DNA from: Candidatus Bathyarchaeota archaeon
GTDB taxonomy: Archaea > Thermoproteota > Bathyarchaeia > Bathyarchaeales > Bathyarchaeaceae
Direction of reading: 5' to 3'
DNA: 57,240 nucleotides
Assembly: GCA_963697165.1 (NCBI GenBank)
Contig: CAVOMX010000016.1
Location: 1-57,240, forward strand
The notes under the pieces are model-generated. The model was not told the DNA's origin. It ran no database searches and saw nothing but the letters and a program-made list of their open reading frames with translations. The stretch's first letter is position 1. Each line of letters starts with the position of its first letter. Shown here piece after piece: positions 1-57,240 of this stretch. The position numbers were made by a program, and so were the translations under genes.

Positions 1-2
1 GG

Positions 3-227
3 GATGCAGCGTTACAATTGGCGAAGTATGTTGACTTTGTGAAGACTGTAGCTAATAGAGAGCTTAGGGGAATTCTTGTGGCTCCTCGTTTAGCCAAAGG
101 TGTACAGAAGCTCTTGGACGGTTTGGGACTGGAATTCAAAGCTTTGGAACCCAAGAAGTGTGCAGATATTTTGCGGATGTCAGAAACCCGAAAGCTTGCG
201 GATTTTTTTGAGAAGAAACAGCCTTAA
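3..227 (+). CDS. nucS: Endonuclease NucS/EndoMS, C-terminal part (5' end outside window)
   Basis: DAALQLAKYV...ELRGILVAP...GLEFKAL matches the NucS C-terminal QLxRY/RGILVAP motifs; frame open from the window edge. Confidence 0.75.
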   Translation, partial: DAALQLAKYVDFVKTVANRELRGILVAPRLAKGVQKLLDGLGLEFKALEPKKCADILRMSETRKLADFFEKKQP

Positions 228-242
228 TGCTGCATGTTTTTG

Positions 243-566
243 TTATCTTACGTAGTATGGCTTTTCCTCTTTTTTCAGCTTATTCATGATGTTGATTAAC
301 GTATAGTCAAAGTCTTTACCCCATAGGAGCCATCGCAGGCCGTGGTAGAAACGTAAAAACTCCAGTCCTTTGTTTGTAGTTCGGTAAAAGTTCTCGGTCT
401 CTTTCTCTACGTTTACAAGCTTCAGAATCATCATGACTGGAATGTATTTTTCGAAGCTGCTGCGATCTAGGTCACATCCGGTTATTAGCTCTGCTTCTTT
501 TGAGCCCAATGCAGCTACCCGTAAGATGTCGGCGACAACATCAAACTCTTTTTTCTCCTCTGTCAT
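243..566 (-). CDS. Small winged-helix DNA-binding protein
   Basis: DVVADILR...CDLD...YRTTNKGLEFL wHTH pattern; paralog of 727..1071. Confidence 0.7.
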   Translation of the reverse strand: MTEEKKEFDVVADILRVAALGSKEAELITGCDLDRSSFEKYIPVMMILKLVNVEKETENFYRTTNKGLEFLRFYHGLRWLLWGKDFDYTLINIMNKLKKEEKPYYVR

Positions 567-726
567 AAACGTATCCCCAAGGCATCATACAGATTTGTCT
601 TCAAGCAACATTAACGTTTGTTTCAAAAGTGGTAATATGTCAAGCTGATAGCAGACGTCTCTAGTAATTGAAGTCAGTCTTTGTTTCCTCGTTTGGTTGA
701 GCGCCAAAAGAAAATGATGCATGTTT

Positions 727-1071
727 TTAACTCACATAAAAAGGAGATTGTTCCTTCCCTTTCATCTTTTCCAGAAGACCCATCAGCATGAAGTCGTTGT
801 CCTTGCCAAATAGAAGCCATCTGAGCCGATGATAAGTATTTAGGAATTCTAATCCCTTTTTGGTTGTTTGATATTGTCCTTCATTTTCATCGTTTATCGT
901 GAGCATGCTTAATTCTGCCAATGCTGATAGATAATTTTCTATTGACATAGAATCCAATTTACATCGGTCCATGATTTCTCCTTCGTTAGAGCCTTTGGCT
1001 GCTGTTCGCAAGATCTCTGCTACAACTTTGACTTCATTTTTTTTCTTCGTATTTATACACCGCCAGAGCAA
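727..1071 (-). CDS. Small winged-helix DNA-binding protein (tandem paralog; start uncertain)
   Basis: VVAEILR...CKLD...YQTTKKGLEFL; shares YHxLRWLLxGKD tail with neighbour. Confidence 0.7.
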   Translation of the reverse strand: MLWRCINTKKKNEVKVVAEILRTAAKGSNEGEIMDRCKLDSMSIENYLSALAELSMLTINDENEGQYQTTKKGLEFLNTYHRLRWLLFGKDNDFMLMGLLEKMKGKEQSPFYVS

Positions 1072-1495
1072 GATTGTTTATTTAACTGATGTTTGCTGTG
1101 GGAGCATTTTAATGCTTATTTCAATACTGTCAATAGGTAACTAACAGATAGTAAAATATTCTAGTATAAACTCCACCCCGAAATAACATACTATCATGGA
1201 AAAAGAGTGAAAACAGCAACACCCCTTCTTTACCTTCTCAAAGCGAAGGGTTGACTAAACGAAGAAAAGCTAGTCTATGATGCACTGGCTAGGCATGCAG
1301 TAGCAGCTTTGCTCATTTATTGTGTAATTAAACAAAAACAAATCTTCTATGAGGTATCACAAAACGGAATCGAAAACTTCAAAGAAATAAGTAATCTGTT
1401 ATAATTTCTGTCCAGAGCAAAAGAACCTAGAGCATACGGAACTAAAAACTATGTTTATCTCTTCAAAATTAAAACAAGTTGGGTTTTTTCTTTTT

Positions 1496-1729
1496 TTATT
1501 CTAACTCAAGTCTTCCGTGTGAGGTAATAGTCACGTGATAAAATTTGAAAGGATTAGTTCCCAACGTTTTCCTTGTTTTTACTCGATCTCTTGTCTCAAG
1601 AATTTCAACAGCATCATTGATGTCCGCTGGATCAAGACCTGATACTCCCTGCAATTCTTTCCCTGAAATCCAAGCATCCCCCATTGCGTTTCTTTTGACT
1701 TTTGAAAGAGCTACAAGAATTATTTGCAT
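1496..1729 (-). CDS. Small wHTH-like hypothetical protein, possibly a fragment
   Basis: ELQGVSGLDPADINDAVEILE...ITSHGRL resembles HTH plus wing. Confidence 0.45.
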   Translation of the reverse strand: MQIILVALSKVKRNAMGDAWISGKELQGVSGLDPADINDAVEILETRDRVKTRKTLGTNPFKFYHVTITSHGRLELE

Positions 1730-1904
1730 ATTTTTTTAATTGATATTTTCCCCACTTCCCTGAAAAAAAGTAAAACAATTTCAATACGATGTTACCGTTC
1801 TAATTGGTAATATAAGTTTCTGTACGATTTGTTCACCTCTAAATTTCTTAGATCTAAAATTCAGCAACTGGTAAAATCAAAAAGAATATGCTAGTTGCAG
1901 ATGC

Positions 1905-2714
1905 TTAGAATAGAAGATCGACTTTTAGATGAGTCAAGTAACCCAAAATCGCATAGAGTGGTACACAAAAAGCCTCTATTAATCCCCCAATCGAAATCGG
2001 AAAAGCTGACAAAATATGAAAACCTGTCACAAAAAGAAAGCTTCCATAGATTGCTAGAGACTTGAAATTATGAAATGTCTCAGTTGTCCTCCAGTTTACC
2101 TTTATCCCACAGAACAAGAAAATAATAAACAATGGAGCAAACGCTAGGAGTGCATATGTTTTATACCACGATAAATTCTCATGGAATGTATCTCTTTCGT
2201 CTCGGCAAATCCTTCTTCGAAAAATAGCGGGCAAATCTGGCACGAAATTACTGTATAAAAACAACATAATGCCAACCAACATAGTGTCGAAAGCGTTTTG
2301 CCCAAAAAAACAGAACTCTACAAAAACATACAGAATGCTTAAGGGAAAAACAATCCATTTGAAAACTTTGGTCAATAGATGCACATGCTCAAAAGTCTCA
2401 TTTTTCATAAACCTATAACCAATTTTTGCCCTAACTTTTCGATTAACTCTTGTGAAATAGCCAAACACTAACCCATAAAGGTCTTCATATAGAGATCGAG
2501 ACGCAGAACGAGAAAACCTTTTCATTCCTGGATAAGTTAACTTTCGCCTAAAAAATGGATAAGCCTTTTTTCGTAGAGCATAATCAAGAAAAGGTATCCA
2601 TACAAAAAACAACACAATAAGAGTAATGTTAGTGTATTTTCCACCACCCCAAACATGATACGGCAGCGGATTTCCTACTTCTTGGGCACCAACCAATTCA
2701 CAATATTTTTTCAT
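1905..2714 (-). CDS. Membrane protein with YdjM-like metal-dependent hydrolase motifs; true start probably near 2526 (MKRFSRS)
   Basis: Several TM helices; PDL, FHN and YLTHLKVD putative metal-binding motifs. The N-terminal part may belong to a separate frameshifted ORF starting near 2806. Confidence 0.5.
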   Translation of the reverse strand: MKKYCELVGAQEVGNPLPYHVWGGGKYTNITLIVLFFVWIPFLDYALRKKAYPFFRRKLTYPGMKRFSRSASRSLYEDLYGLVFGYFTRVNRKVRAKIGYRFMKNETFEHVHLLTKVFKWIVFPLSILYVFVEFCFFGQNAFDTMLVGIMLFLYSNFVPDLPAIFRRRICRDERDTFHENLSWYKTYALLAFAPLFIIFLFCGIKVNWRTTETFHNFKSLAIYGSFLFVTGFHILSAFPISIGGLIEAFCVPLYAILGYLTHLKVDLLF

Positions 2715-3437
2715 ATTCTTGGAGTGAAGAATAAATGGTACTAATCCAAATCCCTGTCCCTCCTATAAGGAGCACAAAACCAAGAAAAATCAGAAGATTT
2801 TTCATCACTATTATCTTCTATCTGCTTTGGAGTTTATACTGAAATTGACTTTTAGCTTTTGGCGTTGATTTGAAACCATTTAACCCGGATGTTTTTGCAT
2901 CTTTTTTCAGTTTGAATATACTCATTTGGAGTTAAGTATAAATTATCTGTATGCGCGCGCCGAAACTTACCCGTAACCCCAAACCTATCCCTAACTTTCA
3001 TCTCTCACTGATTTCTCGTCTGGGGTAGCAAAAGCTGAGACGAAGCGAAAGGGGAGTAAACTAACCCCATAATGTCGTCAGTTGGCGGAGAGGTCTCCGC
3101 CGAAAAAATCTTGAGCGAGCTTCGAGGCTACCATCGTTGGTTGGTTAAATTTTACCCCATCTCTGTTTCTGTGTACTACACATTGATTTCTTAAAAGAGC
3201 CTGTTTATTTGGTCTGATCAAATGCATTAATAATTACTTTATAGAATTATTTATTTTTGTTAATGTTGATTTTCAATAATTATTTCTGCTACCCTCTTTC
3301 TGGATATTGCTGCTGGTCACATTAACCCTTTTATATGAAATATTCTACATTAAATAATATGATATGTCATAATATAGACCTATTGTATAGTTGTAAAACA
3401 AAACAACAATAAGAATAGACCCAAAGAGGAATAAGAA

Positions 3438-3830
3438 TTGAACTCACAGGAAATAAAAAAAATTGGCAAACAACTTACTAAAGGCGTTCTAGACCTAGTT
3501 GTTCTTGGTTTTTTGAGATCAGAACCTATGCATGGCTATAAAATTATTACAAGCATACGTAGAAACTTTGGAATATATTTCGGTCCCAGTACAATCTACC
3601 CTTTTCTTAACGATCTGGAAGAGAAAGGTTATATTAAAAGCCAATGGGATCTAAAGAGTGATCGCCCCAGAAAAGTCTACTCCCTGACTCCTGACGGTAA
3701 CAACATCTTAACAGGAAGCGAACAGTCCTTTAACACCATATGTTTACAACTGAACCGAATAGGAATAAACAGATTTTCTAGTATTGACAACCGAAATAAC
3801 GTCAATATCAATCATGTTGGTTTGCAATAG
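3438..3830 (+). CDS. PadR family transcriptional regulator
   Basis: LDLVVLGFL..PMHGYKII...GPSTIYPFLNDLEEKGYI...RKVYSLTPDG. Confidence 0.9.
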   Translation: MNSQEIKKIGKQLTKGVLDLVVLGFLRSEPMHGYKIITSIRRNFGIYFGPSTIYPFLNDLEEKGYIKSQWDLKSDRPRKVYSLTPDGNNILTGSEQSFNTICLQLNRIGINRFSSIDNRNNVNINHVGLQ

Positions 3831-4035
3831 ATGTCTTCAAACAGACTTTCGCGAACAGAATTTAAACTGCTAATTCAAGCTTTGTTCGCTAATGAAAAAC
3901 TTGAAGTAAAATATCAAAACCCCACCGCATGGAGAGGATATTAAAGATTATTAATAGAAGAGTTATTCTCAAGTTTGTTAGCCGAGTGGGTTTTGAAGTT
4001 AAATGTAACCCCAAAACTACACAAATTTTTTCTTC

Positions 4036-4737
4036 TTATTGCTTGCGAATCTTAAAGTAAACCAGCAGACCAATACCCAATGCGGCAACTGCTGTCACTG
4101 TGGCGACAATTCCTAAAATGACTGCTAACTGTTCCATTTGATAAGATTCATCGTTGGTTGTTTTATCGCCAGATGTTGTTGGCTCGTCGGGTGTTGTAGG
4201 GTCACTCGCCTCAATAGTTACTGTTCGTGTATCATTCCAACCGCTTGTTTCACCAGTAAAAACCCAAGGCGCCATAGCTCCGTCAACAACTCGATGGGTA
4301 AAACCTATCATTGCCTCCACTTGGAATTTTAGAGTATTAGTATCGATTCTCCATAAGTACACTCCAAGGTTACTGTCAGCCTTTTCTCGTATATTGTATG
4401 AGATTGTCGTGTTTTGTGAACCTGACTGAACCGGATATCCATCTGAATAACGGTAAAGCTCCTTTCCATTTAAACGAACGTTATAGTAGAAAACAATATT
4501 CCAGCCATTATCATCATAATAGGAGACAAAGGGTTGATTATTAATTGTCAGGCTTACTCTCCTACCGTCAACATCCACCGTAAATTCTGGGACAGATGGT
4601 TTGGGTATACCACCATCATTTGAAGCTTGAACTATTCCAAAACACATAATACATGCTAAAATTAATCCTCCAAGAATTGTGGCTGTACAGAATACACAAA
4701 AGAGTGACTTCTTTTTCACAGGAATCCAAATATACAT
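4036..4737 (-). CDS. Secreted, C-terminally membrane-anchored surface protein
   Basis: N-terminal hydrophobic signal, IPKPSVPEFTV motif, Pro/Thr linker, C-terminal TM helix with YFKIRK. Confidence 0.7.
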   Translation of the reverse strand: MYIWIPVKKKSLFCVFCTATILGGLILACIMCFGIVQASNDGGIPKPSVPEFTVDVDGRRVSLTINNQPFVSYYDDNGWNIVFYYNVRLNGKELYRYSDGYPVQSGSQNTTISYNIREKADSNLGVYLWRIDTNTLKFQVEAMIGFTHRVVDGAMAPWVFTGETSGWNDTRTVTIEASDPTTPDEPTTSGDKTTNDESYQMEQLAVILGIVATVTAVAALGIGLLVYFKIRKQ

Positions 4738-4783
4738 TACATTGAATTCGCATTTAGCGTTTATTCTTGAAACGTATTAAGCT

Positions 4784-4913
4784 AAATTTTAATCTCAAAC
4801 CCAAACTTATTCGTACACGTGTCTACGTATTTTTTCTCCCTTGTTCTTGCTCCCATTCTAATTCTCATTCTCTCACTTACTCCTCCTAACGTGTGAAACC
4901 CGCACGCACGCAC
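4784..4913. repeat. ~130-bp dispersed repeat, copy A
   Basis: aaattttaa..caa.cccaaac...tacgtatttt.tctccc...ccattct...cgcacgcac order is shared with 9616..9753. Confidence 0.6.
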
Positions 4914-5226
4914 AAAAAAAATTTATTATATTGAAAAAAGTTTTTTAGGATTTAAAAGGCATCAAGAAATATGGATAGCTTTCTCTGGAATATTTAGGAG
5001 AGGTAGTTTTTAGTCTACTCCAATAATCGTGCTTCTGCGTTAAACTGTACATTGTCGTACTGGACTTCTGCAGTGAGGCAGTTTTCTGATTTTACTATAC
5101 CAACATCAACACGATTGATTGTGAAGTAAATTACTGGGTTAAAACCATGCGGATGAAGATTTTCCAAATGTGCTCCATTTGAACTTATACTTGTGTAACA
5201 ATCGAAAGCTCCCCAACTATAATCAA

Positions 5227-5401
5227 ATGGTGACCACTCAACACTGTAGAATTGTATGAAGAAATCTATGGCGACCTAAAACCTGAAAATTACGTTTGCG
5301 AAACAGCATCAACTGCTAAAGAGGCAAAGATACTCATTGAACAAGGATTCCATTACGTATTCGAAATTGACGGAGAAAAACTATTCAAAAAACCAAAGTA
5401 A
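5227..5401 (+). pseudogene. Tyrosine recombinase/integrase C-terminal remnant
   Basis: MVTTQH(fs)VELYEEIYGDLKPENYVCETASTAKEAKILIEQGFHYVFEIDGEKLFKKPK*; homologous to the remnant ending at 12995. Confidence 0.7.
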
Positions 5402-5412
5402 TCATTTATTTT

Positions 5413-6795
5413 CTAATAATCTGTGATTCTTCTTTGAAACAGGGCATTCTTTAACAGCATACTTTTTTCTATCCACTGCCTCAACGGAATCTGAAACTGG
5501 CTGCCAATACGGGCTAAAGCCTCCTCCATTGTATTGTATTTTAGAGGCTTCTGCCGTAGGGCATTCCTCACGTTCTCTCTCACCTGCCAAACTCCCACTG
5601 GCATGATGTATCCGGGGTGGGCTTCCCTCAAAACAGCAACCGACGCCTGTTTTCGTTCCTTCATAAGCAATTCTCCTACCGCTAAACGAGCAGCATAATA
5701 GCAGCCTCCAATGCTGGCGTAGGTGTTACGACCATCAAAATCTTCCCAGTCTGAAAACAGGACTACATTTCTGCTATTTGTATTCCAAATTGTTCCCGGA
5801 TACCAAGCCTCCATGGCTTCATAGCTCCAAACCTGTGGTATCATCAATATCTCAAATTTGTTGTCTAGGTAGCAGGACTCGTAGATTCGATATTCGTTGA
5901 TTTCAGGAAACCTTTTAATGTTTTTCATCATCTCTTTTGAGATAATGCTGTCCACAGCGGTTATGCTCCAGCGGGTGGGAACTAAACGTCTTTGCTCCTT
6001 CATCCCAAAGGCGCCGACGCTAAAGGCACGTTGAATCTTCGTAACAAGCGTTCCCTTCTGGAATAAAGTTGTAACTGCTTCTGAGGCATTCAGGTCATCG
6101 TCGAAGTAAACTTTCTGGATGTGGTGATCCCAACGAGAGTTTGTGATTCGCATCTTGTTAAGCGGGGCTGAGGGTCCAAAGGGCTGAATTTGGTCATCAA
6201 GAACAAGGGCTGCGGCGGGCTTCTTTTTGAGGGACAACTCAACATCAACGGGTTTAACTGACAATGCTAAATCGATGGTTTGATCCATAATTTTTCCTGA
6301 ATCCTCAAACTTTTTCACGTGAACTCTATGTTTTCCTCTTACGAGCAATGAGCGGAAACCCACTATTTCATCGATGGATTTTCCAAACCATGATTCTGGC
6401 TGGTCATAAGTGCTTGTGTCTTCATGGATGGGCGGAACAAGAGGTCCTGCATAAACGTGAGGGTAGCCGATTCGACCCACAAAGACTCCGGGTGGGCAAG
6501 CTCCATCCAAGTCAGTGCCCTGTACCAGTGACGATGATTTGAAGTAAGAGCTGAATCTAACAACAAGAGGGCATCTGGTTTTGCCGCAGAGAAACTTGCC
6601 GCCTTTACATGCTACACATAGGCTATTTCCTCGCGTCTTAGTCACTAACTGGTGTTTGCTGTAGTTCAGGTCTGCGGCGAGACTGGGGTCATCTAGAAGC
6701 TGGAGAACCCATGGGTTATCCTGCAGAGATGTCTTAGATTTTCTCACTTGCTCTATGACTTTGCCGTTTCTTTTTCCTCCAGTTAGTCTCCTCAT
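5413..6795 (-). CDS. nreA: Nre family DNA repair protein
   Basis: CVACKGGKFLCGKTRCP Zn motif, VFVGRIGYP, LVPTRWSITAVD, C-terminal PIP-box-like QRRITDY. Confidence 0.92.
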   Translation of the reverse strand: MRRLTGGKRNGKVIEQVRKSKTSLQDNPWVLQLLDDPSLAADLNYSKHQLVTKTRGNSLCVACKGGKFLCGKTRCPLVVRFSSYFKSSSLVQGTDLDGACPPGVFVGRIGYPHVYAGPLVPPIHEDTSTYDQPESWFGKSIDEIVGFRSLLVRGKHRVHVKKFEDSGKIMDQTIDLALSVKPVDVELSLKKKPAAALVLDDQIQPFGPSAPLNKMRITNSRWDHHIQKVYFDDDLNASEAVTTLFQKGTLVTKIQRAFSVGAFGMKEQRRLVPTRWSITAVDSIISKEMMKNIKRFPEINEYRIYESCYLDNKFEILMIPQVWSYEAMEAWYPGTIWNTNSRNVVLFSDWEDFDGRNTYASIGGCYYAARLAVGELLMKERKQASVAVLREAHPGYIMPVGVWQVRENVRNALRQKPLKYNTMEEALARIGSQFQIPLRQWIEKSMLLKNALFQRRITDY

Positions 6796-6919
6796 CTTTA
6801 CTCCGCCGCAAGATCAGGCAGTAAATCTGTTAACGAAGTTAGATAGATTTTCCTATTTTCTAGACACGGTTTGGCGATTTTCCAAAAGTCTTAAAACCCT
6901 TGGTTATCGAGTTTGGTTT

Positions 6920-8344
6920 ATGTCTAACAGAACTTTGAAGCTAGTAGCGTTAGTAGCTGTTTTCGCTGTCATATTCTCTGCTTTTAACACCTATTTGATA
7001 CTTGACAGTATTCGTGCTCAAGAACAACTCATTGCACAAGAGGAACGTATTAACGAACTAGAAGCTTCTCTTGAGCAGTTCAGTACCCCGAGCGAACAGA
7101 TTGAGGAACTACAAGGTGCTCTTGATGTAGGAGAAGAACGGCTTAATGATCTGCAAACTGCCCTAGACAATGTTGTCGTTCAGGCTGGACAGATTGATGC
7201 TCAGGAAGAACAGATTAGTGAACTACAAACCGCCTTAGACCAAGCAAAAAATAACATTGAAGAAGCCACATTAGCCCTGTCAAATCTGACAGATCAAATA
7301 GGCGCCCTCAATCAAAGCACATCTACAAGCTTGGCTGACATCACAACCACCGTTGAAACCATCGAAGGACTCGTATCCGAAATTTCGGGTCTGGAAGAAC
7401 TTGTTGACCAATTGCTCAGACTGACACCAGCTGAAGTATACGCGGCTACATACAGATCAGTTGTGGTAATCAGAACTCCCATCGGACAGGGTTCAGGATT
7501 CATGTTCAATACTTCAAACATAATAGTCACTAATTATCATGTAGTTGCAGATGAAATAGACATTGAAATTGAGTTCTTCGACAGAACCAGAACACAGGCA
7601 ACTTTGATAGGCTCTGACGCTTACTCAGACGTTGCAGTTTTAGCAGTATCTACCGCTCCAGCTGAGGCTGAGCCCTTGACTCTAAGTGACCAATCTGTAA
7701 ACATCGGACAGCAGGTTATAGCAATAGGTAACCCTCTTGGTCTTACAGAGAGCCTTTCAGTCGGATTCGTAAGTCAGGTCAACAGGCTCCTTGACCTTGA
7801 ACCTATAATCGTGCCTGTGCTACAGTTGGACTTGACTATTGCCCCTGGCAGCTCAGGTGGACCTTTATTTGATCTTTATGGAAACGTTGTCGGAATAACA
7901 AATGCGGGTACAGAAGTAGGTTTCAATTTTGCGGTTCCAATGAACATCTTGAAGCGAGTGATTCCCTCCATTATAAGTGAAGGTGGTTACAAGCATCCAT
8001 TTGTAGGTGTTTCTTTGCTGGTGTTGACTCCTGAGGTTATAAGTTCACTGAATATTCTAAATGTTGACCTTTACCAAACTGGGCTTCTAGTAATGGATGT
8101 GTTTCAAAATTATCCAGCGGATCAGGCTGGATTAAACCCTGCTATAAACGGGACTCAAAGTTACACTGCCGTGGATATTATTTTAGCTGTTGATGGACAT
8201 CCTGCTTTTTCTCTTGAAGATTGGGTTGCATACATGGAAGTGGAAGTATCGCCTAATCAAGTTGTCACTTTGATTCTTTGGCGGTCTGGGGTAACTGCTT
8301 CAATCACTCTTACTTCTACGGAACGACCGCCATACGAAGGCTAG
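6920..8344 (+). CDS. HtrA/DegP-like trypsin serine protease with TM anchor, long coiled coil and PDZ-like C-terminus
   Basis: GSGF, VTNYHVV, SDVAVL and PGSSGGPL triad motifs; start set at MSNRTLK to avoid overlap with nreA. Confidence 0.88.
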   Translation: MSNRTLKLVALVAVFAVIFSAFNTYLILDSIRAQEQLIAQEERINELEASLEQFSTPSEQIEELQGALDVGEERLNDLQTALDNVVVQAGQIDAQEEQISELQTALDQAKNNIEEATLALSNLTDQIGALNQSTSTSLADITTTVETIEGLVSEISGLEELVDQLLRLTPAEVYAATYRSVVVIRTPIGQGSGFMFNTSNIIVTNYHVVADEIDIEIEFFDRTRTQATLIGSDAYSDVAVLAVSTAPAEAEPLTLSDQSVNIGQQVIAIGNPLGLTESLSVGFVSQVNRLLDLEPIIVPVLQLDLTIAPGSSGGPLFDLYGNVVGITNAGTEVGFNFAVPMNILKRVIPSIISEGGYKHPFVGVSLLVLTPEVISSLNILNVDLYQTGLLVMDVFQNYPADQAGLNPAINGTQSYTAVDIILAVDGHPAFSLEDWVAYMEVEVSPNQVVTLILWRSGVTASITLTSTERPPYEG

Positions 8345-8734
8345 TTAATTTTGTTTCTTTATGCTTTGCATTTCAGACTTGACAAAATGGTTCGTTCTAA
8401 ACTTGAACCAAAATCTAGATGTAAAAATGGGAAACATTAATTTCCGTTAGTAGTGGCGATGTCACTACATCTCTCGTCCTTCCCTTTTTTTGGGAGTAAG
8501 TGAGTGTAGGAATAAGGGTCTGAAAAGGAGATAAATGCGGGAAAAAAGACTGGTTAAAAAAATGAATATGGCAGTCTAGAATTTCCATGTTTTCTCTCTC
8601 GTAATTTCCCGTGTTTAAGCCTCAGAAAACCCTTCTTCCTATATTATTTTTCTTTATCGTGTTCGTCTAGACAAAATTTGTCCAGAATATTCCCGCCAGT
8701 TATTCGTCAAATAGCACAGAAACAGCAGACGTTA

Positions 8735-8765
8735 CAGCTTTAGAAGAAAAATATAGAAACTTGCT
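8735..8765 (+). pseudogene. Very short integrase-derived fragment
   Basis: 30/31 nt identical to 12651..12681 inside the integrase remnant. Confidence 0.55.
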
Positions 8766-8873
8766 ACACTCCATACTCTACATTAATATCTCTTATTAGT
8801 CATTTAACATATTTTATACGCCAAAGAAACTTAACAAAAAACCTTTTATCGTTAACCGGAGAATGGTCGAACT

Positions 8874-9593
8874 ATGAGTGATGAAAAGAGCTATTCAATA
8901 TTGATGATTTTGGTGACGCTTTCAATAGTTGGTGGTTTACTTTCCATTGCCTTTTGGGATGCTGCACCGGATATGCGTAATACCTTAGTTGTTGATTACA
9001 ACGAAGCCATCATAGCTGCAGCAGTAGTTGCCATTCTAAATGTAGTAGCGTTAATTAGTCTAAAAATGAAGATGAAATGGGGACCACTATTAGTTATTGC
9101 AATTGTAGTACCTAACAGAATCTTGGGTTTCTTCCATTTTGAGGTAGCAGCTGGACAAGTTCCTTTTATCGCTTGGTCAGCGATTATTATTATCTTTGCA
9201 CTGCTAGAATACAAACAAAAAACCAGGACTATTACGCACCATAAACTGTTAATGATTATAGTATCTTTAGCAATAATCGGTGAAGTTGCTTCAATAATTC
9301 TATGGACTGCTAACCCATCTATCGGAAGCACAAACGCGGCACGTTTTACTCTAGCAGTTGATTATACAATCGCAGTTTTGAACGCAGCTGTTATGGTTGC
9401 ACTAAATCTTATGGCGCTGTTCTTGATCAGAAAAAGAAACAAATGGGGACCACTCTTCTTGATTGCTATTTCAATAGGTAACAGAGTCGCATCACACCCT
9501 ATTTTCATAGGTGGCACACATGGAGTATTCATAACTTGGACCGCAATATTGGTAATCTTCTCTTACTTAGAATATAGACAACTGAGCAACTGA
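8874..9593 (+). CDS. Membrane protein built from two tandem ~115-aa repeats
   Basis: Both halves carry TLxVDY, LNxxAL, KWGPL, NR and LEY(K/R)Q. Confidence 0.75.
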   Translation: MSDEKSYSILMILVTLSIVGGLLSIAFWDAAPDMRNTLVVDYNEAIIAAAVVAILNVVALISLKMKMKWGPLLVIAIVVPNRILGFFHFEVAAGQVPFIAWSAIIIIFALLEYKQKTRTITHHKLLMIIVSLAIIGEVASIILWTANPSIGSTNAARFTLAVDYTIAVLNAAVMVALNLMALFLIRKRNKWGPLFLIAISIGNRVASHPIFIGGTHGVFITWTAILVIFSYLEYRQLSN

Positions 9594-9615
9594 TTTGGCT
9601 TAGGGAAAAAGGGTC

Positions 9616-9753
9616 AAATTTTAACCCCAATCCCAAACGTGCTCCTGTTCACGTTTACGTATTTTCTCCCTGACTTTTTCTTGTTCTCCCCCATTCTCTC
9701 TAACTACCCTCACATGCAAACACCACACACACGCGCGCACACACGCGCACGCA
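9616..9753. repeat. ~130-bp dispersed repeat, copy B
   Basis: Colinear similarity to 4784..4913; ends in a (cac/cgc)n tract. Confidence 0.6.
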
Positions 9754-9819
9754 TTGCAATATTTCTGATTTGCTTTTGGGGTAAAATATTATGAACCCTA
9801 AAAGTAATTATTCTTAAAT

Positions 9820-9996
9820 ATGAAAATGAAGGCGATTGGATGGACAGAATACGGGCCTCCGGATTTTCTTCAGCTAAAAGAGGTAGAAAAACCTACTCCC
9901 GAGGACAATCAATTACTGATAAGGATATTTGCGACAACAGTAACCGCAGGGGATTGTGAACGGCGAAGTCTCAAATTGCCCTTCTGGCACGCATGA
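9820..9996 (+). pseudogene. N-terminal fragment of an MDR-family NAD(P)-dependent alcohol dehydrogenase/quinone oxidoreductase
   Basis: [44 protein letters not shown], then stop at 58 aa with no continuation. Confidence 0.75.
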
Positions 9997-10035
9997 CTTT
10001 CAAACAAACAGTTCCAGCTACAAAACTAAGGTCCA

Positions 10036-10230
10036 TTAAGAGTTTTTGTGTAAACCAAAATTAGCACCATCCGTTTTTTCATAAGTTATATTCAATGGTT
10101 CAATCGAAAGTTTTCTATTACAGGACGGACATTTTCCCTCAGTTCTTTTTCGTAGCCTATAGATTGGAATCATGTCTCTTCCTTCATAGAGGATTTTTCT
10201 ACATTCATGACAAACTAACCTCAAAGCCAT
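10036..10230 (-). CDS. Small zinc-ribbon protein
   Basis: CHEC...CPSC. Confidence 0.7.
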   Translation of the reverse strand: MALRLVCHECRKILYEGRDMIPIYRLRKRTEGKCPSCNRKLSIEPLNITYEKTDGANFGLHKNS

Positions 10231-10417
10231 TTACTATACACCAATTTCTAAAACTACATATCTAAATTTAGAAGTTGAGTCCAAAAGAAAAGTTACAGAC
10301 TAGAGAGCAAACCGAAACTAAAGGACACGTTCTACTTCCGCAAAATCCACTTTTTCATTATCTGATCAATTTAGCAAAGATATATGTAAACGGTTACAAG
10401 AATAGTATTAGGGGATA

Positions 10418-10846
10418 TTGTTGTCCATTTTTAAGAAGATTTTGGTTCCCTTAGATGGATCTGATCATTCGCTAAGCGCTTTAGAAAAAGCTCTCCAAAT
10501 AGCAAAAAAGTTTGATGGAAAAATTATGTTGATTAACGTATATTCTGTCAATTCATTTAGAATAACTCCCTCACAGGTCTTTGCTTATGTTCTGGAAATC
10601 CGTAAATCTGGTGAATCAATTTTGGCGGAAGGTGAAAAAATAGCCAAGGCTGAAGGGATTCAGGTTGAAACACTGTTAAAAGAGGGACATATTGTTGAAG
10701 AGATACTCAAAAAGGCTAGAGAGGGTAATTTCGATTTAATTGTTATTGGTTCGAGGGGAATAAGTAAAATGAAAGAAATTCTCATTGGAAGCGTAAGCCA
10801 CGGAGTGACAACGCACGCTCCCTGCCCAGTGCTAGTAGTAAAATAG
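10418..10846 (+). CDS. Universal stress protein (UspA family)
   Basis: KILVPLDGS...DLIVIGSRG...IGSVSHGV...PCPVLVVK. Confidence 0.95.
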   Translation: MLSIFKKILVPLDGSDHSLSALEKALQIAKKFDGKIMLINVYSVNSFRITPSQVFAYVLEIRKSGESILAEGEKIAKAEGIQVETLLKEGHIVEEILKKAREGNFDLIVIGSRGISKMKEILIGSVSHGVTTHAPCPVLVVK

Positions 10847-10855
10847 TTCAAAACG

Positions 10856-11341
10856 TTAAGGGAATGGCTGTTCGTCTTCCCATCGGTAACGTTTCTTCTT
10901 GCTCTTCATTTTTTCTAAACCGCAACTATAGCATATTCCGTTATGGCAACAGATTACTTCTCCACAATCAGGGCATTCCCCTTTTTTCTTTTCAGTTTCC
11001 AAAAATTTTGCCAAACCGTGTTCTTTAATATACCGAAGATTGTCAACCATATTCATACGGTAATGTATTTCATAACTTTTGGCAAGGTTTTTTACGAGTT
11101 CGCAGGGAAACTCGTTGCATTCATAGCAGAATTCCACCTTGTTATTCAGAAGCTTTTCGCATTTTTTCTTAAGAAAAGAGCACTTCTTGTCTCTGGGGCG
11201 GCAACCTTTGCAGTAAGGCAGTTTGACTCCTTTAGCTTTAGTATCGTTTTCTAAAGCAAGATAGTTGCTACACACGTTACAGTTCATACCACACGGTGCA
11301 ATCAGTTCCGCTTTCAAGTTATCAACCCCCAAAGCTAACAT
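10856..11341 (-). CDS. DUF3795-type cysteine-rich protein
   Basis: APCGMNCNVC, CKGCR, FCYECNEFPC, CPDCG..CCHNGICYSC. Confidence 0.8.
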   Translation of the reverse strand: MLALGVDNLKAELIAPCGMNCNVCSNYLALENDTKAKGVKLPYCKGCRPRDKKCSFLKKKCEKLLNNKVEFCYECNEFPCELVKNLAKSYEIHYRMNMVDNLRYIKEHGLAKFLETEKKKGECPDCGEVICCHNGICYSCGLEKMKSKKKRYRWEDEQPFP

Positions 11342-11442
11342 TTATGGGTGTTCTTTGAACAGTTACCTTAGTTTAGCTTTTACTTTTTGCGCCTTTTTAT
11401 CTTAAACTCTAGGGCTAATTTTTAATATCATATTGAATATAT

Positions 11443-11850
11443 TTGGTTAACATGAAAGAAGAAGACATACCGAAGCTGTCAAACGAAGAGATTCAAAAAA
11501 TTGAACGCATTACAGAAGCATTCAAAAAGAGGGAAGAGGCTAAAAAAAACAGGTTAGATGCTGAAGCTAATTTGGAATCACAGAAAAGTTGGCGAACAGT
11601 ATTTGAAAGCGCACCGAAAGAAACTGTCCCTTTTATCATTTATGTTGTTTATTGTATAGCTTTGGTTCTAAGTGTTCTTCTTATCATTATACAATACACA
11701 GATGTGAGACTTTGGGTAGGTGCATCTATACTAATTATTGGATTGGTTGCTCCATTGTTTGTGCTCCCAAACATAAGCTGGAAAAATCTCTTTAAGTATT
11801 TAAAAAACAAAATTACAGGTAAGAACAAGGAAACGTTACCTATTACGTAG
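11443..11850 (+). CDS. Hypothetical 2-TM membrane protein
   Basis: Charged N-terminus followed by two hydrophobic helices. Confidence 0.55.
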   Translation: MVNMKEEDIPKLSNEEIQKIERITEAFKKREEAKKNRLDAEANLESQKSWRTVFESAPKETVPFIIYVVYCIALVLSVLLIIIQYTDVRLWVGASILIIGLVAPLFVLPNISWKNLFKYLKNKITGKNKETLPIT

Positions 11851-11974
11851 GCTCGCTATGTAAAAAGCCTAGTAAAAGCACACATATTGGTTGATTCTTA
11901 ACGAGATGCAAAAGAAGAAATAGCCACAAATAAAGAAAGTAATGCTAAACCTCAATAAGAGAGAATAAACAACC

Positions 11975-12304
11975 ATGAACGAATATGAATTAATATCTAA
12001 AGCTTTTTGGCACGGTCTATTGCAAATACGATATGGTGAAAAGGAGATAGAGATTTTCAGTAGGAATCGAAGAAAATCAATAGTTGTACCTATTCAAAAG
12101 CATCATGTGCCGATTATTAAACAAGTTTTAGGTTCGACAGAGCCTTTAGATATTAAAAACTTTTACAAAGTGACTAATTCTATTTTCAGAATTATTGATG
12201 CTATGGGCACAGTAGATTTTGGAGATTCTACTCCAAGAGAAATAGAATTGAAGATAGAAGCAGCTAAAAAATATTTTCAAGATAAACAGCAAAATAAAGA
12301 GTAG
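11975..12304 (+). CDS. Hypothetical protein
   Basis: 109-aa ATG ORF, no recognised motif. Confidence 0.5.
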   Translation: MNEYELISKAFWHGLLQIRYGEKEIEIFSRNRRKSIVVPIQKHHVPIIKQVLGSTEPLDIKNFYKVTNSIFRIIDAMGTVDFGDSTPREIELKIEAAKKYFQDKQQNKE

Positions 12305-12554
12305 CTGCTGTTGTAGTTGTTGGCATAATCGGATATAGAACTAAGTTTTTGCTTAACAACCGTTTACAATCTCAAAAGACATGAAAAAGAAAATTGAAGA
12401 AAAAAATAAGAGACTAAAAGACAAATTTACAAAAATGGAAAAAGAAAACTCAGATACGAAGAACGAAATGCATCAACTTAGTTTAACGGTTAAAGCTTCT
12501 ATAGAGAAACTGGAGACACTAACAGAGAGTAAGCCTTCCGTTTTCTCTTTTTTT

Positions 12555-12995
12555 AGTATCAAAGAAACTCATAAAAATTCTGCAAAGTTTACCCAAAATA
12601 GAGAACCAAAAAATAGTGTTTCCTAAAAAAGCACGAATTACCAGATTGTCCAGCTTTAGAAGAAAAATAAAGAAACTTGCTGGACTATACAATGATCCTA
12701 GATTGCTTGAAATACACTTTCATACCTTTCGACACTGCAAAGCACTCCGAGAATACCATAACAAAATCAATCTTACACGTTAGAAGAATCTTAGGTCATA
12801 TTTCAAATATTGACAACCCAAAATTATGTTGAGCTCTACGAAGAAATTTATGTCAACAAACCAGTAGAATATTTCTGTGAAATTGCGTCAAATATTCAGG
12901 AAGCAAAGAAACTGCTAGAGCAAGGATTCAGGTATAAAACAGGAGAGTATATTGATGGTGGAAAGCTGTTCAGAAAAGTTAGGGAAACAGTGTAA
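12555..12995 (+). pseudogene. Tyrosine recombinase/integrase catalytic C-terminal remnant
   Basis: SFRRKIKKLAGLYNDPRLLEIHFHTFRHCKALREYH(fs)SILHVRRILGH(fs)LTTQNYVELYEE...GGKLFRK: HxxR, LGH and catalytic Y present; N-terminus absent. Confidence 0.85.
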
Positions 12996-13037
12996 CTATA
13001 TAAATAAAGTGTGGGAAACATTAATTTCCGGCACTAA

Positions 13038-13778
<741 letters not shown>

Positions 13779-13867
13779 CAACTGTGCATAACTGCATAAT
13801 GCTCAACATCCTTTGATGAGACACCTGATTCTGGCTGTAGCTTTTGTGGTTTAGGCGTGATTAATAA

Positions 13868-14749
13868 TTGAATGTTGACCTCAGATGTATTTCATGTATT
13901 CTCAATCGTGGCTACCTGCAAATCCAAGAAGCCACAGACGACAAAGCTCTCCAATTCAAAACTTTGTCAGCAATCCTAAGTTTCTTGGCTGAAGAATTCA
14001 AGCCAACAGCAAATCCCGCACATTTAGGCACAAAACGTGACCGGCTGATACGAGAGATAACCGGTAACCCTGACCTACACAACCAAAAGAAACAGATCAG
14101 CAACCAAAAGGCACTAGAAGTTTTGCCTCTAGCACATAGTATAGTCTTGAAGGAAACTAAACCGGAGCTACGTTTTAGGAAAGCTTGTCTCTCAGCCATT
14201 GTCGGCAATATCATGGAGTTTGATCTTCCCGACAACCCCTTCAAGTTCGCTGACCTTGAGAATCTGATTCAACTGGCAGAAAGTGACCTAGCAGTAGATG
14301 AGATTCCCCAAATCTTCAACAAAGCAAAGAATGCAAAAGCTGTTCTATACTTGACAGACAACGCTGGAGAAATAGCCCTCGATACACTGCTTGTTCAAGA
14401 GCTGAAAAATCTTGGAGCCCATGTTACAGTAGCGGTTAAAGACGGTCCGATACTCAACGATGCCACGTTGGAAGACGCAAAAATTGTTGGAATGGACAAA
14501 ATAGCAGACGAGATAATTACTACAGGATCAGACGCCGTTGGTTTATTTCCCGAAGAATGCTCAGAAGTGTTCCTTGAGCTTTACCGTTCGGTGGATTTTG
14601 TGGTTGCAAAGGGCATGGGTCACGCTGAAACCCTCACAGAACTTCAGCTTCCAGTTCCTCATGCTCTGCTGTTGCGGAGTAAATGTATTACAGTAGCCAA
14701 CCACTTCAATGTGGATACAGGAAAAAACATAGCTAAGCTATTACATTAA
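13868..14749 (+). CDS. DUF89/ARMT1-like damage-control phosphatase
   Basis: CISC, GNIMEF, LTDNAGEI, PILNDAT, AKGMGH. Confidence 0.9.
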   Translation: MNVDLRCISCILNRGYLQIQEATDDKALQFKTLSAILSFLAEEFKPTANPAHLGTKRDRLIREITGNPDLHNQKKQISNQKALEVLPLAHSIVLKETKPELRFRKACLSAIVGNIMEFDLPDNPFKFADLENLIQLAESDLAVDEIPQIFNKAKNAKAVLYLTDNAGEIALDTLLVQELKNLGAHVTVAVKDGPILNDATLEDAKIVGMDKIADEIITTGSDAVGLFPEECSEVFLELYRSVDFVVAKGMGHAETLTELQLPVPHALLLRSKCITVANHFNVDTGKNIAKLLH

Positions 14750-14759
14750 TCCTGATAGG

Positions 14760-16868
14760 ATGTCACAAAAAGTGGACTTACCCAAAATAAGTCTTGGGCG
14801 AAGCGTTCTCTCAAACGTCAACGAGGCTCTAGACCGAGAATGGCTGGTAACCAACGGGTTAGGAGGATACGCTTCCTCAACAGTTTTGGGAATCAACACC
14901 CGAAAATATCACGGTCTCCTTGTTGCAGCTTTTAATCCACCAGTGAACCGCTGGGTTCTATTATCAAAACTTGACGAGAATCTGCAGATTGGTAATGAAA
15001 ACTATGATCTCGGCGCAAACGAGTTCCAAGACGTTATGCACCCTAAGGGCTACCAGTTTCTCTCAGAATTTATGATTGATCCCCTTCCCACATTTAAGTA
15101 TGTCATGCATGGTGTTAGCCTCCAGAAGACAATCTTTATGCCATACATGAAAAACGCGACGATAGTAATCTACGAAGTCAGTAATCCATTGGAAGAAAAA
15201 GTAACTATCCGAGTTTCACCACTCATAAATTCGAGGCACATCTACAAAACAACAGATAAGAATAACTTATCGTGGAGATTTATCCAGAAACGTCACGATG
15301 AAGGCGTTTTAATTGGGCCATCAGATTCGTTTTCCTCCATGATTCTGTCCTCAAGCAATGACGGCTCTTTTAAAGAGGAGAGCTGGTGGGTTGAGAAAAT
15401 CTTCTTCAGAGTTGATGCATCCCGAAGTGAAAGCAGCACCGACGACTATTTTCGACCCGGATTCTTCAAGTTTTCTGTTGATCCTAAAGAAAAGAAAAAA
15501 TTTTATGTCCTCGCAGCAGCTGGAAAAAATGAGGAAAAAACTCAGAGCCTCTTTTCAACTTTAGGAAAAGGCATAGAAGATATTGAACTGTTGCATCGTG
15601 AAGAGTTAACTCGGCGAAAAGGCTTGTTGCAAATGTTTAGGGGACGCAACCCTGGCTTAGAGCTTGAAGACTGGTTAAAGTGGCTTATTCAAGCGGCAGA
15701 TTCGTTCATTGTATCTAGGGCTTCAACTGGAACGAAGTCGGTGATCGCCGGCTACACTTGGTTTGATGATTGGGGAAGAGACGCCCTCATTTCTCTGCCA
15801 GGATTGACTCTTGTCACAGGAAGATTTGAAGATTCACAAGAAATCTTGTTGACTTTTGAGCGCTATTGTCATAAAGGTATTATTCCGAACCGTTTTTCGG
15901 ACAAGGCTGGGGACATTCCACTTTACAATACAGTGGATGCCACCTTGTGGTTCTTCAACGCGATTCTTCAATACCTAAAGTATACTGGCGACTTTGATTT
16001 TGTTCAAGAAAAATTGTGGAAAACCATGAATGAGATAATTGACTATCATGTTCAGGGTACCATCTTTGGTATTCACATGGAAGAAGACGGTCTGATCGCT
16101 CATGGTCCCCAACTTACTTGGATGGACGCTACCACCATTGACCGGTTTGTTACACCTAGAGACGGAAAGGCAGTTGAGATTCAAGCCTTATGGTATAATG
16201 CCCTGAAAACTATGCAGCTCTTAGCGAAACGTTTCAACCAAGGGGACAAAGCAGAAAAGTATTGTGGCATGGCTGAAAAGGTTAAAGAGAGCTTTTCAGA
16301 GAAGTTTTGGAATCACCAAAAAGGATTTCTCTTTGATGTTGTGAATCGTGAGGGAACTGACTCGACGTTACGCCCAAATCAGTTGATTGCTGCATCGTTG
16401 GATTTTCCCATACTTGACAGGGAGAGAATGAAGAAGATTGTTGGAACAGTCTGGTGCAATTTGTGGGGAACATATGGACTAAAAACACTTTCCAACAATG
16501 ACTCACAATACAGTGGAAAATATCTTGGTGACTGGGGACATCGCGATAGTGCGTATCACAATGGAACTGTTTGGGCATGGCTTCTAGGACCCTTCATTAC
16601 AGCATTCTTGAAGACAAAGTATCATGAAGAATCTTGGCGGCAATTTGCTTTCAAGAACTTTTTAGAGCCCCTTTTCCAAGTGCAACTATCCCAAGCGGGA
16701 TTAGGAACTATCAGCGAAATATTTGATGGTGATGAACCTCATCTTCCCCGTGGCTGTATCGCTCAGGCTTGGAGCGTGGCTGAACCTTTACGTGCATACG
16801 TTGAGGAAGTAGTTTTGAAGAGACCTCCCCATGAAAGAGAAGTCCTAGAGACTCTTAATTATTGGTAG
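14760..16868 (+). CDS. Amylo-alpha-1,6-glucosidase (glycogen debranching enzyme)
   Basis: EWLVTNGLGGYASS, IAGYTWFDDWGRD, TWMDA, YHNGTVWAW, QAWSVAE. Confidence 0.95.
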   Translation: MSQKVDLPKISLGRSVLSNVNEALDREWLVTNGLGGYASSTVLGINTRKYHGLLVAAFNPPVNRWVLLSKLDENLQIGNENYDLGANEFQDVMHPKGYQFLSEFMIDPLPTFKYVMHGVSLQKTIFMPYMKNATIVIYEVSNPLEEKVTIRVSPLINSRHIYKTTDKNNLSWRFIQKRHDEGVLIGPSDSFSSMILSSSNDGSFKEESWWVEKIFFRVDASRSESSTDDYFRPGFFKFSVDPKEKKKFYVLAAAGKNEEKTQSLFSTLGKGIEDIELLHREELTRRKGLLQMFRGRNPGLELEDWLKWLIQAADSFIVSRASTGTKSVIAGYTWFDDWGRDALISLPGLTLVTGRFEDSQEILLTFERYCHKGIIPNRFSDKAGDIPLYNTVDATLWFFNAILQYLKYTGDFDFVQEKLWKTMNEIIDYHVQGTIFGIHMEEDGLIAHGPQLTWMDATTIDRFVTPRDGKAVEIQALWYNALKTMQLLAKRFNQGDKAEKYCGMAEKVKESFSEKFWNHQKGFLFDVVNREGTDSTLRPNQLIAASLDFPILDRERMKKIVGTVWCNLWGTYGLKTLSNNDSQYSGKYLGDWGHRDSAYHNGTVWAWLLGPFITAFLKTKYHEESWRQFAFKNFLEPLFQVQLSQAGLGTISEIFDGDEPHLPRGCIAQAWSVAEPLRAYVEEVVLKRPPHEREVLETLNYW

Positions 16869-16944
16869 ATAAGAAATTATAAAAGGGAAAGAGAACCACT
16901 TTGCTCTTTGGAAGCCTATTTCCCTTTAGCTTTAGTGGTAAACC

Positions 16945-18594
16945 ATGACAGACGTTTGTTTAATGTTCGAGGTTCATCAGCCATTCAGACTGAACCGAAA
17001 TTTTCACTCAGACCTATTGTCTAAGGGAAAAGTTGCAACAAAGGATCTTTTTGACCTATATTTTGACAATGAACTAAACCGTTACGTTTTCGAGAGAGCC
17101 GCAAGAAAATGCTACTTTCCAGCAAACAAAATAATCTTGGAAGCAGATCGATAAAAGCAAGAGCGAAGGAAAACCATTCAAGGTAACCTATGGTATATCA
17201 GGCGTCTTTCTTGAACAATGCGAACTGTGGAAACCCAGAACTCATCGAATCCTTCAAGCAGCTCGCCGAAACTGGCTGTGTCGAATTCATGGAAGAAACC
17301 TATTACCATTCCCTAGCCAGTCTCTACGGAACTGACCGTTCAGAGTTTATGGAACAGGTGAAAATGCACCGGCAACTCATGAAAGACCTCTTAGATTATG
17401 AGCCAAAGTTTATCGAAAACACTGAACTGCTATACAACAATGCCATAGCCAAGACCATGGAGGAACTGGGCTACAAGGGCACAGTCACAGAAGGTATCGA
17501 CAAGACTCTCATGGGACGAAGCCCCAATTATGTTTACAAAGCCAAAGACTCTGACCTCCGCGTGTTGCTCCGCAATTACCGCCTCTCCGACGACATGGGA
17601 TTCCGTTTCTCCTCGACCGGACTGGAACGAGTATCCTCTAGACGCAACCAAATATGCCCGATGGCTAGCCGGAACCCAAGGACAGGTGATCGTAATCTTT
17701 GTTGACTACGAAACCTTTGGGGAACATCACTGGCCAGAAGGCGGAATCCACGAGTTCCTAAGAGCACTACCCGATGAAGTGAACAAATGGCATCACCTGA
17801 ATTGGCGAACTCCCTCTGAAGTCATTGAACTGCACGATCCAGTCGGCGAGGTTGACGTTCACGAATACAACACGGTTTCATGGGCTGACATTGAACGAGA
17901 CCCCAGCGCATGGATCGGAAATCCAATGCAGAACATCTGCTACGATTCTCTGAAGGAACTGGAACCATTGGTGAAGGGAATAGGCGACAAAGACCTGATT
18001 CGGCTGTGGCGTTACCTCCAAGTGAGCGACCACCTCTATTACCTCAGCATAAAGGGTGGAGGACCCGGAGACGTGCACAACTACTTCAGTTCCATGGGCA
18101 GCCCAGTGGAAGCCTTCGCCGTCTACTCAAGAATTCTGTCAGACCTTGAAGCGCGGGTCCGTGTAGAACTTGAGAAACCAGAACTTGCAGCAAAAAGGTT
18201 ACTGAGGCGTCTTCCCGCTGGCATGGGATTCACCTTCTCCTACGAGTTTGCCCGTTCATCTGGCTTAACCGTTCACAGTTTAAACGAATTCTGTTCAGCG
18301 TTGAAGACCATTGAAGTAAGCTCTATTCAGTATCATATAGAACGTGGAGATTTTGAGCGGTGGCTAAGCCAAGTTGTCGGCGATGATAAGCTAGCTGACC
18401 AGATAGCAACGGTTAACAGCTCAAAAAGAAAGTTGAAAGGCGAGGCTCTGCGCAAGAAGGTTCTTGCCATAACTGAAAGAAGATTAAAACAATTGAAGAA
18501 AATTACTGATGTAGACTCTACAAGATTAAAGAAGAAGGAAAACCTAAGAATAGTGTATGCCAATTTGAGTCGAGAGGTTTTTGGTTATGATTAG
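16945..18594 (+). CDS. GH57 alpha-amylase with C-terminal DUF5752-like domain (frameshifted in this sequence)
   Basis: FEVHQP, ETYYHSL, NTELLY, DYETFGEH, SDHLYY spread over three ORFs; C-terminal SLNEFxxALK...YHIERGDFERWL. Confidence 0.9.
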
Positions 18595-20356
18595 AGACCC
18601 TGTCTGCGGATTGCCTTTAACTGAACCGAAGGAAGAATTCAAGGCTGAAGTCAGGGGAAAAACTTACCATTTCTGCGGCGAATACTGTAAACGTTCTTTC
18701 TTGCGGGGAAAAAAAATAGCGTATTTTTCTATGGAAATCGGGTTGGACAATGACATTCACACCTACAGCGGAGGTTTAGGCGTATTAGCTGGCGACGTGA
18801 TCAAGTCCAGCGCAGACCTTAAGATTCCGTTGGTGGGCGTTACTCTTGTCAGCAGGAAGGGCTACCTGAGGCAGGAACTCAGGGACGGAAAACAGATCGA
18901 CCATCCTGACGATTGGACGCCCTCCAGCATTGATGACTGAGTTGCCAAACCAAGTTGAGTTGAAGATACAGAATCGGACAGTCAAAGTGAAGGCTTGGCT
19001 CTACGATTACCAGAGTCCTACAGGCGGATTGGTTTCTGTCCTGTTTCTTGACACCGATGTAGAAGGCAACTCTCCAGAGGATAGAGAGATCACCTGTTTC
19101 CTGTATGGCGGCGACAGAGAGTACCGGCTGAAGCAGGAGATCGTCTTGGGAATTGGCGGCGTGAAGATGCTTGAAGCCGCAGGATTTCAGATAGGAAAAT
19201 ATCACATGAACGAAGGACATTCTGGTCTTCTCACGTTGGAGTTGCTGACAAAGAACGGAAATGATCTGGATAGCGTAAGGGACCTTTGCATATTTACCAC
19301 TCACACTCCGGTGGAGGCGGGGCACGACAAATTCTCGTATGAGCCTTGTCCAAAACATGTTGGGCGAAATAATTCCTCTAGAAACCCTGAAGAAGCTTGG
19401 GGGAGACGATCAGCTGAATATGACCCGTCTGGCTCTGAACACCAGCAAGTATGTGAATGGGGTAGCAAAAAGGCACAAGGAGTTCTCGTTGACCCTGTTT
19501 CCGGGCTATAATATCTCGGCTATAACTAATGGTGTCCACTCTTTCACTTGGACTTGCGAATGCTTCAGAATGCTTTATGACAAGTATTTGCCTGGATGGG
19601 CAAACGAGCCTGAGTTGCTGGTCCGAGTAGACAGCATCCCAGATGAGGAGATTTGGCGCGCCCACATTGAAGCAAAAGAAAAGCTGATACGTTATGTCCG
19701 TGAACATGTCAGGCGTCCAGCTTGACCCTAATGTGCTTACGTTGGGTTTTGCGCGCAGATTCACTGGCTATAAACGTGCAACTTTGCTGTTTTCGAACCT
19801 GAAAAGGCTTGAGGAAATCAACAGTGTGGGCAAGATTCAGGTCGTCTTTGCGGGCAAGGCTCATCAGCGGGACTGGATGGGAAAACGGTTAATCGAAGAG
19901 ATTCATGAAATGAAAGACCATCTGAAGGACGTAATGAAGATCGTGTACCTGGAGAATTATGATCTACAGATGGCGGCGAAGCTCACTTCTGGCGTGGACG
20001 TCTGGTTGAACACTCCTATTCCACCGTTTGAGGCTTCTGGCACAAGCGGAATGAAGGCGGCGCATAATGGGGTGATCAACTTCAGTGTTTTGGATGGCTG
20101 GTGGGTGGAGGGCTGTATTGAGGGCGTCACAGGCTGGGCTATTGGTCCTTCGCCGAAAGAGAACTTGGAGGAGTCTGAGCGGAGGCGCCGGGAGATTACG
20201 CAGTTGTACGACAAGCTGGAGTATCTGATTATTCCAACATTCTACAGGAAACGTGACGATTGGATACGGATGATGGAGAACTCGGTTGGAAAGGTTGCAT
20301 ACTACTTTAACAGCCACAGGATGATGCGCAGGTACGCCACAGAAGCCTACCTGTAG
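18587..20356 (+). CDS. glgP: Alpha-glucan phosphorylase with N-terminal YHS domain (frameshifted)
   Basis: DPVCG...YHFCGEYC, then YFSMEIG, YSGGLGVLAGD, HMNEGH, ARRFTGYKR, EASGTSGMKA over four ORFs. Confidence 0.9.
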
Positions 20357-20591
20357 TTGTGCACAAAAAATTTTAGAAGAATAGGCGCCCTTTTTTTGGG
20401 TTATTTTACGAATTTGTCTCTGTTCTTTTTGAATCGTTTTTTGCATTTTACGCTGCAGAAGTAGTATGTTTCGTTTTCGTGTCGTATGTGGAATTTGGCT
20501 GTGGCTGTTTGTTTTGTTGACCGATGGCTTTATATGAAGGATAATACATATGAAGAATCATTCATTAAAATGTTGTGGATGTGAAAACAAA

Positions 20592-22231
20592 ATGAGCGAA
20601 AAAATGTTCTGTTTCCAATGCGAACAAACCGCCAACGAAAAAGGATGCACACAATTTGGTGTCTGCGGAAAAAGCCCAGAAGTTGCAGCACTACAAGACC
20701 TGCTAATCTACGCACTAAAGGGTCTTTCACAAGTAGCGATAGAAGCCAGAAAACATGAAATAACAACTGAAGACGAGGACATATTCACATGCAAAGCACT
20801 CTTCTCCACCCTCACAAACGTAAATTTTGACCCAAACCGTTTCGTGGACACTAATCAAAAAAACTGTGCAACATCGAGACTCGCTACGGAAGAAGGTTGA
20901 AAACGCTGGAGGAACCATAACGTCTGCTGGTCCCGCAGGTTTTGTTCCAAAGAATACAGTCAATGAGCTGGTTGAGCAGGGCAGATTGGTGGGCATCAAA
21001 TCTGATCCAACTTTAGACCCTGACGTTCATTCTCTTCAGTGGCTTCTCATCTACGGAATCAAGGGTGTAGCAGCATACGCCGACCATGCATACATTCTTG
21101 GACAGAAAGACCCCAAAGTGTTCGCCTTCATCCATGAGGCTCTCGCGGCTACCCTAGACAAATCCCTTACCGTAAACGACCTCGTCGGGTTAGTTCTGAA
21201 ATGTGGCAAAATAAACCTCAGAGCCATGGAACTGTTAGACGCAGCAAACACGGGAACATACGGTCATCCAGTGCCAACCAAAGTTCCGCTTGGCGCAAAG
21301 AAAGGCAAAGCAATCCTCGTTTCTGGACACGACCTCCAAGACTTAGAAGCGATCCTCAAACAGACTGCAGGCAAAGGAATCTACGTTTACACGCACGGAG
21401 AAATGCTGCCCGCCCACGGCTATCCAGAACTAAAAAAGTACCCGCACTTCTATGGACACTATGGAACTGCGTGGCAAAACCAGCAAAAAGAATTCAGGGC
21501 TTTTCCTGGAGCAATCCTGATGACAACAAACTGCATTCAACGCCCTCTCGAAAACTATCAGGGCAACATCTTCACCACAGGACTTGTTGGCTGGCCAAAC
21601 GTAACCCACATCGCTGACAAGGATTTTAGCTCCAGTAATCGAGAAGGCGCTGGAGATGCCCGGATTCCAGGAAGACACCGACGGAAAAACGGTGATGGTT
21701 GGGTTCGCCCGAAACACTATCCTGAGTGTAGCCGACAAGGTTGTTGAGGCAGTAAAAAACAAGAGCCTTCGGCATATCCTCTTGGTTGGAGGCTGTGACG
21801 GGGCAAAGCCAGGAAGAAACTACTACACTGAATTGGTTGAGAAGGCTCCGGCGGACACGATTGTTCTTACTTTGGCGTGTGGAAAATTCAGGTTCTTCGA
21901 CAAGGACTTGGGCACGCTCGGCGGGTTGCCTAGGCTTCTTGATGTGGGACAATGCAACGATGCCTACTCTGCGATCAAGGTGGCTGTGGCGCTGGCGGAC
22001 GTGTTTGGCGTAGGAGTAAACGATCTTCCTCTCTCGTTGGTGCTGTCTTGGTATGAGCAGAAAGCTGTGGCTATACTGCTGACGCTACTCTATCTGGGAA
22101 TCAAGAATATCCGTTTAGGACCAAGCTTGCCCGCATTCATCACACCCAACATACTAGACGTTCTGGTGAAGAACTTCAACATCATGCCAATAACATCGGC
22201 AGAGAAAGACCTTAAAGCAATACTGGACTAA
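20592..22231 (+). CDS. hcp: Hybrid cluster protein / hydroxylamine reductase (frameshifted)
   Basis: [53 protein letters not shown]. Confidence 0.93.
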
Positions 22232-22251
22232 AAACAGACGTTGGATTAAGT

Positions 22252-22573
22252 ATGAAGAAAGGGTTAAGCGAAACATGCTACAGGTTCTTCGTGAATCTGG
22301 CAAATCCTACACGATTAGCTGTGCTGGAGCAGTTGATGAAACAGCCGATGAGCGTCAACTGAGCTCGCAGAAGCCCTTGGGCAGGAACAGAGCATGATTT
22401 CGCATAACCTTAAACCTCTTCTTGAATGCAATTTTGTTTACATCCAGCGAGAAGGAAAGAAGCGGATCTATTCAGTCAACGAAGAAACTATTGGTGCACT
22501 CTTCAAGGCGGTTGAGAATCATGCTGAAAAGTTTTGTCCAACAGGCGGAAAGTGCCACCTGAAAGAAAACTGA
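22252..22573 (+). CDS. ArsR/SmtB family regulator (one 1-nt insertion near 22360); absent from the ORF track
   Basis: FFVNLANPTRLAVLEQL..PMSVN/ELAEALGQEQSMISHNLKPL...REGKKRIYSVN...FCPTGGKCH. Confidence 0.85.
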
Positions 22574-22602
22574 TTTAATCATATCGATGGAGAGGTGAAA
22601 AA

Positions 22603-22947
22603 ATGGTGAAAGAAAACAAAACAGAGAATGTTGAGGCTGTTTCTGCTAAACCCGTAAGGCTTGCTGATTTGATTGATTATCAAGAGGGCTCAGTGGTTAG
22701 CCGAACAATAGTTGACAAGGAGGCTGGAACTGTTACCCTGTTCGCTTTTGATGAGGGTCAGGGATTGAGTGAGCACACTGCGCCCTTCGATGCTCTGGTT
22801 TACAATTTGGATGGCGAAGTTGAAGTAACCATATCTGGAAAAGCGGTTCAGCTGAAGAAAGGAGAAATGGTGATAATGCCCGCCAACAAGCCCCACGCGC
22901 TGAAGGCAACTAAACGGTTCAAGATGCTTCTGACAATGATAAAATAA
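22603..22947 (+). CDS. Cupin domain protein
   Basis: FAFDEGQGLSEHTAPFDA...MPANKPHAL. Confidence 0.9.
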   Translation: MVKENKTENVEAVSAKPVRLADLIDYQEGSVVSRTIVDKEAGTVTLFAFDEGQGLSEHTAPFDALVYNLDGEVEVTISGKAVQLKKGEMVIMPANKPHALKATKRFKMLLTMIK

Positions 22948-23161
22948 TCTTAATATTTTCATTTTAGAAAAAGTAAAGAGAACAAGGGATTTTCTGAGAC
23001 GTAACTTTGGGAAAACAGTTTGTTAAAAGTCGAGAGATGAAAACCACTGACCGCTTTAATATTAGTGGATTCTTCACCATTCCCATAGTTAAACATCTTT
23101 TCAGCCCCTCATTCTCAATTAACTTGTTTACTCCCAAAAAAAAGGGAGGGAAAATTTTGGT

Positions 23162-25792
23162 TTATTTTCGCTTTCTGAGTACCAAGTATGCCGACTGCGG
23201 CTACGACTGCAACAGCGACTACAGCTATTGCTATGGCTACTTCAGTGCTGATTAGTGGTGTGTTTCGGTTGCGGTTCTATTTGATCTCTTCAGGTGAAGC
23301 TGCTGGACCGACGGTAACGAAGGTTGATGCTCCCGAGCTGCCATATGAATCGTCTCCTGGAAATGAGGCAACAATCTCATAGGTTCCTTCTGCTGTTGGA
23401 GTCCACGCAAAACCGAAAGTGCCATAGTAGCCGCTGGTTGTTGTTGTGCCAATGTCTACACACTCTGAGCCGTCTGAACTTAATAGCCGTCAAAGTAACA
23501 GGAACACCAGTCAATTGTTTCGTTACCCCAAAGTCCATCTATAGGTTGCTGGAAATGCAAATACTCCATTTGTGTAGCCATTGATTCTTTGGATACGCAA
23601 GGAGTGCCTGGCTGAGCTGGAGACATATCAAGCACTGTGCCCTTTATTGTCAATAGCTGTTCCTTTTGGTACTGCAACATCAGGTGCTGTAACTGTTGTG
23701 GCGCTTTTGCCTTTGCCGAAAACGTAAGTGTATCCATCATAATCGCAGTCAGCTGTTAAGTATACCATCTGCTATATGCACCAGGAGTCATCTGCGAAGT
23801 TATATTCCATATTCCTTCACCTGTGAGTGCGTCAATGCAGTGTAGTCCCCAACCTCTTGTATATAGGTTGAGTTGGTGTGTGTTCATCGTTTTCGCCAAA
23901 ATACCTTTCCGTCAGCAATTTGGACTCCTACCGTTCCAAGAGTATACTGTAACGCCATTTTCGTCAACGTATGGAGTTTCGTACTGGCTTAGAGCTATTT
24001 GCTTATACTTCCATACTATTGCACCTGTATCCCAGTCAAAGGCGTAAACTCCACCATAACCTCCTCGATAGAACATTCCATAAGCAGAAGCTATGTTGTA
24101 AGCGCCAAATCCTGGTTCATCCCATGGATAATCCATTGTTTCAGATTTGGTAAAGGAAATGCTCCTGTTCTTGAATTATAGAAGTTGAAGTATCCTTTTC
24201 GCATTAGTATGTGCAACTTTTCCGTTTTCTGCGATGTGACAAGATTGACTGTATGGCATCTGAGCAGCACTGTAAGGTTCGTCGTCATATGTGTTGTTGT
24301 ATAGCCATTGCACCTGTTAGTAGATCGGCTGCAATCACTCGGAATCCATGTCGTATTCCTGTTGCACCATCGATTGTAATGTCTACGTATGGAAATCCGC
24401 TTATTGGTTTCAAACCATTAGGATCCCATGCGTTTGTTTCTCTAAATACAAAACATACCATTGCATTGTAATCACGTGACTGACCTAAGGTGTCCATTGG
24501 AAAGCTTATGTTACTTACCACTCTGGAAGCGAAATTGTTGCTAGTTCCAAAAGTAGTCCAGTTGATTAAACGGAAGATTTTGTCTTCATCGCTAATTACT
24601 TGTGTACTCAAAACGTAACCGTTTCGATAGTATTCAGTGGACCTAAATGCATGGAATTTCGCGGTCTAAAGTCATATCTCCTGTTGCCTGGATTGAATTT
24701 TTGGAGTCTATTGCCTCCTATGCGTAAGAGACTTACAGTAACACCTACTGATGCTTCTGCGCCAGGAACTGATTCTGAACCTTCCTGATATTCAATGTAT
24801 GAGGGAGCAGATACATCTGTCCTTTCCCAATAGACTTTACCAGTACGAAGATCGGTACAAGTCCATACGCTCTGAGTTTCTCCAGCATACACTCTTGTTT
24901 TTGAGTCGTAGCATCTTCCAGCATAGATTATGCTTGGAGTATTGCCCCCTTGAGTCTGGGATTTGGCGCCGTAGTCTCCTCCCATGATTCCTGCTATGTT
25001 TTCTAGTCGTCTCCATACTACGTGAGCATGTTTCGGGTGCTTGGACGTAAGGAGTGAACATTTGACGAGAGTTCCATACTGTGTTGGTGTCTGCAGGCCA
25101 ATTAGCACCTCCTTCGCTGGGTCCATCGCCATGGATAGTTGCCTAGAATTGGATACCAATGTCTGTTTTCTGGCGATACAGGTCTTGTCCAATAGTCTGT
25201 GGGAAGTCCAGGTTCAGGCCAGGAATAGACTATGTCTTCTTGTACCGTAAGTGTTTGCCATTCAGTAGAATCGGGCAGATAGTAAACTGATTTTGTGTAT
25301 TCTTCTACATACCCTTCTCGACCTCCGGATGGTACTCTATATTCTCCTGGTGGGAAGTAACCTCCTAGGAAACTCAAATTTGATTTTCCATTCACCAATT
25401 TGGTTTGCGATGTATTCGAACCATGCTGTGCCGTCTGCTGGATAAGAATCAATTAACAACTACTTCGGTGGATCCGTCAGGTCTCATTAATGATACTTTA
25501 TAGTCTCTCAAGACTCGGGCATATGAAGGTCCAGGATCATTCCACAGGTTAACCAAGAATATCTGATTGACTCCAACTGGATTTGGTCTAAAACTTAGAT
25601 AGATGTCGGTCTTAATCGTTACGTCGGGAGTAACTCCAGCAGGAAGCGGTACCGAACGGGTATCTTCATCTACAGTATGCGTTCCTTGAGCGTTGAACTA
25701 GTAACATTAGTCATCAGCGTAAAGGCAGAAATTATTAACAAAGCTGAAATGATTGTTGCTGTTAGTTTTGTTTTGTTTTTTGATTTTTGCAT
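23162..25792 (-). pseudogene. Large secreted PQQ-like beta-propeller surface protein, heavily frameshifted
   Basis: Signal peptide MQKSKNKTKLTATII; YGGVYAFDWDTGAIVWKY; GTVLDMSPAQPGTPCVSKESM; C-terminal TM ending YLVLRKRK*; numerous frame breaks. Confidence 0.75.
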
Positions 25793-26250
25793 TTTTTTCA
25801 TCCTTTTTTCATTTTTCATTTTTTATTGTTTTTAGGAAAAAGAATTAAGCAAAAAAGCTTGTTCTTTCCCCATAGAATGATCTCTTGTATCAAAGTAGTA
25901 TTTAACATTAAGAGTGTCAGCCCCTGACTGACAATTTATGAATCATTAATGTATTTCTAAACAAATGTAGGATTGCAGGAAGCACAATTGAGCTTAACAG
26001 TACATTTGTCATTAGTGTAAAGGCAGAAATTATTAACAATGCTAAAATAATTGTTGCTGTTAATTTTGTTTTGTTTATTGATTTTTTCATTTTTTCACCT
26101 TTTTACATTTTTTTATTGTTTTTTGGGAAAAAGAATTAAGCTGAAAATGCTAACTCAGTCCCCATAGAATATTATTTTGTAACAAAACATATTTAATACT
26201 AAGTTTGCCACCCCCTGACTGACAACTTATGAATCATAAATACCTTCTAA
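25704..26250. repeat. Tandem ~255-bp diverged direct repeat (25704..25960 and 26002..26250) covering promoter, leader and signal-peptide start
   Basis: Shared gtaaaggcagaaattattaaca, ggaaaaagaattaagc, cccatagaat and cccctgactgacaa.ttatgaatcat blocks. Confidence 0.85.
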
Positions 26251-26596
26251 ATTAGAGGGTAATAAACAAATTTTGAAGGCAAAGTTTTCGAGGCTGGTAT
26301 TTTCTTACTGATTAGAAAAGATAGGTCTGGCTAAATATAAGGCGGGTTACAACCAACATACCTTTTCATCGTGAAAAGCTTCCAGAAACTTCATTTTCCC
26401 ACGAAGAGTCATTGAATATAAGTTGCAATAACAGTGCAATTTACGATTATTTTAATAAAAATTAGGCACTAACTCTTTAGTAAACTCTTACTAACAATGA
26501 TCAGACAATAAACTTCATTTTGTCAAATAGCTACTGCAATAATAATCAATAGTCTAATCTGCTGTTTCTAAGATTCAGTTTAATTGAATGGAAATA

Positions 26597-26830
26597 TTAC
26601 TGAACTACTTCAACTTTCTTAATTTCTGGCACTTTTTTCTTTATGCAGTTTACGACGCCCCATTGTAAAGTCATAGCTGACATTGGGCATCCATTGCATG
26701 CACCCTTAAGTTTCACTTTTGCTATGCCATTCTCTACGTCTACAAGTTCTATGTCTCCGCCGTCCGCCTGCAACTGGGGTCTAACTTCTTCAATGCATTG
26801 TGCTACCTGTTCTTTGATTGTCTTTGTCAT
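26597..26830 (-). CDS. NifU/Nfu family Fe-S cluster carrier
   Basis: VRPQLQADGGDIELV...LKGACNGCPMS. Confidence 0.92.
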   Translation of the reverse strand: MTKTIKEQVAQCIEEVRPQLQADGGDIELVDVENGIAKVKLKGACNGCPMSAMTLQWGVVNCIKKKVPEIKKVEVVQ

Positions 26831-26886
26831 GTAAATTACCCTACATAGACAAGTGACCGCTGAATCTAATAAAGTTGATGTGATAA

Positions 26887-27120
26887 TTAGAGCCTCTTCA
26901 GGGATATTCTGTATGCTATAGCTCCTATGATGAACAGAATCAGACCTGAAGCAGTCAAGTAGAGGATTTCTCGCATAATGGCATCAAAGGGCAAGTTTCT
27001 TGTCATTATAGTCCTTTCATAGTATTAACCAGTTTTTTGAGTGGAAGAACTTCACCAAATACTCGGGCAGCTTCTGGCATCATTTCGAGAGGAAAGAATG
27101 CACCGATGAAGAACTAGATT
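26887..27120 (-). pseudogene. ABC-2 type permease C-terminal remnant
   Basis: FIGAFFPLEMMPEAARVFGEVLPL...IMTRNLPFDAIMREILYL...SLKRL*; no N-terminus. Confidence 0.6.
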
Positions 27121-27353
27121 GTATCGTTCTCCTTTTTCGGGAATCTGGAATGTTTGATTGCACTTGATGTTTTCCTATTAGGTCAGACCAGAAAGTGTGA
27201 CTAAATGGTAATTTTAGTAAATGTAGCTTATGCAAATACACTTTTGATGCTTCGTGAAAAAGTTCAATGGCTTGCAAAGATTTTTTTTCAGTTGCAAACA
27301 CCGAACATATTAATAATCTGGATGGTCGATACTTTTTTGGGAACGTGTTAAAG

Positions 27354-27899
27354 ATGAGTGCGGGCAAAATTAGGGGAAAAATTTTGTTGGATTTGTGGGT
27401 TGCTGGAAACCCAATCACCCTACAAGCATTAGCCGAAAAAATTGGATTAGACCCTTCATCGACAAGGGGCTACTTGTTAGGGCTCATAAAGGCAAAATAT
27501 GTTTCTGTTCCCCAGAAACACTACTGCGCCATAACTAATCAGGGCAAAGAAGCAATAGGGCTACCGCAAGTAGACAAGAACTTAGCCCTGAAAATTCTGA
27601 GTCCCCTACCCATTGGAAAAAGCCTTCCACTTCTACTATGATATTGACCAGCATTCGGGCGTTCACGCTGACAGCCTCAAAGATTTTGTTGACAAAATCC
27701 AAACCGTCGACTTGAAGTCCATCGAATTTCATATTCCACGAAAAGACTTTGAATGTTGGGTCAGTTCACTTGGCGACATAGAATTATCCAAGAAACTGGG
27801 ACTGCTACGAATGCAAACCTGTCTGGAGAAAACCTCCGAAAAGAACTCTACGAAACCGTAAATTCTAGATGCGAAGAACTGAAGAAGCTCACAGTCTAA
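27354..27899 (+). CDS. wHTH plus DUF5752-like fusion protein (frameshifted)
   Basis: N-terminal LQALAEKIG...YLLGLIKAKYV...ITNQGKEA; C-terminal AFHFY...ADSLKDFVDKI...SIEFHIPRKDFECWV. Confidence 0.75.
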
Positions 27900-27997
27900 A
27901 GCCACGAAATACTGAAGAAAAATTCAAAAGCACTCAATCTACTACAAATTGAGCACACATCTTATCAGAGCCAATCTCCAAAAGGAGGAAACCTGAA

Positions 27998-28850
27998 ATG
28001 AAAATCATATTCTCCGAAAAATGTCTCGAGTACAACTGGCCTGGACACATAGAAAGACCAGAAAGAGTTAGACAAGCCCTTGGAATACTCAGAGAAAGAC
28101 ACGATTTTTTGGAGCCTGAACCAGCTTCACGGGAAGACCTGCTGACTGTTCACAGCAGAGAATACGTTGACAGGATCAAAAATGCGGAATCCGGAAGCTA
28201 TCTGGACGGGGACACGCCTGCGCCTCGAAACATCTACGAATATGCCCTGCTTTCTGCCGGCGCAGCAATACTGGCTGCAAAAGAAAAAGTTTTTTCGTTC
28301 ATGAGACCTCCGGGTCATCACGCGGGCAGAAACGGCAGAGCCATGGGAGCATCAACCTTGGGCTTCTGCTACTTCAACAACATCGCCATAGCAGTCAAAA
28401 AACTGGACCAGTCAACCTTGATTCTGGACATTGACGGGCATCATGGAAACGGGACTCAGGAGATTTTTCAAGGACGACCCAAAGGTCTCATTTATCTCAT
28501 TGCACAGGCACCCGACATACCCGGGAACTGGTCTGGTTTCTCAGGGCAACTGCCTAAATTTTCCTTTACCCTACTCTGCTGGGGACTCTTTGTATCTGAA
28601 GACGTTAGAGAAGGCGTTGAGCCAAGTTGAAATCTCTAACATTGATGTAGTTGCTATTTCAGCGGGTTTCGATGCTCACCAAGGAGACTTGGCTTCATTG
28701 GGCTTGACCTCTAATTGTTACCGAGAGATTGGACGAATAGTAGGAGCACTGAAAAAGCCAGTTTTTGGCGTGCTGGAAGGCGGCTACATAGGCGAATACG
28801 TCGGCAGAGACACCCACGAACTAATCACAGGCATACAAGAAACCCAATAA
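27998..28850 (+). CDS. Histone deacetylase/AcuC family amidohydrolase (frameshifted)
   Basis: HIERPER, RPPGHHA, GFCYFNN, DIDGHHGNGTQ, SAGFD, LEGGY. Confidence 0.93.
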
Positions 28851-29386
28851 CTAATCTCGCGCATTCATATTAGAGAGCTACGTTCTAAACTCAGACTTTC
28901 TTTGTCTCCCGATTTTGTGCGTTTAAAACGCAAGTGTGCGGAGATTGTTTTGTGTGCCCATTTCTTTCACCAAAAAAGTCCAAAAAACGTCTCTTTTTTG
29001 ATTATTTAAGCGTTGCGAAACAGCTTTTTCAAATATTCCATCCATTTGTGATTAGTTTTGGAGTTTCCTTCATAAAATCTATATAGAAAGCTATTGCTGA
29101 CAGATTTCTAATATTTGAATTTGAACGATTTACGAAAAAATTAGACTATGCTATATGAATATAAAACTAGAACCAAAATCAGAATTATTATAACACAACA
29201 AACTTCGAATTTCCAATTTGTAGGATATATTTTCAGTTCCATTTAATTCCCTCCCAAACATAAACGAAAATCTGGACATATTACGGTCTCTAAATGCTAT
29301 ATGATAAGAAGTTTATGAATGGAGAATCTTTTAAAAAAAGAGTTTGAATCGTCTAAAACTGTTTGTAACCTAAATTTTTTGAGGAA

Positions 29387-29464
29387 TGGTGGGGTCGCCC
29401 GGATTTGAACCGGAGTCCCGAGAGTCCAAGTCTCAGAGCCTGGACCATGCTAGCCGACGACCCC
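29387..29464 (-). tRNA. tRNA-Pro(UGG), CCA encoded, no intron
   Basis: GGGGTCG/CGACCCC acceptor stem, TGAGA-CTTGGAC-TCTCG anticodon arm, GTTCAAATC T-loop, ACCA end. Confidence 0.9.
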
Positions 29465-29547
29465 TCTCTCTGTAACAACAGAAAAACAGATTTCACAATC
29501 CAGTAAGATTATGATGAACACAAATTCACTATACTCAAGAGGAGTAT

Positions 29548-31514
29548 TTTCAGAGAAAATTTTGTCAAGAATGTGGAACCTTTCTAAGTCCAAGAGTTGA
29601 ATATATCTCAAAAAATAAAAAGAACTTTGCATTCATCTAAAATCCTTCGCCCACAAAAACAATATGCAGATTTTTTTAAAACCCAGCCTTCCAAACCCAA
29701 ATCACAATCCTACAAAAATGATGACGAGATACTACAAGAAAGTGACAATCTAGGTTTGGTAAGTTATTCAGACCCAAGAAACATTAGGAGCCTAATTCAG
29801 GAAAAACATTTCTCCTCCTTTGAACGCTTCAAATTGAATTTGATAGCCCAAGAAATCAAATTAAATCGAGGCTTCGACAAACTTATAGCATTAGACATTA
29901 TTCGCACAAAAATAAATGCGCACCCTTACCAAATGGATGTAGCTAAAACTGTTTTACAGGATATGAATTCTAATGCCATTTTAGGAGACGAAGTTGGTTT
30001 AGGAAAAACCATTGAAGCGGGAATAATAATGAAAGAACTCCTGGTTAGGGGGACGATTAATTCTGTTTTAATTGTGGTACCAAAAAGTTTGATGGAACAA
30101 TGGAAAGTTGAGATGAGAGAGAAATTCGGAGAGGATTTCCTAATAGCAAATGATTCCAGTGAAATGGTTGATTTCAATTCGGACAATAGAATTATTTGTT
30201 CTTCTGGTTTGTTCTTACATAGATATAATATAATCAATAAACGAGACTTGGGATCTAGTAATAGTTGACGAAGCGCATAAATATCGAAATACAAAAAGGA
30301 AAGGCAGAAAGTTACTTGCTGAATTATCAAGAAAAAACCTTCTACTCTTAACTGCTACACCTCTTTGTAATAAAATAACCGATCTTTACAGTTTAATTGA
30401 TCTAGTATATCCTGGTCGATTAAGAACCGAAAGCTCCTTCATTTCCAGGTACGCCGCAGATTCAAAATGTCGAGTAGTTAATCAAAATCGAGTAGACCAT
30501 CTAAGAAATATCGTCTCCGAAGTAATGTGCAGAACAAGAAGAATAGACACCAACATTCCTTTCACTAATAGATTCGTCGAATCTAGACGAATAGAAGCGG
30601 AGAATATTGAATATGAATTCATTGAAAAAGCAACACAATATCTAAAAGACATATGTGATAACCGATTCAAGCCAATTGAACAACTCAAAGAAGAAAACCC
30701 TGTTTCTACAGCCAAACGGACAGAAAGCTTAGGCATTCTTATTTTTAGGGCTATTAGTATGCAACAATCACTTTCAAGTTCCCCTTACGCTGCAATTGAA
30801 ATGTTAGAAAAACGCTATAACAACTATCCATCTGAAAGAGAAGCAATTTCAGAGTTAATCAAACTAGCCAAACAGATAGAACCCGCAAAAATCAAACTAT
30901 TGAAAAAAGTTTTAAAAGAAATAAAAAATGAACAGGCAATAATCTTTTGTTTAAGAAGAGCGACAGTAGAAAAAATTAAAAACATTCTCAATGAAGAATT
31001 TGGTCCAGCTGAGATTTATTGGGGAAGCACTACTTTCAGAGAAAGAGAAGAATTACTTGAAAAGTTCAAAGAAGGAAAAATAAAATACTTAGTAGCTACA
31101 GATGCGGCAGCTGAAGGACTCAATTTACAGAACTGTAATGTGCTATTCAATTATGATTTACATTGGAACCCGATGAAAATAGAACAAAGAATTGGACGCG
31201 TTCACAGATTAGGTCAAGAACGTGATGTAACCATCTTCAATTTGAGTATTAAAGACACAATAGATGACTACGTTCTTCATGTACTTTATCAAAAGATCAA
31301 TCTTTTCACCTTAACAATCGGAGGAATGGAGACGATCCTAGCTGAGGTTCAGGAAGGCACTGAAGATATCGAAAAAGCCATTATGGAAATACTCTTGCGT
31401 AGTAAAGATCGAAGAAATATCAAAGAAGAAATAGAAAAGCTTTCAGAAAATATCGCATATGCCCAAAAGAAACAAGAATTAGCCTCACAATTTACCAAAG
31501 GAGTTCTTGGCTAG
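29548..31514 (+). CDS. SNF2-family (YqhH/HepA-like) helicase with N-terminal FCQECG zinc-ribbon start (frameshifted; start approximate)
   Basis: LGDEVGLGKTIEAG, DLVIVDEAH, LLLTATP, ATDAAAEGLNLQ, YDLHWNPMKIEQRIGRVHR. Confidence 0.9.
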
Positions 31515-31516
31515 TA

Positions 31517-33226
31517 ATGAAATATTCCAAAGAACCAATTCATCAACTAATAAGATCCTTTGCAGAAGTTGAAGGCGGCGAAGTTATTGATGTCTGTGAA
31601 GAACACTTTACTATTAAACTTCCTAATCTTCGAGATCCGCTTAAACTCACTTACCAACCTGTTGTTTCCAGAGAAAAGGAAATCGATCTTATAGCCACAG
31701 GCAGTCAAGCTTTGGAGTCGATTATAAAAAAAAGTCTTCAAAAGGGAACTGTTTGTTCCTTGTCTTTAACACTTAAAGAGGATCTCAGTAAGCTTATAAG
31801 AAAATATTTCAAAGATTCAGAATATAGTTGTGATTTTTGTGAAAAGGTCATCATAGGAGAAAAAGAGTTTTCTTTTTGTGTTAAGAATCCACGATGCTAT
31901 CATCAAATTAATAACGCCAAAATTCAATCAATAAAAGTTGTAAAATCTGAGAAAATCCAACTTCTCCAATTTTACTTCTCGGTTTTCTTTAGAAATAAGT
32001 TAAAAAAAACCGAAGAAATAATAAAAATACTTCTTGATCAAACAGGGAAATTATATGATTATGATATTCTTGAAAATGTAGATGCGAATTTTGTCGATTC
32101 TGAGGAAAAAATTGACTTAACATCTTTTGATTCCTTAAAACTTATTGCATATGAGAAATTAGACACCTTATTGAAAAATAAGAAGAATGTTTTTGATATA
32201 GTGCTAAAAAAAGAAATTTCAAACCGATTACACAAAATTGAGGAAAAACTTGAAGAAGAAAAATTACAACAATCTATCTCTAAGAAAGCTCACCTTTTCA
32301 ATGAAGAAAACTGGAAACAAAAAAAGGCTAAAGCTATTGAAAGAGAGGAGCAGTCCCTAGGAACTCGAATTTCTATTAAATTCGTTAATCTATTAATAGT
32401 GACAACAAACAAAATTAATTTCGAGATTGTATTAACAAACAACTCCAAAATAACTTCTTCTTTAATTGTCGGAATTTCTGATAAATTTGAAATTGCTTGC
32501 CCCTCATGTAAAAAAAACTTTGAAACCGGATACGCCACAGCTGATGGGTTCTACCTTTGTGAAGATTGCATTAACCAATCAATAGAAACAGGAAATATAT
32601 ACTCAAACGATTTCCAGTTAAGCCTTGATAATACAACAAAAGAATTCATTGAGATGAATACCGGATTTGTTTGTTCTGTATGTGGAACGTTAAATTCAAG
32701 AAATTTCGAATACAGATGCAACCACGACCAATCACCTATTTGCTATAAATGCTATGACTTTTGCTCAAAATGTGAAAAAATATTTTCATCGCATAATATT
32801 GAGACATGCATGGAATCTGGTAACAAATACTGTAATCAGCACATAGTTCACTGCTATAATTGTGGAAATCCAGTTGGGATCGACCAATACAGGTTATGTA
32901 AAGCATCAGGAAAAAAACTGTGTTCCTGTACCCAATTTCAAAAATGCGATCTATGTGAAAATGAATACTCTTTAGGATCCCTTGAAAACCAGAAATGCCC
33001 TGGGTGCAACAATTTGTCTATTCCAGACGATGAATCATTTGTATTCCCTATTATTAAATTCAATTCGAACTATAAGGGGAAAAAAAATTGGTTAATGGGT
33101 AAGAATGCAAAAAATTTGATAATAATATCTAAGGGAAGATTTTCAGACACATTATTTGTAATAGAAGACGAGAAGGTAATTTCTTCAAGAAAATTGTCAT
33201 TATTCCAAAAAATGAAAGGATATTAA
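31517..33226 (+). CDS. YqhG-like protein with coiled coil and C-terminal multi-CxxC zinc-finger array
   Basis: LKLTYQP...LIATGSQALESII...KG resembles the YqhG N-terminus (from memory); many CxxC/CxxH pairs; 2-bp gap to the helicase. Confidence 0.65.
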   Translation: MKYSKEPIHQLIRSFAEVEGGEVIDVCEEHFTIKLPNLRDPLKLTYQPVVSREKEIDLIATGSQALESIIKKSLQKGTVCSLSLTLKEDLSKLIRKYFKDSEYSCDFCEKVIIGEKEFSFCVKNPRCYHQINNAKIQSIKVVKSEKIQLLQFYFSVFFRNKLKKTEEIIKILLDQTGKLYDYDILENVDANFVDSEEKIDLTSFDSLKLIAYEKLDTLLKNKKNVFDIVLKKEISNRLHKIEEKLEEEKLQQSISKKAHLFNEENWKQKKAKAIEREEQSLGTRISIKFVNLLIVTTNKINFEIVLTNNSKITSSLIVGISDKFEIACPSCKKNFETGYATADGFYLCEDCINQSIETGNIYSNDFQLSLDNTTKEFIEMNTGFVCSVCGTLNSRNFEYRCNHDQSPICYKCYDFCSKCEKIFSSHNIETCMESGNKYCNQHIVHCYNCGNPVGIDQYRLCKASGKKLCSCTQFQKCDLCENEYSLGSLENQKCPGCNNLSIPDDESFVFPIIKFNSNYKGKKNWLMGKNAKNLIIISKGRFSDTLFVIEDEKVISSRKLSLFQKMKGY

Positions 33227-33228
33227 AA

Positions 33229-34224
33229 ATGTTACAAAAATTCTCAGCTCTTCTAAAAGAAATCGTAAACACTTATCCTGAAGATTTATCTCGATTTCTT
33301 GAACAAAAGCTGCAAATCCCCGAAAACAAAGCGAAAGAATTAGCTCAACGAATAGAAAACAATTTTAATCTAAAAATCAACCATGAAATTCGAAAAAAAC
33401 TTTTAGAATTTTCATCATATCCCCAAGTGATTGAAGAAAACGACCAAAAAAAATTCAACATATATTCTTTAGACAATCTTTCGGGAAAAGAATTTGAACA
33501 ATTTCTAAAATGGTTCTTGGAAGAATTAGGATATCAAGTAAGATTAACCAAGTTGACTGTTGACTCTGGAGTTGACCTAGTTATATTAAACAACGGAGAA
33601 AAGATTGCAGTACAAGCCAAGAGATATAAAAGAAGCAGCAAAGTCCCAAACTCTGTTATTCTAAAAACGCGGGGCGGTCAAGCAATTTATGGTTGCGACC
33701 GTTCGTTAGTAATAACAACTTCATTTTTTACCCAACAAGCCATAAAAGAAGCAAAGCAACTGAATATTGAATTATGGGACAGAAATTTTCTGTCTGCAAG
33801 AATTGACCAAATTGATCAAGAAATAAGTGAATCTAAAAAAGGTATATCATTTCCTCCTTACGCAGCCTCACTCTTAAGTTCCCTTCTAACTTTAGATCAA
33901 ACAGGTATCTTCTATATCAAACACCTAAAAAACGAAAGGTATCATATTTATAGACATGGAATAAAACATCCATTGATTTCTTTCCATACAAATTACAGAA
34001 CAGTAAAATCTTTAGATTTTAGAATAGAAAACAATGAACCCGTCCCTATTGACAAAAGCCACTCTCTAATATATAGTGACTCTCATTATACTTATGGTCC
34101 AAGTGGTGCGGTAGCATACGAACAGATAAAAAATTACTTGTCACAATTCTTAGTCTCCTATGTAAATGACGTTTTTGGGATTTTTTGTTTCCACTTCCTA
34201 CTAGTGCTTGGAGTAACCCTTTAG
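33229..34224 (+). CDS. Mrr-type (Mrr_cat) restriction endonuclease
   Basis: LSGKEFEQFL...LGYQV...DSGVDLV...IAVQAKRY...VITTSFFTQQA...IELWD; 3' end overlaps the HAD remnant, so the stop is uncertain. Confidence 0.9.
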   Translation: MLQKFSALLKEIVNTYPEDLSRFLEQKLQIPENKAKELAQRIENNFNLKINHEIRKKLLEFSSYPQVIEENDQKKFNIYSLDNLSGKEFEQFLKWFLEELGYQVRLTKLTVDSGVDLVILNNGEKIAVQAKRYKRSSKVPNSVILKTRGGQAIYGCDRSLVITTSFFTQQAIKEAKQLNIELWDRNFLSARIDQIDQEISESKKGISFPPYAASLLSSLLTLDQTGIFYIKHLKNERYHIYRHGIKHPLISFHTNYRTVKSLDFRIENNEPVPIDKSHSLIYSDSHYTYGPSGAVAYEQIKNYLSQFLVSYVNDVFGIFCFHFLLVLGVTL

Positions 34225-34660
34225 GTTTGGGTTTCAATCGATCTAAAACTATATTGTCAAAGTAATTTTGGAGATTAAACTTTTTGAGATTTTGTTCAAC
34301 TTGTTCTTTTGGAGTTTGTGAAACAACTCCTAGCTTAATTGAATCGTGTTTTTTTAGTTTCTCTAATGTGGGAATTACGTCAGAGAATTTAATTATCAAT
34401 GAACCGTAATTCATGTATGCGTTTTTCCAAAAATAAATTGCGTCTTCTATCTCTTTGAAGCCTTTTTCTGATAGAAAATCTGGATAAGGCAGCTTGAAAT
34501 CTTCTCTGAATTGGATCAAAGATGGAGGTTTCGTATTATATTTCTTGCAAAGATCGACATATCCATTGTATCCGGCTAAAAGATCATTAACTAGAGTACC
34601 ACTAAGATCAAAGAGAATCGCTTCAGCTTCATCTAAATATAAATTATTCACTTTATCCAA
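34150..34660 (-). pseudogene. HAD-superfamily hydrolase, apparently truncated at motif IV
   Basis: LFDLSGTL, LGVVS, KPKPKG; after one indel it reads NPKNVIYIGD then stop. Confidence 0.65.
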
Positions 34661-34759
34661 CCTTTCAAACCAAAACTTTAGTGTTTACTATAAATGCGGT
34701 TTTCCTGAAGTACGTAAGTCCGTCGTTGTCTTGTCCAATCCACTCAAACCCTGATTTTA

Positions 34760-35862
34760 TCACTGTTTAAGTTTGTCAGCCGCGAACTCCTTGGAAAGCT
34801 CCTGGATTAGCTTTCTTTCCTTAGGCGTCAGCTTCTCGGGAGTTCGCACGTTTACATTAACAAGTTCGTCTCCCCTACCAAATCTACTTTTTATCCCTTC
34901 TCCTCTTAGTCGGAGCACTGTGCCATTTTGTGTCCCAGGTGGCATCTTGACTAATGTTTTGCTAGATAGTGTCGGTACTTCTATCTCAGCACCTAAAGTG
35001 GCTTGGGCAAAATTCACATTGGCCTCATACAAGAGGTCTAGACCCTTCCTATTCAGATAGGGGTGGGGTTTTACTCTTATCGTCACGTATAAATCTCCTG
35101 GTGGCCCATTATACGGGCATATTCGCCTTGCCCTCGAAGAACTAGACGATCGCCGTCATCGATACCGGCTGGCACTTTAACCTCAAGTCGTGCCTTGCTT
35201 TCTTCAAGCCCATTGCCTCCACACGTCTTACACTTTTTCTGAGCTACTTCTCCTCTACCATTGCAACGGTCACAAGAAACGACTATCTGGCCGAAATCTG
35301 AATTTGATCTGATTCTTTGCGCAATTCTTCCAGAACCTTGACATTTTGGACAAGTCACCAAACTACTGCCAGGCTCAACACCTAAACCACCACATCTAGT
35401 GCACTTTTTCATTCTTGGTAAAGTAATTTCTAACTTAGTTCCGAAAGCGGCCTGCTCTAGCGTAATCTCCAATTGGGCATCTAAGTTGCGACCAGGACGA
35501 AGCTCACGCTGACCTTGATTGAAATTGAAACCGCCACCGAAGATTCGATTGAAGAGATCGTTACCATTAAAACCAAATTCTGAAAAGATATCTTGGAAGT
35601 TCTCGCGGTTGTAGATGTCTTCTTGCTTGTATTGCTGCTTTATTCCTTCTAAGCCTGAAGCATCGTATTGGCGCCTCTTTTTTGGGTCAGAGAGTACGGC
35701 GTAAGCCTCTGAGGCCTCCTTGAATTTCTCTTCAGCATTAGGTATCTTGCTCCTATCTGGATGATATTTGAAAGCTAGTTTTCGAAATGCACGCTTAATT
35801 TCTTTTTGAGACGCATCCTTATTGACACCTAATGCATCGTAATAATCCAACCCACTCGTCAA
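34760..35862 (-). CDS. dnaJ: Chaperone DnaJ (frameshift near 35100)
   Basis: J-domain YHPD, G/F-rich region, four CxxCxGxG repeats, C-terminal domain in 34760..35086. Confidence 0.95.
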
Positions 35863-35918
35863 ATTAAGCGATCACCCGAATTTTCATAGTATATCAAAAG
35901 TAAAAAACGCTATTTTTT

Positions 35919-37788
35919 CTACTCGTCCACAACCTTGTACTCTGCATCAACAGTCTTCTTTTCATGTTGTTCTTCTTTAGGGGGTGCATTTTCTTGGCTT
36001 GCTTGTTGTTGAGCTCTTTGAGACGCAGCTTGCTGATAAACTGTTGCCCCTGCTTCTTGAGCTAACCTTTTTAGTTCTTCGACCTTGGCGCTTATTTCAG
36101 CTAATCCTCCCGCTTTCAATGTGTCCTTCAATCCCTGAATGGCCTCTTGAATCGCCGTCTTCTGCTCGACAGATATTTTATCTGAGATCTCGTTTAACGT
36201 TTTTTCAGTCGTGTAAATCAAGGAATCGGCGGTGTTTCGAATTTCAGCCTCCTTTTTTACGCGTTTGTCTTGTTCAGCAAACTGTTCTGCCTCCTTTATC
36301 ATTTGATTTTTCTCTGTTTGGCTAAGCTTGGTGGAGGCAGTAATCTTGATTCCCATCTGATTGCCAGTTCCTAAATCTTTTGCAGCAACATTCAGAACTC
36401 CATCTGCGTTAATGTCGAATGTCACATCAATTTGTGGGATACCTCTAGGTGCTGATGGAATTCCAGTGAGGTTAAATTGACCTAAGCTTATGTCGTCCTT
36501 GGCCATGCTACGTTCCCCTTGGAGCACGTGTACTGTAACGGCTGTCTGGCCGTCAGCAGCTGTGGAAAAAGTTTGGCTTTGTTTAACAGGTATTGTTGTG
36601 TTCCGTTCGATGATCTTCGTGAAGACGCCACCTAGAGTTTCTATCCCAAGGGAAAGAGGAGTTACGTCGAGGAGCACTATATCCGAGATCTCTCCTGTGA
36701 GGACTCCTCCTTGAATGGCAGCACCTATGGCCACACACTCCATCGGGTCTATGCCTCTCTCAGGCTTCTTACCAATTATGTCCTCGATGAATTGCTGAAC
36801 AAGTGGCATCTTTGTCTGTCCACCCATCAGGATTATCTTGTCGATTTGTACTTGGGTCAACTTCGTTTCAGACAAGGTTCTAAGGATTGGCTCTCTAATC
36901 TTCTCTACAATGGGTCTAGTTAGTTGTTCAAGTTTTGCTCTTGTTAGAGTTATGTGAAGATTCTTCGGACCCGTAGCATCTGAAGTAATGTATGGGAGAT
37001 CTATGTCTGTAGTTATCAGATTTGATAGTTCTATCTTGGCTGTTTCGGCTGCATCCTTCAAACGAGCCAAAGCTTTTGCATCTCCCTTGAGATCAATTCC
37101 TGTTTCGCGCTTGAACTCTGAAATAGTATAATCCATAACAGCTTGGTCGAGATCTGCTCCACCTGTTTTTGTATCTCCACTGGTGGCTAAAACTTCGAAG
37201 ACACCTTCACCAAAGTCCATAATAGTGGTGTCGTTTGTGCCGCCACCAAAACTGAAGACCAGAATTTTCATTTCTTGACCAGCTTTATCCAATCCATAGG
37301 CTAGGGCTGCTGCAGTTGGCTCGTTCACAATTCTTGTTACTTTTAAGCCTGCAATCTCACCAGCGTCTATTGTTGCTTGACGCTGATTATCGTTGAAATG
37401 TGCGGGAACTGTTATTACTGCCTTCGTTATCTTCTCGCCAAGATAGGTTTCAGAATCGCGAAGAATCTTCTGTAGAATTAATGCTGAGATTTGTTGCGGT
37501 GTGTACTCTTTCCCGTAAACCTTGACTTTATAGTCCGTACCCATTTTTCGCTTAATTTCACGTATGGTTCCCTCTGGGTTGGTAATAGCTTGTCTTCTTG
37601 CAGGTTCACCCACAAGTAGCTGTTCCATCCTTAGTAAAAGCTACGACGGATGGAAACATCTTTCCCGCTACTGTTGCTCCCTCAGCACTTGGAATTATGG
37701 TAGGTTTACCTCCGATAATTACAGCTGCGGCTGAATTTGTTGTTCCGAGATCGATTCCTAATATTCTTTCAATTTTTTCATTACTCAT
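35919..37788 (-). CDS. dnaK: Chaperone DnaK/Hsp70 (frameshift near 37620)
   Basis: [50 protein letters not shown]. Confidence 0.97.
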
Positions 37789-37813
37789 GTTTATCATTTC
37801 CATTTTAACTTTA

Positions 37814-38347
37814 TCAGAGTCTAGAAGAGCATGCTACTTTCACCAAGCAGGGTCGAAAAACTTTTCCGTTTAATAGGTAACCTTTTTTGATTTCCTCTAC
37901 AATCATGCCTTCAGGGTAGTCACATGTTTCAACTTCTTGAACCGCTTCGTGAACGTTCGGATCGAAGGGTTTTCCGATAGCCTCTATTGGGTAAAGCCCC
38001 TCACAACTGATCACTTTCCACAGTTTTTTCCTTATCATCTCCATCCCTTCTAGGAGAATGGGATTCTTTGCTTTCTTCGCTTCGTTCAGAACAATGTCCG
38101 CTTCCTCAGCGACTGTTAATATTTGTAGGATTAGCTTCGCTTTTTCTCGAGTTACTCCTTCATCAACACACCTTTGTACGTGTTTCTGAAGGTTTTCAAG
38201 ATCAGCTCGTGCGTATTTGAGCTGGTTAAGATAGGTTTCCTCAAGTTTGGTCTTCTCCTTTAGCGAAGCCTCTAGCTTTGCCACTTTTCTTTTACATTTC
38301 GCTTCTATTCCCACGTTGATTTCTTTGTCATCATGCTTGGACGACAT
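37814..38347 (-). CDS. grpE: Nucleotide exchange factor GrpE
   Basis: [34 protein letters not shown]; upstream of dnaK. Confidence 0.93.
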
Positions 38348-38550
38348 TTTACCCTTTTCAGACCCCTATTGAACTAATCTATTGACTTCAGATAAGTTAT
38401 ACTTTTTGTTTATAATTGTCTTGCTCCTCATGATCTTGGAATTCATAGAATTCTTGAACTCTGTTATCTTCAAACCGTAATTTGCACTTCTGATACATAC
38501 TGGAGCTGAGTAGTTTTGGCAACACATATTGTCAAGTTCAATCTTTGAGA

Positions 38551-38733
38551 TTATTCTTCTCTTCTAATTGAGGCTGTCTTCCTGCATAATAGAATGTAAG
38601 TTTCTGTTGCACGTAATACTGTGTATCCTTGACCTGCTAAAACGTTTAATCTTTCATTGAACTTTGCCCATGTTTCTGCGTCATTAGTCTCAGGTACTCT
38701 CTCTATTTGTATTGCTTTTGGTTTCAAAGTCAA
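38551..38733 (-). CDS. Small hypothetical protein
   Basis: 60-aa ORF preceded by GGGTGAAAA; LNxLAxQGY motif. Confidence 0.55.
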   Translation of the reverse strand: MTLKPKAIQIERVPETNDAETWAKFNERLNVLAGQGYTVLRATETYILLCRKTASIRREE

Positions 38734-39068
38734 TAATTTTCACCCCCTAATATTTTAGTGCATCCACGTCAAGGTCTACTAAAAGAACATTTAACCATTA
38801 CAAAATAATTTGCTTTCCCACTTTTTAGTAAACATTTGTTTTCCAGCGATTAAACGGACATTGACGCCAACAATAAGTGGTAGACTTGTAAATACAACAT
38901 CCACATTCAGCCCCACTAAATTGATTTGACCTACCCATTTTATACTTGTTTCTAATATACAATGAATTAAACCCCCAAATAAATTATCTATAGTCGTTGT
39001 GTGGAGGGCTTGAAGTTATTGGAAAAAATGTAACTATTGTTTTTCTTCTTTCTAATACGCATCTATTT

Positions 39069-39206
39069 TTATTTGGTGACCCATTTTATTATGGCTTCTT
39101 CGACTGCTTTTGATAAGTCTCCCTTTTTCCCGCCAAATCTCTCGATTGTCTTGAATCTAAGCTTCTTTTCCAATTCTTCAGAGAGTGCTACACTTATTCG
39201 ACCCAT
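39069..39206 (-). CDS. Ribbon-helix-helix DNA-binding protein (45 aa, below ORF-track cutoff)
   Basis: MGRISVALSEELEKKLRFKTIERFGGKKGDLSKAVEEAIIKWVTK. Confidence 0.75.
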   Translation of the reverse strand: MGRISVALSEELEKKLRFKTIERFGGKKGDLSKAVEEAIIKWVTK

Positions 39207-39600
39207 TTTAATTACCGACCACACAAATTTTTATTGTCTCTATTTTTTTGCAAGCCCCTAAGGCTAGATGTTTTTCCAATAAGCAAATTGTCCTATGTCA
39301 ACTATCCGTTTTATTTTTATAATCAATTTTTGTTCACCTTGATTTGCTTATTCCTATAAGATATTATGTGCTTACACGCTTATAAGGTTATTGGCTTAAT
39401 CATTTAAACATTAAAGATATGATCTGGAAATATAAACGACATTCGCACACGCCTGATAAGCCGTTCATCAAACTCTTCTGATCCATCAGGACCCTCACCC
39501 CCTCAAAAAAAACAGAGAAACGACAGTAAAATCTTGATTAATCCAAAAAGAAGCATACCTTTATCGGCTACAAGACCTAATAACTCGTAGGGAGATAATT

Positions 39601-41244
39601 ATGGCATATTTAACACAAACCCAGTCTGGACAACCTGTGCTTATTTTGAAGGAAGGAACATCTAGGAGTAGAGGGAAGGAGGCACAGAGAAACAATATAA
39701 TGGCAGCTAAAATTATTGCTGAAGCCATAAGATCTACGCTTGGACCACGAGGAATGGACAAGATGCTGGTGGACAGCTTGGGCGACATAACAATTACAAA
39801 CGATGGCGCAGCAATCCTAGACGAGATTGAGGTGGAACATCCAGCAGCCAAAATGATGGTTGAAATAGCGAAAACACAGGACGATATGGTAGGAGATGGA
39901 ACAACAACTGCCGTAGTCCTTTCAGGAGAATTACTCAAAAAAGCTGAGGAACTCTTGGAACAGAATATTCACCCAACATTGATCGTAAGCGGCTACAGAA
40001 AAGCAGCTGAGAAAGCAATGGAAGTTCTAGACAACATAAGTGAAGCTGTGAAACTAGATGATAAAGAAACATTGAAGAAGGTTGCAATAACCGCAATGAG
40101 CAGCAAAGGTGTAGGATCAGCAAGAGAACACTTTGCAGACATAGCAATCGAGGCAGTAAAACAGATAGCTGAAAAACGTGGAGAAAAATGGTCAGCAGAC
40201 ATCGATAATATCCAAATAATAAAGAAGGAAGGAAAGAGTCTTCTCGACACAGAACTAATAAGAGGCATAATCCTTGACAAAGAAGTTGTTCACGCAGGGA
40301 TGCCGAAACGTGTTGAAAACGCCAAGATCGCTCTTGTGAATACAGCTTTAGAAGTGAAGAAGACAGAGATCAGTGCAGAGATCAGAATACGCGATCCAAC
40401 TCAAATGAAATCGTTTTTGGACAAAGAGACAAACATGCTAAAAGACATGGTTGAGAAGATCACCAAGGCTGGAGCAAACGTAGTGATCTGTCAGAAAGGC
40501 ATTGACGATATGGCTCAACACTTCTTAGCGAAGAAAGGTATCCTCGCTGTTCGACGTGCAAAAGAATCCGACATGGACAAACTCTCAAGAGCTACCGGTG
40601 GGAGGATGGCAACCAACCTGGATGATCTGAAACCAGAAGACCTAGGCCACGCAGACCTCGTTGAAGAAAGAAAGATCGGCGACGACGAGATGGTCTTCAT
40701 TGAAGGATGCAAAGATCCCAAGTCTGTTTCGATACTCATCCGTGCTGGACTTGAGAGAATGGTCGATGAAGCAGAACGAACTATGAACGACGCCTTATCC
40801 GTTGTAGCTGATCTCTTCAAGAAGAACAAGGTCGTTGTAGGTGGAGGAGCAGTTGAAGCTGAAGTGGCTAAAGAACTACGACACTACGCTGTTAAGATTG
40901 GGGGAAGAGAACAACTAGCAGTAGAAGCGTTCGCAGAATCTCTAGAGATCATTCCTAACACGTTGGCTGAGAACGCTGGCTTGGAAAAGATTGACATTAT
41001 GGTCGAATTAAGAGCAGCCCACGAGAAACCTAAAGGACACTTAATGGGGGTCGACGTTTTTACAGGAAAGGTTGCTAACATGCAGAAGATGGGGGTTATC
41101 GAACCCCTAAGCGTTAAGGAACAAGCGATAAAGTCTGCCAGCGAAGCAGCGTCAATGATCTTGAGAATCGATGATGTAATATCTTCTTCAAAACCGAAGA
41201 CATCGAAAGGGCCAGGAGAAGGGAGCGAGTCAGAATATGATTAG
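39601..41244 (+). CDS. Thermosome (group II chaperonin) subunit 1
   Basis: [30 protein letters not shown]; acidic tail. Confidence 0.97.
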
Positions 41245-41289
41245 AATTGAACAAATTAAAAGAACAAGAAAAATGGAGGAAAATAAATA

Positions 41290-42948
41290 ATGGCTGCACT
41301 ACAAGGTGGAGTACCTGTAAAAATCTTAAGGGAAGGATCTAGCAGATCTAGAGGAAGAGACGTACAACACAATAACATTATGGCCGCCCAGGTAATAGCA
41401 GAAGCTGTTAGGAGCGCTCTTGGACCGAAAGGCATGGACAAGATGCTTGTAGATAGCATGGGTGATGTCACCATAACCAGTGATGGACGCACAATTCTTG
41501 ACGAGATGGATGTTGAGCACCCAGCGGCTAAGATGATGATTGAGGTTGCCAAAACTCAGGATGATGAAGTTGGTGATGGAACGACAACTTCAGTAATCTT
41601 AGCTGGCGAGCTATTAGGAAAAGCTGAAGACCTGATCAACAAAAATGTCCATCCGACCGTGATAATTGATGGATATAGAAAGGCAGCGGACAAAGCACTT
41701 GAGATGCTCGAAACGATCGCGATCACTATAGAACCCAAAGACAAAGGATATCTGAAAAAAGTTGCCATGACATCTATGGCAAGCAAGCTGGTCGCTGAAA
41801 ACCGCGAAAAATTAGCCGAGATAGTTGTGGAAGCAGTACTAGACGTAGCCGAGAAAGTCGGAGACGAGATTAGAGTAGACCTGGACGACATTATGGTGGA
41901 AAAGAAAACGGGAGAATCTGTTACAGACACGAAGCTCATCAAAGGCATAATCCTTGACAAAGAGGGTGTTCATCCAGGCATGCCTAAACGTGTAGAAAAT
42001 GCGAAGATCGCCTTATTGGACACCGCGCTCGAAGTTGAGAAGACCGAGTTCGACGCAAAGATCACCATAGAGACGCCGGAGCAGATAGAATCTTTCCTCA
42101 AAGAAGAAGAGAACATGCTCCAAGAAATGGTTGACAAGATCGCCAAGTCAGGCGCTAATGTCCTCGTCTGCCAAAAAGGTATCGATGATATGGTTCAGCA
42201 CTTCCTAGCAAGAAAAGGCATCCTAGCCATAAGACGCGCAAAGAAATCTGACATGGAAAAACTTGCCAAAGCCACAGGTGGCAAAGTTGTCACAAACCTT
42301 GACGACATGACCAAGAAGGACCTTGGCAAAGCAGCGCTCGTCGAGGAAAGAAAGATCGGCGACGATAAAATGACATTCGTCGAAGGCTGCAAGAATCCAC
42401 TTTCAGTAGCTATATTGATCCGCGGAGGAACCGAACGATTCATAGATGAAGCGGAACGTTCAATTCACGACGCCCTATGTGTAGTCCGAGACGTGGTGCA
42501 AGAGCCTAAGATTCTGGCGGGAGGAGGAGCTCCCGAGATGGAAATCGCGAGAACATTGAGAGACTACGCTAAATCTTTGCCAGGCAGGGAGCAGCTCGCA
42601 GTTCAAAGATACGCCGAAGCGATAGAAATTGTTCCGTTAACATTAGGAGAAAATGCCGGTCTTGACCCTATAGACATACTTACAGAACTTAGAGTTCGTC
42701 ATGAGAAAGGCGAGATATGGGCAGGCGTAGATGTTTTCGAAGGCAAAGTTAACGACATGGAGAACCTTGAAGTCTACGAACCTTTGGTGGTCAAGAAACA
42801 GTTAATCAAATCCGCAACCGAAGCTGCTACCATGATACTAAAGATTGATGATGTAATTGCGTCGGGTAAGACGACAATGCCCCAGGCTCCTGGTGGTCCA
42901 GGGGGGATGCCGCCTGGCGGATATGGTGGAATGCCACCAGAATATTGA
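41290..42948 (+). CDS. Thermosome subunit 2
   Basis: [22 protein letters not shown]; Gly/Met/Pro-rich tail. Confidence 0.97.
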
Positions 42949-43302
42949 CCGTTAGATCAAAAGATCCCCCAATGATCTGGATCAACATTGAAAAATAGAG
43001 GTTTGGCGTGGGCATCGGTTTTGGGGGGAACAAAAATTTCCTATAAAACTTTATGTGTTTTTTTCATTTTCGGAAGTGTTTCTTCCCCCCATTTCGCGGA
43101 CAAAATGGACTCTGCACTACCCCTACCAAAAGACATAAAACGAATTCACAAGTAACCTTTTTGGGGGATTTTTATAATTGAAACTTAAACAGACAATCAG
43201 ATTGGCTGTTTTGGTAATTTAATTTCGGTTCTAGTTTTTTGGTTTGCAGAAAATCATGTCACCCTAATTTTTTCTATAGCTGCTGTTGGCTACCCCCAAA
43301 AT

Positions 43303-43893
43303 TTGATGTATGTAATCCTAAACTTCTTTCTGATTAGCGTCTTTGTTCTTTTAATCGGTTTCAGAAGAAAACTGGCACGTCTTCTTGCAAGCATCTACAT
43401 AGCATTCATTGTAGCACTGTACATTGAAATGTACGGTTTTCCGTTAACAATGTACTTTTTCGCTTGGGTCTTCGGCTCCAACAGCGTAACCACATTATGG
43501 TATCTTCTCAAAGCGTTCACAGGAGAAAAACTATTCTACTCCATATTCATGGGCATGATAGTACCCACATCCAATGTGATCATCATGACTGGAATGCTAC
43601 TAATAATCTTCGGTTGGACAAAAATCTTCAGAGCCAAAAATGAGCTTGTAACAACAGGTATCTATAGTCACATCTGCCATCCTCAATATCTGGGATTTCT
43701 ACTAATCACATTAGGAATGAATGTTCTATGGGTTACATTTTCTACACTAACATTATGGCCCGTCCTAGCTTTTTTGTATTATCGCCTCGCCAAAGAAGAA
43801 GACAATCAAATGGAAGAAAAATTCGGAGAAGAATTCCTAACATACAAAAATCACATTCCGATGTTTATTCCAAAACTTCAAAAAAGTAGCTAA
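43303..43893 (+). CDS. Isoprenylcysteine carboxyl methyltransferase family membrane protein
   Basis: EMYGFPLT, LVTTGIYSHICHPQYLG, AKEED..MEEKFGEEF..YK...PMFIP. Confidence 0.85.
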   Translation: MMYVILNFFLISVFVLLIGFRRKLARLLASIYIAFIVALYIEMYGFPLTMYFFAWVFGSNSVTTLWYLLKAFTGEKLFYSIFMGMIVPTSNVIIMTGMLLIIFGWTKIFRAKNELVTTGIYSHICHPQYLGFLLITLGMNVLWVTFSTLTLWPVLAFLYYRLAKEEDNQMEEKFGEEFLTYKNHIPMFIPKLQKSS

Positions 43894-44183
43894 CTTATTT
43901 GCCTTCTTAACTCCTGAACTGAAACTAACCCAGATTAACAAAACTTATTTGAAACCCATAAAGAAATCTACAACTGAGTCCATACAGAAACGAGGTACAA
44001 TAACATCTTTTTCTGGATTAAACTACTGATTTCACTTGTTTTTTCTTACTTGGTTTATTATTTGAGGGCTCTGATTGGTTCCTATTTCTTATGATTCTTT
44101 TTAGCTTGTAGCTGGCAACTTTTGCACTATTAGACTTCATAGAATGAAAGTTGAACAAAAACAAAAAATAATTTGTAAAGGGA

Positions 44184-44408
44184 TGGTGGGGCCGGCCGGA
44201 GTTGAACCGACGACCTTTACCCGGAACAGTTCATTCCCTGTCCCTACGGGTTTCTCCTCGCTCCAGAATTTCGTCATCCCAGAGTATGGTCAGCAAACCC
44301 ATTGCATATTTCTGGAGCCCTTAACGGTTTGCACCGTTTGTCGGTACACTATCGTCATCCCTTTCTAGCGCCCCATCAAAAGACAGAGCGTGGCTAGACT
44401 ACGGCCCC
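44184..44408 (-). tRNA. tRNA-Trp(CCA) with four BHB introns
   Basis: Removing 44363-44391, 44321-44350, 44252-44311 and 44217-44245 gives a 77-nt cloverleaf with loop CTCCAGA and ACCA end. Confidence 0.9.
44252..44311 (-). ncRNA. Intron-encoded box C/D guide RNA of pre-tRNA-Trp
   Basis: ATGACGA (C-like) and CTGA (D) boxes; ATTCTGGAG and ATGGGTTT are complementary to the host anticodon region. Confidence 0.7.
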
Positions 44409-44495
44409 CTCCCACAACAATTTACACATTCACAATATATACGTTTCTTGAATAACAAGCGAAACATTAAAAAACCAAGAGTATGGATGGTAGTT

Positions 44496-44619
44496 GGGTT
44501 GCCGGCCATAGGGTGTGGGACCCACCTGATCCCATTCCGAACTCAGAAGTTAAACCACTCTCCGTTTCCGGTGTTAGTGTGGGCTTCGGCCACGTGAAGC
44601 CGGGAAAGCTGGCAATCCA
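44496..44619 (+). rRNA. rrf: 5S rRNA, unlinked from 16S/23S
   Basis: GGCCATAG...CACCTGATCCCATTCCGAACTCAGAAGTTAAAC; terminal GGGTTGCC/GGCAATCC helix. Confidence 0.95.
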
Positions 44620-44860
44620 CTTAGACTTTAAAAGAGCCTAATTCTAGACAAATAACCATTGGCACCTAATTTTTATGTTTGTCTGACTAATTTTTTTCTT
44701 CAAAAACACAATTACAATGCCAACTTTTTCACTGAAGCTGATGAACTGTTAAGTGAGAAACTTTCTCTAGTAATCTCTCTGAACCTGTCTGGAAAATATT
44801 TCTTGGAAATACTCAAAACTTATTACCGACCTTGTCCTCTCTGAGGAAGAGTGTATTTAA

Positions 44861-45984
44861 ATGGTTCAACAAGTTGCAGGATTACTAGGTGGCGGAGACA
44901 ATATTGTCTCATTGATTTTTCAGTTGATATTCACAGGCATCTTTGTGGTTTTCATGTTTTATGGTCAGCGTGTCCAGATGATGGTTATGATTAGAGAAGT
45001 TGAATCTCATCTGCGGCGTCTCAAGTTCATAAAAGACGATGGCCGAAAAGTAGCCATTGATACAATAAAACAGGTAGGAAAACTCACAGAAGACCCCTCT
45101 GAGAGAGTAGACCAGTTTCTAGAATATATTGCAATAGGTCCACAGAGTATGGATCCTTCTGGAATAGTCTGGAAGCTGGAACACGTATTAGATGTTAGAG
45201 ATGCCCGCTTCAAAGATGAAGTTAAACTAATGGCGCCCGAAGCGGATGAATCGCAACTGAACAATCTAGAGAACACCTTGGAGGCTGCAATGGCACTTCA
45301 TATGATCTACAAAATTATTCGTCACTTCTATCTACTTGGCAAAAAAACGTTGAGCCTCTACGTCATAATGCAAATCCAGATGGTCTTACCACTTATCATG
45401 CAACAGGCAGAAGCATACGCCCAAGCATTAAGAGCATTCTCGCTCGGTCAGCCCATCGGCGACGGTGCCGGACCTCTAGTAGCGGCTAAACTGATGCAAG
45501 GATATGAAACAAAAGAAATAGCTCGCGATGTGGTTGTAGCCGAAGTGCCCATCGAAGGTCGAACAGCTTATGTTTTGAAGGCTAAAGGTCCAGGAGGAAA
45601 CGTGGGCAAACCTGGAGAAGGAATAAGCCAGATCATAAAAGAGAAAAAAGGAAAAATCGCTACAATCATCATGATAGACGCGGCGCTTGAAACTTGAAGG
45701 AGAAAAACCAGGAGAAATAGCTGAGGGAGTGGGTGCTGCAATCGGCGGACCTGGAGTCGAGCAGTTCAAGATAGAGGAAGCGATAACTGAAAAACAAGAT
45801 TCCTTTGAATGCAATCATCGTCAAGCAGGATCTTGGAGACGCTGTTTCTCCGATGCGTAAAGAAATTTTTGACGCAGCTGACCCTGTGATCGCACGAATT
45901 AAGCGCCTGATTCTGGAAAGGACAAAGGAGGGCGATAACGTGATTATAGCAGGAATCGGAAATACGATAGGAATTGGACAATAG
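44861..45984 (+). CDS. DUF1512 family protein (frameshift near 45690)
   Basis: MDPSGIV, PIGDGAGPL, KAKGPGGNVG, IDAALKLEGE, GIGNTIGIGQ*. Confidence 0.85.
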
Positions 45985-45993
45985 GTGAAAAAG

Positions 45994-46462
45994 ATGACTG
46001 AAAAAATTAACGTTGTTAGAAAAGTTTCTCCCATCCTTCTCATGATCATATTGATAGCCATTATTCTGTCGTTGACTGCCCTTTACATTGCATTTGACTC
46101 GTTCATTAACGAAAGTGAAGCACTAGATGCATACTCTTTCTTGGCTATTGGTTTTGGTGGACTAGCCCTCTCTGGCTTATATGCTGTTTCAGACAAGATC
46201 AAGACCTTTGGGTGTAGCCCTTGAGTTGCCGCGAGTGGTAACAACGCTAGAGTGCCCGAAATGCGATTTCAAGAACATCCGTGACTTCGAGAGAGAAGAC
46301 TATATCTTCAAGAAAATAGGGTCCTGCCAGAAATGCAACGAAACAATGGCAATAACTGCAATCTATCGGGAAGACAAAGAAAAGAAAGAAGTAATGTTAA
46401 TCTTTTTTAGGTTAACACAACTACAGCCGTTCTTTTCAATTAGAATCGTGTATTCAGCTTGA
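45994..46462 (+). CDS. Membrane-anchored zinc-ribbon protein (frameshift near 46180; end uncertain)
   Basis: Two TM helices, then TTLECPKC...RDFEREDYIFK...CQKC...ITAIY. Confidence 0.65.
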
Positions 46463-47310
46463 GCTACGGGTTTTCTGCTTGCCTCAACAAAAACGGGGTA
46501 TCCCATTACTGCTTTAGACGAAAGAAGCTCTGAGAATGCACTTTTGTAGCTGTTAGAGGTCGCAAATTTATTTAGCCATCTTTCTGTGAAAGGCAGGGTC
46601 AGAAAATTCTTTTTGATGTAACTTAAAATTTGTTTGGCATAAGGGTTTTTCAGGGACTTGTTTTTTGAGTAACGGAAGATATATTCTTCCTTTAGGTTGT
46701 CAACTCTGCCTGTGGCAGTTGTAAGTGTTACGAAGGGTTCAACTCCGTAGATTTCTCCCTCTTTTATTCGGGCTGCAGAGAGGTTAAAGACGTTGGGTAA
46801 CGACTTTCCCGCATGTATTATGTATCGTCTAATCAAGTGCCCTGTAAGGTTTGAAACGGGTTTGTATCCTCGTGTCTTGATTGTTTTTTGAATTTCTGAA
46901 CCAAAACGAGTTATGGAAAGTCCAGGTCGAAGTATCTCCACTGCCTGTGCTAGGGCTTCTTCTGCAGTGTTAACCATGTCCGAATATTCTGGATTGAAAC
47001 ATATGCTCGTTGCCGTGTCCGCTATGTATCCGTCAACGTGAACACCAATGTCCACTTTAACTATGGATCTTTCAGGTATCGTCTGTTTGTCGTTTGGGGG
47101 CGACGTGTAATGGGCGGCGATTTCGTTGACCGAGACGTTACATGGAAAAGCAGGTTTGCCCCCTTTTTCTCTTGTTAAGCCTTCTACTTTCTCGCAAATG
47201 TCAATTATCAGCATTCCTTCTTTGACGATTTTCTTGATTTCTTCCCTAACTTCTCTGGCGATTTTGCCTGCGCGTTGAAATTTCTGCAAATCTTCTTCAG
47301 GGACGGCCAT
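46363..47310 (-). CDS. map: Type II methionine aminopeptidase (3' end probably extended by an indel)
   Basis: AFPCNVSVNEIAAHY, VDIGVHVDGYIADTA, NLTGH, VEPF, AQAEYT. Confidence 0.95.
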   Translation of the reverse strand: MAVPEEDLQKFQRAGKIAREVREEIKKIVKEGMLIIDICEKVEGLTREKGGKPAFPCNVSVNEIAAHYTSPPNDKQTIPERSIVKVDIGVHVDGYIADTATSICFNPEYSDMVNTAEEALAQAVEILRPGLSITRFGSEIQKTIKTRGYKPVSNLTGHLIRRYIIHAGKSLPNVFNLSAARIKEGEIYGVEPFVTLTTATGRVDNLKEEYIFRYSKNKSLKNPYAKQILSYIKKNFLTLPFTERWLNKFATSNSYKSAFSELLSSKAVMGYPVFVEASRKPVAQAEYTILIEKNGCSCVNLKKINITSFFSLSSR

Positions 47311-47451
47311 ACTCGTGCACGAACATCATTAAACATGTAGGAGAGTTAAAAAGAATTAGGATTTCTTGGCTAACTTTTTTGTTTGAACGTTTTTTGTTCC
47401 GTAAGGCTTAAACTTGTATATTCCACCCGTTTAGCAAAGGAAGTTCAAAAG

Positions 47452-48565
47452 TTGACTGCTGCAGATGACAAGAAACCAATTCTTGACCCTTGGGGGGCAA
47501 CGGTAGTTGAAGACTACAACCATCTTTATGAAGAATTTGGAATACAAAAGTTTGATTCTCTCTGTTCTCAGATTATCAAACCCAAACATGTACATGCGGC
47601 GAGGAGTCATTTTTGGTCACAGAGATTTTGAACGTGTTCTAGAAACGATGAAGCAAGGCGGAAACTTTGCCGTGATGAGCGGCATTAAACCAACAGGAGA
47701 ATTCCATTTAGGAACACTAATGACCGCCAAAGAAATTATATATTTCCAGCAACAGGGCGCCCAAGCTTTCTATGCTATTGCAGACATAGAAGCTTACGAA
47801 GACAACAGGTTGTCCTTTGAAGAGACAGAAAAAATTGCTGTTGGCAACGTAGCAGACCTTTTGGCGTTAGGTTTTGACCACAAAAAAGGTCATATTTACA
47901 GACAATATAAAGAGATGCGGGTCCGAGACTTAGCGCTGCATTTTGGTGCTGGTGTAACATTAGCCACGATGAAAGCTATCTACGGTGAAAGGCATATTGG
48001 TCTTTATCTTTCGGCTCTTGTGCAAGCAGGCGACATACTTATGCCGCAACTCAAAGATTTTGGGGGACCCAAACCAACAGTAGTTCCCGTAGGCGTAGAC
48101 CAAGATGCTCACCTGCGTTTGACCAGAGATTTAGCTAACAAGTTTCGCCGAAAATTCAAGTTTGTTCCGCCTTCTTCTACATACCACAAGATTTTGAAGG
48201 GGTTGGATGGTTCTTCAAAAATGTCTAAACGAAACCCCATGAGCTACTTCACCTTGAACGAGTCACCTAAAGGTATTGGCAAGAAGATTTCGAGTGCTTT
48301 CACTGGGGGAAGAGCCACTGTGGAAGAGCAGAAAAAGCTTGGGGGCGTTCCAGAAATCTGTCCCATATACGAGATTGAAATGTGCCATTTTGTTGAAGAC
48401 GACAAAGATGTGGTGGAAACCTACAATTGCTGTAAATGTGGAAGCCTACTGTGTGGAGAGCACAAGGCTCGGACAAAAAAGATTGTTATGGAATTTGTTG
48501 AGGCACATCAGAGAAAACGGGAGAAACTTGTTGACAAAGCAAGAGAAATATTGGGGGTCAACTAG
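47452..48565 (+). CDS. trpS: Tryptophanyl-tRNA synthetase (frameshift near 47575)
   Basis: LDPWG, RRGVIFGHRD, SGIKPTGEFHLG, VGVDQDAH, KMSKR. Confidence 0.93.
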
Positions 48566-48693
48566 GTCAAAAGATCATGTGATGCTTGCCTGTCTGAATC
48601 CAAACGTTGAAACCTTTAAAACCTTCTTGCCAATAAAGCTAAACAAAGTTCCATTCCATACTTTAAACTAGATGTGCCAAGGAGGAGAAGTAG

Positions 48694-50202
48694 GTGCCTG
48701 AACTTCGGGAAAATGAACAGAAAACCTTGCTTACCCTAGAAAAGCTTAAAGGAAGAGCTCCAGTCGATCAGATAGTCAAAACGTAGCGGTTTGGCTCACG
48801 CAGCAGTTATGCGGGCTGCACTATCTCTCACCGAAAACAAGCTACTAAAAACCTACGAAAACCAGCAAACATTGATCTCGTTGAGCGCAGAAGGAAGAAG
48901 CTACTCAGAAATAGAGCTTCCCGAACGACGCCTCCACAATGCATTAATCAAGCTTGGCGGTGAAGCAAAAGTTAATTCGGTCATGGATGAAGCAGGATTA
49001 GAAAAGAAGTTTCTATCCGTCGCTTTGGGGTGGATTAATCGAAAGGGCTGGGCGACAATAAAACAAGGAATGTTAAAATCCTTGAAAGGAATCTCCGCCC
49101 GGAGATGACGAAAAACTTCTGCACCTCTTATCCGAAAAAGAATCAATGGTTGTTGAGGATTTGGGTCAGGAACTGCAGAAGACTGTTTCTGTTCTGAAAG
49201 GGCGAAAACTCGTGGAAATCGAAGAGAAGACCATGCGTGAACTGGAGATTAACTGATGACGGCTGGACGCTAGTTAAGAAAGGAATTACCTTTCAGGACG
49301 AAATTAGCCAGCTAACTCCCGAGCTTATCCGAACAGGAAACTGGCGAAACGTAAAACTTAGACGATTCGACGTGACTGCCCCTGGTCCAGTAAGCTATCC
49401 TGGAAAAATTCATCCAGTTCAACAGGTAATTCAGCAAGTGAAAGAAATCTTTTTGGAGATGGGCTTCACTGAGATTCGAGGAGACATGGTTGAAACAGCC
49501 TTCTGGAACTTTGACGCACTGTTTCAGCCTCAGGACCATCCCGCGCGAGACATGGTAGATACTTTCTACTTGTCTCACCCAAAACAGGGTAAGTTGCCCG
49601 AAAAAGCTGTTGTGGATGCGGTTGCGAAAACCCATGAAAACGGCTGGACTACAGGTTCTAGAGGCTGGGAATATAGATGGAGTGCACAAGAAGCTAAGAA
49701 AATTGTGCTCAGGACGCATACAACAGCTACAACTATTCGTTACTTAACGGAACATAAGGAGCCTCCCGTCAAAGTCTTCTCAGTGGATAGGGTTTACCGC
49801 AACGAAAAATTGGATTACAAGCATCTTGCAGAGTTCCATCAAATTGAAGGAATAATTATGGACCGCAAGGTAACCCTGCGAGACCTTATGGGAACCTTGA
49901 AAGAATTTTACCAGAAACTTGGTCTGGAAAAGGTGCAGTTTTGGCCTAGCTACTTCCCCTATACTGAGCCTTCTTTACAGTCCACAGTTTATGTTCCAGA
50001 ACTGAAAAATTGGATTGAACTTTGTGGTATGGGAATATTTCGTCCAGAAGTTTTGGCTCCCCTTGGCGTGAAGCATCCTGTTTTGGCGTGGGGTGGAGGC
50101 TTGGAACGTTTAATACTTCTCAAACTTGGAATTGAAGATATTCGGCTCTTATACAAGAACGATTTAGGTTGGATAAGGAGGAATCCGGTGTGCCAACGAT
50201 AA
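48694..50202 (+). CDS. pheS: Phenylalanyl-tRNA synthetase alpha subunit (frameshifts in the N-terminal part)
   Basis: FWNFDALFQPQDHPARD, LRTHTT, AEFHQIEG, YFPYTEPS, AWGGGLERL. Confidence 0.95.
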
Positions 50203-51875
50203 CTTTGGACAGAGAGCGTTTCTCTTCTTATGTTGGACGCGACCTATCCGTGGAAGAGATGGCTAAATGGCTTCCGTGGCTGGGAACTGACACAGAAGAG
50301 GTCGGCTCGGATTACGTGAAAATCGAGTATAACCCAAATCGTGTGGACTTTTGCAGTTACAGTGGAGTGGCTAGAGCATTTCAGGGACTTATGGGATGGG
50401 AGACAGGCTTACGAAAATACGAATTGAAACAGGGTAACATCACATTGAAAGTGGACAAAAGCGTAGCCGAGGTGCGACCATACATTGTCTCTGCTGTTGT
50501 TCGAGGCTTGAAAATTGACTCTGACGCCATCCGAGAACTTATGGACATGCAAGAGGCTCTCCACTGGATGATCGGTAGAGACCGAAAAAAAGCTTCAATT
50601 GGAGTTCACAAATTGGACACTGTTGAACCCCCATTCTCTTACGTTACATGTGCTCCCAATGAAGTCACGTTCGTGCCCTTAGACAAAGCTGAACCAATGA
50701 CTCCACAGCAAGTCTTAGAAAAGCACGAAAAAGGCGTGGCTTACAAAAGTCAGGTCGATTGGGCTTCAAGATATCCTTTGGTTGTTGATCGAACGGGGCA
50801 AATTCTTTCGTTTCCGCCAATAATTAACGGCGAGTTGACCAAAGTTGATGAGAATACGCGTGATCTTTTCATCGAAGTTACAGGTACCGAACTAAACGCT
50901 ATCTCAAGAAGCTTGAACGTTCTCGTCACGGCCCTCGCAGATATGGGTGGCACCATAGAAACTGTTTGTGTTGAATATTCTGACCAAGTTTTAGTTACTC
51001 CAGACCTTACGCCTCAAAAGATGAAGTTACACGTAGATTATGCAAATGAGCGTTTAGGTCTTAATTTTTCAGAAGCCCAAACTATAGAGGCTCTGCAAAA
51101 ATCTAGACTTGAAGCGATAACAGTTGAAAACGGGATTTTAGAGGTTACGATTCCCGCCTACCGAACCGATATACTACATGAGATTGACTTAGTTGAGGAG
51201 GTTGCCGTCGGTTACGGCGTTTTCAGGTTGGAGCCTACAAAACCAGCGACAGTTACGACAGGCAAAAAGCATGTAGTCAGTGAGGTAGCGATGGCTGTAC
51301 GGCAGATAATGGTGGGGTTAGGTTTTGCGGAAGCCTTGAATTTTGTTCTCACCAACGAGGGTGATCACTACCAGAAGATGCGCCGAAAACCTGAAGGGAT
51401 AGTTACTTTAGCGAACCCGGTCTCTTCAGACTATTCTATAATAAGGAACGATTTGTTGCCTAGCCTAATGAAAAACTTGGCAGTAAGCAAACACCACATT
51501 TTCCCTCAGCGAATGTTCGAAGTCTCCGACGTAATCAAACTTGATGACAACTCTGAAACATATACAGAACGGCGAATACATGTTGCGGCAGTTTCTTCGC
51601 ATCTAACAGCCAACTTCACGGAAATAAAGTCCATTCTTGAATCTTTATTGATGAACCTTGGATTCGAAAACTGGACTGTAAAAGAAACTAGCCATCCAAG
51701 TTTTCTGAAGGGAAGAGCCGCCACCGTTTCATTAGATGATGTGGAACTGGGTGTTGTGGGAGAGATTCACCCAGAAGTCCTAAACAACTTTGAACTGGAA
51801 AATCCGACAAGCGCCTTCGAACTAGACCTACAAAAAATTATCAACGGAACGATTGAACGTATGTTCTGGGATTGA
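50190..51875 (+). CDS. pheT: Phenylalanyl-tRNA synthetase beta subunit
   Basis: PTITL start, NPNRVD, SFPPIING, PAYRTDILHEIDLVEEVA, GEIHPEVL. Confidence 0.95.
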   Translation: MPTITLDRERFSSYVGRDLSVEEMAKWLPWLGTDTEEVGSDYVKIEYNPNRVDFCSYSGVARAFQGLMGWETGLRKYELKQGNITLKVDKSVAEVRPYIVSAVVRGLKIDSDAIRELMDMQEALHWMIGRDRKKASIGVHKLDTVEPPFSYVTCAPNEVTFVPLDKAEPMTPQQVLEKHEKGVAYKSQVDWASRYPLVVDRTGQILSFPPIINGELTKVDENTRDLFIEVTGTELNAISRSLNVLVTALADMGGTIETVCVEYSDQVLVTPDLTPQKMKLHVDYANERLGLNFSEAQTIEALQKSRLEAITVENGILEVTIPAYRTDILHEIDLVEEVAVGYGVFRLEPTKPATVTTGKKHVVSEVAMAVRQIMVGLGFAEALNFVLTNEGDHYQKMRRKPEGIVTLANPVSSDYSIIRNDLLPSLMKNLAVSKHHIFPQRMFEVSDVIKLDDNSETYTERRIHVAAVSSHLTANFTEIKSILESLLMNLGFENWTVKETSHPSFLKGRAATVSLDDVELGVVGEIHPEVLNNFELENPTSAFELDLQKIINGTIERMFWD

Positions 51876-51915
51876 ATAGAAAAGCTTAATGTTCTTGTGA
51901 ATCGTCTTTTAAGTT

Positions 51916-52255
51916 GCGATGATAGTTGGCTGGAGCATAATCCCGCCGGAACCTTATGCGGGCTCATGCAGACGGACCCGACAGAGGATGGTGACTTTCA
52001 TCTAACCGTTGAAGAAGGGTTTACCCAGGCATGGGACACGGTGGGCGCGGGCAAAAACTTACCCACGTTTGAGAGAGCTCATCTGAGAAGAGCGTTTTAG
52101 CTCCGACTGTGAGGGTGAGAGTTAGTGACGTGGGACACAACGCCCGCGATAATTACTGTTTAGTTAGTTCATGTCTACTCCAAAAAAGTCGGGTTGAATT
52201 TCTCCAGATGGAACCGAACGGGCATTTCGGATTGCGGGAGACATCTCTATTATGT
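51916..52255 (+). ncRNA. Candidate ~340-nt structured non-coding RNA of unknown family
   Basis: BRE/TATA-like gaaaagcttaat at 51879-51890; at least six nested long-range helices; no credible ORF. Confidence 0.55.
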
Positions 52256-52256
52256 C

Positions 52257-52285
52257 ATGGGTTCGGAATCCCACTCCCCGCACCA
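52257..52285 (+). repeat. tRNA-Leu-like 3' fragment (T-arm, acceptor strand, CCA); att-like copy 1
   Basis: ATGGGTTCGGAATCCCACTCCCCGCACCA. Confidence 0.7.
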
Positions 52286-52413
52286 TTGGATTGCAGATAA
52301 AAACGTGGAAATATTTTGAAAATTCAAGTCTTTGATTACAAAAAAACAGTAAAAACTAAATGTGCTGCAAGACATAACTAAAAATTCCATAACAATAATT
52401 TTGAGGAATAATC

Positions 52414-53202
52414 ATGAAAACTGTGATCCACACAGATAAATTATCTAAGTATTATGGCAAGGGCAACGAGATCAAGGCAGTAGATGGGCTTGACCTTGAA
52501 GTTTATAAAGGAGAGACTTTTGGTCTTCTTGGTCCAAATGGAGCGGGCAAGACAACAACAGTTCGCTTGTTGAACTGTATAATCAAGCCAAATACAGGAA
52601 CAGCCACCGTCAACGGATATGACATTCGAAAAGAGCAAAACAAAGTTAAAAGCATTACTGGAATGTTGTCAGAGTCACCTGGTTTATACGAAAAACTAAG
52701 CGCTTATGAATTTCTTGAGTTTATTGGCTCCCTATATGATGTTCCAAAAGATGTTCTCAAGGAAAGAATCAACGACTTGCTGAATTTGTTCAGTCTTATA
52801 TCAAGGCGCGATGATTTACTCGAAGGCTACAGTCGTGGAATGAAACAGAAATTGTTGATTGCAGCAGCGTTGATTCATGATCCACCAATACTATTTCTAG
52901 ATGAACCTACTTCAGGTTTAGATCCACGGGCTGCACTTATGGTCAAAGATTTGATTAGGAAATTGGCTACCACTGCTGGAAAAACAATCTTCGTTTGCAG
53001 CCACATCCTTCCAATTGTTGAAGAACTTTGCTCCCGCATAGGAATAATTAACCAAGGCAAACTTATGATGGTAGGAACAGTAAAAGAGATCCTTGATGAA
53101 ACTAAGACAAAAAACCTAGAACAAGCGTTCATTGCGTTGACAGGAGGTGTTGAAGAAAAAGAACTACTGGCGTGGAGGGAACACCGAGCTGCCAGCACCT
53201 AA
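52414..53202 (+). CDS. ABC transporter ATP-binding protein (exporter type)
   Basis: GPNGAGKTT, YSRGMKQK, LFLDEPTSGLD, SH. Confidence 0.95.
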   Translation: MKTVIHTDKLSKYYGKGNEIKAVDGLDLEVYKGETFGLLGPNGAGKTTTVRLLNCIIKPNTGTATVNGYDIRKEQNKVKSITGMLSESPGLYEKLSAYEFLEFIGSLYDVPKDVLKERINDLLNLFSLISRRDDLLEGYSRGMKQKLLIAAALIHDPPILFLDEPTSGLDPRAALMVKDLIRKLATTAGKTIFVCSHILPIVEELCSRIGIINQGKLMMVGTVKEILDETKTKNLEQAFIALTGGVEEKELLAWREHRAAST

Positions 53203-54805
53203 ATGGTTTGTGGTTGCTAAGAACCAATATAGGATTTCCACAAGTGCCATAAGGGGAATTAGAGCATACTTCCCCTATCTGATTATAGGAGTATTATCGG
53301 TTTATGTGGCGCTTATCGCTCCAGCTATTGTCAGTCCATTCATCGATGACTTTCTCGTATTCATAATAACCCAAGCTGCAATACCATTAGTACAGATTAT
53401 ATTGTTCATGTTCTTTTTCTTTCTAATACTGTTCCCAATCAGCGACACATTAAGGGAATTGCAAACTGGGCAATTGGAGATTTTCTTGGCAGCTCCTGTA
53501 AAGCCGAGTGATGTGCTGTTGGGCGAATTTCTGGGTAAAATGCCTTTCTATGCCATCGCAATTGCAGTAATCACTGGGACTTTCACAGCTTTTCTGACTC
53601 CTCTGGGATTAGATATAGCTCAAATTATGATAATCATCGCAGTTTTTGTCGTAACATTTCTATCCGCCTTCTGGATCGGTATTGTTATTGCTGCAGTCTT
53701 GGGAACAAAGCTTGGAAAAATTGCCAAGGGAAAAGATGTTGGAAGAGCTCTTGCAGTTGTCATTGTTCTACCCATGATTGCAGTAATATACGCGATTTTG
53801 GGGGGAGGTTTGCCTAAAGCTCTTGCCGATCCAGGAACGAGTGAAATTGTTAGAGCAGCTTTTAGTGTGTTACCTAGTTCTTGGAGTGCTGAAATCTTCG
53901 TTGACTTTACTTCAAACCCTAGCGATATTGGTGCTGTTGGTTTTGAGACATTGACCCGATTCGGAGGGCTCATCATTTTCTTCATAGTTGCCTTATGGGT
54001 GGGTACGAAAGTAGCCAGTCGTGCCTACAGTCTTGAACCCTCCAAATTCACATCTTCTAAGGCCAAGTCTGACAGTTTTTTCTACAAGACAATCAGTTTT
54101 GTTGGAGGGGGTGGATCATTTGGGGCTCTCTTATCTTCAATCTTTAAAGATTACAGTAGAAGGCTTGAGAACTTATCATGGATTGTTTATGCTGTGGGGT
54201 TGGTCGCCTTGATAAGGATATTTATTTCTGATCCTTCGTCAGAGCCCATCGATCAACTAGTGTTCTTGAGCCAGATGGCAATCCCATTTCTTGCTGCTTT
54301 TGTGGTTGGAACAGTCAGCAGAGGAAAGAGTGCTCTTTTCATATTTAAGAAGTCACCATCTGGAATTAGGAAGTTCGTGAAGGCTAGGCTGGTGCAAGGT
54401 TGGTTGGTGGCAGTTCCAATCGCTGCAATTTTGATCGCTGTCTCAACGATCTTACTTCCTCAAATCATGTTGGTGCCCTTGTTGATCAATATAGTATGGG
54501 GTTCGCTGAGAACTTTAGCTTTAGTTGCCGTAGTTCTAGGTTTAGCTATTATTAACCCGATTTTCTCTGAAGAATCAAGAGAACGCAATATGGGAATAAT
54601 AATAAACCTTATGGTAGTCCTATTCGCCACGATAGGACTCGGGATTGGTTTACCAAGGCTAGGTCTCAGTTTTGGAAAGATGATTCCAAATCTAGACCCG
54701 TTTACCGTTATCTTATATGATCATCTCTTGTTTACCATGATTTTTTCTTTGGTAGGAATTTTGCTGCTTTACATTGGGAGTAGAAAGCTAGATAGAATCG
54801 AATAA
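53147..54805 (+). CDS. ABC exporter permease (start probably near 53190)
   Basis: Many TM helices, overlaps the ATPase stop; FLAAPVKPSDVLLG. Confidence 0.8.
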   Translation: MLKKKNYWRGGNTELPAPKWFVVAKNQYRISTSAIRGIRAYFPYLIIGVLSVYVALIAPAIVSPFIDDFLVFIITQAAIPLVQIILFMFFFFLILFPISDTLRELQTGQLEIFLAAPVKPSDVLLGEFLGKMPFYAIAIAVITGTFTAFLTPLGLDIAQIMIIIAVFVVTFLSAFWIGIVIAAVLGTKLGKIAKGKDVGRALAVVIVLPMIAVIYAILGGGLPKALADPGTSEIVRAAFSVLPSSWSAEIFVDFTSNPSDIGAVGFETLTRFGGLIIFFIVALWVGTKVASRAYSLEPSKFTSSKAKSDSFFYKTISFVGGGGSFGALLSSIFKDYSRRLENLSWIVYAVGLVALIRIFISDPSSEPIDQLVFLSQMAIPFLAAFVVGTVSRGKSALFIFKKSPSGIRKFVKARLVQGWLVAVPIAAILIAVSTILLPQIMLVPLLINIVWGSLRTLALVAVVLGLAIINPIFSEESRERNMGIIINLMVVLFATIGLGIGLPRLGLSFGKMIPNLDPFTVILYDHLLFTMIFSLVGILLLYIGSRKLDRIE

Positions 54806-54979
54806 GGATAGGTTGTTCAGAAATAGAAAAAGAAGGTTATAGTAGACTTAATTAGGATAACGGTTGAGTGACTAGGTGAGAGTTTTAAAAAAATGGTTTT
54901 TATGGGAGACATCATTATTTTGTGCGAATTTACCTCATCTCGAAAACCCTGTAAATTGACGTAATTTACTGGTAAATTA

Positions 54980-55005
54980 GGGTGCGAATCCCACTCCCCG
55001 AACCA
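54980..55005 (+). repeat. tRNA-Leu-like 3' fragment; att-like copy 2
   Basis: GGGTGCGAATCCCACTCCCCGAACCA; 20/21-nt core shared with 52266-52286. Confidence 0.7.
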
Positions 55006-55567
55006 TCGTATGACCCTTAGCTTTTGTTTGGGATCTGAAGAAACAGGGAAGAAAAGAAAGCACTCTCGTATCGATTTCTAACGCAAGGAAAGTTTCAATA
55101 TCTTTTCTTTCTGTTTCTGTTAATATTCCTTATTTCATCAAAGGAACCTGAGATGTAACTACTGTGGGTCAAACCCTTGCTTTCGATAATTTCGTGAGAA
55201 AACACTTGCCAAAAAAGTATAACATTTCCCAATATTCAAACAGATGGACAGCATATAAATTGATAAGAGTAATGAAAAAAGTCAGTAAAGACCTATGTGA
55301 CAATCCCGACGTCATCGAGTTCATTAAAAAAGAATCATCAAAAAGATACGGAAAAGAAGCCATTATTCCATATGGAAGATTCCTGGATATTTACTACTGG
55401 ACCGACTCCAATACTTGACTTTAGAAAAAGAGGGGATTTGAGGTTGTTGTGGCGATGTCTTCACAGTTACAGTAATTTCTTTTTATCCAGAAAAAAGGGA
55501 GGTAACGGGAAATTAATCATTATTGAAAGGATAATAACAACTTTGCACTTATGGCTTTATGATTAAA

Positions 55568-56002
55568 ATGCCTACAAAGAATTGTCAAAAATGTGGGAGC
55601 GCTGTAACTGTAGATTCCCAATTTTGTCCAAATTGTGGAGCATCTTTTGCAGTTGTTTCAACTAAAAGTGATTTGATTGTAGTTACAACATCTACTATTC
55701 CAGGTTTCGAGATTGTAAAAGCATTAGGAACCGTTCATGGCATAACTGTTAGGACTAGAGGTGTTGGTGGAAAAATTATGGCGGGTATTGAAGGAATGTT
55801 TGGGGGAGAAGTTACTTCATATAGTTCTGAAGCAGAAAAAGCTCGAAAAGAATCAGTGGAAAGACTGATTGAAAATGCTAAAAGTGCAGGTGCAAATGCA
55901 GTGGTTCGCACAGATTTTGAGACGAGCGATATACTAAACGGAACAGCTACCATATTCTCTGCCTACGGGACAGCTGTTATTATCAAACCTCTTAAAACTT
56001 AG
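55568..56002 (+). CDS. Zinc ribbon plus YbjQ/UPF0145 domain protein
   Basis: CQKCG...FCPNCGA; VTTSTIPG...FGGEVTSY...GANAVV...AYGTAV. Confidence 0.88.
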   Translation: MPTKNCQKCGSAVTVDSQFCPNCGASFAVVSTKSDLIVVTTSTIPGFEIVKALGTVHGITVRTRGVGGKIMAGIEGMFGGEVTSYSSEAEKARKESVERLIENAKSAGANAVVRTDFETSDILNGTATIFSAYGTAVIIKPLKT

Positions 56003-56154
56003 AGATTAACAGAAACAAAAAAGGTAAGTATTAAAAAAAGGGGAGTTTTGCAGGATAAACGGGTGAAGTCTACAAAGTGGAATGAACAGCCATTTTCCTG
56101 AAGAAAAGAATTTAGTTAGTTAAATATACATTTACCATTCTTATGTTAGTTTAT

Positions 56155-56496
56155 TTATCCTTGATCTTCAAGATCCTTGATTATATCTTCTAATTGTTTT
56201 CTCATTTTTTCAAAATATGGTTCTAATACTGACGCTTTTTCTGGAGATTCTTCCAAACCTCTATAGACCTGAGTAAACATTTGACTGGAAGAATTAATAA
56301 TACTATCAAGGTATAAATTCCAAGCTTTTTCCATTTTCAATTGATTGGCTTCTTTTTCAGAAAAGCCTTCATTTAAAAGAACTTGTAGCAATCCAAAATT
56401 TGGATCATTTACCACTTCATTAGCCGCTTTCTTTTTTGCTTCTTCCAAAAATACCTTTACTGTCATTTCAGAGACTTTCTTACTCAAAAATGCCAC
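56155..56496 (-). CDS. Hypothetical helical protein
   Basis: 113-aa ORF, no recognised motif. Confidence 0.5.
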   Translation of the reverse strand: MAFLSKKVSEMTVKVFLEEAKKKAANEVVNDPNFGLLQVLLNEGFSEKEANQLKMEKAWNLYLDSIINSSSQMFTQVYRGLEESPEKASVLEPYFEKMRKQLEDIIKDLEDQG

Positions 56497-56637
56497 CTTG
56501 AATTAAATAGCATATTTTAGAATTTAAACTGTTTCCCAAAAAAAGGGGAGTTTCTGAAAGAACCCAAGTAGTCATGTGTCCACCATTAATGAAGTAGTCC
56601 TTTCCGAAGTCATACATTTTCAGCGTTTTTCTTGAGT

Positions 56638-56868
56638 TTAGTTGTCCTGTAATCGATTTATCAATCCAATCATGCTAGGGTGGAGACGAAAAATTTTCTT
56701 TTCTTTATTGAATTGAACTAAATCAAATTTAGTTAAATAATTTAAAATTATTTTTAAGTCAAATTCTTGCACTGAACAATTTGACAAAATTGTCTTAAAA
56801 TTATACCATTGTCCAGATTCGAGAATAGACATTACTTCAATGACGCTCTCCATCTTTGAAACATCCAA
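56638..56868 (-). CDS. Small wHTH-like protein
   Basis: ILESGQWY...LKIILNYLTKFDLVQF...FRL. Confidence 0.5.
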   Translation of the reverse strand: MDVSKMESVIEVMSILESGQWYNFKTILSNCSVQEFDLKIILNYLTKFDLVQFNKEKKIFRLHPSMIGLINRLQDN

Positions 56869-57058
56869 TAATGATAAGTAAAATCTGTGGTGTTAAATGG
56901 TTTGTGAAAATATCTTAGATATAATCAATTATTGTTTTCTAGATAATAATTTCTTGATTAATCTTTGAAAAAGGGGGAATTTGCAGGAAAACAAGTGGAG
57001 ATATCTCCATCATGGAAACGAAAAGCTCTTCTTGGGATAAAGAATGAGAAAACAAACA

Positions 57059-57205
57059 ATGAAATGTTCTGAATGTGGAAAAGAAATCCAGAGTCATAAA
57101 AAGCTCTGTAAAGAATGCAAAAAAAGACTTTTGTGTGAAAAGATTATTGGAGCAAACTATGATTCTATACGTTATAAAGGAGGGACAATTGGCGACCTGC
57201 TTTAA
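57059..57205 (+). CDS. Small zinc-ribbon protein (48 aa)
   Basis: MKCSECGKEI...LCKECKK. Confidence 0.5.
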   Translation: MKCSECGKEIQSHKKLCKECKKRLLCEKIIGANYDSIRYKGGTIGDLL

Positions 57206-57240
57206 ACAAAAAAAGGAAAGATAGATGGCAATGAAAGTTA

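Follow-up and report, generated by a model that had tools for sequence, protein, structure and literature searches.

The window, a stretch of 57,240 nucleotides from a Candidatus Bathyarchaeota archaeon, harbours a conserved non-coding element that very probably specifies a box H/ACA guide-type RNA. The element, its parts and its immediate neighbours are arranged as follows.

50169..51875, forward strand: pheT (archaeal PheRS beta; TIGR00471 pheT_arch, 594.7 bits), the upstream neighbour, outside the RNA
51879..51892, forward strand: putative BRE/TATA-like promoter, from a TATA-like box and the alignments
51914..52151, forward strand: box H/ACA-type RNA gene with two hairpins, its ends placed by conservation, not mapped
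51914..51939, forward strand: 5′ K-turn or K-loop hairpin (2-bp stem, 3-nt bulge, tandem G.A), a predicted extra L7Ae site
51942..52045, forward strand: clamp helix P1 (51942-48 with 52039-45), enclosing hairpin A and its ACA box
51963..52038, forward strand: H/ACA hairpin A, from covariation, ACA placement, pocket conservation and target scan (lower stem 51963-69/52029-35; pocket 51970-75 and 52021-28; K-turn G.A 51984-85/52011-12; ACA 52036-38)
52046..52148, forward strand: clamp helix P2 (52046-52 with 52142-48), enclosing hairpin B and its ACA box
52062..52137, forward strand: H/ACA hairpin B, from a 14-bit match to HgcG motif III, covariation and target scans (lower stem 52062-68/52128-34; pocket 52069-77 and 52120-27; upper stem 52078-84/52113-19; K-turn G.A 52085-86/52111-12; ACA 52135-37)
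52150..52220, no strand assigned: degenerate copy of a dispersed intergenic repeat, from matches in related genomes, outside the RNA
52255..52285, forward strand: tRNA-Leu 3′-end remnant (T arm to CCA), att-site-like, from identity to tRNA-Leu(CAG), outside the RNA

The gene pheT lies immediately upstream of the element in 25 of 30 loci, and 22 of the 30 aligned loci carry a TATA-like box 30–32 nt ahead of the point where conservation begins. At the other end, homologous matches obtained in a DNA search of 41 related genomes terminate between window positions 52134 and 52171, mostly around 52150, and beyond these ends the alignments contain unrelated sequence. The conserved element (51914-52151) is thus 238 nt long. 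The original prediction, made from the letters of this DNA, described a structured, promoter-bearing non-coding element downstream of pheT; homologs, covariation and the TATA-like box all support that description and its conservation.

Upstream, pheS is distributed over two frames, as a 105-aa and a 321-aa open reading frame (48791-49146 and 49237-50202), and the match of the latter to the archaeal model is confined to residues 179-494. This split suggests a frameshift or an assembly error. Elsewhere in the window, ARAGORN, run so as to permit introns, predicts at 44184-44408 on the reverse strand a tRNA whose intron measures 132 nt and whose anticodon is doubtful; it is divergent from the 5S rRNA gene at 44498-44617 on the forward strand.

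The element is widespread among the relatives of the host. Long DNA matches are present in 22 of 24 genomes of the same genus and in 13 of 16 genomes belonging to other families, among the 41 searched. A covariance model built from 30 homologs (alignment A2) detected the element, usually as a single match, in 134 of the 151 genomes sampled from the class; the class is Bathyarchaeia, assigned by named relatives, and the sampled genomes are kin and not independent of one another. When the phylum was sampled, 58 of 151 genomes were matched, including 35 of 128 outside the class, where the match often rested on one hairpin only. In addition, a 31-nt pattern derived from the element retrieved 96 named records: among the 80 titles listed, 79 are Bathyarchaeia or Bathyarchaeota and one is an unplaced member of the Thermoproteota.

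Variations on the two-hairpin plan have been observed. In some genomes (L093, L094, L112/L113, L104, L105) hairpin A is absent between the P1 strands or the hairpins are located on different contigs and, to judge from those loci, the hairpin modules can apparently be lost or split independently. In another class of the phylum (L123-L125, L128, L130, L132, L152-L154) a second clamped H/ACA hairpin, mostly with a 5′ K-turn, stands upstream of the helix 69 hairpin. This second hairpin keeps the 3′ pocket strand of the type directed at the peptidyl-transferase centre (PTC) and has a different 5′ strand, and in the same loci both hairpins appear as separate units.

The fold of the element emerges unprompted from comparison. 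From a sequence-only alignment, RNAalifold derived two hairpins whose internal loops are open, and around each of them one more helix. For the 50-pair structure, 97.1% of cells pair across 30 homologs. Two-sided changes occur in 20 of the 50 pairs, compared with a mean of 5.0 in shuffled alignments; none of 500 shuffles attained 20, and slid controls gave 2–5. In the wider alignment A3 (63 matches), which was fitted to the model and so leans towards it, 48 of the 50 pairs display two-sided changes. Folding stability is modest, with a core z-score of −1.74 (10 of 200 shuffles as good). As the lower stem of hairpin A has a probability of only 0.11 in the single-sequence ensemble, this stem rests on covariation, which comprises two-sided changes in five of its seven pairs in the 30 homologs.

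The anatomy is that of an H/ACA RNA: the succession of lower stem, internal pocket and upper stem covaries in both hairpins. ACA lies directly 3′ of the lower stem of hairpin A in all 48 parsed homologs, 15 nt from the upper stem. In hairpin B, ANA is found 14 nt from the top of the pocket in 27 of 30 homologs and at 14–17 nt in 56 of 58. The K-turn G.A positions are invariant in alignment A2, and the bulge-side motif of the K-turn is present in 47 of 48 (hairpin A) and 57 of 58 (hairpin B) sequences. Pocket and K-turn are separated by 10 layers in both hairpins, non-canonical pairs included, where some 9–10 pairs are typical; for the ANA/ACA box the typical distance from the pocket top is 14–16 nt. 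These are the features by which archaeal H/ACA motifs are defined in two published accounts (PMC4652768, PMC7075261). On these sequence grounds, the region 51914-52151 very probably represents an archaeal box H/ACA RNA of the guide type, 238 nt long and present throughout the class. It would be a structural variant of the Pab40/sR-h45 type, overlooked by Rfam, and no new RNA class is opened by it.

The two clamp helices are among the distinctive traits of this RNA. The 3′ strand of P1 begins right after ACA box A, and P2 abuts P1 and closes hairpin B; a small variable hairpin (51952-62) is also accommodated within P1. In the 30 homologs P1 is 100% paired and P2 98% paired; their pair probabilities are 0.81–0.84 and 0.92–0.95, respectively. 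Both were recovered by RNAalifold from a sequence-only alignment of 25 full-length sequences, hand-picked from the 63 matches, with two-sided changes in four of six P1 pairs and five of six P2 pairs; in the closer set of 30 homologs only one of seven pairs of each clamp shows such a change. An alignment-free duplex test, applied to the sequences parsed out of the 63, compared the pairing of each strand with its own partner against the cross-species mean; the own partner came out ahead in 37 of 46 cases for A and in 29 of 32 for B, by small margins, and this test is weakened by several mis-parsed rows and by high-scoring GC-rich shuffles. The 5′ K-turn motif is frequent in the order, with 26 of 30 rows of alignment A2, and scattered across the class, with only 18 of 56 rows of the wider alignment A3. 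In certain other classes, inspection by eye revealed comparable clamps enclosing a single hairpin.

A review, where it deals with eukaryotic RNAs, places the ACA box three bases from the 3′ end (PMC7991803). Tandem archaeal guides likewise contain internal ACA boxes, so that it is the clamping alone that stands out here. The clamp helices would be likely to protect the ends and to hold each hairpin folded. Neither an H/ACA RNA of Bathyarchaeia nor clamp helices of this kind were described in the top matches of a literature search, mostly of open-access papers, and a prior description is possible.

A C/D-box reading of the 5′ end was considered and discarded, as the bases following the C-like box close the local K-turn and then form the P1 clamp.

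To identify candidate targets, the pockets of 48 (A) and 58 (B) homologs out of the 63 matches were scanned with a home-made score against 910 rRNA uridines of the host 23S and 16S, allowing 2–6 unpaired nucleotides. The scan covered rRNA only, host rRNA was used for all homologs, and E. coli numbering was anchored on the host 23S and 16S sequences. The pocket strands are near-fixed while the stems vary: five positions of the 3′ strand of A are constant in 48 of 48 sequences, and four positions of the 5′ strand of B in 58 of 58.

Hairpin A scores best in the PTC loop, at 2585 (−18.7, against −12.7 for the runner-up). In the host the duplex comprises 6+5 pairs around five unpaired bases, with U2585 at n+14 and U2586 at n+15. 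Under the strict two-unpaired-base (UN) rule, pocket A misses the PTC site and its best match becomes 16S 1045 at −9.6; the assignment needs a wide pocket, because the strict rule offers only this weaker 16S site. Judged by the 15-nt ruler and by homology, the most likely target is U2586, or U2585 if the U.U opposition stays open.

The two best sites of hairpin B, 1915 and 1921, are both in helix 69. For the host genome alone the top site is U1917, with 6+9 pairs (score 30.5, next 20.5). The strict UN rule gives 1921 as the best site, and strict UN geometry is seen only for U1921; other registers leave 3–6 bases unpaired, the 1915 register 5–6. The options amount to 4+9 pairs (1915), 6+9 (1917, with one stem pair opened), 5+4 (1921) and 7+2 (1923), a tenth pair reported by the script having been left out of the count, as it uses a base of the lower stem. 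Each helix 69 register employs a near-invariant guide base that is mismatched in the other, an A of the 5′ strand (58 of 58) and a G of the 3′ strand (56 of 58), as would be expected if both registers were under selection. U1915 and U1917 appear the most likely targets, in the manner of Haloferax SL2, and U1921 or U1923 might be reached by a 6-nt slide.

Of five genomes selected for their variant guides, only one contained the helix 69 pattern, in unchanged form, and the four genomes read share an identical helix 69, so that the target offered no variation against which guide–target covariation could be shown. In family f37 (L137-L139, L151, L155) the 3′ pocket strand of hairpin B is a perfect complement of host helix 69 1916-1922, pointing to U1923 as the putative target in that lineage.

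Taken together, the conservation, the covarying fold, the motifs, the pockets and the host gene complement make it highly probable that the element is a guide RNA, predicted to direct, with Cbf5, Nop10, Gar1 and L7Ae, pseudouridylation of the 23S rRNA at the PTC (hairpin A) and in helix 69 (hairpin B). The host genome encodes Cbf5 (recognized by its DKCLD domain), Nop10, Gar1 and two genes of the L7Ae family, which were not told apart. The RNA would be transcribed from its own TATA promoter; the K-turns would be bound by L7Ae, the lower stems and ACA boxes by Cbf5, and the assembled Cbf5/Nop10/Gar1/L7Ae particle would convert 23S uridines to pseudouridine at both sites.

Contigs from RNA libraries of four studies fall within 51894-52151 at a depth of 2–5, one of them passing at 52151 into sequence that is unrelated. 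Selection of the runs was based on their containing this stretch: 20 of 23 listed runs carry a small share of it, and the contigs, which derive from five runs of the four studies, are unstranded and carry no end information. No contig covers 52152-52290 or most of the flanking 12 kb, an absence of cover that proves nothing. These contigs are compatible with expression of the element.

Alternative readings have to be weighed against that of a pseudouridylation guide. While the 50S subunit is being assembled, an H/ACA-type particle might chiefly act as a holder or chaperone of helix 69 and the PTC loop and pseudouridylate them little or not at all. In each of the two best duplexes some five target bases stay unpaired, the ACA boxes are internal and directly followed by a helix, and the pocket strands are near-invariant across the class, all of which would suit such a role. 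Pockets are, however, known to tolerate more than two unpaired bases (De Zoysa 2018, as cited in PMC7075261), deletion has shown that homologous guides of Haloferax modify the same sites, and the ruler distances fit catalysis, which leaves the chaperone role very improbable.

The H/ACA guide may instead have other genuine targets, such as 16S 1045, 23S near 1955, a tRNA or an mRNA, an explanation to which we give scant credence. In its favour, 16S 1045 is the best strict-rule site of pocket A and pairing in the 1955 region of 23S ranked first when the host genome was taken alone. Nevertheless, the gap in the 1955 register starts with G and leaves the invariant outer A of either strand unused, and the energies amount to roughly half the value obtained for the PTC.

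Within the favoured interpretation, that of a guide for the PTC and helix 69, a bolder version is conceivable. Bathyarchaeia and some relatives may share a clamped H/ACA architecture in which the ACA boxes are locked in closing helices and wide pockets serve several pseudouridines, hairpin B sliding between 1915/1917 and 1921 or 1923 and hairpin A modifying U2585, not U2586. As a whole this proposal is considered rather unlikely.

At gathering score Rfam detects only the 5S rRNA and one tRNA in the window, and nothing over the element. At E≤10, the region 51800-52450 gives three matches, two eukaryotic SNORD families attributable to chance and HgcG. RNase P RNA, SRP RNA and group II intron models produce no match at that threshold in this region, in keeping with the original view that the element is neither RNase P nor SRP RNA nor, despite a faint likeness, a recognizable group II intron.

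The remaining claims of the original prediction concern a larger structure of ~340 nt, which exceeds the ~238 nt delimited by the homologous matches. The seven helices listed do all form pairs where they were placed, but only the two inner ones, 52046-52/52142-48 and 52062-68/52128-34, are part of the conserved structure. The four outer helices have their 3′ arms at 52169-52253, in a tail that relatives lack. This tail (52152-52255), which also carries one arm of the supposed pseudoknot, pairs no more than chance would produce. When it was shuffled, 426 of 500 versions nested at least four helices (≥6 bp) with the core, for which reason the outer fold is attributed to chance, and 464 of 500 equalled or exceeded its number of helices. 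Folding of the 351-nt stretch as a whole is likewise not better than that of shuffled sequence (z −0.83). The pseudoknot strand 51941-46 pairs instead with 52039-45, in the helix that is fully paired in the 30 homologs, and what was taken for a GAGA tetraloop represents the G.A strand of a K-turn. Nor is the class of the RNA unknown, given the anatomy of an archaeal box H/ACA guide and best-fitting rRNA sites that coincide with those of characterized guides. Both an RNA of ~340 nt and of unknown class, built on nested outer helices plus a pseudoknot, and a remnant of a group II intron can be dismissed almost outright: the helices pair in this one genome and Rfam is silent at gathering score, but the tail is absent from homologs, consists of a dispersed repeat and a tRNA remnant and pairs at chance level, and no intron family matches the region at E≤10.

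The dispersed repeat at 52150-52220 has six matches in the related genome G019 and one each in G008 and G013. It measures 50–70 bp and contains a partial inverted core (L036:623-693, 1496-1573, 2362-2408; L037-L041). Three copies in G019 are spaced ~870 bp apart, each separating single small genes in a cassette-like manner, and we take such a cassette-bounding repeat to resemble recombination sites of the dif or att kind; canonical attC ends were not found by eye in the repeat. The adjoining remnant is 91% identical over 33 nt to the host tRNA-Leu(CAG) on contig C24. A 21-bp direct repeat derived from the tRNA-Leu 3′ end (52266-52286 and 54986-55006, 20 of 21 positions identical) brackets an ABC-transporter gene pair at 52414-54805. 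A third copy resides on host contig C6 (48209) and shares with the copy at 54986 a further upstream stretch with a short palindrome. To judge by sequence likeness, these repeats look like att-site remnants of elements targeting tRNA-Leu. The tRNA-like 3′ end prompted a search for a tRNA with nested introns, which ARAGORN did not call; next to the RNA, moreover, the remnant shows no conservation. Reading 52234-52285 as a mini-tRNA with a CUA anticodon, an idea from inspection by eye only, was not backed by homologs.

The element likely guides modification of the most conserved pseudouridines of the large subunit in an abundant and largely uncultured archaeal class. It would extend the Pab40/sR-h45 type into the Thermoproteota, where Rfam does not detect it, and its clamps and wide pockets offer a testbed in vitro for the limits of the H/ACA rules.

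Among characterized RNAs, a close resemblance is seen to sR-h45 of Haloferax volcanii. According to PMC7075261, deletion assigned Psi2605 to the 5′ hairpin of this RNA and Psi1940/1942 to the 3′ hairpin. Grosjean et al. (PMC2584109) give E. coli 2586 and 1915/1917 as the counterparts of the Haloarcula sites and describe the hairpins as homologous to stems II and III of Pf7/Pab40. As portrayed in these papers, sR-h45 resembles the element in having two H/ACA hairpins (HP1/SL1 and HP2/SL2) in the same 5′–3′ order, without motif I, the 5′ hairpin serving 2586 and the 3′ hairpin helix 69 1915 and 1917 with a widened unpaired target. The target of the 3′ hairpin has an unpaired UNUN, and activity of this hairpin on UCUG is mentioned as well, as data not shown (PMC7075261); UCUG is the sequence of the corresponding helix 69 target in the host. 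In contrast to the element, sR-h45 is described as having a 56-nt linker with a possible pseudoknot and an SL1 that uses a typical UN. The element has two abutting clamp helices, a 5′ K-turn hairpin and a pocket A that leaves 4–5 bases unpaired, the comparison being one of descriptions.

A second point of reference is HgcG/Pab40/Pf7/Afu4 (RF00064). In PMC2377435, motif 3 of Pab40 is assigned to helix 69 and motif 2 of Afu4/Pf7 is predicted for the 2586 equivalent (Muller et al.). The last motif of HgcG thus guides helix 69, as hairpin B does by prediction, and the motif III matches are reciprocal. The HgcG model matches 52061-52134, with its last hairpin (motif III), at 14 bits, short of the gathering threshold of 77; genome-wide, another host locus scores 14.5 bits and none of four other genomes has a match at E≤1, while 4 of 20 chosen homolog loci of the phylum do, the best at 30.3 bits. 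Conversely, the 30-homolog model R1 matches motif III of Thermococcus HgcG at 23.4 bits (rough E 1.8e-8) and gives no match to motif II. That HgcG locus (L167, 194 bits) was the one true locus of six from a second pattern search, the first having yielded only a bacterial chance match. HgcG differs from the element in its three tandem motifs without enclosing helices, as seen in the Rfam structure and in Thermococcus L167. The element has two hairpins with no counterpart in place of motif I of L167, and adds the 5′ K-turn hairpin, the clamps and the wide pockets. It is very likely related to sR-h45 and to motifs II–III of Pab40.

Finally, according to PMC11077068, deletion showed that a single guide strand of sR148 of Sulfolobus islandicus serves both E. 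coli 1917 and yeast 2266, helix 69 sites that are separated by 6 nt. This RNA, described there as atypical, with a 3′ guide strand only and without lower stem or ACA, is unlike the element in these respects; pocket B can nonetheless make the same 6-nt slide on paper.
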